Virus record (IMG/VR): IMGVR_UViG_3300030098_005177
Coordinates: 1-50,535 of that record
Source of the DNA: a virus
Taxonomy: Duplodnaviria > Caudoviricetes
DNA: 50,535 bases
Strand: one strand, 5' to 3'
Part shown: positions 1-50,535 of the stretch, one piece after another
Position numbering within the stretch: the first letter of the stretch is position 1
Layout: each line of letters begins with the position of its first letter
Program-made: the position numbers and the translations under genes
The notes under the pieces: generated by a model
Told to the model about the DNA's origin: nothing
Databases searched by the model: none
Seen by the model: the letters and a program-made list of their open reading frames with translations, nothing else

Positions 1-128
1 GAAGGTATATGTGAAGAATAAGGCTGGTTATAATATGATGGAGCGAATTACTATCGGTAAGCCTAAGGAAAGGCCTGTAGATGAAAAGCCTTTGGGTGAT
101 GTGCTATAACTTCCTGGATGTAATGGAG
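1..128. repeat. Terminal direct repeat copy 1 (circular assembly overlap)
   Basis: 1-128 is identical to 50408-50535 except T78 vs C50485; the repeat lies inside ORF 50154..50516. Confidence 0.95.
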
Positions 129-158
129 AGGCGTCTTTACCGGCGTCTCTCTTTTTTT
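126..158 (+). terminator. Rho-independent terminator-like hairpin
   Basis: GAGAGGCGTC / GGCGTCTCTC stem (G-U pairs) followed by a T run, just after the stop of the wrapped ORF. Confidence 0.7.
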
Positions 159-220
159 AATAATACTACACACATAACTGCGTGTGGAATCTTTATTTTT
201 AATAAGAAAGGAATGGTAAT

Positions 221-511
221 ATGTGTAATAAAAGACCTTTAGATCCAACTGATGAAGTTAATGTAAAGTATAGTAATTTTGATGAAGCTCTTATGAAAAT
301 GGAAACTTATACCAAAGGGATGAATGGTACAGATGCAACAGAATATCTTAATATTGCTTTATTAAATAATTACTTAAGAAGCAATCAAATTAAGATTAAA
401 GCCTTAGAGTATAGAATTTCTAAATTAGAAAAAGATTTAAAAAAAGTAAAGACAGAAAGTGTGGATACTGTAAATGATCCATACTATAACTTAGACAAAC
501 AAAAGGAGTGA
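221..511 (+). CDS. Hypothetical early protein (coiled-coil C-terminus)
   Basis: 96 aa ORF, upstream AAGGA, heptad-like IKALEYRISKLEKDLKK. Confidence 0.7.
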   Translation: MCNKRPLDPTDEVNVKYSNFDEALMKMETYTKGMNGTDATEYLNIALLNNYLRSNQIKIKALEYRISKLEKDLKKVKTESVDTVNDPYYNLDKQKE

Positions 512-515
512 TTTA

Positions 516-686
516 ATGGCAAACACTATTAGTGTGATCACGCTAAGGCCTCAAAGAGAGTTTAAGATACAATCAAGCGGACTAGTCCATATTGTATTTG
601 CACACTCAAGATTAGAGGCTTTAAGAAAAGGACGGGATTGGTTTAATACTACTGCAGTTAGAATAATTAATTCTAAAGCGGAGTAG
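516..686 (+). CDS. Small hypothetical early protein (56 aa, MANTISVITL...; below ORF-track cutoff)
   Basis: AAGGAG SD upstream of ATG at 516, open to TAG at 684-686. Confidence 0.7.
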   Translation: MANTISVITLRPQREFKIQSSGLVHIVFAHSRLEALRKGRDWFNTTAVRIINSKAE

Positions 687-706
687 TTACAGCCAACCGT
701 ATCTAA

Positions 707-756
707 AAAAGCCCGTTGAATGGATCGTTTCGGGGACCCAGAGTAGGCGGGCTTTT
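707..756 (+). terminator. Terminator-like / processing hairpin with internal sub-hairpin
   Basis: AAAGCCCGT ... GCGGGCTTTT stem enclosing an imperfect TGGATC/GACCCA hairpin. Confidence 0.55.
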
Positions 757-802
757 ATATTTTAAATTTATAATAGTTCGAGGTGATAAGGAGAAACAGT
801 AA

Positions 803-934
803 ATGCCAAGATGTCCTTATAAATATAAGTACGAGCTAGTAAATTGGTTAGTAAAAACACGTAATTACAATAGAAACAAGGTAAATAAATTATCCAAAAA
901 GCAGTTGTATGCTATTTGGTATAGTGCCAAGTAA
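803..934 (+). CDS. Small basic hypothetical protein (43 aa, MPRCPYKYKYELVNW...)
   Basis: TAAGGAG SD, ATG 803, TAA 932-934. Confidence 0.7.
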   Translation: MPRCPYKYKYELVNWLVKTRNYNRNKVNKLSKKQLYAIWYSAK

Positions 935-946
935 GTCCTTGTTTGT

Positions 947-979
947 ACCTCGCGGAGATAGCATCAAAGCGAGGTTTTT
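947..979 (+). terminator. Terminator-like hairpin
   Basis: ACCTCGC ... GCGAGGT followed by TTTT. Confidence 0.5.
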
Positions 980-1002
980 ATTTAAAAAAAGAAAGGACAA
1001 AG

Positions 1003-1143
1003 ATGGATAAGTCTGCAATAATACAGCAAATCAATAAGATTATTGAAGATGTGGCAAGGATGAAGAAGTTAATTGAAACTTTGCAAGCAAGATTAAAACA
1101 TACTGAAACTAAAACAGTATATTATAGGAGAACTGATAAATGA
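1003..1143 (+). CDS. Small coiled-coil hypothetical protein
   Basis: ORF track 943..1143; ATG at 1003 with AAAGGA SD is the more likely start; ATGA overlap with the next gene. Confidence 0.65.
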   Translation: MDKSAIIQQINKIIEDVARMKKLIETLQARLKHTETKTVYYRRTDK

Positions 1144-1757
1144 AGGATACTTTTAAGTACAACGGTATAACTTATAATAAGCCAAAAAACCCCTCAAAGA
1201 GAATTAAAACTCTTATGGCTTGGTCTGACCAAGAGGAACTTTTGGAAAAAGTAAAAGATAATGTTAATATGAGTCGAGTATTAGATCTTATTATTAGATA
1301 TGTTGAAGATGCTTCACGCGGTGGAGCTGATGCTGTTAAAAGTGCAGCCAATGATATAGATATCTTTAATATTAAGCTTTTTTCATTAATAAAGAAAATA
1401 GCGAAATCAGGTATTAATAAAAGTATTAAGGCTAAACAAGATTACAGCACGCTTGTTGATGATTGTAAAGATTGTTTAAAAATTAATGAATCAGCTTTGA
1501 ATCAAAAGCGTAAAGATTTATACGATCAAATAGTTGCCCGTATTAAGCCTAAATATTTGTATCGTAAAAAGTCAATTAGTCCAAGATCTTTATTTAAAAA
1601 GAAGTATTCTGACTTCTCATCTTTAGAAGACTTTCGTAATAAAGTAAACGCATATCCATATGCAACTTGTACAGGTAAATCTGGAATACCAGGGTTAGGG
1701 TATAGAACTGAAGAATCAATAGTAGATATAATAGATAAGTATGAATATTTACTTTAA
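1140..1757 (+). CDS. Hypothetical basic protein, possible C-terminal HhH / alpha-CTD-like motif
   Basis: 205 aa, AGGAG SD; C-terminal IPGLGYRTEESIVDII resembles a helix-hairpin-helix GxG motif. Confidence 0.6.
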   Translation: MKDTFKYNGITYNKPKNPSKRIKTLMAWSDQEELLEKVKDNVNMSRVLDLIIRYVEDASRGGADAVKSAANDIDIFNIKLFSLIKKIAKSGINKSIKAKQDYSTLVDDCKDCLKINESALNQKRKDLYDQIVARIKPKYLYRKKSISPRSLFKKKYSDFSSLEDFRNKVNAYPYATCTGKSGIPGLGYRTEESIVDIIDKYEYLL

Positions 1758-1776
1758 ATAAGGAGATCCATTATGT

Positions 1777-2088
1777 ATGAAAAATGAAAGAATAATAGAA
1801 ATAGAGATATTTATATTAATATTTTTAGTACTTTTAATGTTAATCTTTGGGATAATGAATACAATTAGCAGGGATGATGATTTTGCATCTTTCCACTATC
1901 AAGAAGTACAAAAAGTAAAAAGATACTATGAAGAAATGCAACCTGATGGATTATATCTATTAGATCCAGTAATAATTAAGCTCGATGATTTAAGCTTTCA
2001 GGAGGCTTTCAGAATAGTAAGAGCAGTAAGAGGTAATAATGCTATCTTTTACTGGAAAGGTAATAAGTTCAGCACAAATAAGGAGTAA
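1777..2088 (+). CDS. Membrane-anchored hypothetical protein
   Basis: N-terminal hydrophobic helix (IFILIFLVLLMLIFGIM); C-terminal SFxEAF...FxWKGxKFST module. Confidence 0.7.
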   Translation: MKNERIIEIEIFILIFLVLLMLIFGIMNTISRDDDFASFHYQEVQKVKRYYEEMQPDGLYLLDPVIIKLDDLSFQEAFRIVRAVRGNNAIFYWKGNKFSTNKE

Positions 2089-2089
2089 T

Positions 2090-2272
2090 ATGAAGCCGAA
2101 AACGGATGATTATGAAAAGCACAAAAGATATGTAGTGCATTATAAGATTGCTGATGAAAAAACGTATAAGTTCTTTGACAAAAAGGACCACGCAGAAACA
2201 TTTGCTACTGATGTTGGTGGCAAAATAACAGTGTACACTACACTAGAAAGAAAAGGTAATAAAAATGGCTGA
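2090..2272 (+). CDS. Hypothetical protein overlapping the Ubl gene
   Basis: ORF track 2039..2272; ATG 2090 with AAGGAG SD; overlaps the Ubl start by 8 nt. Confidence 0.65.
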   Translation: MKPKTDDYEKHKRYVVHYKIADEKTYKFFDKKDHAETFATDVGGKITVYTTLERKGNKNG

Positions 2273-2495
2273 TAATGTAACAACTTCAAGTAATGAAATA
2301 GTTATTGAATTAATGAGCGGAACTGCCGACTATCAAGAAACAAGGACGACAGCACGCACAGTAGGAGAACTAAAGCGAGAACTTGGATTAACAGGAACTA
2401 TTGCTGTAAATAGAGTAATTGCAACTGATGAAACTCCTTTAGAAGAAGGAAGTAAGGTAGTTTTCCGAGGATCAAATATGAAGGGTGGCTGTTAA
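2265..2495 (+). CDS. Ubiquitin-like (beta-grasp, MoaD/ThiS/Ubl-type) protein, pro-form ending GG-C
   Basis: 76 aa; TVGELKREL helix, IAVN strand and DETPLEEGSKVVF strand typical of beta-grasp; C-terminal KGGC; lies next to E2/JAB/E1 genes. Confidence 0.9.
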   Translation: MADNVTTSSNEIVIELMSGTADYQETRTTARTVGELKRELGLTGTIAVNRVIATDETPLEEGSKVVFRGSNMKGGC

Positions 2496-2523
2496 TCACG
2501 TCATTCTTATTAGTATAAGTTAT

Positions 2524-2650
2524 AATTGAAAGATATCAAATGGATACGGCAAAGCAACGTCACTCGCTACTATTCAGGTGCACTTGATGTACAGGATATG
2601 TAGAAATGAGCACTAATCCTTTAAGGATACGAAATTTTTATCTTTTAATT
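2524..2650 (+). ncRNA. Candidate structured RNA in the Ubl-E2 intergenic region
   Basis: 12-bp closing stem AATTGAAAGATA / TATCTTTTAATT enclosing nested stems (CTC/GAG, CTAC/GTAG, TATTC/GGATA, TCCT/AGGA). Confidence 0.4.
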
Positions 2651-2655
2651 TAATT

Positions 2656-2711
2656 AGCAGGGAGGGATCTTTAAATTGCCCGAGGGTATACATTTTTCTT
2701 CCCTCTCTGCT
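2656..2711 (+). promoter_or_regulatory. Long hairpin just upstream of the E2-like gene RBS
   Basis: AGCAGGGAGGGA / TCCCTCTCTGCT 12-bp stem with a small inner hairpin and an ACATTTTTC bulge. Confidence 0.55.
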
Positions 2712-2728
2712 TAACTTTAAGGAATAAT

Positions 2729-4462
2729 ATGTTACCAAAACTATTTAAATACGAAAGATTATCTGATGTAGGTGAGTTTTTCACAAAATTAGATAATTTT
2801 AATGTACAATATAACAGTGATGTAGATGTATATGAATCTGCAAGATGGAAAAATGGGACTTATAATAAGTTTAAAAAAATAGCAATAGATACCCAATATC
2901 CTCACTGGAAAAGTAAAAGAGGAGCCAATAAGGTACATAAACTCCTAGAAAGAAGAAATTGGAGATATGAAAACTTCAAAACACAATTAACTGAATTGAA
3001 TAATTTCCTAGTTGGATATAGATATAGAGGTTTAACCTTAAAAAATGAAGAATCTGTAACGGCTGGGAAAACATTTATTGAAGGGTATATTGAAAGTATA
3101 GAAAATATTAGTGATAATAATATTGATGCAGAAATAACTACATCTCCCTGGTTTAGTTCTAAGGATATAAATAAAATCCCTAATGATATGATAAGCTCTT
3201 TTCCTCAGGTGAATGATAAAGGGGAAATATATGAGAAATTATATAATAATGAATTAGATATAGATCGTAATTCTCCATCAAATTGGTACCTAAATATTAA
3301 GTTTGATTTAAGGGATATTATCCTTAAACCTACATATGGTGATAAACCAAGTATAGAAATACCTTTTGGAGATATTTACCTTTTGTTTACGATACCATTA
3401 TCAGGATTATATGATTTAAGTCGATCTAATGGCTCAACTAGATTAAGATCTAGTCTTATTAAGATAAAGCAATGGGCTTATGTCTATCCATACTTTCCTA
3501 AAGTCAAACATCCTTTTGTAACTACTACAAATAATTTTCATTATGAAAGACAGCCGTCAAGTTATAATGATTTAAATTCTTATTCTTTAGGGAATACGTG
3601 CTTTGGAGATTTGCACGATAGAATATTAATATTGATTGGCAAGGGTAGATTTGATGAAGTTATGTTTTATCTTCAAGAATGGTCATCAGCTTATCCTATG
3701 GATACAGTTAACCCATTAAATAATATATCTTATTCTACAATAATATCTGATAAAAATTGGCCAAGTATATATAAAGACAGGATAATAATTGTTCAAGAAA
3801 ATTGCAAAAGAAGAGTTGATTCTTACAAGCAAGGCGGGACTGAACATTATAATCCAGATATAGGAATTAATGAACAATATATAGCAGATAATTGCGTCAA
3901 TTGTGACTTAATAACTAGATGTAATGTCTTTAATGATTATTTATTATGGTCTAACCTTATCGCTAAGTATGAATGTAGCTTATCTAAAAAAGATATAGAT
4001 ATATTGAATAATTTCTATAAAAAGCACTTTAATAACGATAAGTATAAGGATGATTTTATTGAAGCATATGAAGTATTTGTAAATAATATAGCGGATATAG
4101 AAGATTCAAAGAGTTATTTTTGTAGCCTTTTCCAAGAGTTTGATGATATACCTTTTAAGATAGATAGATTTGTCAGTCAAGACTGTATAGATAATTTATT
4201 ATCTGGAACACTTGATTTGGAAGAATTTTGCTATCTGATAGAAGATTTGTGGCTAATTGTAGATAGGCTTTATATAATAGATGTATATCCAGAAAGAGTA
4301 GAAGACTTAGGGATTGATATAACTACTACAAGTCACGCAGATCTAGAAGAGTATCTAATCGCTTGGAAATTTCAAGATGGGGCTAATTATAAACCCTTTA
4401 GAGAAATATTTTTAAACAGATTTATCTCTAAATCAATTCACAAAATAAGGAGAAACAGTTGA
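2729..4462 (+). CDS. Large prokaryotic E2-like (ubiquitin-conjugating) domain protein with Cys cluster
   Basis: 577 aa; H261-P ... GNTC291FG E2-type active-site signature followed by two helices; C359/C389xxC392/C398 cluster; sits between Ubl and JAB. Confidence 0.7.
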   Translation: MLPKLFKYERLSDVGEFFTKLDNFNVQYNSDVDVYESARWKNGTYNKFKKIAIDTQYPHWKSKRGANKVHKLLERRNWRYENFKTQLTELNNFLVGYRYRGLTLKNEESVTAGKTFIEGYIESIENISDNNIDAEITTSPWFSSKDINKIPNDMISSFPQVNDKGEIYEKLYNNELDIDRNSPSNWYLNIKFDLRDIILKPTYGDKPSIEIPFGDIYLLFTIPLSGLYDLSRSNGSTRLRSSLIKIKQWAYVYPYFPKVKHPFVTTTNNFHYERQPSSYNDLNSYSLGNTCFGDLHDRILILIGKGRFDEVMFYLQEWSSAYPMDTVNPLNNISYSTIISDKNWPSIYKDRIIIVQENCKRRVDSYKQGGTEHYNPDIGINEQYIADNCVNCDLITRCNVFNDYLLWSNLIAKYECSLSKKDIDILNNFYKKHFNNDKYKDDFIEAYEVFVNNIADIEDSKSYFCSLFQEFDDIPFKIDRFVSQDCIDNLLSGTLDLEEFCYLIEDLWLIVDRLYIIDVYPERVEDLGIDITTTSHADLEEYLIAWKFQDGANYKPFREIFLNRFISKSIHKIRRNS

Positions 4463-5388
4463 AAGACGAAAATAATAAAGACAAAAAATTCTGGATTCAT
4501 CCAGATGATTTTGATAAAATAATACAGTATGCACAATCTTCATACTCACAATTTAAAGCTGAAATCGCTGGACAATTAATGGTAGTTGAAGATAAAGATG
4601 GAGACTTTATATTAAAGAATCCTGTTATCCTGAAGCAAACAGTATCTGGTGCAGAATGTGATTTAGATGCTGAAGAACTAGCAATTTATTATTCAACGAT
4701 AGCTGAAGAATATGGAACTAATGTTAGACACTGTTGGTGGCATAGCCATCATACTATGGATGCTTTCTGGTCAGGTACAGATAACTCTACGATATTGAAT
4801 AATCCTAGCAAGGATTTTACAGTAAGTTTAGTTATAAACCTTAAAAGAGAGTATAAGCTGAGGATACAATTCTTTAAACCATTTTTACACGAAGAAAACG
4901 TCACTTTAAATTTTCTTAAAACTGAGGATAAATCTAATCCTGAGATTGATGCTGAAGTGAAGAAATTGTGTCAAAAGGAAACTGCATTTGTATATTCAAA
5001 GCAATTGATAGCTAGAGGTCCTAATAATCAATATAATATATTTAATAGAGATGATGATTATGGAGGTTATGGAAACTATTATAATCATTATAGCAGTACG
5101 CTAAATAATGATGTTGATTTAAGTAAATTAGAGGCAAATATGCAAGATACGTTGCTTGATGAGATATCTGCTTTAACTGATAATTTTTATAATGAGCTAG
5201 AAAATAAGGAAGGATATAAGGAATGGAATAAATATGCTAAAAGAAAAAATCAAGAGATCTCTAAATATAATATCAAACTTATCAAGTTTAAAACTAATGA
5301 TGAATTTGAGACAGCTACTATGAGATATTGGCCAGAAGATTATATTCACAATATAAAGAAAGAAAAAAGTATATGCAATTTAATATAA
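4459..5388 (+). CDS. JAB/MPN+ (JAMM) metallo-isopeptidase
   Basis: E35 ... WWH95SH97HTMDAFWS105GTD108 = complete E-HxH-x7-SxxD JAMM motif; TTG start with AGGAG SD. Confidence 0.92.
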   Translation: MKDENNKDKKFWIHPDDFDKIIQYAQSSYSQFKAEIAGQLMVVEDKDGDFILKNPVILKQTVSGAECDLDAEELAIYYSTIAEEYGTNVRHCWWHSHHTMDAFWSGTDNSTILNNPSKDFTVSLVINLKREYKLRIQFFKPFLHEENVTLNFLKTEDKSNPEIDAEVKKLCQKETAFVYSKQLIARGPNNQYNIFNRDDDYGGYGNYYNHYSSTLNNDVDLSKLEANMQDTLLDEISALTDNFYNELENKEGYKEWNKYAKRKNQEISKYNIKLIKFKTNDEFETATMRYWPEDYIHNIKKEKSICNLI

Positions 5389-6038
5389 GAAGCAGTGGTT
5401 TAATTAATGACTTTGGAAATAAAATCTTCCATATACTTGGTTGCGGGGCTATAGGTAGTTCCGCAGCTACTCAATTATGTCGTATGGGTGTAGAAAATTT
5501 TATTCTATATGATATGGACAAAGTTGGAGTAGAAAATATTGGCGTAAGTCAATTTACTACTAAAGACATAGGAAGAAGCAAAGTTCAGGCTCTTAAAAGA
5601 CAATTACTTGATATAAATAGTAATATATCATCAGTTCTTTCTGATGGAGAATTTAAAGAGTATTTCAAGAAGTTAGATAGTCGAGACGTGGTTATTATCG
5701 GTTTTGATAATATGGCTATAAGAAAACAGGCTGCAGAGTTAGCATTATCACGCCCCAACAAACCGTTTTTATTAATAGACGGAAGAATGGGTGCAGAACA
5801 ATACCAACAATATGTTTTTGTTAATCCAAAATTAAAGGATTATATGAAATATTGGTATGATGATGACTCAGCATCTACTGAACCTTGCAATGCAAAAGCA
5901 ACGAGTTATTGTTCAAATATGAGTGGTAGCTTTATAGCAAATGCAGTTAAGAAAGTTATGAATAATGAAGGGTATAGTAAAGAATTTTTCTTTCAATTTC
6001 CCAATTATTCCTTGGGAAGATCAAGCGTTATTCATTAA
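5373..6038 (+). CDS. E1-like ThiF/MoeB family adenylyltransferase
   Basis: GCGAIGS loop, DMDKVGVENI, KVQAL, GFDNMAIR, DGRMG; candidate catalytic Cys in EPC172; likely start ATG 5373 (ORF track 5328). Confidence 0.93.
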   Translation: MQFNIRSSGLINDFGNKIFHILGCGAIGSSAATQLCRMGVENFILYDMDKVGVENIGVSQFTTKDIGRSKVQALKRQLLDINSNISSVLSDGEFKEYFKKLDSRDVVIIGFDNMAIRKQAAELALSRPNKPFLLIDGRMGAEQYQQYVFVNPKLKDYMKYWYDDDSASTEPCNAKATSYCSNMSGSFIANAVKKVMNNEGYSKEFFFQFPNYSLGRSSVIH

Positions 6039-6041
6039 CTT
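6012..6041 (+). promoter_or_regulatory. Putative sigma70-type promoter of the replication operon
   Basis: TTGGGA-N18-TAACTT, same architecture as three - strand promoters. Confidence 0.6.
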
Positions 6042-6059
6042 ACAAGGTCGTTAATTATG

Positions 6060-6128
6060 AACTTTTGGGGCAATGATTCATACTACCGTGTGTGACATTT
6101 TCATCTCCGATTATTGTCCCATTAGTTC
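6060..6128 (+). promoter_or_regulatory. Structured 5' leader of the replication operon
   Basis: GGGGCAATGAT / ATTATTGTCCC stem, inner TCATAC/GTGTGA hairpin, bulge CATTTTCATCTCC. Confidence 0.55.
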
Positions 6129-6155
6129 TAAAATCAAATAAAATAAGAGGTACTT

Positions 6156-6824
6156 ATGTTAGAAGTGACAAAACGTAAGGCCGTAACACAGGACCCAAAA
6201 ATTCTGTTGATTTATGGCCCCCCTAAGATAGGGAAAACTACTATGCTCTCTAAATTAGATAAATGTCTAATATTAGATACAGAGCAAGGAGCACGTATGG
6301 TCGATGGCCATATAGTAGAAGTTGATTCTCGCAAAGCGTTAATCGATTTAATTAAGAAAGCAAAAGACGGGCATTCTTTCAAATACATAGCTATTGACAC
6401 TATTGATAAAGTAGTACAATGGGCTGAAACTGCTGTATGTGAAGAACACGAAGTTCAATCACTAGCAGATTTACCATTTGGTAAAGGTTGGGGACTTGCT
6501 CGTGATAAGGTAATGAATACAATCAAAACTTTATCTGGATTATGTGACCATCTAATAATAGTTGGACACAGAAAGACTGCAAAAGCTATTGTTGAAGGTA
6601 ATGATGCAATAGAACCTGAGTCTTTAGAAATAACAGGTAGATTGAAGAATATGATTATGGCAGATTGTGATGCTATTGGATATGTCTTTAGAGACGAAGA
6701 AGAAGTTTTAAAATTAACTTTCAAAAGTAATAATACTCTAGAGGCAGGTTCAAGAAGTCCACATCTACGTGGCAAAGTTCTTGACTTTGATTGGAAACAA
6801 ATATATTTAGGAAAGGCAAAATAA
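6156..6824 (+). CDS. AAA-domain (Sak4-like) ssDNA-annealing ATPase
   Basis: Walker A GPPKIGKT, ILDTEQG, Walker B IAIDT, GKGWG, IIVGH. Confidence 0.85.
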   Translation: MLEVTKRKAVTQDPKILLIYGPPKIGKTTMLSKLDKCLILDTEQGARMVDGHIVEVDSRKALIDLIKKAKDGHSFKYIAIDTIDKVVQWAETAVCEEHEVQSLADLPFGKGWGLARDKVMNTIKTLSGLCDHLIIVGHRKTAKAIVEGNDAIEPESLEITGRLKNMIMADCDAIGYVFRDEEEVLKLTFKSNNTLEAGSRSPHLRGKVLDFDWKQIYLGKAK

Positions 6825-7414
6825 TGGCTTTATTTAAACCAGAAATAAAAGAACCAGTAACTTTTAGTGGAATCTGTAAATGTGCAATAGTAGGCTTTGA
6901 GGATAAATCAGCCGAATTTGAATGGGCAGATATGTTTATTAATGTAATTGTGAAACAAGAAGGTAGCGATTATACTAGAACTATATCTATTAAAGGATCT
7001 GTAGAAAAAGATACTAATGGTGTAGTAACAGGTGGAACCATATTTAATAAGTTATACCGCGTGTTTGATACTTTAAAGTGTAGTGCAGGTGTAAATATTA
7101 ATGGTGAATGGGAAGATGATAAAGGCAATCCTATTACTGATATTGCAGATTATCTTACTTCAAGATATGCAGTAGATCCTAATAATGTAAATAGTTTTCC
7201 TTATTTAGGATACTTTTATAAGAGTGCCCCTAAAACTCCAGGAGGACAATCTTATAATCAATCTATACCTTACTTAGTTCATAATGATGATGCTGGTAGA
7301 GCAACTTTAAACAAGACTGTTAATTGGATGAAAGATAAAGGATATTTGAAAGAGTTTAATCCTAATTCAAAAGAGTCAGCTGAATTAACAGAAGTTTCAT
7401 TAGGCAACTTATAA
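6824..7414 (+). CDS. Putative ssDNA-binding protein
   Basis: Position between the Sak4-like ATPase and the primase-helicase; beta-rich; TAATG overlap gives start 6824 (ORF track 6791). Confidence 0.5.
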   Translation: MALFKPEIKEPVTFSGICKCAIVGFEDKSAEFEWADMFINVIVKQEGSDYTRTISIKGSVEKDTNGVVTGGTIFNKLYRVFDTLKCSAGVNINGEWEDDKGNPITDIADYLTSRYAVDPNNVNSFPYLGYFYKSAPKTPGGQSYNQSIPYLVHNDDAGRATLNKTVNWMKDKGYLKEFNPNSKESAELTEVSLGNL

Positions 7415-9205
7415 ATGAAGTATATCGAGATAGCGCAAGGATCCCCAAGATATAGGGGAACTCTTATAGAGCTAAGTGACCTCGGTAAATTTATAGATAA
7501 AGAGGGGACGCCATTATATCGTTCCCTCTACATCTATAATGAAGAAGCTGCAGATTATGTAAATAAGCACAATAGTCTACGCAATTTTTATGGTGAAAGA
7601 AGTATAGATAAAATATTAATTGACATAGACAAAGGTAATAACTCGGATGAATATACATTAGATCGAGCACGCAGTATTATAAATGATCTAGATGATTTGG
7701 ATGTACCTAAATCAGGCTATCAATCATATTTTAGCGGTACTGGTTACCATATAATATTGCATAATGATTTATTTAATTTCAGTCCAAGTATTGACTTGCC
7801 ATATTTAGTTAAAGCCACTATAAAGGATTTATTTCCAATAGCGGATTTAGCAGTATTAAGTAGAACAGCTATATATAGAGTGGCGCATACTAAAAACCTT
7901 AAAACAGGTTTATATAAAGTGCCTTTAACTCGTAAAGAACTAATGCATTTATCTGTAGATGATATAAAGCATTTAGCTTCAACTCCAAGATTATCTGCTG
8001 GATATGGAGGTACATTAATAGCTGATGGTGAACTAGAAGAATATACAACAAGTAAGCATCAGGCTTTAGATAAAACGCGAACTTTATCAAAAGTAAGAGA
8101 ACCTAATAAAGTAATTCCTTGTATACAGGATATGCTTGCTAAAGGTCCACAAGAAGGCGCAAGAAATACTACAGCGATGCGTATTGTAAGTTCTTTTAAG
8201 CGTGCTGGTATACCTAGTCAATATGCAAAAGTTGCAATACTGCACTGGAATGATAATCAAGTAGAGCCCAACAGATTGTTGGAATTAACAGAACGTGTTT
8301 ATAATAATCCTTATCAATATAGCTGTAATGATGAACTAATGAGTAAGCACTGTAAAACTAGGTGTATACACTTCAAGAATAAAGATTATAGTATTGAGGT
8401 TACATCTTTAGAAGATTTACAATCTAAATTAGTAGAACGTATGAAAACTGATTTTAGTGGTAAGTCTATAGATATATGTGCTATGCTTGGATTAAATGGA
8501 GTAGATTCAACCATATATCCCGGTGAATTAGTTACAGTAATAGGTAGAACAGGTTCAAACAAGAGTACATTTGTTCAAAATTTAGCATTAGGTGTTGATT
8601 TTGCAAATAACTCAATTAGACCAGAATGGCATATCCCAACTTTATTTCTTTCACTAGAATTAGCAGATTGGTATATGCATAGACGTGGTTTACAAATAGT
8701 CTCAGGAATGGGTAAAGATGATGTAAATAACAACCTTGAAGAACTCTTTTTAAAGCATAAAGATGACTTAGGCCATATACAATTTCAAACAACATCACCA
8801 ACAATCCCACAGATACAGGCTAAAATAAAAGAGCATCAACCCGCATTAGTTATAGTTGATTATATTGACTTAATAGATGCAGGTTCTGCAGGGCGGAGTG
8901 AGCACGAGAAAATTAAATACATTTCTCATACTTTGTCAAATATGGCTGTTAATAACGATTTAATCATTATCCAAGTGGCTCAAGTAGGAAGAGAGCATAG
9001 TAAGGCAAGTGATGATTTATCTTTATATTCAGCAAAAGGTAGTGGTGCTATAGAGAATGCATCACGCAAAGTAATTTCAGTCGATGGCAGTGCTGATAAT
9101 CCAGTAAAAACTATTCGTATGCTTAAAAATACTGATGGTGATTCAAATTGGGAAGCAAAAGTTGAGTGGAACGAATCTTTTAGATTAAGGAGAATATATG
9201 ACTAA
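7415..9205 (+). CDS. AEP primase-polymerase fused to DnaB-like SF4 helicase
   Basis: AEP motifs LIDID, FSGTGYH, IYRVAHTKNLKTGLYK; PriCT-like EGARN; Walker A GRTGSNKS; Walker B VIVDY; KGSGAIEN. Confidence 0.9.
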   Translation: MKYIEIAQGSPRYRGTLIELSDLGKFIDKEGTPLYRSLYIYNEEAADYVNKHNSLRNFYGERSIDKILIDIDKGNNSDEYTLDRARSIINDLDDLDVPKSGYQSYFSGTGYHIILHNDLFNFSPSIDLPYLVKATIKDLFPIADLAVLSRTAIYRVAHTKNLKTGLYKVPLTRKELMHLSVDDIKHLASTPRLSAGYGGTLIADGELEEYTTSKHQALDKTRTLSKVREPNKVIPCIQDMLAKGPQEGARNTTAMRIVSSFKRAGIPSQYAKVAILHWNDNQVEPNRLLELTERVYNNPYQYSCNDELMSKHCKTRCIHFKNKDYSIEVTSLEDLQSKLVERMKTDFSGKSIDICAMLGLNGVDSTIYPGELVTVIGRTGSNKSTFVQNLALGVDFANNSIRPEWHIPTLFLSLELADWYMHRRGLQIVSGMGKDDVNNNLEELFLKHKDDLGHIQFQTTSPTIPQIQAKIKEHQPALVIVDYIDLIDAGSAGRSEHEKIKYISHTLSNMAVNNDLIIIQVAQVGREHSKASDDLSLYSAKGSGAIENASRKVISVDGSADNPVKTIRMLKNTDGDSNWEAKVEWNESFRLRRIYD

Positions 9206-9410
9206 AGGCTTTATAGTGAACGTAGTAACATCACCTAATGGAATAATGTTAAACTTTTTAAGATTATTTTCTATCGGAGTCGTAGGAGGGTCTGATGAGT
9301 ATGGTAAAGTAACTACTTTAGTTATAGGAATATGGAGATTCTTTACATCTATTACTTTAGAGTATAAAGAAATCAGGGAAGTAGATGGGCGTAATGCAGG
9401 TATCTCCTAA
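9198..9410 (+). CDS. Hypothetical protein
   Basis: 70 aa, AAGGAG SD, overlaps both neighbours. Confidence 0.6.
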   Translation: MTKGFIVNVVTSPNGIMLNFLRLFSIGVVGGSDEYGKVTTLVIGIWRFFTSITLEYKEIREVDGRNAGIS

Positions 9411-9879
9411 AAAGAAAAAAAGGCAAAATAAAGTAATTACTGATTGGAAAGATAAGTTTGAAAAAAAGCTGAAAAAAATGCACGGGAATCATTGGCAAAA
9501 TGTTTTCCATAGATTAATGAAAAAGTCATCGACATTAAAAACAACACTAAAGAGAAGGAGTAAAGAGTATGAAGTGGAGTTTGATATCAGTCTTAAGCAG
9601 ATACGTGATGAGATACACTCATCATACGGAAGAAAATGTAAATATTGTCATTATAGGCTTGATATACGTAATATGGTATGTGATCATATTGTCCCTCTTT
9701 CTTTGGGCGGTAATTCTACTCCTGAAAACCTTCAATTAATATGTGATAGATGTAATAGAAGGAAAGGACCATTAACGGATAAGCAATATGGTAAGTTGCT
9801 AAAATGGCTATCTAGTCAATCTCCAATAATGGCTGATTATATCTTAAGAAAAATGTCAAAAGCTGACGTAATGGGATAA
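9385..9879 (+). CDS. HNH endonuclease
   Basis: CKYC...DHIVPLSLGGNSTPENLQLICDRCNRRKG zinc-binding HNH motif; basic N-terminal extension. Confidence 0.92.
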   Translation: MGVMQVSPKKKKRQNKVITDWKDKFEKKLKKMHGNHWQNVFHRLMKKSSTLKTTLKRRSKEYEVEFDISLKQIRDEIHSSYGRKCKYCHYRLDIRNMVCDHIVPLSLGGNSTPENLQLICDRCNRRKGPLTDKQYGKLLKWLSSQSPIMADYILRKMSKADVMG

Positions 9880-10016
9880 TTGTCCAAGAGAGCCACAGGC
9901 GCAAGTGATTTTCGAATCGCTGCCACATAACTAAACATAGTAGGAATGTTTGCTTAAGAAGATTATAAGGCTGCAAGTTGCTTATAAAAAACTGCAAAGT
10001 CCTGTGGCTAGGACAA
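9880..10016 (+). ncRNA. Candidate multi-stem structured ncRNA directly 3' of the HNH gene
   Basis: Closing stems TTGTCC/GGACAA and AGCCACAGG/CCTGTGGCT enclosing AGTGATT-TTCG-AATCGCT, AAACAT/ATGTTT and TTATAAG/CTTATAA hairpins. Confidence 0.6.
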
Positions 10017-10047
10017 CTAATCAAATAGTATTTGAAAGGAATACATA

Positions 10048-10299
10048 TTGAAAGAAGAAATAAACAGATATCTTTTATCTAATGAAATAAAGCCAAAAAA
10101 ACCTGCAGATCCAGGAATAAAATATTGTTTAAAATGTAAATCTGTTTGGGAATTTTACCATTTTGCTGGAGATTATTTCTTTAAAAAATTTTCAGATATG
10201 CCTACATATGGACTTGACAGAGAAACTTGCAGAGAATGCGAAGGAAAGGAGATACCAAGTGGCAGAAACAATCAAAAGCTTAAAAAAAGTAATAGATAA
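10048..10299 (+). CDS. Small zinc-binding protein
   Basis: CLKC...CREC; TTG start with AAGGA SD. Confidence 0.65.
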   Translation: MKEEINRYLLSNEIKPKKPADPGIKYCLKCKSVWEFYHFAGDYFFKKFSDMPTYGLDRETCRECEGKEIPSGRNNQKLKKSNR

Positions 10300-10402
10300 A
10301 ATGGAAGAAAGGTATGGAGAAAACGAACCTTTAAAAGATGTTAAAATATCATCAGAGAATTTTATCATAACCAATAATGAGGTTGTACCTGACCCTTATT
10401 AA
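10208..10402 (+). CDS. Hypothetical protein overlapping the previous gene
   Basis: ORF track 10163..10402; ATG ~10208 (MDLTEKLAEN) likely; fills the gap to the next hairpin. Confidence 0.45.
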   Translation: MDLTEKLAENAKERRYQVAETIKSLKKVIDKMEERYGENEPLKDVKISSENFIITNNEVVPDPY

Positions 10403-10415
10403 AGCGTATATTACC

Positions 10416-10444
10416 GGTGCTATTATTTTAATAATAGTAGCACC
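10416..10444 (+). terminator. Intergenic hairpin (terminator or processing site)
   Basis: GGTGCTATTATT / AATAGTAGCACC stem. Confidence 0.5.
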
Positions 10445-10467
10445 AGTTCTCAAACATAAAGGAATAT

Positions 10468-10908
10468 ATGAAAAAAGCTGAGAAAGAATTAGTAGATAAA
10501 ATTAGTAAATATACAAAAATAGATTTTAAAGTTAGTGAATATATATATGAAAGATACGATGCAAGCTCAGATACACATTTACTAGAGGTTAAAGATAGGG
10601 GTGATATAGCCTATAATGATCTTATTATAGAGTTTGATAAGTTTGCATACAATAGAACTTATGGATTATTGACAAATAGAAAATTTTGGTATGCAAATAA
10701 AATAAATGGATTAGTATATGTATGGGATATAAATGATTTAATATCACGCAAGTATGAATTTAACTGGGCGTGGTCTAAATTACCTAGCAATACTGAATTT
10801 GCAAATGGAGACCTTATAGATAAGTACGCAGGTCTAGTCCATAAAGATGATGCAAAGCACGTCTTTACTTTTGATTCTTTGAGAAATATAATCTATAAAA
10901 AGCCTTAA
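10468..10908 (+). CDS. Putative PD-(D/E)XK-fold nuclease
   Basis: YD...LLEVKDR catalytic-like pattern. Confidence 0.55.
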   Translation: MKKAEKELVDKISKYTKIDFKVSEYIYERYDASSDTHLLEVKDRGDIAYNDLIIEFDKFAYNRTYGLLTNRKFWYANKINGLVYVWDINDLISRKYEFNWAWSKLPSNTEFANGDLIDKYAGLVHKDDAKHVFTFDSLRNIIYKKP

Positions 10909-10910
10909 AT

Positions 10911-11303
10911 ATGATGCCTAGAGAAAAAATGATTGGCCAAGCTGGCGAACATTTAGTATGTGCAGAGTTATCTGCGAGTCAAATAAATTGTTCAAGAGCT
11001 GATGAGTCTTGCCCGTATGATATTATTTTAGATTACGGGCAATTAGCTAAAATACAAGTAAAAACTTCCAACTATTCAGAATCACCGCATTCAATAAAAT
11101 TTACAGTATCTCGAAGAAATAGCGTTAATAGATGTTATGATAAAAAAGATATTGATTTATTCGCACTAGTATGGCTAGACGAAAAAAAGATTGCCTGGCT
11201 AACGTATGATGAATGTTGTGGTTGGAAAAAAAGTATTAAAAAAAAGGAGTTTGACAAATACCCGCTAGAGAGAGCGTTGTCAATATTGAAAAGTAATGAT
11301 TAA
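10911..11303 (+). CDS. PD-(D/E)XK endonuclease (group I intron-associated family-like, free-standing)
   Basis: GQAGEHLV...PYDII...KIQVKT...Y...IDLFALV pattern. Confidence 0.8.
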   Translation: MMPREKMIGQAGEHLVCAELSASQINCSRADESCPYDIILDYGQLAKIQVKTSNYSESPHSIKFTVSRRNSVNRCYDKKDIDLFALVWLDEKKIAWLTYDECCGWKKSIKKKEFDKYPLERALSILKSND

Positions 11304-11502
11304 AGGAATAAATATGGACCCTATGCTATACAGATTAGCCAGCAAACAAGGCTTAATAAGATTTTATAAAGAACAATTATTTAGATTTAAAAAAATAGGT
11401 ATGGGGAACTATACTAATTTTGGTGTTCAGATAACGCCAGTATTAATTAATGCAACTGAGAGACGGTTGCACGAACTAAAAACTAACCTACACACAAAAT
11501 AA
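11296..11502 (+). CDS. Hypothetical protein
   Basis: 68 aa ORF within the operon. Confidence 0.6.
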   Translation: MIKGINMDPMLYRLASKQGLIRFYKEQLFRFKKIGMGNYTNFGVQITPVLINATERRLHELKTNLHTK

Positions 11503-11509
11503 AAAGGAG

Positions 11510-12340
11510 TTGATTGTGAAAAATATGTATGAATTTAATAATGCAACTAAGAGAATGAGAGAGTTCTTTCAAGATGAAAAAGGATTTATTGAGGTGCCAG
11601 CCCAATCAAGGCAATCAATATTAGCTGCTTGTGAAGACCCTGCTACAATATCTCAATATATCTTTAGTGGTATAAACTGGCCATTGCCTCAAACAGGACA
11701 AATGTGGCTAGAAAGAGACTTATTAGATAACCCTGACGCTAAAGGTGTTTTCTGTGTAAGCACAAGTTATAGAAATGAACCTAATCCAGTAGAAGGTAGA
11801 CACGATAAGATATTTCCAATGTTTGAGTTTGAATCTCACGGTAATATGGATGATATGATTAAATTAGAACGTGAATTATTAGAACATCTCGGATTTGGAT
11901 CAGACCATAAGGAGATTACTTATGATGATGCTTCTCGTAAATATGATGTTAAGCTATTAGATTATGCAGAAGAAGAGGCTTTGTGTGAAGAATATACTAA
12001 GTGTGTATTCTTAAAAGATTTCCCATTAAGAACTCATCCATTTTGGAATATGAAGCATAAAGGTAATGGTATATATAGTAAGGTTGATGTTATTATGCAC
12101 GGGATGGAGACTATTGGTAGTGCTGAACGTGCAACAGATGTGCAAGAAATGAGAGATCAATTTCATAATATATCTGATGGAGAATATGCTAACTTATTAT
12201 TCAATCACTTTGGACGTAAGCGTGTTGAAGATGAATTAGAAGAGTATCTTGCACTTGATATGTTTGAACGATTTGGTGGTGGAATAGGTGTAACTAGAAT
12301 GGTTTCAGCTATGAAGGCTCACGCAATAAATCAACTATAA
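11510..12340 (+). CDS. Class IIb aminoacyl-tRNA synthetase catalytic-core paralog (AsnRS/AspRS-like, no anticodon domain; asparagine synthetase-like)
   Basis: Motif 1 GFIEVP, motif 2 YRNE...RH..IFPMFEFE, ETIGSAER, motif 3 GGGIGVTR; only 276 aa. Confidence 0.85.
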   Translation: MIVKNMYEFNNATKRMREFFQDEKGFIEVPAQSRQSILAACEDPATISQYIFSGINWPLPQTGQMWLERDLLDNPDAKGVFCVSTSYRNEPNPVEGRHDKIFPMFEFESHGNMDDMIKLERELLEHLGFGSDHKEITYDDASRKYDVKLLDYAEEEALCEEYTKCVFLKDFPLRTHPFWNMKHKGNGIYSKVDVIMHGMETIGSAERATDVQEMRDQFHNISDGEYANLLFNHFGRKRVEDELEEYLALDMFERFGGGIGVTRMVSAMKAHAINQL

Positions 12341-12351
12341 AAAGGAGCGTT

Positions 12352-13143
12352 ATGGAGAATCATCCAGTAGTCGAATGGCTTAATAAGCAACGGCTTAAAA
12401 GTATTGAAGGAGATTCAAGATGGTATAATAATGGTCCAGAATACGTTCCATCTGTTACTACGGTGTTGAATATAGTAGATAAAGGTGTACATTTTCATAA
12501 ATGGTTAGCTAATCACTTAAATTATGAGCACGCGTGTGCAGTAAGAGATACTGCCGCCCAAAGAGGAACTGATGTTCATAATATATGTGAAATGCTTATG
12601 AAAGGTGAAGAGGTAGACCTAATAGGTTATGAGGATGACGTTTTAAAAAGAGTGATGTGCTTTGAACAATGGTGGAAAGAAACTAATCCTAATATAATAG
12701 CTATTGAAGAAATGTTAGCTTTCCCAGGGATATTATACGCAGGAAGATTTGACTTTCTCGCAAATATTAATGGTAAAAATACTTTAATAGATATTAAAAC
12801 TGGTGGACACTATAAGACTCACGATTTACAAGCGACTATGTACAAGATATTATGGGATACAATATGTGAACATCTAGATCTTGGGACAGAGTATATGATA
12901 GATGAATTGTATGGATTATATTTAAAGGACGGCTGGATTAAAGGGCCTAATCCTATGTATAAAAAGTTACAATTTAGACCTAAAGAGGTAGAGGCAACAG
13001 TTAAATTATGGCGTTATAATAATGAAAACGCATATGGGAAAGTGCTTCCACCTAAAAATAAACCAGATTATAAAACATTATTTAAATTGGAGGTAAATAA
13101 AGATTATGAGCCAAAAGAGAAAAACTTGGACGACTTCCTTTAA
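12352..13143 (+). CDS. Cas4-like / PD-(D/E)XK exonuclease
   Basis: PSVTTVL, RGTDVH, AGRFD, IDIKTG, LQATMY motifs. Confidence 0.85.
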   Translation: MENHPVVEWLNKQRLKSIEGDSRWYNNGPEYVPSVTTVLNIVDKGVHFHKWLANHLNYEHACAVRDTAAQRGTDVHNICEMLMKGEEVDLIGYEDDVLKRVMCFEQWWKETNPNIIAIEEMLAFPGILYAGRFDFLANINGKNTLIDIKTGGHYKTHDLQATMYKILWDTICEHLDLGTEYMIDELYGLYLKDGWIKGPNPMYKKLQFRPKEVEATVKLWRYNNENAYGKVLPPKNKPDYKTLFKLEVNKDYEPKEKNLDDFL

Positions 13144-13366
13144 TCCTGAGACTGGAGAAGTACAGCCTCAACAGACAAATTATCCTGAAAGCTATGGTAT
13201 ACTCTATGCTAAAATAGCAGGATTAGAATTTGCATTAGATGAAGCGACTGACGAAAAGATTAAATACCAATCGGCATATCACTTAATGTGTGATGAGACT
13301 TGGGATTTGATACCTGATGAAGATAAGCCTAAAATTAGTGAAAAATTAAAGGAGTTAGGATTATGA
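13106..13366 (+). CDS. Hypothetical protein
   Basis: 86 aa, GGAGG SD. Confidence 0.65.
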   Translation: MSQKRKTWTTSFNPETGEVQPQQTNYPESYGILYAKIAGLEFALDEATDEKIKYQSAYHLMCDETWDLIPDEDKPKISEKLKELGL

Positions 13367-13707
13367 CTAGAAAAAATTATATAGCTATAGCCAATATAAT
13401 TAAAAACCAGTTAAGCAATACTCATCATATTATGCCTTTAGTAAATACGCTATCTAGCTATTTTGCTGATGATAACGAGCGTTTTGATAAAGTTAAATTT
13501 AGAAACGCGTGCTTAAATGGTGAAAAGAAGAATAAGATAGCTGATAAAATCTTAGTCAGAGAAAGGTCTGTGACAGAATATTACGAAGATAGAAACCCTG
13601 TTGCTGAAGCTAAAGTTAATAGACTTATAACAGAGGCTGACCTTGCATTTACTAGAATGGTAAAAAAGAATGAGCGAGTCTCAAAGAAGATCCGTAAAAA
13701 AAATTAG
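13363..13707 (+). CDS. Hypothetical phage protein
   Basis: MTRKNYIAIA...DNERFDKVKFRNAC pattern seen in small phage proteins; ATGA overlap. Confidence 0.7.
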   Translation: MTRKNYIAIANIIKNQLSNTHHIMPLVNTLSSYFADDNERFDKVKFRNACLNGEKKNKIADKILVRERSVTEYYEDRNPVAEAKVNRLITEADLAFTRMVKKNERVSKKIRKKN

Positions 13708-13900
13708 AGCATCTATAAGTTCTAATTGTTTAATGTGTAGTGATAGGCTAAAAGGGGTGGGCTATGAATATAAGGCAGAACAATTTGTCTCTGATTATTG
13801 CCCGCCCAAGCTTATTTTATGTAAGAAATGTGTATATCGAGAATGTTTTGGTAGCAAAAATTATAAAAAACAAATGAAACGAGGGGTATTAGATGTCTAA
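13670..13900 (+). CDS. Small zinc-finger protein
   Basis: CLMC...CKKC. Confidence 0.65.
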   Translation: MSESQRRSVKKIRASISSNCLMCSDRLKGVGYEYKAEQFVSDYCPPKLILCKKCVYRECFGSKNYKKQMKRGVLDV

Positions 13901-14222
13901 ACAAAAACCAAATAAAATAAAACCAGCTGAGGCTATGAAAGTTTTGGCAAATGAAATGCAACAAATGCGTGTTATTATTAATGGATTAATGCAGGAAAAT
14001 TTAAACTTTAAGAATAATCTACAAGATATGGCTACTGTATTTGATGCATACATAACCTTTAAGGGCGATGATAAAGAATTTATAAAGCATTTAGATAAGC
14101 TTATAGCAAAACAAAAGGAGGAGAGTAATGACGACAAAAGAGATGAACCGACTGATGGAAAAGATACAGAAGGAGATAAAGTTGACAAGGGAGTCGGGGC
14201 AGAAGGAGTACGCACACAATAA
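13893..14222 (+). CDS. Coiled-coil hypothetical protein
   Basis: 109 aa, GAGG SD, overlaps the next gene by 95 nt. Confidence 0.6.
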   Translation: MSKQKPNKIKPAEAMKVLANEMQQMRVIINGLMQENLNFKNNLQDMATVFDAYITFKGDDKEFIKHLDKLIAKQKEESNDDKRDEPTDGKDTEGDKVDKGVGAEGVRTQ

Positions 14223-14442
14223 AGACAACGTATTCTCTAATTTTGAGAGAGTTGCAAATAGCTTAAGTATTACTCGAGAGCAATCATTAGCTGTATATTT
14301 GTTAAAACATATCGATGGAGTGATGTCATATATTAAAGGATATAAATCACAACGCGAAGATGTTAGGGGGAGAATAACAGATATAATAGTCTATTTAATG
14401 TTGCTTTGGGGGATGATAGAGGAGGATGAGAAGGGCAAATAG
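14128..14442 (+). CDS. Nucleotide-modification-associated domain 1 (DUF1599-like) all-alpha protein
   Basis: K-EY...NVFSNF...LKHID...RITDIIVYLMLL pattern; AGGAGG SD. Confidence 0.6.
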   Translation: MTTKEMNRLMEKIQKEIKLTRESGQKEYAHNKDNVFSNFERVANSLSITREQSLAVYLLKHIDGVMSYIKGYKSQREDVRGRITDIIVYLMLLWGMIEEDEKGK

Positions 14443-14450
14443 CCTTTCTC
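14428..14450. terminator. Hairpin at the convergence of the two genome arms
   Basis: GAGAAGGGC-AAATA-GCCTTTCTC between convergent stop codons. Confidence 0.6.
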
Positions 14451-14475
14451 AAACTTCACTCACAGATGGCTGCGA

Positions 14476-17400
14476 TTAAACTAATCCTGTCCCAGGCGTA
14501 GTAATTTCCCGATCTTCTTCTTTTAATTTTGTTATCTTCTTTTGAGCCTGTAATAACGGGAATCCTGTAGTCTTCTCTAAAACTCTTATTGGGTTCTCTA
14601 TCAAATTACCCGGACCTGCTATATCTCTAGCCATACGTCCAAAAGGAAACATAGTCCAAACATAGTATTGAGACACTTTAGACCAATCGTCATCAACCAA
14701 AGCACGCATTGAGGAGGGCAGTAACCTAAAAACGGGAGGAGTCACCATTTGCAGCGGGGCTAACTGCTTAGGCCACTGCCCAAAAAATGCTCTATCCCTT
14801 TCAGTTTCATCACCGAAGATCCAGTCCGCGGTATCTTGAAACCAATTCCAAGGAGCAGGTAGAGCAGTCTCAAACAATGAATACGCAAATGCATTGGCTA
14901 ATGCAAATACAAAAATATCAATTTGCGCCGTTCTTACAAACTTATCATACGCTTCAGTTCCAGGTTTCAGCCCATACATCTTGGCTTCACGCCATATATC
15001 ATTTCTAAACCTAACAGCATTCCAGCTCCACAATTGAAAACGCGTCATAACCTTTCCTAATGCAGACCTTGCAAATGCAGGTCTAAAAGGCGCAGAATAT
15101 AAGAATTGAGTAGCCTTAACGCCCTTTTTAGCCATCTCTATTATATAAGGATGATTCGGGTCCTTTAAAGCGCCTCCAAGCTTATTCCAGGCATTAATAT
15201 AATGAGCCATAAAAGCATCACGCCTAATAGCACGCTCTGGTACAGTCATAAACTTAGCAGCAAATTGCATAATATTATCTTTGACTTTATATTTTTGAGC
15301 TATGTCCTTAAGCGTTGTTTCTGTCATTTTAGGGTTCTTTGTTAATTTATCTGCTACCTCTTGAATAAACTGCTTATTTTTAGCTTGTTTAAATTCTGCT
15401 TTCAACCCAGATTCATATAGCATATATTCTGGAACTACACCTGTTCTTTCTACGAAATCAGATACATCACTCATACTATTCCAGTCATTATTAATATTCT
15501 TTTTCAACCACTGGATACTACGAGCGTTTTTAAAAGAAGCCCATCCAGCTGATTGGATTGTATGTGCAGATCCACCAAAAATATTAGTAACCATACTTTT
15601 AGGATGAGCTAATAAAGAAGCCATTTGATATTGAGCTTCAAGATTCGCTATATTGCGTACTGTTTCTAAATCTGTTTTACGCAACTCAGAAGGCAAAGTC
15701 ATATCCATTAATCCGAGCTTTTCTTTTATTTTATCAATGCGTTCTGCAGACTTATTGTCAGCCCACCAAGCATATGCTGTGCCTTGGAGTTTTAAATTTT
15801 TATTATTTAAATAATGATCAGGAATATTAGTCGGATTACCCATAGCATCTTGAACATATAGCCTCATAAATTGATTCCAAGCATCAGCTTGATCTTTCCC
15901 TTGAGATTCATTAATGACTTTATACATTCTATCTAATATATTTCTAGAGAAAATTTGAGATAATTGCCTATAATATGCATTAGTAGTTGACCTAATATAA
16001 GTTTCAGGAACATTACTATCAACAGACCACCCTTCTATATGGCTACCACGAGTTTGCATACTTCCAGTTCCTTCGTTTGAAGTAAACCATTTTATCTTAT
16101 CTTTAGCATCAGCACGCTTGGCATCTATAGCCTCTATTGCTTCAGAATAAGCATTCCAATCATTAATGTCTTCTATTTTCCATTCACCTGTAACATTATG
16201 ATGTTTATGTATTAATTTTTTCAGCTCATTAGCCTTTAACTCTTTAGCCTTCTCTATATCTGTATGGAAATCTTTTAATGGAGTACTTTCAATTTTAGCA
16301 TACGCCTTTTTAAAGGATTCAGAAGCTTTCTTTTTATTAAAAAACATATGCGGCCAATAAAAATTATAATCTATCTTATTAGTTCTATTCTCAGATTTTT
16401 TTATAGCATTTCTAAGTTCTTTATACTCAGGTCGATTAGCTAAGTCTAGCATCATAGATCTAGCAACAGACTTTAATCCATCAATACCAAAATCTAAAGA
16501 CGGATTCTTTCCTTGTTTCCAGGCTGTAGTTAAGTGTCTAATAAATTTAGGAACATCTATAATAGGATTTCGTTTATTGGCAGGATCCAAAAACCCTTTA
16601 ATAAATCCACCCTCTTTTAATGCTAGATTAACTCCATCTGCATCAACTTTACCTGTCATTAGCCTATGCTGTTCTTTGAATATATTAGTATACTCTTTTG
16701 ATATTATATCTACAACTTCTGAACCAGTGTATGTCTTTACTTCTTTCCCAGGCAACTTAATATTATAATTTTTACTTAATAAGGCGCTATGCTCTTTAAT
16801 TATATCTTTATAAGCTTTAATATATTGCGCTTTTTCAAAAGGATTTAATTTGCTCGCCCAATTAGCATAACCGTGTTCTCTTTTCCTAACAGCTATTTGC
16901 CTTAATATTTCTCCATCAGGAATACTGTCCACAAATAGTAATCTTTCTTTAAGGTCTCTTATATAATATTCTGTTTGCTCTGTACTTGCATCGTTCATAC
17001 GAGCTATCCATTGTTGCGTTATATCTATATAATGAGTAGGAACTTTAATTACACCTTTTAATCTTCTTGCGTCTTTAGTAAAATAAAAGCCTTCTTGCTC
17101 CATTAGTTCAATATTATCACGCATCAACTCCCTATTAATAGTTTTAGGGAATAAGTACCAATGACGTTTTTGTAGTTTTTGTAAGCCTTTTTTATCAAAT
17201 ATTTGTTGCCAGATAGTTCCACGTTTTATATCTTTAAACCATTCGTTTAAAGCTCTAAATTCTTCTAAGTTAAGAGCATTAAGATCCTTGTTAAAAAATC
17301 CTCTTATTATTTCATTAATATTTTTACCAACTTTATTATTATAGGTCCTTATATTAGCTACCAATTCTGACATAACACTTCTCATATCTTTAGGTAAATC

Positions 17401-20400
17401 TGATATTTGAACACCTTTCTTGAGAGATTCATATCCTGTACTAGATTCTTCTAGAGGCTCATATATAGGATCTTCCAAAGGAGATTCTTTGGATTTAACA
17501 TAATCTTTCTGTACTTCTGCAGCTTTATCTGCAATTTTCCTTGCCTCTTTAAAGCTTGTCATAGACGTTGTTTCGGCCGCATCAACCATATCTATTAAAT
17601 CACCTGTTACTTTGTCTATATTTTTATCACTAATCTCACGAGACATATAGCCCAATCGTGAAGTAGATGTCTTTGAAGCACGCATCCTCATATCCCGTAT
17701 AAGGTTCTTTACTGGAACTAAAGAAGACTTCTTGCCAAGACCTTTTTCTAAAGCGTCAATAGCCTCTAGCTCACCACGCCTTAAAGAACCTAGCATCATA
17801 TGGTCAAATAGATCTTGCTCTTTTGTGCTAAGATTATTTTTAAATTTTCGAATTTGAGAGTCGATTATAGATTGATCTAGTTTACGAGAACGCTCCCCTG
17901 CTAATGCATATCTTAATTCTGGAGGTAAAGTTGCTAACTTTTCAGGACTTTTCTTTGCCCATTCCAATATAAAATCTCTTGATAGAGAGTCAATATCCTT
18001 TAAAGAAAGCGTGATATCTGATCCAGTATCTCTACCCATTAGCCAAGATTTATTCTTTAAATCTTCTACCTTTTTACTTATCTTTTCTACATTTGCTAAT
18101 TCCGATTTAGACATATCCCCGGTTATTTCATATATATTCTTCAGAGTAATCATATCTGTTAAATCATTATATAAAAAGTCTTCAGACAATCTGTTTAATT
18201 TTTCAAGAATATTCATTCTTTGCGTGACGCTTTTATCCCATTCGACAATATCTTGATTTTTTAAGCCAACTTTATTTTTCCAAAATATTTCATCACCAAT
18301 TTTTTTATTAAATTCAATCCCCAGCAAATTTTTAAAAATATCTTTATCGTTAGCTATTTCTTCTCTAAATCTAGGATTATGAAGCTCTTTGCTTAACGCC
18401 AATTCAATTAATTTTGTCTCTGGGACTTTAAAGCTTGATCTGCCTAATTGCCTTTTAAGCCACTTAAATTCATCAACATTTTTATTAACTTCAGTATATA
18501 GATCTTCAATCTTCTTTTTATCAATTCTTCTATAAATTGAATCAGTCCAATCTAATGGACCTAAAAGTCTGCCTGTTTTAGCTAAAGAGCTGCCCATCTG
18601 AGGCTCTGAAAGATTGAAAGCTCCTCCAGCCATATCTTGTATTTCAGACATAGTATATCGTCTGCCCTCAGCCCAATTACGTCCCCAAAATGCACTATTA
18701 ATATCTTTAAAGCTATTATATAAAGGGCTTTGTAAGTCAGATGCAGATAAATCAGCAGGATTAATATACTTAACCTCTTTACCCTTTTTATTAAATATTC
18801 CCTTTATCTTGAAATGGGAATCAAATAATTGCTTAAACCAAACTGAATGAGATTTCATACCTAATTCATCCATAGGGTCAGAAGCAAAAGCAACCTCAGC
18901 ACGTGCTACACCTCTAGCATAATCCCTAAAGCGCTTATCAGAACGCGGTTCTATTATTATCTGCAATTCTTCAACTTTACCGGTCTTTTCATTAAACCAT
19001 TGTAAAGGAATTACCTCTTCCTTAGCAGGCGACTTAAGAGCTGCAGCGTGAGCTGCTGCCATCATTTGCTTAGGAACTATAGCAGACATACCTAAGGCCA
19101 TACGTCCTTGTACAGTAGCCTCTGATATCCTCATACGCTCTGTAGGAGAATACATAGCTCCTAAAGAACCAAAGTGTGCTTTTTGTTTAGGGGTTAAATC
19201 TCCGCTAATAGTAAGCAAATCTCTAAAAGTTTTGATATTGTCACTTATTCCTAATTCTTTTTTAATATCAGAAGGAATTTCAGCGCTCTTATTATCACGC
19301 ACTATTGTACGTTTACCTACTTTTTCATAAAATTCTTCTTTATTGGCGTGAATAGCATCTTTCCAGGACTTTCTCATTCCGTGAGCTTCATCACCAAAAA
19401 AGAAAAACGCTTCGTCACCATCAAGATCTGCACCACCAAGAGCCCGCATTGATTTAGAATGTAATAAGATGCCGTGCCCATCTCTACCAGTAAATCCACC
19501 AAACTTTAATATATGAGCACCAGATATAGAATCCATAGGGACACGATAAACCACAGCCCTCAATACTTCTTCAGCCTCCTTTTTAGCAAATTCTAAATGG
19601 CCTTTTTCATAGGCTTCATAAAATTCTCCTAGGGTGGTATTTTCCATTCCTCTAATAGACGTTTTTAATTTCTGAGCCTTGTAAGCGTTATCTAAAAAGA
19701 ATACCGTACTATCTTTATTGGCACCATCTTTTGCATCAGCTAATAATCTTTTATTGGCTTTGTCAAGATTATGCTGCATAGCTAAATCATATGGGCGTAT
19801 TCTAGCAACACCTGAATTTAATACTTTAGGCTTAGTAGCTTCACGCACTATATAATTTCTAAAGGCCTGCATTCTCCAATCACGCATTTCTTTATGGAGA
19901 AGCACTGCTATAGGAGATTTTTTATCTTTTTGGGTAGAAATATATCTTAAGGCAGAATTAATCCTGCGTTCTGCTTGAGACTCGAAGTCTCCTAATTCTT
20001 GAATAGACCTGTCATATTGCTCTTTAGTTATCTCTCCTGATGCCACATCCTCTTTAAAAGATCTTCTTTGAAGCCTAAGCATCTCTCTATAAGCCATATC
20101 AGCAAATTCTGGGTTATTAGGATCCTTCATAGCATCTAAAATTTGAGTTATACCAAGTTCGTTAAAGTTTTTCCTTAAATTCTTTAATTTAGATAGACTA
20201 GGTTCAGCCTGATAGTCAAGCAGTAAATTGTTATATTTTTCACTGCCGTTAAAACGCTCACCTACCAGGGAATTAAATACATCATCAATAACTTCTCTAG
20301 GTACAGGAACTTTAGTATTCTCTAATAATGCTCCTAATAACTGTTTTGCTACCCTTTGAGGATGAGTCATCTCTGCACTATTCACTACAGAATAATTATA

Positions 20401-23400
20401 TTTAATATCAGAAGGGTTTAAGGAATATGATGATCCTTTAAATTTTGGGATATTTTTTTCTATATTCAATTCCCCAAAGCCTCGTCTTCCACGTTGCTTT
20501 ACTGCGCTCTCTTGCATATACATATGGAGATTAGCTTTTTCCATCGCCTCAGACATCTTGGGGCCAGCTTTATGAATCATATACTTACCAAGCAATGCTC
20601 CTAAAGGTTGACCTAATACATCGGACTCACCGCGTGATATTATAAAAGATTTATTTTGACCTGAAGAAGGCATCCCTGCATCTAGTAATAGCGCATCTAC
20701 AACCTTATCGTGCATCACTATTGCACCATCAACGTGTTCTCCTAATTGATTTGAATCCCTTAAGACCTCAGAAGAAAATAAGGGATCATAATCTTTATGA
20801 TTTTTATCCATTTTATTTCTAATGGATTCAGGCAAATCACGTATTATTGTATAATTTAATTTTCCATCGCCATTATAATCTAAACCTTCTTTTTCTAAAT
20901 TCTTTTTAGTGTAAACATTATCACCAGGAATTGCATCTGTAAACCATATTTGAGAACGCTTATTAAAAGCTTTGGAAGATGTTATAAAATCATTATTTTT
21001 AGAAGTAAATTCTTTTATAGAAGCATTTAAATCAACCCAATTCTCTGTTTTAAAACCATTCATCTGTAGGTCATATAGTAAATTAGATAAATAGGACTTC
21101 TTAAAATAATCTTTAGTCTTAATTATATTGCCTACGTTAAAATTAGCTATAAATTCTTTTTCAGCAATTTTATAATCATTAAGCATCTTATTGTCACGCA
21201 GGAGTTTATTGAATTTAGTAACGCCTAAAGTCTCAAAGTTTTTTAACCTAGGATTAAACTTTACAAAATACATTCTATCATTATCACCCTTACCGCCATA
21301 AAGATAGAAATCTTTTTCATCCGCCTTCCTCATAGCTCTGCCAATTAGATTATTATATTCTCTTCTAGCTTCCGCCATATTCTTTTTATTCTTGTAGAAT
21401 AAATTACTATTTAAATATCTGTTAGGAGATACATCAATAGCATTTCCATATTTATCTGTAGTAGTTATATGGTCTAATACGGATAAAGAGGTACCCTTAC
21501 CACCTTGTTCAGCAAAAGCAATTTGAATAGCGGTGTCAGGAGCAAGTAAATATTTTTTTTGACCAGCACCAGTAATAGGGGCCCTTGAATCACCCTCTTT
21601 ATTTAAAAATTTTAAACCATACTTATCATCAAGGCCTAAGACTATAACTTGAGAAGAAAGATTTCTTCTTGCCATTTGCTGCCTTAGTCGTCCTCTTGAT
21701 TCTCTATCAAGCTTTACTTCAAATCTTTTAGATAAGTCATTAGCCCATTGTTCAGATTTGTTTTCTACTGTATTTGTAGCATACTGCTCTTTTGATGTTT
21801 GCATATATTCAGCAATCTCAAATTGCTTCATCCTATTCATACTAGCTTCGCCTATATCCCAGGCATCTCTCATATATCTTTCTACAAACTTTAATGGACC
21901 GTGCCCAACTCCTCTGTTCCCTATATCTAAGTCTTCTTTACTATACGACTCCTCAATAGGCTCACCTTTTAATATTTCTCCAGTTACAACGTCATATTGA
22001 TAAATTCTTCCTTCATTAGCCTTCTCTGTATACTCAGCTTCTAAAGCATCACGTTCTTTTTCTAGAAGTTCTATATCCTTTTTAGATAACTTACTTTCCT
22101 TTAAAGAGCCTTTTGCTATTTTCCCCTCTATATTTTTAATTTCAGACTCTAAATGGTCTAAATAATTTTTACGAGTATCTTTAGTTTCAATTGCTTTCTT
22201 TATTTCAGCAGCTTCTGCCTTAGAAGGCTGTACTTTCTTTAACTTATAATTCTCCGTCACAAACTTAAGCACGGCTTCTTTAACGTGAAGTGGAATATCA
22301 GTACTTCGAGTCTTAGGGTTATAAAATCTAGTCCCAATAGCCGCCCATTCTTTTGGAGGTGGGGAAGGTTTTTCTATAGGTATGAAACGATTGGCTTTAT
22401 AGTCAAAGTTGTGCCATTTTTTTGAACTTACATCATAAACATTAATCTTTAAACCTTTATCTCGAGCCATCTGGACTCCCCATCCAGTTCCGCCTTTTAC
22501 AGTCCTTCCAATAAGACCTAGCTTCTGGCTTCTTTCTTTAGCAGGTCCAGTTAAATCTGCTGTAGACTTGACTATATCACCAACAGCATATACTGCAGAA
22601 GCGTTTTTAATTTGCCACCAATTCCTTCTAATAGCATTCCATCCACCTTGTGATAATCTTGATAAGTCTCTTCCAAGAGTTTGATTAGCTTGAGCTACAC
22701 GTGTATTGGCTGATTCAAGCTGACTTTCAGTTAACTTATGAGTTCTTAATCCTTTAGCATCAGCGTGACCTAATCTTTGGCCCCCTTTAAAACTGTAGTG
22801 AATCACAGGAACGCCCATATCAGTTAACGCGCTTCCCCATAATTGATCAGAGCCTTTTGCTCCACCAGACATTACTATCGCTTTAAATTTTTTGAGAGTC
22901 TCCTTAGTTGGTACGTATGTAGTTTCACCAGTACCTTTTTCAATCCGAGTTTCGAATCCTTCGATATCTTGCTTAACTTCTTTTCCAACTTTTTCAGGGG
23001 CAAACTCCTCTCCTAAATATGAAGATACATAACGCCTCATAGCTGGATCCCCATACCCTTTAAATTCAGTACCAGGTATACCATAAGCAGCGTATTTTTT
23101 TATAAGTGGCTTAATCTCTGAGGGCAATTCAGCCCAATCTGGATGCAATTCAGGATCTCTATGGACATCCATTTCCTTATCAGTTTTAGCCATCTTATCC
23201 ATTTTACCAATAAATTTTCTAGCTTTAGCTACAGTCCAAGATGTTTCTTGGCCTCCAAAGTATGCTCCCATAACATACTCATATATTTGCTCTGGAGTAG
23301 TGGCACCACGCATAGTGGTAGGCAGTCCCATAAATAGCGATCCCGACAGAGCTCTCACTCCCTTTTGCATCTTTTCACTGCCATCAATTTTTATATTTCC

Positions 23401-24072
23401 TATCAATCTAAATACAGCCCCTGCCTGAGCACCACCAACAAATGAATCTAACATATGGTCTACACCACCTTGCCAAGATGAAATTGCACTTGCAGTACCT
23501 AAATGGAACGCTCCCTCCATAATATGGCGTGCTTTATGTCCTGTTAGCATATTCGCAACAGTATTTGCAGCATCAGATCTTTTTGAATGTACAGTATTTA
23601 AAACTGGTTTAACTACTGATTTTGCTTTTTTGGTAAGGAAATTAGCACCCATCATAGGTACTGACTTATTATTTAATGCAGCGGCAACTTTAGCTAAGTT
23701 TTTAGCTCCAACCAATTTAGCTGGACCGGCAACTATTCCAGGCGCAAAACCAGCTAAGTGGCCTAAATTTCTAAATATCTGTTCGTATTCATTATCGGCA
23801 GGATCAGCAACATTAACAGTAGTAAAACCTTCAATAAATCCAGCACCAGCCTGTTTAATTGCATCAATTAAATCAAACTCACCTTCGTAAAAAGGTACAT
23901 TATAATAATGAGCGTGCTGTCTAATTGCATCTAATCTATCTTGATAAAGGTTAGGTGTATTATTATATTGCTTTATTAGTTGTCTAGTAGTACTTTCGTC
24001 CCAACTAGGTTGAAATTGCTCCTGTGTCTGCTCCTTAGGTGCCCCAGGATTTGCTGATGTAAATAGTGACAT
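14476..24072 (-). CDS. Giant virion-associated two-barrel RNA polymerase (crAss-like vRNAP) with SLOG domain
   Basis: 3198 aa; YRVP...GGAD1549LDGD catalytic loop; upstream HVDG, KSFI, LGKY, QESAVK motifs; SLOG motifs SGGAKGSD, RRN, GGTGW at aa ~400-530; encoded after the ejection proteins. Confidence 0.85.
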   Translation of the reverse strand: MSLFTSANPGAPKEQTQEQFQPSWDESTTRQLIKQYNNTPNLYQDRLDAIRQHAHYYNVPFYEGEFDLIDAIKQAGAGFIEGFTTVNVADPADNEYEQIFRNLGHLAGFAPGIVAGPAKLVGAKNLAKVAAALNNKSVPMMGANFLTKKAKSVVKPVLNTVHSKRSDAANTVANMLTGHKARHIMEGAFHLGTASAISSWQGGVDHMLDSFVGGAQAGAVFRLIGNIKIDGSEKMQKGVRALSGSLFMGLPTTMRGATTPEQIYEYVMGAYFGGQETSWTVAKARKFIGKMDKMAKTDKEMDVHRDPELHPDWAELPSEIKPLIKKYAAYGIPGTEFKGYGDPAMRRYVSSYLGEEFAPEKVGKEVKQDIEGFETRIEKGTGETTYVPTKETLKKFKAIVMSGGAKGSDQLWGSALTDMGVPVIHYSFKGGQRLGHADAKGLRTHKLTESQLESANTRVAQANQTLGRDLSRLSQGGWNAIRRNWWQIKNASAVYAVGDIVKSTADLTGPAKERSQKLGLIGRTVKGGTGWGVQMARDKGLKINVYDVSSKKWHNFDYKANRFIPIEKPSPPPKEWAAIGTRFYNPKTRSTDIPLHVKEAVLKFVTENYKLKKVQPSKAEAAEIKKAIETKDTRKNYLDHLESEIKNIEGKIAKGSLKESKLSKKDIELLEKERDALEAEYTEKANEGRIYQYDVVTGEILKGEPIEESYSKEDLDIGNRGVGHGPLKFVERYMRDAWDIGEASMNRMKQFEIAEYMQTSKEQYATNTVENKSEQWANDLSKRFEVKLDRESRGRLRQQMARRNLSSQVIVLGLDDKYGLKFLNKEGDSRAPITGAGQKKYLLAPDTAIQIAFAEQGGKGTSLSVLDHITTTDKYGNAIDVSPNRYLNSNLFYKNKKNMAEARREYNNLIGRAMRKADEKDFYLYGGKGDNDRMYFVKFNPRLKNFETLGVTKFNKLLRDNKMLNDYKIAEKEFIANFNVGNIIKTKDYFKKSYLSNLLYDLQMNGFKTENWVDLNASIKEFTSKNNDFITSSKAFNKRSQIWFTDAIPGDNVYTKKNLEKEGLDYNGDGKLNYTIIRDLPESIRNKMDKNHKDYDPLFSSEVLRDSNQLGEHVDGAIVMHDKVVDALLLDAGMPSSGQNKSFIISRGESDVLGQPLGALLGKYMIHKAGPKMSEAMEKANLHMYMQESAVKQRGRRGFGELNIEKNIPKFKGSSYSLNPSDIKYNYSVVNSAEMTHPQRVAKQLLGALLENTKVPVPREVIDDVFNSLVGERFNGSEKYNNLLLDYQAEPSLSKLKNLRKNFNELGITQILDAMKDPNNPEFADMAYREMLRLQRRSFKEDVASGEITKEQYDRSIQELGDFESQAERRINSALRYISTQKDKKSPIAVLLHKEMRDWRMQAFRNYIVREATKPKVLNSGVARIRPYDLAMQHNLDKANKRLLADAKDGANKDSTVFFLDNAYKAQKLKTSIRGMENTTLGEFYEAYEKGHLEFAKKEAEEVLRAVVYRVPMDSISGAHILKFGGFTGRDGHGILLHSKSMRALGGADLDGDEAFFFFGDEAHGMRKSWKDAIHANKEEFYEKVGKRTIVRDNKSAEIPSDIKKELGISDNIKTFRDLLTISGDLTPKQKAHFGSLGAMYSPTERMRISEATVQGRMALGMSAIVPKQMMAAAHAAALKSPAKEEVIPLQWFNEKTGKVEELQIIIEPRSDKRFRDYARGVARAEVAFASDPMDELGMKSHSVWFKQLFDSHFKIKGIFNKKGKEVKYINPADLSASDLQSPLYNSFKDINSAFWGRNWAEGRRYTMSEIQDMAGGAFNLSEPQMGSSLAKTGRLLGPLDWTDSIYRRIDKKKIEDLYTEVNKNVDEFKWLKRQLGRSSFKVPETKLIELALSKELHNPRFREEIANDKDIFKNLLGIEFNKKIGDEIFWKNKVGLKNQDIVEWDKSVTQRMNILEKLNRLSEDFLYNDLTDMITLKNIYEITGDMSKSELANVEKISKKVEDLKNKSWLMGRDTGSDITLSLKDIDSLSRDFILEWAKKSPEKLATLPPELRYALAGERSRKLDQSIIDSQIRKFKNNLSTKEQDLFDHMMLGSLRRGELEAIDALEKGLGKKSSLVPVKNLIRDMRMRASKTSTSRLGYMSREISDKNIDKVTGDLIDMVDAAETTSMTSFKEARKIADKAAEVQKDYVKSKESPLEDPIYEPLEESSTGYESLKKGVQISDLPKDMRSVMSELVANIRTYNNKVGKNINEIIRGFFNKDLNALNLEEFRALNEWFKDIKRGTIWQQIFDKKGLQKLQKRHWYLFPKTINRELMRDNIELMEQEGFYFTKDARRLKGVIKVPTHYIDITQQWIARMNDASTEQTEYYIRDLKERLLFVDSIPDGEILRQIAVRKREHGYANWASKLNPFEKAQYIKAYKDIIKEHSALLSKNYNIKLPGKEVKTYTGSEVVDIISKEYTNIFKEQHRLMTGKVDADGVNLALKEGGFIKGFLDPANKRNPIIDVPKFIRHLTTAWKQGKNPSLDFGIDGLKSVARSMMLDLANRPEYKELRNAIKKSENRTNKIDYNFYWPHMFFNKKKASESFKKAYAKIESTPLKDFHTDIEKAKELKANELKKLIHKHHNVTGEWKIEDINDWNAYSEAIEAIDAKRADAKDKIKWFTSNEGTGSMQTRGSHIEGWSVDSNVPETYIRSTTNAYYRQLSQIFSRNILDRMYKVINESQGKDQADAWNQFMRLYVQDAMGNPTNIPDHYLNNKNLKLQGTAYAWWADNKSAERIDKIKEKLGLMDMTLPSELRKTDLETVRNIANLEAQYQMASLLAHPKSMVTNIFGGSAHTIQSAGWASFKNARSIQWLKKNINNDWNSMSDVSDFVERTGVVPEYMLYESGLKAEFKQAKNKQFIQEVADKLTKNPKMTETTLKDIAQKYKVKDNIMQFAAKFMTVPERAIRRDAFMAHYINAWNKLGGALKDPNHPYIIEMAKKGVKATQFLYSAPFRPAFARSALGKVMTRFQLWSWNAVRFRNDIWREAKMYGLKPGTEAYDKFVRTAQIDIFVFALANAFAYSLFETALPAPWNWFQDTADWIFGDETERDRAFFGQWPKQLAPLQMVTPPVFRLLPSSMRALVDDDWSKVSQYYVWTMFPFGRMARDIAGPGNLIENPIRVLEKTTGFPLLQAQKKITKLKEEDREITTPGTGLV

Positions 24073-24081
24073 AATCTCCCA

Positions 24082-25242
24082 TTAATTCATATCTTTTAAA
24101 ATATTATATATTTGTATAACATCACTTGCTAGTAATCCTCCTCCTATAATAGCTCCAACCCCAGTTCCTGTTAAAGCAGCTTTAGAAAATACAGAGCCTG
24201 CTAATTTATAGCCGCCACCTTTAACTACTGCTGCCATAACTTTTTTTAAACCGTGCTTCTTTATCTTATCTCTTATTAAAGAAGTTACAGCTGGAACTCC
24301 TGGAGCTAATGCAGCACCTGTTGCTGCGGCACCTCCTGCAGACCCTATAAGCTCTCCCATTCGCTCATCATCAAATACTTTAGTTCCTGCAGCCCTAATC
24401 GCTTCAGTCCCTAGACCATAACCCAATAAAGGACCTGCCTTACCAAGCCTACCAGCTTGCTTCATTAATTTTTTAGAAGCACTCATATTGGCATCAGCTT
24501 TCATCTTTTTTACTTTTGCTTTTGTATCTCTTGTAATTTTTGCTTTAGCAGGACCTTTAGCTGATTTATATTCAGGGCTATCCTTGTATTCTTTCAATAT
24601 TTTATCTGCCTCACTGATTTTCTTAGTAGCATCTCTATCTGAAAGATATTGAGCAGCTCCTCCAACACCAGCAACCCCTAAGGCAGCACGCCTTACATCT
24701 GATCCTGTTAAGCTATCCATAAAGCTTTTTCTTGGTGCATATTCAGAGAACATTGTCCCATAGTTTGCACCTTGTGCCGGATCACTAATGAGGCTATTAT
24801 AGCTTTGTGCAAACACTGGATTATCTCCTAAAGCATTACGTATTTCGCTATTAGAATATCCAGCTGCACTAAATTTTGTTATATCAGTTTTTAATTTATT
24901 AGCGTGCATCCCAGCCATTTCTGAGTACATTTGTTTAAAAGCGCCATAGTCTTCCATCCCAACTGACTTATCATACTTCTTATATACATCTTTATATTTA
25001 GACCACGCATCTTGGAAATTGGGTAAAACAAAGTCACTCTGGTAAGATAGGTCTCCATCTATTACAGTAAGGCCTCCTTCTCCCATAGTGTTGTTTAAAA
25101 AATAACTACTTAATTCTTTTCTAATATTTTTGGCCTTAGCAGCATCTATTACTTGAGGAATAGAAGCTAATGCTTGCAAACCAGCCCCAACAGCTGATGG
25201 AGCATTTTGCATATAAGGGCCTTTAGGGAATTGTAATGCCAT
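24082..25242 (-). CDS. Putative internal virion / ejection protein
   Basis: Gly/Ala-rich amphipathic C-terminus; located upstream of the vRNAP gene. Confidence 0.55.
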   Translation of the reverse strand: MALQFPKGPYMQNAPSAVGAGLQALASIPQVIDAAKAKNIRKELSSYFLNNTMGEGGLTVIDGDLSYQSDFVLPNFQDAWSKYKDVYKKYDKSVGMEDYGAFKQMYSEMAGMHANKLKTDITKFSAAGYSNSEIRNALGDNPVFAQSYNSLISDPAQGANYGTMFSEYAPRKSFMDSLTGSDVRRAALGVAGVGGAAQYLSDRDATKKISEADKILKEYKDSPEYKSAKGPAKAKITRDTKAKVKKMKADANMSASKKLMKQAGRLGKAGPLLGYGLGTEAIRAAGTKVFDDERMGELIGSAGGAAATGAALAPGVPAVTSLIRDKIKKHGLKKVMAAVVKGGGYKLAGSVFSKAALTGTGVGAIIGGGLLASDVIQIYNILKDMN

Positions 25243-25257
25243 AATTTACCTCTCTAT

Positions 25258-25944
25258 TTAAGGGGCTGTTCTTAAAAAATCTAAAAATCCACCTAACCGA
25301 CTTCTTTCATCTGGCATCCCCTCAGAAACGCCAGTTTCCAAAGGTTCTGCAGAATAACCTGGGTTTCTATCCATAAATACAGATAAAGGTTCATTCGGTA
25401 TAGGTTCAACGCTTTCCCAGGCGCCAGTTAAAGGATTCATTTCTGCATAAGGTGAAAGTGGATCACCAGAATAGGTATCTGGAACACCCTCTTTAGACTG
25501 TTTGTACATATCCCATATACCTAACCAATAGTCAGCTTGGTCTCCAAGAAAAGATTTAGACCCTTCAAGTAAGGAGCTCATTTTAGACATTTCAGGGATT
25601 GTTCCATCAGCAGCCCCAATCCAATCATTATAGCTCATTGACTCTCTGCCTCTTGGCTTGTCAGTAGCCAATAAAGTTGAATAACCACTTAATTCATCAT
25701 CATCCCAATCAGGATCAGGACTATACCCTTCTTGACGTGCTTTAACTAATTCAGAGTAGTCGCCAGCACTTAATCCGCTGCCTTCTAAACTACTAGTATC
25801 AAAGCCTTGACTTTTAAGTTTATAATTTTGATATGCGTCAATTAATCCAGATATCCCAGATCCAACTCCAGACGCAAGTGTTTCTGCAGAAAAATCTGGA
25901 AGATTTATATTGCCTTTTCCAATATCTTCAAAGTTAATAGCCAT
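25258..25944 (-). CDS. Putative internal virion protein (acidic)
   Basis: 228 aa, position in the ejection cluster, TAATG overlap. Confidence 0.5.
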   Translation of the reverse strand: MAINFEDIGKGNINLPDFSAETLASGVGSGISGLIDAYQNYKLKSQGFDTSSLEGSGLSAGDYSELVKARQEGYSPDPDWDDDELSGYSTLLATDKPRGRESMSYNDWIGAADGTIPEMSKMSSLLEGSKSFLGDQADYWLGIWDMYKQSKEGVPDTYSGDPLSPYAEMNPLTGAWESVEPIPNEPLSVFMDRNPGYSAEPLETGVSEGMPDERSRLGGFLDFLRTAP

Positions 25945-26600
25945 TAAATAGCTCCTTGTCCTAATAAATTGCCTCCAAATTGAAATAATCCACTCGCTGC
26001 ATTATTCCACCAGTTTGCATTTGCAGCTTGCTGTTGGTTAGCTAAGTCTCTATTGGCGATTTGAGCTTGCATTATATTCTCACTTAAACCTTGCATACCA
26101 CCTAAAGCCTGTTGCGTCATACCTGCACCTTGCTGGCCTAACATTCTAGATTGTCCCATTAAACCTTGACCTATACCCATATTCGCTTGATAGCCTTGCA
26201 AGAATTGCTGATTAGCTTGTGCCTGAGCATTTAGTTGATTAGCTTGAGATTGCGCTTGCAATATCCCAGAATTGACATTAGGATTGCGTTGTGCTAATTG
26301 ATTTTGAAGCGCTATAGAGTCCATAGATTGATCTAAAAGAGAACGTCTCATTAATTGGTTTTGCTCACTACCTATATCAAAAAATTGTTGTCCTTGGCTA
26401 TATAAATCATCTTCTCTACCTTGAAGTACTTTTACTCTATCGAGAAGTCCCTGATAACCTGCTTTAACCCCAGCTTGCTGATTGGCTATTGCGCCAACAT
26501 CATAAGGGCTAAAAGCTTTATCCATTGACTTCTTGCCTTGATAAGTGCTATAAGCACCCCCAAGTAAGCCTAGACCTCCTGCAATTAACATTGGGTTCAT
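25944..26600 (-). CDS. Putative DNA ejection / pilot protein
   Basis: Hydrophobic Gly-rich N-terminus then Gln/Ala/Gly-rich body, typical of podovirus ejection proteins. Confidence 0.65.
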   Translation of the reverse strand: MNPMLIAGGLGLLGGAYSTYQGKKSMDKAFSPYDVGAIANQQAGVKAGYQGLLDRVKVLQGREDDLYSQGQQFFDIGSEQNQLMRRSLLDQSMDSIALQNQLAQRNPNVNSGILQAQSQANQLNAQAQANQQFLQGYQANMGIGQGLMGQSRMLGQQGAGMTQQALGGMQGLSENIMQAQIANRDLANQQQAANANWWNNAASGLFQFGGNLLGQGAI

Positions 26601-26628
26601 TTTCTATCTTCTCCTTAAAAATACGTGT

Positions 26629-26658
26629 AATTTAGTAAATTTTTTAAACATTTTCCAA
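26629..26658 (-). promoter_or_regulatory. Putative promoter of the ejection protein / vRNAP operon
   Basis: TTGGAA-N18-TAAATT. Confidence 0.65.
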
Positions 26659-26670
26659 GCTCCTTTTATC

Positions 26671-28065
26671 TTAACCATCATATATTGTAGCTGGTAATGC
26701 TGTTGCTTTTATAATAAATGGAGCATATTCTGAAGTAGTATCTCCACCCCAATATAGTCTTAAATTTGAATTATGTGTAGATTTAGTTCCAACCCAAAAG
26801 GTATATGAACTCCCAGCAGTTAAGCTTTCTATTACCCATTTATTAATAATTCCTGTACTATCTGTTTCATCTGCGTGTGCTACTATATGTTCGTGCTGTA
26901 CATCTAGAGAAGCGTACCCAGTAGTAGCATTCGCAGTTGATAGTGAAAGGTATAATGGTCTTGCAGCACTTGAAACAACATCCATATAGCAACTTGCTTC
27001 TATTTCTACTTTACCACTTGGAGGTGCTGTAAAGGTTATCTTATGGTCATCACTTATTACAGCATATGCATTTGTAACTGCATAATATGTAGCATTAGCA
27101 TCAGCTCCAAGAGCAGTATATCCAAGTATCATACCTGCATATGCACTATTAGCAGCACTAAATTCAGTGCCTGCTTTTGCAGCTACAAAATTACCGCTAT
27201 GAGAATCTAACTTAATATCATCACCTGAATCTACAACAAAATGGCCTGTGGTTTCAATTTCAAAATTTCCAGCAGTTGTTTGCTTACTTCCATCAATATC
27301 TAAGATTCCTGCTATTGTAGTAGTAGAACCTGTCCCTGCCCCTATATTTACATCAACCTGGCCATCAGTTGCGTGCTCTCCCTCTATTACTAACCCGGCA
27401 GTAAGTTGTGATGAACTCCCATCACTCTCAGCCACATAAAAACTAAGCTTTCCAGCTTCATCAGTGTCATCTGCCTCAGAAACTTCTGCTAAAATTTTAG
27501 CAAAGCTAGTTTGTTCTTGAGCAGAATTATCGCCGTTAAAATATATAGCACCTAAATCATCACCATCGGCACCTGCAGCACCCTTATCTTTTACGAATTG
27601 CAGTATACCTGATGTTGCACCACTATGCGTATTTTTGATTGTAAAGAGAGGTTTTGATGCAGTACTTGAAGATAGTGTAGTATCTCCACTAATAGTGCCC
27701 CCAGTTAAAGGTAAGTGACTAACAAAATTTAGTTTACCTGAGCCATCAGTAGTAATAGATTGATTAGCAGATCCATCAGAAATTGGATAAGTCATACCTG
27801 ATACTTGTAAACTTTGAGATACTAAGGGAGTATTTTCACTTCCACCAAGAGCTAAAGTTTTCCAACCAGTTTTATCACGATATTGCAAACCTTTATCTGT
27901 AACACGCAAATCCCCTACTTTCCCTTCATACTCTTTCATACTATTTCGAGAACTATTAACAGACTGTGCAAGTTTATTTATTGTGTCATAAACATCCGTT
28001 AGAGCTCTATTTACATCAGAGTATTTAGTGGATATAGGTTTTTTATTTCCAAAAATAACACTCAT
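26671..28065 (-). CDS. Tail fiber / receptor-binding protein
   Basis: LPLTGGTISG fiber motif, Gly/Thr/Ser-rich body, C-terminal beta-sandwich-like tip. Confidence 0.7.
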   Translation of the reverse strand: MSVIFGNKKPISTKYSDVNRALTDVYDTINKLAQSVNSSRNSMKEYEGKVGDLRVTDKGLQYRDKTGWKTLALGGSENTPLVSQSLQVSGMTYPISDGSANQSITTDGSGKLNFVSHLPLTGGTISGDTTLSSSTASKPLFTIKNTHSGATSGILQFVKDKGAAGADGDDLGAIYFNGDNSAQEQTSFAKILAEVSEADDTDEAGKLSFYVAESDGSSSQLTAGLVIEGEHATDGQVDVNIGAGTGSTTTIAGILDIDGSKQTTAGNFEIETTGHFVVDSGDDIKLDSHSGNFVAAKAGTEFSAANSAYAGMILGYTALGADANATYYAVTNAYAVISDDHKITFTAPPSGKVEIEASCYMDVVSSAARPLYLSLSTANATTGYASLDVQHEHIVAHADETDSTGIINKWVIESLTAGSSYTFWVGTKSTHNSNLRLYWGGDTTSEYAPFIIKATALPATIYDG

Positions 28066-31000
28066 TATTTAGCTCTTTTACTAGTATATACAATCCCTAC
28101 TGTATCTACCTCAGTATCTCCATTAACTTCATTCAATTCTACTCTTACCATCTTAAAAGAGTTTTTGCCTTTTATCTTAGTTTCTTTTTGTATCACGCCT
28201 TTAGAGGATGTCTGAGCGTGCTTTAATTCTTCTGTTGTAACGCTTCGATCTAGAGCTATTACTACGCTAGAATCGCTAAGCTCTTTATCAGAATTAACCT
28301 TTAAGTTTCTAAATTTTTTACTTTGAGTAGCTCCAGTTAAGACTAAATCTTTACTATGCCAAGTCCAAGATTTATATAATTTATTTGATGGATCTAAGAA
28401 AGTATAAAATCCTCTATCAGTTGCTAAATTAATAGATCCATTTTTACCAATATAGGATCCAAGAACTTTTCCTGGCGATTCTAACAAGTCCCATCTTTGC
28501 CTTAAAATATTATAGGCCCAACAAAAATCTTTAGGCGTATTCCCCAAAAAAGTGCTAAAAAATATAAGAAAGCTTTTACGAGTTTGATCAAAGCTTACAT
28601 TAATAAATCTTTTATTATGGTCTTGCCAGCCTAAAGGTATAGGATTAGCCCTGTTAGAATCATCTTCTATTGAGCTCATAGATCGAGTAGAAATAGAGCG
28701 ACTTATAACTTGAGGACCAGAATCATTAATTAAGTATATATTGTTATTATCCGCATAACATAAACCGTATTCTGTAGATATTATAGAATTTTTATTCACA
28801 CATCCTGCACCTAAATATACATCCTCTAATTCTAGTGTAGCTATATTGATTAAAAATGTTTTAGCATCAGAGAACGCATATAATCTACCATTATGCGATT
28901 CCATAGCAGTTATTTTATCTGGAACCCTTACATTATCTACAGGCCAATTAAATTGACTAAATCTTCCATTAGGCATTGACCTAAATATATAATGCGAAAA
29001 ATCACCCTTAGAATAAGGAATATCAGCATCACTAACAAATAGATATGAATCAGATACTGTAGATAGCCCATAATTTATATATGTATGAGGTAAAGTTTCC
29101 GATATTCCAGTAACTGAAGAATAACTGGGAGTTGCCCTCCTAAGATCTTTAACTAAATATTGATATCTGTTGTCATCTATAGATGTAAATTGTGTAATTG
29201 GACGTAAAGTTTTTGAATCTACTAATTGATAAAAAGTATCGCCAGTCCCATCTGATTTTGTATAACGCCGATAGATATTAATATGCGTGATTCTCTTATT
29301 AAATGTTTGTGGATTAAACTTAACAGTAACATTATATCCCGCTCTATCTGTTGATTCTTCAGAATCATCTTGTTTCCATACACATAGAGGAGTTTCTTGG
29401 AATCCATCATAAGTAAAAGTCATCTTATAGCTAACTGTATAGGGAGCTATAAATACTTTATCTGCCCCAGATGTAGAGGCAATAGCAGATATAGATATCG
29501 TTAATAACTCTCCATCAGTATCTGAAGATGTATAATGCTGAAGATCAGCTAATGTTAATACCCCTCCTGAATGCTCTGTAGTACCACCACCTATAAGTCC
29601 AGTATAAATTTTATTAAACTCAGTTTGATAGATGTAGCGCAAATCTTCTCTATAATATTCTGTGAATGTTGGCGTAGTATCATCAATATTTACCGGGACA
29701 GGCTCTAATTCAATTTGATTTTCATAAGCCTGACTAGGCAAAAATAAATCAGATAAAAGCGCTGATCCCTCAACAGCAGTTAATCCATTAGATGGTAAGA
29801 AGCTATAGCTAAATGGCCTATAATTTGGGCGATTGTCCACAAATTCAGTAAATCCAGCACTTTGCGAAGTAAAAAAGCTATAATCGGCTGGTTTATACAA
29901 TAATGATCCATCAACTGAGCCAGGTGTGCCGTCAGGGTATCCTACAAAACCCCAAAAGGGTGAACCAGTATTAATACCTCCATTGTCATAGTAAGCATTG
30001 AACCAAATCCAATCGTTTCCTATATTATTTGAATTTAATACAGTTTGTTGAATACCCCCTCCAGCTACATCACTACCCATTAAATCATCAGATCCAGAGC
30101 CACCAGAACTTGTTATCGGAAGAAGCACATCACTAGGCTTATATAAATCACAAATATTATCAGCATCATTAAGTCTTTTTGCTAGATATGGATTATTAGA
30201 TAAATGAACAGTACTTATATCGTCATTAATCTCAATATAATATGCATCAGTTTCGTTAATATTTTTTGCACCAGTACATAAACCTCCATTAGGAATATCT
30301 ACCAATCCATCTGTAGCGTCTAAAGATAATATGCTTTGATTAGATACTTTAAAACCGCTTAAATAAATATCAACACAAGTAGTGTCATAAAGACGGTCAT
30401 TATAACGATTTTGTGCTATACTGTCTCCTTCAGTATCCATACCTGATTCAAAGATTTCAGGCTTCTTAGTGCCCATCCTATAAATCATTTGCCCATATTT
30501 ATAAATATTAGTATCTTCTGGAGATATTCCAATATTAATTCTAAAACCATCATCTGCATTATCATCTGTAATTATTTGTATAGCTTTTCTAGGGTAGTTA
30601 ACTCCTTTTTCTATATCCCCAACAAATAATCGGTCTACATAAGGTAGTATAGCCTCTGAAGTAATGTGTGCTTGCTGAAAAGAATCTTCAACAGTATAAC
30701 CTATTCCACCACCACCACTTAAAAGTGGTTCCAAATTATTAATCCAGAAATGATTTGAAAAAGGTGTATTATCTCCATCAGTTGTGCCACTTAAGTCTGT
30801 GATTGTAGTAGGCCCAATTGCCAGACTGGGCCCTGAATGACTACCGCTTGTAAAAGCTCCAGATGTAGAGAAAGTCGATACAAATGAAAATATTCCTCCT
30901 CCTGAGTCTACAAAAGATGGCATCCCAGTATCTGGCTCAATAAAGTTGAGTGTGAATAAATGAGGGTCATAAGTATTGATAGCGTTTTGAATAGAGTCTG

Positions 31001-32282
31001 TCGATTCGCCTATAGCATTATGCCACCTTCCAGTTGCCTCTGCTGCTATCATCTGCCCTATATTAGCACCTCCAGGAGCTTTTATGCGAAAATCCTTTAA
31101 CATACGCACAACGCCGGAATTATTATCGTATTCAATTTCTCCAGCTAATTGTACTACAAATGGGACCGCATCATTATCGTCTCCATATGCCTCTCCATCA
31201 AAAAAGCCTGGGAATAATGGAGAGTTTCTATCACTATTACCGTACGGAAATGCTAAATACTCAATTGGAGCAAAATGAGCTTTTATAGTATTGCCAAATT
31301 GAAGTGTCTCTAAAGAAGATCCATCATTCGCTATATTCATATTTGCTTTAAATATAGCACACTCATTCCATCCAAAAGCTCCCCCATCAGATTTAGAAAA
31401 TTGGAATAATAATTCATTAGATGGGAGTTGAATAATTTGCTCTATATGGAATGGAGTATCAGAAAGGCTTCCTGTAATATTCGGATTTGTTGCATTCCAG
31501 TAACCATCGTGCTGTTGATCCCAATTATCCCAGGGGAAACCACCTTGATGATTGAAAGTATATCCTCCGCCATAATAATCACCCATAAAATGGCTACCAA
31601 ATCGACTCTTATAAATTTCCTCAGAAAGAACGGTGTTAGTTTGTCCAGCATCATCACCTAAATCAAGATCTGGAGATTCTATATTGTGATTGCCAAAACA
31701 ATTATATCCATTTCTATAGTAAGCTTCCTCAGTTGTATTATTATAAGAATAATGGCCCCATACACCTTTATAGGAACTTAAATCATCATTATTAAATGAA
31801 TCAAATTCTATAGCTTCTGGGCCAACAAAAAGTAATTCAGACATCGAAATAAAAGTGGAGTCAAAGGGTAATAAAGATAAATCAGAATATGAAAAGCCAA
31901 TACCATTAGGCGACTTATCATAAATCATAACATATGTTACTCCATTTGCTGCGGAATAAAATCCTAAAGTATGAAGATCAATAGCTCCCGTTATATAATT
32001 ATAAGATATTGTTCCAGCATTGTCATATCTTATTAATTTATCTTCCAATATGCCATAAGAAACCCCATTAAATACTTGGGCATCAATAGGACTATTCCAC
32101 CATACTCCTCCACCCTCTGGTCTAGACAATATATCTGGAACAGGATTATTAGCAGCAGTACCAAGCAGAACCTTGCTATCTGTCATAATATCATCTACCT
32201 CACCTATAAATGAAGGTTTAGTATTTGGTCCATTACCTATATGTAACTTATTATTACTTTTATTTATAGTTTTTCCACTCAC
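28065..32282 (-). CDS. Tail nozzle / tail tubular protein B-like (main part)
   Basis: 1405 aa; C-terminal propeller-type motifs GRLYAFS, GAGCVNKNSII, WTWHSKDL, KKFRNLKV; GTG start with only a weak SD. Confidence 0.65.
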   Translation of the reverse strand: MSGKTINKSNNKLHIGNGPNTKPSFIGEVDDIMTDSKVLLGTAANNPVPDILSRPEGGGVWWNSPIDAQVFNGVSYGILEDKLIRYDNAGTISYNYITGAIDLHTLGFYSAANGVTYVMIYDKSPNGIGFSYSDLSLLPFDSTFISMSELLFVGPEAIEFDSFNNDDLSSYKGVWGHYSYNNTTEEAYYRNGYNCFGNHNIESPDLDLGDDAGQTNTVLSEEIYKSRFGSHFMGDYYGGGYTFNHQGGFPWDNWDQQHDGYWNATNPNITGSLSDTPFHIEQIIQLPSNELLFQFSKSDGGAFGWNECAIFKANMNIANDGSSLETLQFGNTIKAHFAPIEYLAFPYGNSDRNSPLFPGFFDGEAYGDDNDAVPFVVQLAGEIEYDNNSGVVRMLKDFRIKAPGGANIGQMIAAEATGRWHNAIGESTDSIQNAINTYDPHLFTLNFIEPDTGMPSFVDSGGGIFSFVSTFSTSGAFTSGSHSGPSLAIGPTTITDLSGTTDGDNTPFSNHFWINNLEPLLSGGGGIGYTVEDSFQQAHITSEAILPYVDRLFVGDIEKGVNYPRKAIQIITDDNADDGFRINIGISPEDTNIYKYGQMIYRMGTKKPEIFESGMDTEGDSIAQNRYNDRLYDTTCVDIYLSGFKVSNQSILSLDATDGLVDIPNGGLCTGAKNINETDAYYIEINDDISTVHLSNNPYLAKRLNDADNICDLYKPSDVLLPITSSGGSGSDDLMGSDVAGGGIQQTVLNSNNIGNDWIWFNAYYDNGGINTGSPFWGFVGYPDGTPGSVDGSLLYKPADYSFFTSQSAGFTEFVDNRPNYRPFSYSFLPSNGLTAVEGSALLSDLFLPSQAYENQIELEPVPVNIDDTTPTFTEYYREDLRYIYQTEFNKIYTGLIGGGTTEHSGGVLTLADLQHYTSSDTDGELLTISISAIASTSGADKVFIAPYTVSYKMTFTYDGFQETPLCVWKQDDSEESTDRAGYNVTVKFNPQTFNKRITHINIYRRYTKSDGTGDTFYQLVDSKTLRPITQFTSIDDNRYQYLVKDLRRATPSYSSVTGISETLPHTYINYGLSTVSDSYLFVSDADIPYSKGDFSHYIFRSMPNGRFSQFNWPVDNVRVPDKITAMESHNGRLYAFSDAKTFLINIATLELEDVYLGAGCVNKNSIISTEYGLCYADNNNIYLINDSGPQVISRSISTRSMSSIEDDSNRANPIPLGWQDHNKRFINVSFDQTRKSFLIFFSTFLGNTPKDFCWAYNILRQRWDLLESPGKVLGSYIGKNGSINLATDRGFYTFLDPSNKLYKSWTWHSKDLVLTGATQSKKFRNLKVNSDKELSDSSVVIALDRSVTTEELKHAQTSSKGVIQKETKIKGKNSFKMVRVELNEVNGDTEVDTVGIVYTSKRAK

Positions 32283-32306
32283 TAAATTATATCCAATATT
32301 TTATAA

Positions 32307-32612
32307 TTAATTTTCCACCCTCCAGCCAACACTTGAGAAGGCTACTAGCTTAGGACTTCCATCAACCAGTATATAATCTATATCTCCATTTTCTCCAGTA
32401 TCTATTGGATTAAATCCAATTATAACATTATGTCCACCTTGATAGCTAGGCGTTTTAGGTAAATCTTTAGGCACACCTTTTAACTTTCCATCTTCAGTAA
32501 CACTATCAAGATTTAAGGAGTATGAAGCTGCTTCAATTGGTATATCTCCTGAATCAGCATTCATAATTGTTCCAATATGAAAGGTTTTAATTTCTTGTAA
32601 TTGCTTAGGCAT
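32307..32612 (-). CDS. Probable N-terminal segment of the tail nozzle protein (separate in-frame ORF)
   Basis: MPKQLQEIKTFHIG...DIP.EAA...N.D pattern recalls nozzle N-termini; same frame as 28065..32282, separated by TAA TTA TAA. Confidence 0.55.
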   Translation of the reverse strand: MPKQLQEIKTFHIGTIMNADSGDIPIEAASYSLNLDSVTEDGKLKGVPKDLPKTPSYQGGHNVIIGFNPIDTGENGDIDYILVDGSPKLVAFSSVGWRVEN

Positions 32613-34039
32613 TAAGTTGCCTCAATAGAAATAGCTGAAGTATAATTAGCGTTATCTACAGCGACTAATCTTAACTTACCTTTTCTACCTGTTAATCCAT
32701 ATTGAGCAGAGAAACTTAAAGCACGTGCATACACACTAAGCACGCAATTAGTAGCTTCACTATCGTCTGTAGGTGTAGCTGTGCTTAAGTTGCCTCCAGC
32801 TACAGATCCGTGTAGCCAAGAAAGTTTTACAGAAGAATTAGCTGGTGCTCCAGTTATATATATACTACACTTAGCTCCAGTTCCAGAGCCAGGGATAGCA
32901 TAAGTTATCCACCCAGAACCACCATTGGCTCGTGATAACATTTCTTCTCCATTATCCCACATTACATCATTATCATTTTGTGTTGCAACTGCTACTGCAG
33001 TAGTTGCTATTTGTCCATTAGCAAGTATACCTGCATCTCTAAAGTCAGTTCCGCTTGTAGGCGCTGTTATTGCTATAGCAGAAGATGTTGAGTTTCTACT
33101 GCGTGATGTAAATCTTAAATTGCCATCTACAAGAGCAACATCAGCTTGCAATTCGTGTGCATCTATTTCATCTTGAATTTTTTTTAAAATTCCATTACCA
33201 GCAGTAGGGCTTCCCCAGGTAACATCGCTAGTATGCGTTGTAAATGCTAAGTCAGTAGCTCCGCCTCCATCTACATTTAGTTTGAAAGCATATGCTGTAT
33301 TTGTAGAGAGGCCAGGCAAGGATGTAGATGTTTGTGGTTTATATCCATTACCAGTAAGGTTAAACTCTTGATAGGCTGGGTTATAAAAATGAACACGCAC
33401 TGTACCTGGTATAATACCATCTGTTGCTACGTATGTTCCTGCACTACCGCCACCACCTGAATCATTATCATAATTTGCTTTACCGTGTAACCCGCTAACA
33501 TATAAGTCCCCATTCGCATTAGTTACACCAGCTGTACTTAAGCCTGTTTTCTTTACAGTCCCGTCAGACGATACATATGTTCCAGTAGAAGCAGTTAACC
33601 TTAAAGAAGCTTGGGATGTAGCACGCGTGTTATTTACATAATTTAAAGCATATGGAGCTGTTGCCGTACCAGATGTAGACACTATTCTAGGGCTAGGTAT
33701 ACTTAAGTATCCTTTTGCTGGGATAAAAAATACTGGATAAGCATACAATTCAGCGTGTGTTAGTGCATCTGCATCATCCACTAATGCTGTCTTTAAAGCA
33801 ATTTCAATAGGTCCATCCCCAGAGTTGTAAGCAACTAATTGTTTGAAATCAGAAAGTGAATTACTAGACGGCTCAGTTGTTATTCCACCTGATGTGTCAA
33901 TAGCTAATACCTCTTGGAAATCTCCAGCAGATACTTCAAACTCTCTATCTATCGTTGCATTTGCGTCTTTTGAATAAGTAGCAGATATACTATTGCCCGA
34001 AGGTGTTGATATCCTTAAACTTGAACTAATTTTTGCCAT
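32612..34039 (-). CDS. Virion structural protein
   Basis: 475 aa Ser/Thr/Gly/Ala-rich beta protein in the tail cluster. Confidence 0.6.
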   Translation of the reverse strand: MAKISSSLRISTPSGNSISATYSKDANATIDREFEVSAGDFQEVLAIDTSGGITTEPSSNSLSDFKQLVAYNSGDGPIEIALKTALVDDADALTHAELYAYPVFFIPAKGYLSIPSPRIVSTSGTATAPYALNYVNNTRATSQASLRLTASTGTYVSSDGTVKKTGLSTAGVTNANGDLYVSGLHGKANYDNDSGGGGSAGTYVATDGIIPGTVRVHFYNPAYQEFNLTGNGYKPQTSTSLPGLSTNTAYAFKLNVDGGGATDLAFTTHTSDVTWGSPTAGNGILKKIQDEIDAHELQADVALVDGNLRFTSRSRNSTSSAIAITAPTSGTDFRDAGILANGQIATTAVAVATQNDNDVMWDNGEEMLSRANGGSGWITYAIPGSGTGAKCSIYITGAPANSSVKLSWLHGSVAGGNLSTATPTDDSEATNCVLSVYARALSFSAQYGLTGRKGKLRLVAVDNANYTSAISIEAT

Positions 34040-34298
34040 TATATTTTCCTTTTAATAAATCTGTTATAATTTCGACCAAAGCATTGTACTTCGCTTTTAT
34101 CCCACGCAGTTCTATCTGCATTTTCTTTTGCTGGTCGATTAGCTTAATTATAATCCCTTCCAGCCTATTAAATTTTGAATGTATATCCTTCGTAAGATCA
34201 TCTTGGATATATTTATTTTGCTTCCATATGAAGAATCCAAAGGCCATAGCTACAGCTACAGGAATCCCGAACTTTTCTATTATTTCTATTGGATTCAC
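34026..34298 (-). CDS. Holin-like single-TM protein with coiled coil
   Basis: FGIPVAVAMAFGFFIW TM segment followed by a coiled coil. Confidence 0.55.
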   Translation of the reverse strand: MNPIEIIEKFGIPVAVAMAFGFFIWKQNKYIQDDLTKDIHSKFNRLEGIIIKLIDQQKKMQIELRGIKAKYNALVEIITDLLKGKYNGKN

Positions 34299-34624
34299 TA
34301 ATTAAAATCAACCTTATCTTTCCATCCCCAGGCATTAGGATCTGTCCAAACTCCATATGCTGGGGATAATAATGCTTCTGTTTCTACTCGAGACCTAAGG
34401 AGATGCAAATAATCACAGGATTGACACTCCCAGAATAATGGCTTGTCTCCAGCTCCTAATACCTCTAATGGCTCTATTTTCTTACTATTACAGCTTTTAC
34501 AAGTTCTAGGGCTATGTTTGTAATATGCATCTCCAATAACACCTATCGCATCTAATATACTATCACGCACTTCATCAATAAAAAGATCGTCTAGCATTAT
34601 AAGTCGATCAGCTTGATCAGACAT
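34298..34624 (-). CDS. Zinc-ribbon protein
   Basis: CKSC...WECQSC. Confidence 0.65.
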   Translation of the reverse strand: MSDQADRLIMLDDLFIDEVRDSILDAIGVIGDAYYKHSPRTCKSCNSKKIEPLEVLGAGDKPLFWECQSCDYLHLLRSRVETEALLSPAYGVWTDPNAWGWKDKVDFN

Positions 34625-34772
34625 TCAGTTTCTTTTTGACTGTTGCCCAAATCTTGTCATCAAGCTTGTTCTTAGAACTAGCTACTAGGTAATCACCTAT
34701 AATGCCAAGCAAAGCTTTTAGTACTTTTTCAGTGAGGATATTTTTCATTACCCACGCTAATACTGGTGCCAT
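34617..34772 (-). CDS. Small amphipathic protein (51 aa, MAPVLAWVMK...; below ORF-track cutoff)
   Basis: AGGAG SD; SKNKLDDK motif; overlaps the downstream gene. Confidence 0.65.
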   Translation of the reverse strand: MAPVLAWVMKNILTEKVLKALLGIIGDYLVASSKNKLDDKIWATVKKKLNV

Positions 34773-34781
34773 ACTGTTCTC

Positions 34782-34931
34782 CTACGTTTTGATTTCTTTA
34801 TATATCTTTACTACTAAGTATATAATAGTGACTATTCCGACAGCAACAGAAATTAAATCAGGTAATATACCTAATCCAACTATTGCAGATGAACCTAAGC
34901 CTGTTAAAGCTGTTCTGGTAGTATCGTCCAT
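34782..34931 (-). CDS. Small holin-like membrane protein (49 aa, MDDTTRTALT...)
   Basis: TAATG overlap with the upstream gene; hydrophobic segment then basic C-terminus. Confidence 0.6.
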   Translation of the reverse strand: MDDTTRTALTGLGSSAIVGLGILPDLISVAVGIVTIIYLVVKIYKEIKT

Positions 34932-35308
34932 TAAAAATCCACCGGTTTAATTGTTCCAGTTGAAGTGTAATTATTTTGGCCTTCTTTTCTGGCCCTAGCA
35001 ACTCCTTTTTCAAATTCTACATCAAAATATTGAGCTGCTTGTATATCAAGATTTCGAGGATCTTTATAACCCTCAGCAATCACCTTAGATACAATATATT
35101 TATGAAATATTGCTGGTAGAGAAGATGAATCAATAAAATCTCCATCCATATCTACAGGTCTTCCAGTATAGTGAACTTTTACTGTTCCACTCGCACTAGG
35201 GGAGATATAATGTGATGTCACGCCATTTACAGTTACTCCACTGTCACTCTTCTCAACAATAGCGATTTCGTCATTCTTTATATAATAATATCTATCAATA
35301 GTAGCCAT
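34931..35308 (-). CDS. Head-tail adaptor-like protein (C-terminal-type part)
   Basis: LPAIFHKYIV...A.GY pattern of podovirus adaptor proteins. Confidence 0.55.
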   Translation of the reverse strand: MATIDRYYYIKNDEIAIVEKSDSGVTVNGVTSHYISPSASGTVKVHYTGRPVDMDGDFIDSSSLPAIFHKYIVSKVIAEGYKDPRNLDIQAAQYFDVEFEKGVARARKEGQNNYTSTGTIKPVDF

Positions 35309-35578
35309 CTATTCTCCTGTAGTATCATCTATTACAGGTCCATCAATTAATCTGGATATTTTTAAATCATCAAAATAAACCTCTTTAATTGTAGAGACCT
35401 TAGCATCTAAACTGTAATATCTTTGGTCAGCGTTTACACTAATACTTAAAACGGAATTTGTTAATTTAGCACGCTCTGCTAATTCAGCCTGAGCATCATT
35501 CACTAACTGACGTATTTCTTTCTCACCAAGATGAGGATGATGCTGTTTAATTCTATCTATCATTTCTTGATACTTCAA
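35309..35578 (-). CDS. Head-tail adaptor-like protein (N-terminal-type part)
   Basis: EIRQLVNDAQAELA...QRYYSL pattern; TTG start with GAGG SD. Confidence 0.55.
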   Translation of the reverse strand: MKYQEMIDRIKQHHPHLGEKEIRQLVNDAQAELAERAKLTNSVLSISVNADQRYYSLDAKVSTIKEVYFDDLKISRLIDGPVIDDTTGE

Positions 35579-36337
35579 TTATACCTCCACTGCTTCATCA
35601 GGCTTAACCCCAAGTCTAGCCATTTCTTGAGTAAGTTTATTTTGTAAATATCCTATTTGTGCATTTACTAAATTTACGATTTCTGAATCTTCGTCTTCTT
35701 GTACAGCCTCACTAATATAAGCTGTTAAATAATTTAAAGACGCTAGTAATGTTAAAGCTTCATTAGCTTCAACTGGCAGGCCATTGATAATTATTGCATA
35801 CAATCCCTTCCCTTGAGAAATATCTGCAGAAATATACCCTACTTCACCAGACAGTAGAGCAGTAGCGTCGCTTTCGTTATACGCCGCATCAAACGCATAC
35901 AGCCTTGCGTAATGTGAACTAGTTGGAACAGGCAGTATATAAAAACTATTTGATTCATCAATTGTACATATCGGGTCCATAGGACTTGCTGCATAAATAC
36001 TATTGCTATCTGATGCACTAAACCATTCGTCTAAATCTACCATTTTACATAGTTTATTTTGCGTGGTAGCACTAACCACATTAGCTCTATAGGCTCTAAT
36101 AAATATTTTACCAGCCATATCAACAGGAGCCTCACTAGTTATTTCAAATTTATTTCCATTAGCTACAGAATAATTACCACGCGCATATAGTAGCTCTGGA
36201 GGGAGTATAGTAATAATTTCTCTAAGAGTATTATCGAACACGTCAGCTAAGCCGTTCTCGTTATAATCTGATACAACGTCTCCTATATAATCTTCTATAC
36301 GGGCTTTAAACGTAGCATTTGGAGTATATTGAGCCAT
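35579..36337 (-). CDS. Putative head-tail connector / adaptor protein
   Basis: YILPVPT motif; position after the head genes. Confidence 0.5.
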   Translation of the reverse strand: MAQYTPNATFKARIEDYIGDVVSDYNENGLADVFDNTLREIITILPPELLYARGNYSVANGNKFEITSEAPVDMAGKIFIRAYRANVVSATTQNKLCKMVDLDEWFSASDSNSIYAASPMDPICTIDESNSFYILPVPTSSHYARLYAFDAAYNESDATALLSGEVGYISADISQGKGLYAIIINGLPVEANEALTLLASLNYLTAYISEAVQEDEDSEIVNLVNAQIGYLQNKLTQEMARLGVKPDEAVEV

Positions 36338-36453
36338 TATTTTTTACCCTTTTTCTTGTTATCAGTATTATGCTTTCTCCTGGTATCATCTTTAGTTTGA
36401 CCGTGCCAGGGATTACCAATACTATTACTATATACTATTCTCTTTTTACTCAC
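36337..36453 (-). CDS. Small basic protein (38 aa, MSKKRIVYSNSIGNPWHG...)
   Basis: GTG start overlapping the upstream stop and TAATG overlap downstream; fills the gap exactly. Confidence 0.55.
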   Translation of the reverse strand: MSKKRIVYSNSIGNPWHGQTKDDTRRKHNTDNKKKGKK

Positions 36454-36805
36454 CTGTAAATGTTCCACTTGCAATTAAAGTCTTTGCTTCAGCTTTAGTT
36501 AATACGCTATTACTAGGATAACTCTTTGAGGCCCCTAAAGCTACAATAGCAGTCATTTCCCCTTTAAGTAAAGAGAACGCACCTTTAACTATAATATAGG
36601 CTCCATCGTGAGATTCACGTGGTATCCCTAACTTTCCATCAAATGCTGCTTCTTTCCAGGTTGGCGAAGTATCAACTGAAGTGCTAGCGACCTCACCATC
36701 AGAATCATAAGTATATTTAGTAACTTTTAATTGATCGCTTAAAGCACTTGGTATAGCACTTTCATAAGTTGCTTTATCTAAGCATATATACATTTCGTAA
36801 GCCAT
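36446..36805 (-). CDS. Hypothetical virion-associated / fiber accessory protein
   Basis: 119 aa, TAATG-coupled to the LamG protein. Confidence 0.55.
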   Translation of the reverse strand: MAYEMYICLDKATYESAIPSALSDQLKVTKYTYDSDGEVASTSVDTSPTWKEAAFDGKLGIPRESHDGAYIIVKGAFSLLKGEMTAIVALGASKSYPSNSVLTKAEAKTLIASGTFTGE

Positions 36806-39800
36806 TAGTCTTGATGTCTCCTTTTCCCTGCTTTATAATTTCTTTCTATTTGACTTGCTGATAGTTCAGTTGCATCATAAATAGCTAGATCATCTACTAT
36901 CCCCATAAAGTGATTAGCCGTAGAACTTCCACTGCCAAGGTATCTATATCTAAAGACTGCATTAAAATCTTTATGATCTCCACTACCGTCTGCTACTGGG
37001 TCATCTTGCAAAATACCATTTACATATAGCCTTAATTCATCATCTGATCCTCTAGTAATTCCTATATGGTACCAAGTATTAATAGCAAAAGCACTTGCTG
37101 ATTCTCCATCTTTTTTATAGTTTAAAAGATAAGTAGTGCTAGCTGCATTAAGTTCTATTCTGTTTGCAGTATCGATACTAATAAAATCATTAGCATTACC
37201 TAAAAATACATTATCAGTAAGAGTTGATGGTTTTAACCAGACTGTTAAACTCCAATTAGCATCATCAGCTAATGTAGTAGTTGATCCCAAATCTACATAG
37301 CCCGTATAATCAGAATCTAAAGGAGCAAATATTCCAGAAGTGAATGATTTATTCATTATAAAGCCTTGAGTATCTCTTTCATCGTGTCCTTTTGGTAGTA
37401 ATAAATATTCTGATGCGCTTGCCGTTGTTCCAGAATTGTTATTAGTATTTGATAAATCATACCAAGCCTCTTTACCACTATTTCTCCAGTAGCCTATTAA
37501 ATCAGATGAAGATGCTATTACCCTTGAATGCAAGGTAGCATTTAATGCTTTTCCATCGTTATATAGTTCTTGGACTTGAGCTGAAGTTAATGCACCATTC
37601 CATACAGATATTTCCGTAATCGAACCGTTAAAGAAGCTTTCATAAACTGCTCCACTAGAATTATGCTGATTAGCTCCTATTGTAACACTATCTATAGTAT
37701 TTACATCGTTAAAGAATTTTTGTGTATCTTCGTCACCTGTACCATCTGCAAGAGTAGCAAGAACGCCATCTAAATATAACGCATTACCACCAGTGTCTAC
37801 AGTTAAAACAAAATGATGCCATTTCCCGTCTATAACACTAGTTTCATATGTTCTCTGTAAAGATAGAGTACCAGCCTCTCTAACGTGAAATCTTAAATGT
37901 CCATTAGCCATAACAAGTATCATAAGGTCACTATCTGCATCTCCATCATCACTTGCACTAAATATAACACCAGATACAGCAGGAGCCTTACTTACAATAA
38001 ACCACCCTGATATTGAACCAACCTCTAGGCTTTGAATCGTACTACTTAAACCATCTATTGTGACATAATCTGCTGCACCATCAAGCCAGAGCATTTCGTT
38101 AAACTTCTGGAATCCTAATTGAGGTATAATAGGTTCAGCATCTGCATTTGACCAACCAGTAGCAAATCCTACTTCTCTAACGCTTGCATCATCCCATTCT
38201 GTGTATCTATTAGATGTAGCAACTGAATTTTTTAATATTAAATGTGTAGTTGAAGCAGTAGCGGTAAAAGTTAAATCAACTACATCATCCGCAGCAATAT
38301 CAGTATCTGAAGCTAAAGCAGAGCCTGTCGCAACTGAATTATTTATATATACCTCGCCTTGTATTGTAGTCTCATTTTTAAGAGTAATCTGAGCTCTATA
38401 TGATCTTCCAGCAACTGTTGTAAAGCTTTGTGAGCAAAACATATCAGGACTACCACTAGCATCATTTGTTACTCTTAACAATCCACTTTCTGAAGATATA
38501 GTCATATCTGTTCCGGCAGTCCAGCCTGTCGCACTACTACCAAAATCTGTATTAGTTAATAATTGAGGGCCATAAAATACAGAAGTACCGTTATTTTTAT
38601 CGCTTACAGGCTTGATAGAAAGATTATCAAAAGTACCTACAAATGCTAAGCCACTCTGATTAATATATATATTTGTATTGCTCTTTGCTGTAAAGTAAGT
38701 AGAAAATGAGCCAATCCCGCTATTTGATACTGCCGCTGCATCAGCACTTGTCCCTAATTCAACTCTAACAGCTCCACTTGTATAAGCAGTAATATCATAT
38801 GAAATTTTATAAGTCTTACCAACAACAATACTGCCAGCACCAGATACAAATACTCTTCCAGTTGCACTTCCGTCACTTGTAAAGGCTGTACCATTTTGAC
38901 TCCAATTAGATCCTGTTGAAGTAAGATCCCAGCTCATATCACTAGTTATTATCTCATTACCCAATCCAGTATTGGCACCATCTATTAAATAAGATTGATT
39001 TCCTCTATGGCCACCTTGCATAGGATACCATACTTTAAGATTTTCATAAGGTAAATTAACTAAAGATTCTCGATTTGTATAAGCATAAGTAACATCATCT
39101 GCAGACCATTCTTTATTCCAAACTTGAAGATTAGCCATTTTACCACCAAACATATCGTTTGCATCTGTGCCATTGTTATATGCTCCAACTTGCCTAAAAT
39201 TCCCTGTATCAGATTTTAAAGATGTTAAAGCTGTTGTATCTGAACTGACAAGGGCTCCATTGATATACATCTTTGCACCTGTGGCTCCATTAAAAGTTGC
39301 TACAATAAATTTCCATTCCCCGTCATCAACAAATCCAGTGCCATCAGTTAGTACAATGCTTGATGAACCATCTGAACTAGGTACAAAAAATACTAAATTA
39401 TCAGCACCATTAAATTTAAAATAAGCCCCTCCACTATTATATGCGCAAATAGCTCCTCTATCTCCAACATCCTTTTTAACCCACGCAGATATAGTTAGCT
39501 CAGTCTCAAGGCCTCCAACATTCCTGGCAAAATCTATCCTATCATTAATCCCGTCAAATTCTAATGCTTGACCTGTAAATGCAGTAACTTTTTTCATAGA
39601 CACATTGTCTATATAAAACTCATTCCCATCACCTGCAGAACTATAAAATCGTATTTTATTATCAGCTGCTGCCTGTGTCCAATAAAATGAATAGCTTGTC
39701 CAAGATGCGTCCGTAAAATTTCTATCCCCAACTTTATTGTCACTTTTACCCAAATATACACCACCATCAACCACTTTAATATCAAAAGATACTAGGTATG

Positions 39801-40083
39801 TTTGACTGGGATTCGCAGTTTGATAATATCCTCTATCTGCAATAGATGTGACAATATGAGCTGCTGTGCTGTGGCCATCGTGCGATACAACTTCTTGTGT
39901 GCTTAAAGTGGCGTCAGTATATGCAGTCCATCCTGTAAAATCTCCAGATCCAAAATCCCCATTTGTAAGGTCTTCCTGAGATTCATCAGGTTTATTAAAT
40001 GGTGCCCAAACAGAACGTCCAGTAGGAATAACTGTTGGTCCAGAAATAAGCTTTTTTGTTACCCTATTGCCTAATCCTAGCAT
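36805..40083 (-). CDS. LamG / concanavalin-A-like lectin domain fiber protein with carbohydrate-binding modules
   Basis: MLGLG start; three LamG repeats (TISAWVK..WKFIVAT; SISGWF..WHHFVLT; SLTVWLK..WYHIGIT); CBM-like NGDF...IDNVSMK units. Confidence 0.85.
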   Translation of the reverse strand: MLGLGNRVTKKLISGPTVIPTGRSVWAPFNKPDESQEDLTNGDFGSGDFTGWTAYTDATLSTQEVVSHDGHSTAAHIVTSIADRGYYQTANPSQTYLVSFDIKVVDGGVYLGKSDNKVGDRNFTDASWTSYSFYWTQAAADNKIRFYSSAGDGNEFYIDNVSMKKVTAFTGQALEFDGINDRIDFARNVGGLETELTISAWVKKDVGDRGAICAYNSGGAYFKFNGADNLVFFVPSSDGSSSIVLTDGTGFVDDGEWKFIVATFNGATGAKMYINGALVSSDTTALTSLKSDTGNFRQVGAYNNGTDANDMFGGKMANLQVWNKEWSADDVTYAYTNRESLVNLPYENLKVWYPMQGGHRGNQSYLIDGANTGLGNEIITSDMSWDLTSTGSNWSQNGTAFTSDGSATGRVFVSGAGSIVVGKTYKISYDITAYTSGAVRVELGTSADAAAVSNSGIGSFSTYFTAKSNTNIYINQSGLAFVGTFDNLSIKPVSDKNNGTSVFYGPQLLTNTDFGSSATGWTAGTDMTISSESGLLRVTNDASGSPDMFCSQSFTTVAGRSYRAQITLKNETTIQGEVYINNSVATGSALASDTDIAADDVVDLTFTATASTTHLILKNSVATSNRYTEWDDASVREVGFATGWSNADAEPIIPQLGFQKFNEMLWLDGAADYVTIDGLSSTIQSLEVGSISGWFIVSKAPAVSGVIFSASDDGDADSDLMILVMANGHLRFHVREAGTLSLQRTYETSVIDGKWHHFVLTVDTGGNALYLDGVLATLADGTGDEDTQKFFNDVNTIDSVTIGANQHNSSGAVYESFFNGSITEISVWNGALTSAQVQELYNDGKALNATLHSRVIASSSDLIGYWRNSGKEAWYDLSNTNNNSGTTASASEYLLLPKGHDERDTQGFIMNKSFTSGIFAPLDSDYTGYVDLGSTTTLADDANWSLTVWLKPSTLTDNVFLGNANDFISIDTANRIELNAASTTYLLNYKKDGESASAFAINTWYHIGITRGSDDELRLYVNGILQDDPVADGSGDHKDFNAVFRYRYLGSGSSTANHFMGIVDDLAIYDATELSASQIERNYKAGKRRHQD

Positions 40084-40084
40084 A

Positions 40085-40480
40085 CTAACCTATATACGCA
40101 ATACAAGAACCTGTATCAACATCAATTTCTTTCCATCTACCATATATAGTCACCCCAGCAAGAAACTCTACAGAATCAACAACTTGACCTCCGCTACCTA
40201 ATACAGATGTTTCGGAACTAGCGGCCGCATCGTGAGCAGCAGTTTCAGTATTTATAAATTTATTTGCATCTTCCGCAACTAAACCTGAACTAGCATCAAA
40301 AGTAGTATCCTGTAGCATAGTAATTGCAACAAAGCTTTGATTTAAAGGCGGAACAATTGCATCACTACTAGCCTTAGTATATACAGACCCAGCTTGTCCT
40401 AAAGGACTTGAAGGATTAACAGGTCCTTGCCTATCTTGAGTTTGCACTGTACCAGCGTGCGTTATTTTTAAATCACTCAT
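40085..40480 (-). CDS. Putative head spike/fiber base protein
   Basis: GVTIYGRWKEI...CIAYIG C-terminus directly upstream of the MLGLG-LamG gene. Confidence 0.55.
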   Translation of the reverse strand: MSDLKITHAGTVQTQDRQGPVNPSSPLGQAGSVYTKASSDAIVPPLNQSFVAITMLQDTTFDASSGLVAEDANKFINTETAAHDAAASSETSVLGSGGQVVDSVEFLAGVTIYGRWKEIDVDTGSCIAYIG

Positions 40481-40495
40481 AATTTCTCCAGATTA

Positions 40496-40523
40496 GGTTA
40501 AGGGGCCCGAAGGCCCCATAACC
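40496..40523 (-). terminator. Terminator hairpin after the capsid genes
   Basis: GGTTATGGGGCC-TTCG-GGCCCCTTAACC with a cUUCGg tetraloop on the - strand. Confidence 0.75.
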
Positions 40524-40542
40524 AGTTGTTAACAAACTAACC

Positions 40543-41049
40543 TTATGATGGGTCAGCGCCTATACCACCTATATCAGACTGCTCTAATCCTGATTGTTCA
40601 GTCCCAACAACACCTGCTATTGATACTTCAATAGAACAGGCATCTTGAATATCTGCGCCGTCTGTAAATAGCCAGATTCGCATATATGGTCCATAAATAT
40701 CTGTACAATCAGCTTCTAATGAAGCGACACTTGCAGCAGATGTATCTATAGTATAATTCAAAGTTACTGAATTTATCCAATTTGGATGAGCGCCACTACC
40801 TGGTGTTACAACGTCTCCTGTTGTTAAGCCATTAGGAGATGTCTGTACATATGCATCAACATCACCATCAGTGGCTGAAGTTTCTGTCACTTTCAAAGTA
40901 ACAGCAAACTTCTTATCTTCCCAATCAAGTAGATCATTAGGAATTTTTGAAGTTGGAATGTAAGTTGCATTTGCACCGCCAGAATCTGCAATAGTAACAG
41001 TTTCTTTAAGTAGTATTGATTTTCCCTCAGTTGTTTTAGTCCAAGCCAT
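40543..41049 (-). CDS. Putative capsid decoration / auxiliary protein
   Basis: Directly after the MCP, strong AGGAGG SD, upstream of the capsid terminator. Confidence 0.55.
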   Translation of the reverse strand: MAWTKTTEGKSILLKETVTIADSGGANATYIPTSKIPNDLLDWEDKKFAVTLKVTETSATDGDVDAYVQTSPNGLTTGDVVTPGSGAHPNWINSVTLNYTIDTSAASVASLEADCTDIYGPYMRIWLFTDGADIQDACSIEVSIAGVVGTEQSGLEQSDIGGIGADPS

Positions 41050-41066
41050 TTATCTAGCCTCCTTCC

Positions 41067-42410
41067 TTAAGAAAACTTAAGAACTGCGTGAGTTTCAGGG
41101 AGACTAATTTCAAGACCAGCTTCAGTGATGATTTGATCTTGACGACCATCAACACCGTTATCTTGAATATTAGTTTCAATGAAGGTATCTCGACTAATAC
41201 CATTACCCGCTAGTGGACGATATGCTACATTAGATAAATCAACAGCAACACAATAATCTTCCCATATACCACGCAATAAGGGTTCAGCTACAAAGTGTAG
41301 ATTACCAAATATTGTGTTAACCATAGTAACGGAATGACCATATGCTCCTGGGATTGAGTTTACATCTAATCTATATTGAGAGCTTCCTACAGTATTATTC
41401 ATAAATGATCCAGCACCTAATTTATTTAAATAAGTAATTACCTTACGAGAAGCAAGAACTAATTTATCACCAGAATTACCAGACTCAGGTGCAAAGAAAT
41501 CTTCCATTGCATCTAAGAAAGCATCATATCCAGATGAAGCATAAGACATATTATATACTTTACCATTTGATTCAGTATAAGGAACAATACCCCAAGTATA
41601 ACGCTTAGGAATACTTGTAGATTGCTCATTAGAACTAGCACCAGTACCGAATAGGAAAGCGTGCTCAATATCCATCTTATGTTCCATAAGCTTACTTTGC
41701 CAAACGCGCTTATACTCGTCTTTAATGCCACGATATTCTGTAGCCATTGAAGTGCCAGAAAATATACTCATTGCAGTTTTGAATATTTGACAATATCCTT
41801 CACTGTCATATAGTTTATCTTCCCAACCTTCTGGAGAATCAGACCCTTCCCCAAATGCGCTGCCAATTACTTGGCCTTGAGCCCCAGCAGAAATAGTTTC
41901 TGTAGAACCAGTTGGATTAAGACAAGTTAATTGATCTGCAGTACCAGAACCAGCAATTACACCTGATGCGTTTGGCTCTAATAAAACAATACAATTAACT
42001 ACTGCACCACTATCTGTTTTAAATGCAATAATGTCATCTTTGTTGACAAAATTTGCAATTTGCTCTGATGAAGCTATTTTTCCATATTCATCATAGTTAG
42101 CCTTTAATGTAGTATTATTACCAGAACCATTAGTACAAGTTCCATTACTGGCGTGAACCGTGATATCAATTGCAGCAGCTGTTCCCAGAACCAAGTTACG
42201 TCTTTGCCATTGATGACGTTGTTCTAAGAATTTAAAAACAGGGTCATTTGTAGCTTTCTTTGCGACTTTCGATAGATATACAAAAAATGGTGATTGTTGA
42301 GGTGCTAATTCAGCAACTCTGTCACCAAAGTTAAAGACTCTACGTGTGTCGTCGATAGAAATACCACCAGGTGTCGCTGCACCAGCCTGACCACTATAAA
42401 AAGTAGACAT
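41067..42410 (-). CDS. Major capsid protein (HK97 fold, DUF5309/SU10-like)
   Basis: QIFKTA..SGT..A...KLMEHKMDIEHAFLFG, ITEAGLEI motifs; follows the scaffold gene. Confidence 0.88.
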   Translation of the reverse strand: MSTFYSGQAGAATPGGISIDDTRRVFNFGDRVAELAPQQSPFFVYLSKVAKKATNDPVFKFLEQRHQWQRRNLVLGTAAAIDITVHASNGTCTNGSGNNTTLKANYDEYGKIASSEQIANFVNKDDIIAFKTDSGAVVNCIVLLEPNASGVIAGSGTADQLTCLNPTGSTETISAGAQGQVIGSAFGEGSDSPEGWEDKLYDSEGYCQIFKTAMSIFSGTSMATEYRGIKDEYKRVWQSKLMEHKMDIEHAFLFGTGASSNEQSTSIPKRYTWGIVPYTESNGKVYNMSYASSGYDAFLDAMEDFFAPESGNSGDKLVLASRKVITYLNKLGAGSFMNNTVGSSQYRLDVNSIPGAYGHSVTMVNTIFGNLHFVAEPLLRGIWEDYCVAVDLSNVAYRPLAGNGISRDTFIETNIQDNGVDGRQDQIITEAGLEISLPETHAVLKFS

Positions 42411-42435
42411 ATTAGTATTCTCTCTTTCTTATTTT

Positions 42436-42473
42436 ACCCTCGATCAGCCCTCTATCGGGCCTTCAAGTAGGGT
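42436..42473 (-). promoter_or_regulatory. Bulged hairpin between scaffold and MCP genes
   Basis: ACCC(TAC)TTGA(AG)GCCC-GATAGA-GGGC(TGA)TCGAGGGT on the - strand. Confidence 0.55.
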
Positions 42474-42478
42474 TGTTA

Positions 42479-43441
42479 TTATTTAGTCCACGGATTCTTA
42501 TTATTAAGATCCGATATCATTGAGTCCATAATTTGGTCTTCGGTAGATCCTTGAGCCGCTTGAGACGACCCAGGGAGAACGCCCATAGGCGATGGCACTT
42601 GTTGTGCTCTTTGTGTCTGCTCGAAAGCAGAAGAAGGAGCTGTCGGTGCTGGTGCATTAGTTGGTGCACCTTGTCCCTTTTGGAATCTCCACAATTGTAC
42701 CAAATTATCCATTGTCAAGGATTCAGGAGAAGACATTTGCTGAATAAACTGCTGTGCTTCTTCTGCTCCCATATTATATTGAGACTGTACGTGCTGAGAT
42801 ATTTCTTGAACTTGTCGAGCTTGTTGTATTTTTGCATCACGCTGTTGTTCAGCATCCTTACGCATTTTAGCTTCATTGTCAAGCCTCTCTTGCAATACAG
42901 CCAGATCATATTGATGTCTAAGTCGATTATATTCATCAGAATTATCTCGCCATTCATCCATATCATCTAAGTACCTTGCGCTTTCAGAGGTCGGGTCAGC
43001 ATAGGCTTCCTCCCTATTAAAAGCCCTAGGTTTTTGTGGTTTTTCAGGTGGAGGTGGAAATTCCTCTTTTGCAGGGGCTTCAGGTTGAACAGCTTGCTGT
43101 TGTACTTGCTGTTGCTGATTCCGCAACTGATCTCTTTCATTCTCGAGTTTAGATGCTCTAGATTGCCAATATTCAAAACGAGTAACATCATTTTTATTAT
43201 CAGCAACAGGTTGAGCCTGAGGAGCTTCTTGAACTGGAGGCTGAGGAGTTTCAGTTTGCACTGCTTGAGGTTGTTCTGTTTCGGGTGTTCCAAAAGGGGA
43301 AGCCGTATCGTCAACACCACCTAATATAATATCGTCAATAGATACTTGATTATTGGAGCCTTCTGCAGCAGGTGCAAATGCGCTACTAGCATCATTTGGA
43401 TTAGCTTGTTGAGGGGTGTCCATTGTATTCTGGTTATCCAT
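42479..43441 (-). CDS. Capsid scaffolding protein
   Basis: Acidic, Pro/Gln-rich, coiled coil; between portal and MCP. Confidence 0.75.
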   Translation of the reverse strand: MDNQNTMDTPQQANPNDASSAFAPAAEGSNNQVSIDDIILGGVDDTASPFGTPETEQPQAVQTETPQPPVQEAPQAQPVADNKNDVTRFEYWQSRASKLENERDQLRNQQQQVQQQAVQPEAPAKEEFPPPPEKPQKPRAFNREEAYADPTSESARYLDDMDEWRDNSDEYNRLRHQYDLAVLQERLDNEAKMRKDAEQQRDAKIQQARQVQEISQHVQSQYNMGAEEAQQFIQQMSSPESLTMDNLVQLWRFQKGQGAPTNAPAPTAPSSAFEQTQRAQQVPSPMGVLPGSSQAAQGSTEDQIMDSMISDLNNKNPWTK

Positions 43442-43444
43442 TAC

Positions 43445-45661
43445 TTACTTTCCTTCTTTCTTGGTTGCCTCTTTGCTACCACCAGAGGGTGAACCATCTT
43501 TGATTGACCGACGAATATCGGTTTTTACAGTAGCTAAATTATCGTCTAATCTCTTTTCGAACAATGTGTTTGCAGCTTTAGCTTTATTCCCTAGATTATC
43601 CATCTGAGATTTAAACTTCTCGACCTCAACACGTTTACGTAGATTAACCGATTCTCTATCGCGTGTTTGTAAATCCCCTTGAAGATCTTTAATTTGCTCT
43701 GTAGCTGATTGTAACTGAGCTTGTAATTGAGCAATAGTGTCAGTTCTCTGCATAACGCCTTCAATATCGAAGACTTCTGTTTTCTTTAGAACTTCCTCTC
43801 TGTCAATTAGCCCTTTAGCATAAGCATCCATATAGAACTCAAGTTCGGCATAGCGATTTGTAGGTAAGGTAGAACCTGCTACAACCACTACATCATATTT
43901 ACCAACAGCGATATTATTTATGATTTTGACTTCACCAGTCTTATCATCATAAAATTGTTTATTAATCATATACTCTGACATAGCATTATTAGGCTGTACT
44001 ATCCTAAATATCTTTTCAGTTGTATATAATTGTTGCATCAAAGGTATAGCAACTTGAGCTGCTCTCGTTAAAGAGGCCTCAATATCAGCTAGCTTTGATT
44101 TAATTTTTCTCTGACCAAACTCATCAAGTGAGATGGTAGCTTTATAAGTTTGAGGAGCTGCTTGAGAATTACCCATCATCATTTCGTAAAGTCCTAATTG
44201 ATGGTCTATATCATTTTTAGCGTCCTGCTCATTCTTATACAATTCATTAGGAAGAGGCATAGGTTGTACTGGCATAGGGGCACCAGCATCCATATCAACT
44301 GGTATAGCTACACCAGGTTGCGCCCATTTTTCTTCAAAATCTTTCATATTCACGCTGCCCTCCGGAACAAGTATCTTAGTATTTGTACTTGTTGTAGCGT
44401 GTGCAATAACTAGACTTCGTGTCTTATTGATATATTCTTGTATGCCTTTTACCATACTTACATCTGAAACTGGATATGGAGTTCGTGTATGTATATTTAT
44501 AAATGGGACAACAGGATAATGTTCTGTAGGAAGTACCCTAGAGTATAATTTCTTATCACCCATAACAACACACATATGGATTCTACATACTTGTACTGAA
44601 GCAACTTTGATTAAATTAGCAGCTTTAAGCTCTGCAAAAGTTACTTTTTCTACATCTAATGGAGGGGGAGCTGGTAACTCTTCCGGATCCAGACCCTGAG
44701 TAGACGCTTGCAAAACCTCATTTTGATAAGCGGCAGCTTGTTGTTGCTCTAATTGCGATATTAATTGCTTAGCAATACCTTCATCAACTATAGGCCGTCC
44801 ATTGATGATCCAAGCTGGCTGGGCTAAATACTCCCCGTATTGTTCTTCTTCAAGTAAATCTTCTACACCAGAAAATTGTTCAAAGATTCTATACCTATTT
44901 ACAACTACCTTATTATACCACTCATACCCTCTAATATACTCATCATTCTCAGCAAAAGTAGACTTAGTTTTAGTCTGAGTATCCTCAGGGAAGATAGGAG
45001 CATTTTCATCTTTGTATAATCCGGTTTCAGGCTTATCTGAATATTCGTCAGATTCAGCATTCTCTATAGCCTTTTGGTACATAGGATATAAAGCCATAGC
45101 TTGATCTCTTGTAAATAGGCGTGATACTATAATATTCTCAGCATCATCAAAAAACCTATTTCTAGAATTTGGGTCAACATATACGTCGAGGGGATCTATG
45201 CTATTTATACACACTTCACCTTTACCCATATCTTTCATAGGGTCTTGATAAACGTGCATATATCCTATACCTGTTACGTAATAATCTTCAACGATATCAC
45301 GCACGACAGACCTACCATCCGAGATATCATACATATAAGACAATAGCCCTGACATTACTTGGGCTACCTTATTATCTGAATCTTCTCTAGGGGCTACTCT
45401 AAATGCAGGCCTGTTAGCCGTTATCATTGCCTTAGCAGACTCAACGGCAGGATGAATCCTATTTACTACAACAGGGGCCTGCCCTCTGGATTTTAAAGTC
45501 TCTTCTTGTTTTTTAGTCCACTGAACACCTAATCTAAACTCTCGATCAGACTGAGCTTTTTGCGCCCAAGTCTCTCTATTATTAGAATAAGTACGCCACA
45601 GATCATTAACTTTCTGAGCTATTTCTTTATCATCTAATTCATCGTATTTTTTATAGGCCAT
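43445..45661 (-). CDS. Portal protein (P22/SU10-like with C-terminal coiled-coil barrel)
   Basis: G.QW...L..RGQAP.VVNRI, YPVVPF, Q..INK.RS, GKYDVVV; C-terminal Gln-rich coil. Confidence 0.9.
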   Translation of the reverse strand: MAYKKYDELDDKEIAQKVNDLWRTYSNNRETWAQKAQSDREFRLGVQWTKKQEETLKSRGQAPVVVNRIHPAVESAKAMITANRPAFRVAPREDSDNKVAQVMSGLLSYMYDISDGRSVVRDIVEDYYVTGIGYMHVYQDPMKDMGKGEVCINSIDPLDVYVDPNSRNRFFDDAENIIVSRLFTRDQAMALYPMYQKAIENAESDEYSDKPETGLYKDENAPIFPEDTQTKTKSTFAENDEYIRGYEWYNKVVVNRYRIFEQFSGVEDLLEEEQYGEYLAQPAWIINGRPIVDEGIAKQLISQLEQQQAAAYQNEVLQASTQGLDPEELPAPPPLDVEKVTFAELKAANLIKVASVQVCRIHMCVVMGDKKLYSRVLPTEHYPVVPFINIHTRTPYPVSDVSMVKGIQEYINKTRSLVIAHATTSTNTKILVPEGSVNMKDFEEKWAQPGVAIPVDMDAGAPMPVQPMPLPNELYKNEQDAKNDIDHQLGLYEMMMGNSQAAPQTYKATISLDEFGQRKIKSKLADIEASLTRAAQVAIPLMQQLYTTEKIFRIVQPNNAMSEYMINKQFYDDKTGEVKIINNIAVGKYDVVVVAGSTLPTNRYAELEFYMDAYAKGLIDREEVLKKTEVFDIEGVMQRTDTIAQLQAQLQSATEQIKDLQGDLQTRDRESVNLRKRVEVEKFKSQMDNLGNKAKAANTLFEKRLDDNLATVKTDIRRSIKDGSPSGGSKEATKKEGK

Positions 45662-45668
45662 AGGTCGT

Positions 45669-45698
45669 AATTTATCCCTTACATAGTCAACCAGTCAA
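45669..45698 (-). promoter_or_regulatory. Putative portal/head operon promoter
   Basis: TTGACT-N18-TAAATT; ATG 7 nt downstream of the -10 box. Confidence 0.65.
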
Positions 45699-47172
45699 GG
45701 AATTTATTTTTTTTATCCTTTTCACTGGAAGAATCTTTAAATTCTGAGTGTCTTGATGCTCTAGCTCCGTCTAAAGCTGTCCATACTGCATCCATTATAT
45801 CGTCGTGTTTACCTTTAGGATAAGATAAGAACTCTTGCTGTGCCCCAATATCTTCTGGTCTAAAGTAAAACTGCCCCCTTGCAAACATAGGAACTAAAGA
45901 TAGAAGCCTCTCAGATTTGGAATTTCTTGGCTTAACACCACGTTCCAAGCCTGGTATGTAAATATCTTGCTCCTTCATCAGCTCTTTAGTAGCTGTTCTT
46001 AATGCCTCCTGATATCCTATTGTTTCTATCTTCATTCTTTTTGGACGAAACTTTTTGTACACTCGAATAATTTCATCAGGTTGTTCTGCAGGCGATATAC
46101 GTTTTTGGAAACAATCAAGGAGATAGCGGTTATTTTCTGAGTCGATTCCGATAGTAGCGATAACAAAAAAATCAGCACGAGCTGATAAAGAACTAGCAGG
46201 ATCAACCCCACTATAGACATTAATTGGTATAATCTTTTCATCATCCCCATCCTTTCCGACCAATACATTTTTACCATCACGCCTATCAAAGTCATAGTGG
46301 TGTAATTGTATCCAATCTGGCTTAAAAGGAGCATTGTCTGGAGATTGTGCTACATTCATATACTCCTGGTAGAATCCATTCAGGTTTCCAACAGAAGAAT
46401 ACTCCTCTTTTATTTGTAAAATACGCTTTTTAGGAAACCTTTCTGGCCATATACTCTCTTGGTTTTCGTCCCAAATAGAATACCAGAGGGTATGCCAAGC
46501 AGGACTTTCTTTCGCCCAATATAAAAAGCAATCCTCAGATATTACTGTACCAATCATACAGATCTTACCTTCGTCGGATAGGGAGGGGATAACAGCTTCT
46601 GTCATCCATTTTCTATTCTTGGCACGCGCCTCTGGAGTGTATGCATTTAACTCTGATTCAAAGTCATCAACTATAATATGAGTCGGCCTCGTATCTCCCT
46701 CAATAAAACCACGCACTCTTTGCCCAGTCCCTACAGCAACTATTCTAGCGCCATTAGCGAGTATAACATCTGTAGCTGTCCACTTTTGAGCAGTCTCTGG
46801 CCCAAGATCTCCAAACAAAGCTCTAAACTTGTCTGATCTAGTTAAGTGATATTTAATACGTGACAAGAAATTGATTGATTGTGCCTGTGATTCAGAAATA
46901 ATCACCATAAACACTTCTTCATTTGTAGCCTTAAATCCGCAAGTATATAATGGGTAAATAAGAGTCGTAACCGTACTCTTTGCCGTTCCTCGTGGAGCAG
47001 CGATCAAGACTCTCTTTGTCGTATCGTCGGATAATGAGGAATACACCTCGTGATGGAACGGGGGTGTCTGTTTGCGGAGGGCTGTTGGGAAGCAGTACCT
47101 TCCAAATAGTGCCATATTGCTCCGCATTTTCTTAAGAGCTCGTTGAAGCTCATACCTTTCTTCGTAATCCAA
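45679..47172 (-). CDS. terL: Terminase large subunit
   Basis: Walker A APRGTAKS, Walker B IIVDD, IGT coupling motif, nuclease GVDPA and HDDIMDA. Confidence 0.95.
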   Translation of the reverse strand: MDYEERYELQRALKKMRSNMALFGRYCFPTALRKQTPPFHHEVYSSLSDDTTKRVLIAAPRGTAKSTVTTLIYPLYTCGFKATNEEVFMVIISESQAQSINFLSRIKYHLTRSDKFRALFGDLGPETAQKWTATDVILANGARIVAVGTGQRVRGFIEGDTRPTHIIVDDFESELNAYTPEARAKNRKWMTEAVIPSLSDEGKICMIGTVISEDCFLYWAKESPAWHTLWYSIWDENQESIWPERFPKKRILQIKEEYSSVGNLNGFYQEYMNVAQSPDNAPFKPDWIQLHHYDFDRRDGKNVLVGKDGDDEKIIPINVYSGVDPASSLSARADFFVIATIGIDSENNRYLLDCFQKRISPAEQPDEIIRVYKKFRPKRMKIETIGYQEALRTATKELMKEQDIYIPGLERGVKPRNSKSERLLSLVPMFARGQFYFRPEDIGAQQEFLSYPKGKHDDIMDAVWTALDGARASRHSEFKDSSSEKDKKNKFLDWLTM

Positions 47173-47176
47173 GATA

Positions 47177-47251
47177 TTACTTTTTCTTTTTTGACTTCTT
47201 CTTCTTAGGTCTACCTACTTTCGACCCATAAGTGCCTTTTCCTTTTGGCAT
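47177..47251 (-). CDS. 24-aa lysine-rich peptide MPKGKGTYGSKVGRPKKKKSKKKK
   Basis: TAAGGAGA SD, clean ORF directly upstream of terL. Confidence 0.7.
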   Translation of the reverse strand: MPKGKGTYGSKVGRPKKKKSKKKK

Positions 47252-47260
47252 AGTCTCTCC

Positions 47261-47407
47261 TTATATTCCATATTTATCTAGTTTCTGCTCTATAGCTTCT
47301 ATACGATCTTCAAGATCGCGGATAAGCATTAGCCAGTCTATTGGAGGATGAGAATCTTTTTCTAAATTTCTCAGCCTCCTCTCGATTTCATTTAATAATT
47401 CTCTCAC
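47261..47407 (-). CDS. Small coiled-coil protein (48 aa)
   Basis: GTG start, RL..LEKDSHPP...LE.RI pattern; fills the intergenic gap. Confidence 0.55.
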   Translation of the reverse strand: MRELLNEIERRLRNLEKDSHPPIDWLMLIRDLEDRIEAIEQKLDKYGI

Positions 47408-47419
47408 CTATAATATAGC

Positions 47420-48202
47420 TTATTCAGATTGCTTATCTTCAGTATCCTCTGAAATAGTTGTCCTTTGAGCAACTAAGTGTCGCTCTTCCTCTACAAGCTC
47501 ATCAATAAGTCGCGTTGTAGAAGTTCCTTCAATTTTATCTACAGTCTTAACAAGATGCTTATCTTTCATACCGTGCATATCTTGGAGGTTATCCACAGCC
47601 TTAAGAAGATTAGACGTCTCTTTCTTATCACGAGCTATCTCAATAGCTTCTTTCAGAAGGTCTAAAGTAAAATCTTCATCTAAACCGTGATCTGTTAACC
47701 TCTTTCCTAGCTCTTCTCTTACCATACCCTTAAAAGTCTCCGTTTTCATAGTTCGTGTCCATTTGCGACGTTGCGAGTTATTTACATCTTCGCCTAATAC
47801 CCACTCTATTGCAAGGTCATAATCAGGCTTAACTGCAAACATCATAGCTAAAGCTTGCATCTTGCTTTGCTTAGACTGAACTTCTATATAAGTTTTGCCA
47901 CTTTGTGTAACATTAGTCTTACGGCCTTTTACCTTTAAAGCCTTTGACTTATACTTAGGGCAAAAAAAAGTATATCCCCAGGGAAAACGCAAGTAAACAT
48001 TATCCCTACCCGCTTTATCTTGATAATCACGGCGTGATATAACTTTTGCAACATATCCGTCGTCAGAAATGCCATAACCACCAGGCTGAGCATCTCTCCA
48101 GTGCGTATAAAGTATTGACTCCTTTTTTGCCTCTTCTTCTCTATATATCGTATAAGTCGTCGCAACTTCATCTCCTCTGTGACGTATGTCAATAGTGTAC
48201 AT
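47420..48202 (-). CDS. Putative terminase small subunit
   Basis: Upstream of terL; C-terminal helical LKEAIEIA...LKAVDNLQDMHG pattern. Confidence 0.45.
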   Translation of the reverse strand: MYTIDIRHRGDEVATTYTIYREEEAKKESILYTHWRDAQPGGYGISDDGYVAKVISRRDYQDKAGRDNVYLRFPWGYTFFCPKYKSKALKVKGRKTNVTQSGKTYIEVQSKQSKMQALAMMFAVKPDYDLAIEWVLGEDVNNSQRRKWTRTMKTETFKGMVREELGKRLTDHGLDEDFTLDLLKEAIEIARDKKETSNLLKAVDNLQDMHGMKDKHLVKTVDKIEGTSTTRLIDELVEEERHLVAQRTTISEDTEDKQSE

Positions 48203-48204
48203 TT

Positions 48205-48666
48205 TTAAAGCTTAATATTACCTTGTTTATACATTCTATATAATTTCATCAATGTTTCTTCGTCAATAGCTGGCTCTACAGGGTTTTGAGCTCCAGGAGA
48301 GTGTAACTGCCTATTAAACTTACCAAACTGACGCATACCTTTTGGTTTTAGGCCAACTTGTTCCGCTGCACGCTTTAAAGGTTTTACTTCTGTAGGAACT
48401 TGAGGTCCACTAGAAGAGTGAGGAAACTTCCACTTAGACTTAAGCATACCTAACATACGCTTTATACCTTTCAAGGCTCCGCCTGAAGGTCCTCCACCGG
48501 TCGTGCCCATAGCCAAATCTAATAAATCTTGACTACTTAATCCTCTCTCTACTAACATACTCTCATAATCAGAAGAACCCGCGCTTCTAAGTTTTGCTTG
48601 CATTATTAATTGATCAATCTTTTCGTTTGCAGCCACACTTCTTCCTTTCTGTATTACAGCAACCAC
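48205..48666 (-). CDS. Hypothetical protein
   Basis: 153 aa ORF in the late arm. Confidence 0.6.
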   Translation of the reverse strand: MVAVIQKGRSVAANEKIDQLIMQAKLRSAGSSDYESMLVERGLSSQDLLDLAMGTTGGGPSGGALKGIKRMLGMLKSKWKFPHSSSGPQVPTEVKPLKRAAEQVGLKPKGMRQFGKFNRQLHSPGAQNPVEPAIDEETLMKLYRMYKQGNIKL

Positions 48667-48805
48667 CTTTATAGTCTAAATCTTCCTTTATATCATTATC
48701 GGTAAGCTTTAGGTCGCTAATATCAATTTCTGTACTAAATATCTTATTAAATTTCTCTGCATACGTTCTACACCACGTCACCCTATACTTACTACCCTTA
48801 CTCAT
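48614..48805 (-). CDS. Small hypothetical protein, Cys-rich C-terminus
   Basis: MSKGSKYR..., GGCC...CGC; abuts the upstream stop. Confidence 0.55.
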   Translation of the reverse strand: MSKGSKYRVTWCRTYAEKFNKIFSTEIDISDLKLTDNDIKEDLDYKGGCCNTERKKCGCKRKD

Positions 48806-49783
48806 CTATGCCCTTAAAAAGTCTAAAGGATCTACATCAATACCTTGCTTCTTGTTCCTTATAGAAGCAGCCTTAGAACCAGCTAGATACTTCCAACCAG
48901 CAAATATAGCGCCTCCTACCGGCGTTCTTAACAGCTTAACTAGATCATCGTCTGAGATAGATTTCAAGTTAACTGCACTGCCCATAGCTTCGGATAACGC
49001 TATCTTAGCCTTATTGCCTATATATCCACTAGAATTAGCTATTAAATCCCGTGCTGTCTCTGGCTCTACCTGCCAATAGCCCTGAGCAGGGCCTCCACCA
49101 ACTTGTCTGTCGTATTTACCACCAGATGACTCGTGGGCAGCGGTTTTCTTCAACATAGTGGCTAATTTAGTACCGGCTATCCCTTCGTCACCTGAAAAAA
49201 CGTCGCCTGCAACATCTGCAGCGCTCTGTATCTTCTGCCCTACTTCGTTATCTAAAGAACCATAAGTACCCTGATCCTTATCAAACTTCTCCATTTTATC
49301 TAAATCTCTAGTAGTTTGGTATATAGTACCCCAAAACTCTGCCTCTGGAGACAGTGCTTGGAACCTTTCACTACGCTCTATAACCCCTTTAGGGTCTAAC
49401 GGAGCTCTTGTGCCCTCAGCTACAGCCTCTACAGGCCTAAACAGGTCTTTTGGATCTTTAGCCATTCTTGAATCCTCGAATATATTAGTTGGTGTTAACA
49501 TTTGTTGAAATCTTGCTACATCTTCGTCAGAATACTCTTTAGTATCACTATCCTGGCTAAAAGCACGCTGATACGAGGGGTTTACTACCTCATCTATAAG
49601 CATATTGGTATCCACACCCTCACTGCCCATATCTGATATAGCCTGTTTTTGGGCGTAATCCGGGCTAGCAGTATCATAATCTAGCTTTGGCACCTCTAAA
49701 TTGTCTATAGGAGTACCTAACTTAGGTTTACTATCTTTCTTAGCTAAAGTATATAAAGTATCAGTATTAAACTTTAGTGCCAT
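48806..49783 (-). CDS. Lysozyme-fold / lytic transglycosylase domain protein
   Basis: C-terminal TAAHESSGG...GPAQGYWQVEPETARD motif; low-complexity acidic N-terminus. Confidence 0.7.
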   Translation of the reverse strand: MALKFNTDTLYTLAKKDSKPKLGTPIDNLEVPKLDYDTASPDYAQKQAISDMGSEGVDTNMLIDEVVNPSYQRAFSQDSDTKEYSDEDVARFQQMLTPTNIFEDSRMAKDPKDLFRPVEAVAEGTRAPLDPKGVIERSERFQALSPEAEFWGTIYQTTRDLDKMEKFDKDQGTYGSLDNEVGQKIQSAADVAGDVFSGDEGIAGTKLATMLKKTAAHESSGGKYDRQVGGGPAQGYWQVEPETARDLIANSSGYIGNKAKIALSEAMGSAVNLKSISDDDLVKLLRTPVGGAIFAGWKYLAGSKAASIRNKKQGIDVDPLDFLRA

Positions 49784-50153
49784 TACTTAAAAAATATCCT
49801 AAAAAATATATAGATAACTAAAAACGCGTTTTTTCTGTGTTATAAGATACAACGCCTAACTTGGTTGAGTAATTACTTAACTAATAGATAACTATATATA
49901 TAGTAAGTTGATTGTTGTTTGTATAGTTCGCAGAAATTTACAAGAAAAAATATATACAAGTCAAGTCAAATTCAAAAATTTATTCTAGAATGTGAACACG
50001 CGATACACCATCACCCGCACCGCTGCAAAAAAAGCCTATGGGGGGTACCAATTCCGTTGAAGTCTTTTTTCTTGCGTTGCGTCTGGTTCTCCCCTGTTCT
50101 CTTTGCTGTACAATTCCGTGCAGTACACATTAAATAGATAAAGGATAATAGAT
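49784..50153. promoter_or_regulatory. Divergent control region (late promoter; probable early promoter / genome-end region)
   Basis: Only long non-coding stretch; separates the divergent arms; TAGATAACTA x2, ACTATATATATAGT palindrome, CAATTCCGT x2. Confidence 0.6.
49935..49964 (-). promoter_or_regulatory. Putative main late promoter
   Basis: TTGACT-N18-TAAATT. Confidence 0.65.
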
Positions 50154-50516
50154 ATGACTACGCAACAAGCTAAAGATAGATTGGAAGAATTGATTAAAGT
50201 TATAAGTAATAATAGTTATAGGATTTTTGATTGGGGTGTTTCAATTCGCAAGAATGATATCAATCATAAAGCCCTTGCTAAGCATAAAGATGAACTACTT
50301 GAATTGTGCTTAATACGTAATAAAGTATTCCAACATCTAGAAGATGTATTTGAAAATAAAATGGACGTTGAAATGGGCCCAGATGGCACCCTTGTACCAG
50401 TTATGAAGAAGGTATATGTGAAGAATAAGGCTGGTTATAATATGATGGAGCGAATTACTATCGGTAAGCCTAAGGAAAGGCCTGCAGATGAAAAGCCTTT
50501 GGGTGATGTGCTATAA
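50154..50516 (+). CDS. First early gene, hypothetical (3' end duplicated at 1-109)
   Basis: 120 aa, AAGGA SD. Confidence 0.7.
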   Translation: MTTQQAKDRLEELIKVISNNSYRIFDWGVSIRKNDINHKALAKHKDELLELCLIRNKVFQHLEDVFENKMDVEMGPDGTLVPVMKKVYVKNKAGYNMMERITIGKPKERPADEKPLGDVL

Positions 50517-50535
50517 CTTCCTGGATGTAATGGAG
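50408..50535. repeat. Terminal direct repeat copy 2
   Basis: Matches 1-128 with one mismatch. Confidence 0.95.

Follow-up and report, generated by a model that had tools for sequence, protein, structure and literature searches.

Prokaryotic ubiquitin-like protein (Ubl) conjugation has so far been studied as bacterial antiphage defence, in Bil, type II CBASS, and Bub systems. The genes of Bil run in the order Ubl, E2, JAB, E1 (PMC11601596), and the Ubl, BilA, is reported to have a conserved glycine followed by up to nine non-conserved residues (PMC10557695), with overhangs of two to nine residues described for 12 BilA homologues (10.1101/2023.09.04.556158). In E. aridi, the JAB peptidase BilC cuts BilA between Gly97 and Ala98 and also cleaves conjugates, and the extra residue of BilA sits where ATP must bind in the E1, blocking the ATP site (PMC10557695). 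The same report describes eukaryotic Ubl precursors as bearing variable residues after Gly-Gly (GG), which are trimmed by deconjugating peptidases (PMC10557695). In type I Bub, BubCD is described as cleaving the BubAB fusion, and the JAB peptidase frees the Ubl (PMC11601596). Extra residues are also reported for two biosynthetic proteins: QbsE (thioquinolobactin) ends in GG-CF, with trimming attributed to the JAMM protein QbsD, and CxnE (chuangxinmycin) has ten extra C-terminal residues, for which JAMM trimming by CxnF has been proposed (PMC5925218). On the phage side, release of Ubl domains by JAB peptidases was predicted in 2006 for tail-assembly proteins (PMC1779556).

We analysed a virus record of 50,535 bases (the window, meaning this whole stretch of DNA), estimated to be 98% complete, from a tailed marine phage that is the source of a 76-aa Ubl precursor. 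As a precursor, the protein adds one more example to a known kind, and the phage-borne cassette in which it lies is a variant of the known four-function kind that is previously undescribed in the literature searched. The best reading, and one that we consider likely, is that the phage Ubl precursor is trimmed by a JAB peptidase, activated by an E1, and passed to an E2-like protein.

A four-gene cassette in the early region of a marine phage genome

The letters at window positions 2478-2495 are ATG AAG GGT GGC TGT TAA and encode M-K-G-G-C-stop, as the earlier note had read them. They close an ORF on the + strand (2265..2495) with an ATG start and a product of 76 aa ending in FRGSNMKGGC, which we assign as a Ubl precursor on the basis of the ORF, a weak ThiS match, and its homologues. 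The codons of Gly74-Gly75 (2484..2489, + strand), which are invariant in 26 homologues, encode the predicted mature C-terminus. The following TGT (2490..2492, + strand) encodes Cys76, a one-residue cap that is variable or absent in relatives and is predicted to be cleaved, and the stop codon of the ORF occupies 2493-2495 (+ strand). Contigs from all four public DNA runs that were compared cover the Cys76 codon, with no letter differences across positions 2200-2800, one of these runs being possibly the window's own source. The exact 76-aa protein is on record on 19 contigs.

Up to about 14.4 kb, the + strand encodes, among other products, an annealing protein of the Sak4-like type, a primase-helicase, an HNH endonuclease, and an exonuclease; genes for the terminase, the portal, the major head protein, and the internal virion proteins lie on the - strand. 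The cassette is situated in the early/replication region of phage genomes. Among the virion genes is an ORF of 3198 aa (14476-24072, - strand) for which the PHROG search returned a single match, DprA-like and limited to residues 391-554 (E 1.3e-10), and beside it lies a gene for a 1405-aa protein with a weak match to an internal virion protein. No match emerged from 50,697 deposited phage records, searched at both the nucleotide and the protein level.

The cassette comprises genes for the Ubl, a 577-aa E2-like protein, a JAB peptidase, and an E1, in that order. We examined 39 loci besides the window, some of which represent the same contig twice or in two collections (L001/L010, L003/L013, L007/L011, and L008/L001). 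For the locus scan, the 78-sequence alignment of the 577-aa protein was too diverged to serve as a seed, and a subset of ten sequences was used. Gene order and strand are identical in all loci: the Ubl gene lies upstream of the gene for the E2-like protein in 34 of 34 loci with room for it, the JAB gene lies downstream in 34 of 34 with enough flank, and the E1 gene lies downstream in 31 of 31 with room. The Ubl and the 577-aa protein received no name from the Pfam, PHROG, PADLOC, or NCBIfam libraries. The six significant BFVD structure matches are all unnamed viral proteins, and two pattern scans across bacterial and archaeal genomes (one genome for each species), using one or two short peptide patterns, found no relative. 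The cassette thus looks restricted to phages, a claim for which the genome scans rest on very few peptide patterns. Full-text searches of a collection with few subscription journals, judged by titles and abstracts, turned up no paper on such a phage-only cassette.

Immediately upstream, a 60-aa ORF (2090-2272, + strand) ends within the start of the Ubl gene, and the overlap of 8 nt suggests translational coupling. A homologue of this ORF is present in locus L005, and in the database protein P0007 a homologue and the Ubl form one in-frame fusion, in which Gln takes the position of the L005 stop. No family matched the 60-aa ORF, which may belong to the cassette as its fifth gene in the clade of the window.

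The residues after Gly-Gly vary between relatives

A profile search of a 5.8-billion-protein collection with the Ubl returned 16 proteins, namely the window's own and 15 homologues. Fifteen of the 16, the window's own included, keep K or R followed by GG and one to three further residues, which are C (four proteins), K (five), NQ (two), and Q, DK, NS, and KVV (one each). The remaining protein, P0014, diverges from the family before GG and has a different end, which may reflect a frameshift or a truncated contig. A script run on the window and the fetched loci found 36 Ubl ORFs, among which 22 C-terminal regions are distinct. Among these, NQ follows GG five times, K three times, and C twice, four ends have a free GG, and N, I, Q, KVA, KVV, KEVK, and EAK occur once each.

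In L021 (637-1188, + strand; a single contig), the Ubl continues directly after KRGG into a Lys-rich linker and a helical extension of about 100 aa, which has no Pfam match. By analogy with ubiquitin fusions or BubAB, the L021 product is best described as a putative fusion precursor; since 103 further residues follow KRGG, its GG would be usable only after cleavage.

Only three columns, L36, G74, and G75, are invariant in the 26 aligned Ubls, whose mean column identity is 23%, which argues that conservation of GG is more than chance. Conversely, the residues after GG vary between relatives, which points to a precursor tail and argues against a special redox or CysO/Mec-like role for them. Judged from the sequences, this pattern marks the GG carboxylate as the probable functional end of the Ubl and the extra residues as a tail that would be removed. 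Non-conserved tails of zero to four residues, besides the one 103-aa extension, occur beside a JAB gene at 34 of 34 loci, as in precursor Ubls. Cys76 itself looks like one of many interchangeable caps, that is, an ordinary precursor tail. A Cys cap is also present in a relative with only 49% Ubl identity to the window, and ordinary descent alone would often account for its retention at that distance.

A beta-grasp fold for the Ubl is putative, and its matches to named families are weak. Pfam ThiS matches the window Ubl at E 0.0051 with 17.8 bits, under the cut-off of 22.5, and reaches E<=0.01 in one of 26 Ubl members, again under the cut-off. The best solved-structure profile match of the family is MoaD at E 1.3, the family profile matched nothing significantly among PDB sequences, and a six-frame search of the phage with the ThiS model gave no match. 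In the Atlas clusters nearest the Ubl, ThiS is found in 10-11% of members, which we take as a lead only. In common with Ubl/ThiS/MoaD proteins, the phage Ubls have a C-terminal GG (26/26) and an E1 gene nearby (downstream in 31/31 loci).

A large protein with an E2-like core and a single-domain E1

The gene following the Ubl (2729..4462, + strand) encodes the 577-aa protein, which consists of an N-terminal helical part, a UBC (E2)-like core at about residues 110-360 of the predicted model, a four-Cys cluster, and a variable helical C-terminus. A word-based search found only two relatives, and a single-protein scan of viral contigs found none. An exhaustive profile search of 1.84 billion cluster representatives was needed, which yielded at least 194 clusters (50% identity) at E<=0.001, 87 at E<=1e-10, and 30 at E<=1e-30. 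In the 78-sequence alignment, G43, C291, G293, W318, and P329 are invariant, and H261, P262, L330, N331, C359, C389, C392, and C398 are at least 90% conserved. The invariant C291 (codon at 3599-3601) is preceded, as in E2 enzymes, by an HPN-like motif, H261-P262, which is conserved in at least 90% of the 78 sequences at a spacing of 29 residues. This spacing is longer than that between the H-P motif and the catalytic Cys of classical E2s.

A structure model built from four sequences was unusable (pLDDT 46), and one built from 78 sequences reached pLDDT 82 and pTM 0.73. Foldseek against the PDB gave no match to this model at E<=0.001. A structure search run independently of Foldseek returned UBC, RWD, or UEV domains in 10 of 50 rows, covering residues of about 100-360 with Z 3.9-4.7, and a second-look structure comparison of the Foldseek candidates returned E2 enzymes in 33 of 50 rows, in alignments that span 118-137 of about 150 residues at an rmsd of 3.6-4.4 A and a Z of 3.5-4.7; all E2 matches here thus have Z below 5, where, according to the tool's own warning, unrelated folds commonly score as well. 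Among the 78 members, Pfam searched down to E<=10 brought up neither an E2 family nor any other that recurred, the family profile matched nothing significantly among PDB sequences, and the Atlas gave a weak separate lead from the 577-aa protein to Prok-E2_D. In the model, the H-P motif follows the last strand of the aligned stretch, and the invariant Cys lies just before a helix. A UBC-like core is suggested by the coverage of nearly the whole E2 domain, always by the same stretch, with the H-P motif and the invariant Cys in it. The modelled protein is termed E2-like, a description by structure alone and weak in absolute terms.

The four conserved cysteines C359, C389, C392, and C398 (at least 90% of 78 sequences) sit just after the E2-like core, within residues 359-398, and may form a metal-binding module. 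The part of the protein that is conserved family-wide ends near residue 420, and the variable C-terminal helical part would fit target recognition.

The E1 gene (5373..6038, + strand), which overlaps the JAB gene by 16 nt, encodes a 221-aa protein of the ThiF/MoeB/UBA5 type that matches PF00899 ThiF at E 2.4e-21 (76.4 bits, cut-off 28.1). Its best solved relatives are UBA5 (5.9e-12), MccB, UBA6, and ThiF. All 15 aligned sequences consist of a single adenylation domain of 216-224 aa with no separate Cys domain, and they share the GCGAIGS nucleotide loop of the ThiF Rossmann fold as well as D47, D112, C172, and C180. From its place after a P-C-N motif in the sequence, C180 (codon at 5910-5912) would be the thioester site.

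A sulfur-carrier system would combine these proteins differently: a ThiS/MoaD-type Ubl, trimmed by the JAB in the manner of QbsE/QbsD or CxnE/CxnF, would be activated by the E1 to a thiocarboxylate, the Cys-rich protein of 577 aa, as a novel sulfurtransferase, would use it in thiolating a nucleic acid or small molecule, and no protein would be tagged. The sole sequence hints for the Ubl do point to ThiS (E 0.0051) and MoaD, the E1 is a single ThiF-like domain, the QbsE precursor, with GG-Cys-Phe, is reported to be such a carrier (PMC5925218), and the conserved four-Cys cluster could bind a metal or an Fe-S centre. However, the four cassette proteins and the neighbouring ORFs scanned showed no CysM-like, rhodanese, cysteine desulfurase, or PP-loop family, the modelled core of the 577-aa protein resembles E2 enzymes rather than sulfurtransferases, and the Ubl-activating enzymes UBA5 and UBA6 are among the best solved relatives of the E1. 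We therefore regard a sulfur carrier as unlikely and prefer a Ubl that is passed to the E2-like protein.

The JAB peptidase and the cap

The JAB/JAMM metallopeptidase (309 aa; 4459..5388, + strand) is encoded by a gene whose start overlaps the stop of the E2-like gene by 4 nt. Its motif, E...H-x-H-x7-S-x2-D, is formed by E35, H95-S96-H97, S105, and D108 (motif codons 4741-4782), and all six residues are invariant in 17 of 17 aligned sequences. The window protein matches Prok-JAB at E 0.012 with 15.9 bits; 11 of 12 JAB members match at E<=0.01, and that of L039 (26.6 bits) lies above the 25-bit cut-off. Together, the JAB, the E1, and the E2-like protein each look competent.

The JAB gene, with its catalytic residues invariant, is also present in four lineages whose Ubl ends in a free GG. 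Since the peptidase is intact where no cap exists, trimming would not be its only job. The proposal of the earlier note, a Ubl made as a pro-form that needs the JAB, is thus borne out in part: the sequences and the analogy with described precursors favour a precursor with a GG to free and a JAB at 34 of 34 loci, and they speak against trimming as the sole role of an enzyme that is kept beside free-GG Ubls. The same four lineages, by indicating a role besides trimming, leave room for a phage JAB that only deconjugates, with the cap trimmed by a host carboxypeptidase or tolerated by the E1. We consider this quite improbable because in Bil one enzyme is reported to do both jobs and an extra residue to block ATP binding by the E1 sterically (PMC10557695), and because the 103-aa extension of L021 needs an endopeptidase that cuts after GG. 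Cap removal by the phage JAB is thus the reading we retain.

Comparison of homologous phage Ubls at the position after GG, the check proposed with the pro-form, showed that Cys is not conserved: relatives have no residue there, or C, K, N, I, Q, NQ, NS, DK, KVV, KVA, EAK, KEVK, or the 103-aa extension. Redox or timing control by the Cys, which had been suggested earlier, was rejected on this variability, as the tail changes or is absent under the same enzymes. CysO/Mec-like cysteine release, suggested alongside it, was rejected likewise: the caps vary, and no sulfur-transfer or cysteine-synthesis enzyme is recognisable in the cassette. That the cap functions in the clade of this phage alone, as a redox- or metal-sensitive maturation lock or as a cysteine released in CysO/Mec style, is very unlikely: Cys follows GG in four of 16 database homologues, including the relative with 49% identity in the Ubl, and a Gly-Cys bond is the substrate of the mycobacterial JAB enzyme Mec+, yet other clades with the same enzymes have the other tails listed or no cap, one shared residue at 49% overall identity is often expected from drift alone, and the cassette encodes no cysteine-synthesis partner.

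A structured spacer between the Ubl and enzyme genes

A structured spacer of 233 nt (2496..2728, + strand) lies between the Ubl stop codon and the start of the E2-like gene, the first of the enzyme genes. Its predicted fold has an energy of -57.4 kcal/mol (z -3.7), and none of 200 shuffled sequences was as stable. A hairpin at about 2657-2710 ends approximately 20 nt before the start codon of the E2-like gene. Spacers of 67-346 nt are present in all 19 distinct gaps listed, and in 12 of these 19 the script reported a hairpin of about 50-90 nt whose end lies 5-28 nt before the E2-like start; besides the window, these are L001, L005, L015, L016, L021, L024, L025, L031, L032, L034, and L036. The 5' arm of the hairpin is G-rich and the 3' arm C/U-rich, the arm sequences differ between loci with the pairing kept, and a U-run follows several of the hairpins. 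Rfam identified no family in the window, spacer included. The hairpin may work as a leaky terminator or attenuator, setting the ratio of Ubl to enzymes, or it may be bound by a protein.

Proposed pathway

In the pathway that we propose, K-G-G would be the only functionally fixed feature of the Ubl C-terminus, and Cys76 a disposable cap. We infer the cleavage, the enzyme responsible, the thioester relay, the conjugation, and the target as follows. A cut after Gly75, most likely by the JAB encoded two genes downstream, would remove Cys76, a step suggested by the comparative tail pattern and by published precedent. The steps assigned to the E1 and the E2-like protein, and reversal by the JAB, derive from domain content. 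The minimal, homodimer-type E1 would adenylate the freed carboxylate of Gly75, and the Ubl would probably be carried as a thioester via Cys180 of the E1. It would then be transferred to Cys291 of the large E2-like protein and on to a target, which the variable C-terminal part of that protein would choose. The JAB would probably also reverse conjugation. The structured spacer, lying before three translationally coupled enzyme genes, may raise the ratio of Ubl to enzymes.

Comparison with known systems

With CysO/Mec+, the phage system shares a small GG protein ending in Gly-Cys and a JAB enzyme, which in mycobacteria hydrolyses that bond. There, CysM forms the cysteine on the carrier after translation, and no codon specifies it. 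In contrast, the phage Cys is encoded and is replaced in relatives, and the cassette and the neighbours scanned yielded no CysM-like enzyme, nor any CysM-type sulfhydrylase with a sulfur donor next to the carrier.

QbsE/QbsD and CxnE/CxnF, as reported, share with the phage system a small GG protein with extra residues and their proposed removal by a JAMM protein before ThiF-type adenylation. They are sulfur carriers in biosynthetic clusters without an E2-like protein, whereas the phage loci always have one, with an invariant Cys. The L021 Ubl, with 103 residues after GG, parallels the larger precursor of Bub; that system, unlike the phage cassette, uses serine/oxyester chemistry and fused proteins, and the candidate catalytic residues of the phage enzymes are cysteines in four separate proteins. 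The variable residues after GG are a likeness to eukaryotic ubiquitin, NEDD8, and SUMO, and UBA5, a minimal E1, is the best match to the phage E1 among solved structures. The phage system differs from these in its remote sequence similarity, in its viral/prokaryotic setting, and in having no recognisable E3.

Bil resembles the cassette in gene content: as far as it is described in the sources cited above, it has the same four genes in the order found in all phage loci, and both Ubls can bear a one-residue cap after Gly (Ala98 in Bil and Cys76 in the phage). We nevertheless rejected the cassette as a member of Bil, whose E1 has a tandem inactive-active-CYS architecture, since the phage E1 is a single ThiF adenylation domain of 221 aa in the window and a single such domain in 15 of 15 sequences. 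The E2-like protein, at 577 aa, has additional helical and four-Cys parts, neither it nor the Ubl matches any PADLOC model, and the cassette lies in an early/replication region and was not found in the two pattern scans of bacterial genomes.

The narrow finding is that the Cys cap is an ordinary, interchangeable precursor tail. More broadly, the cassette brings these four functions to a phage, in a form unknown to the family libraries. If it conjugates, it would be a compact cascade, with an E1 of 221 aa and a K/R-G-G Ubl that would leave a standard diGly remnant after trypsin, and it would offer a direct route to asking what a phage gains from protein tagging. Tentatively, we envisage a complete, phage-restricted Ubl conjugation cascade, expressed early or during replication and tagging host or phage proteins, with a precursor Ubl, a giant E2-like protein that has a built-in metal-binding module and a fast-evolving end for target recognition, a JAB that acts as maturase and deconjugase, and a minimal UBA5-like E1; this fuller picture is a plausible possibility that we hold with some reserve. 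If true, the phage cascade would be the viral counterpart, and possibly a counter-weapon to or the evolutionary source, of Bil-type bacterial defence.
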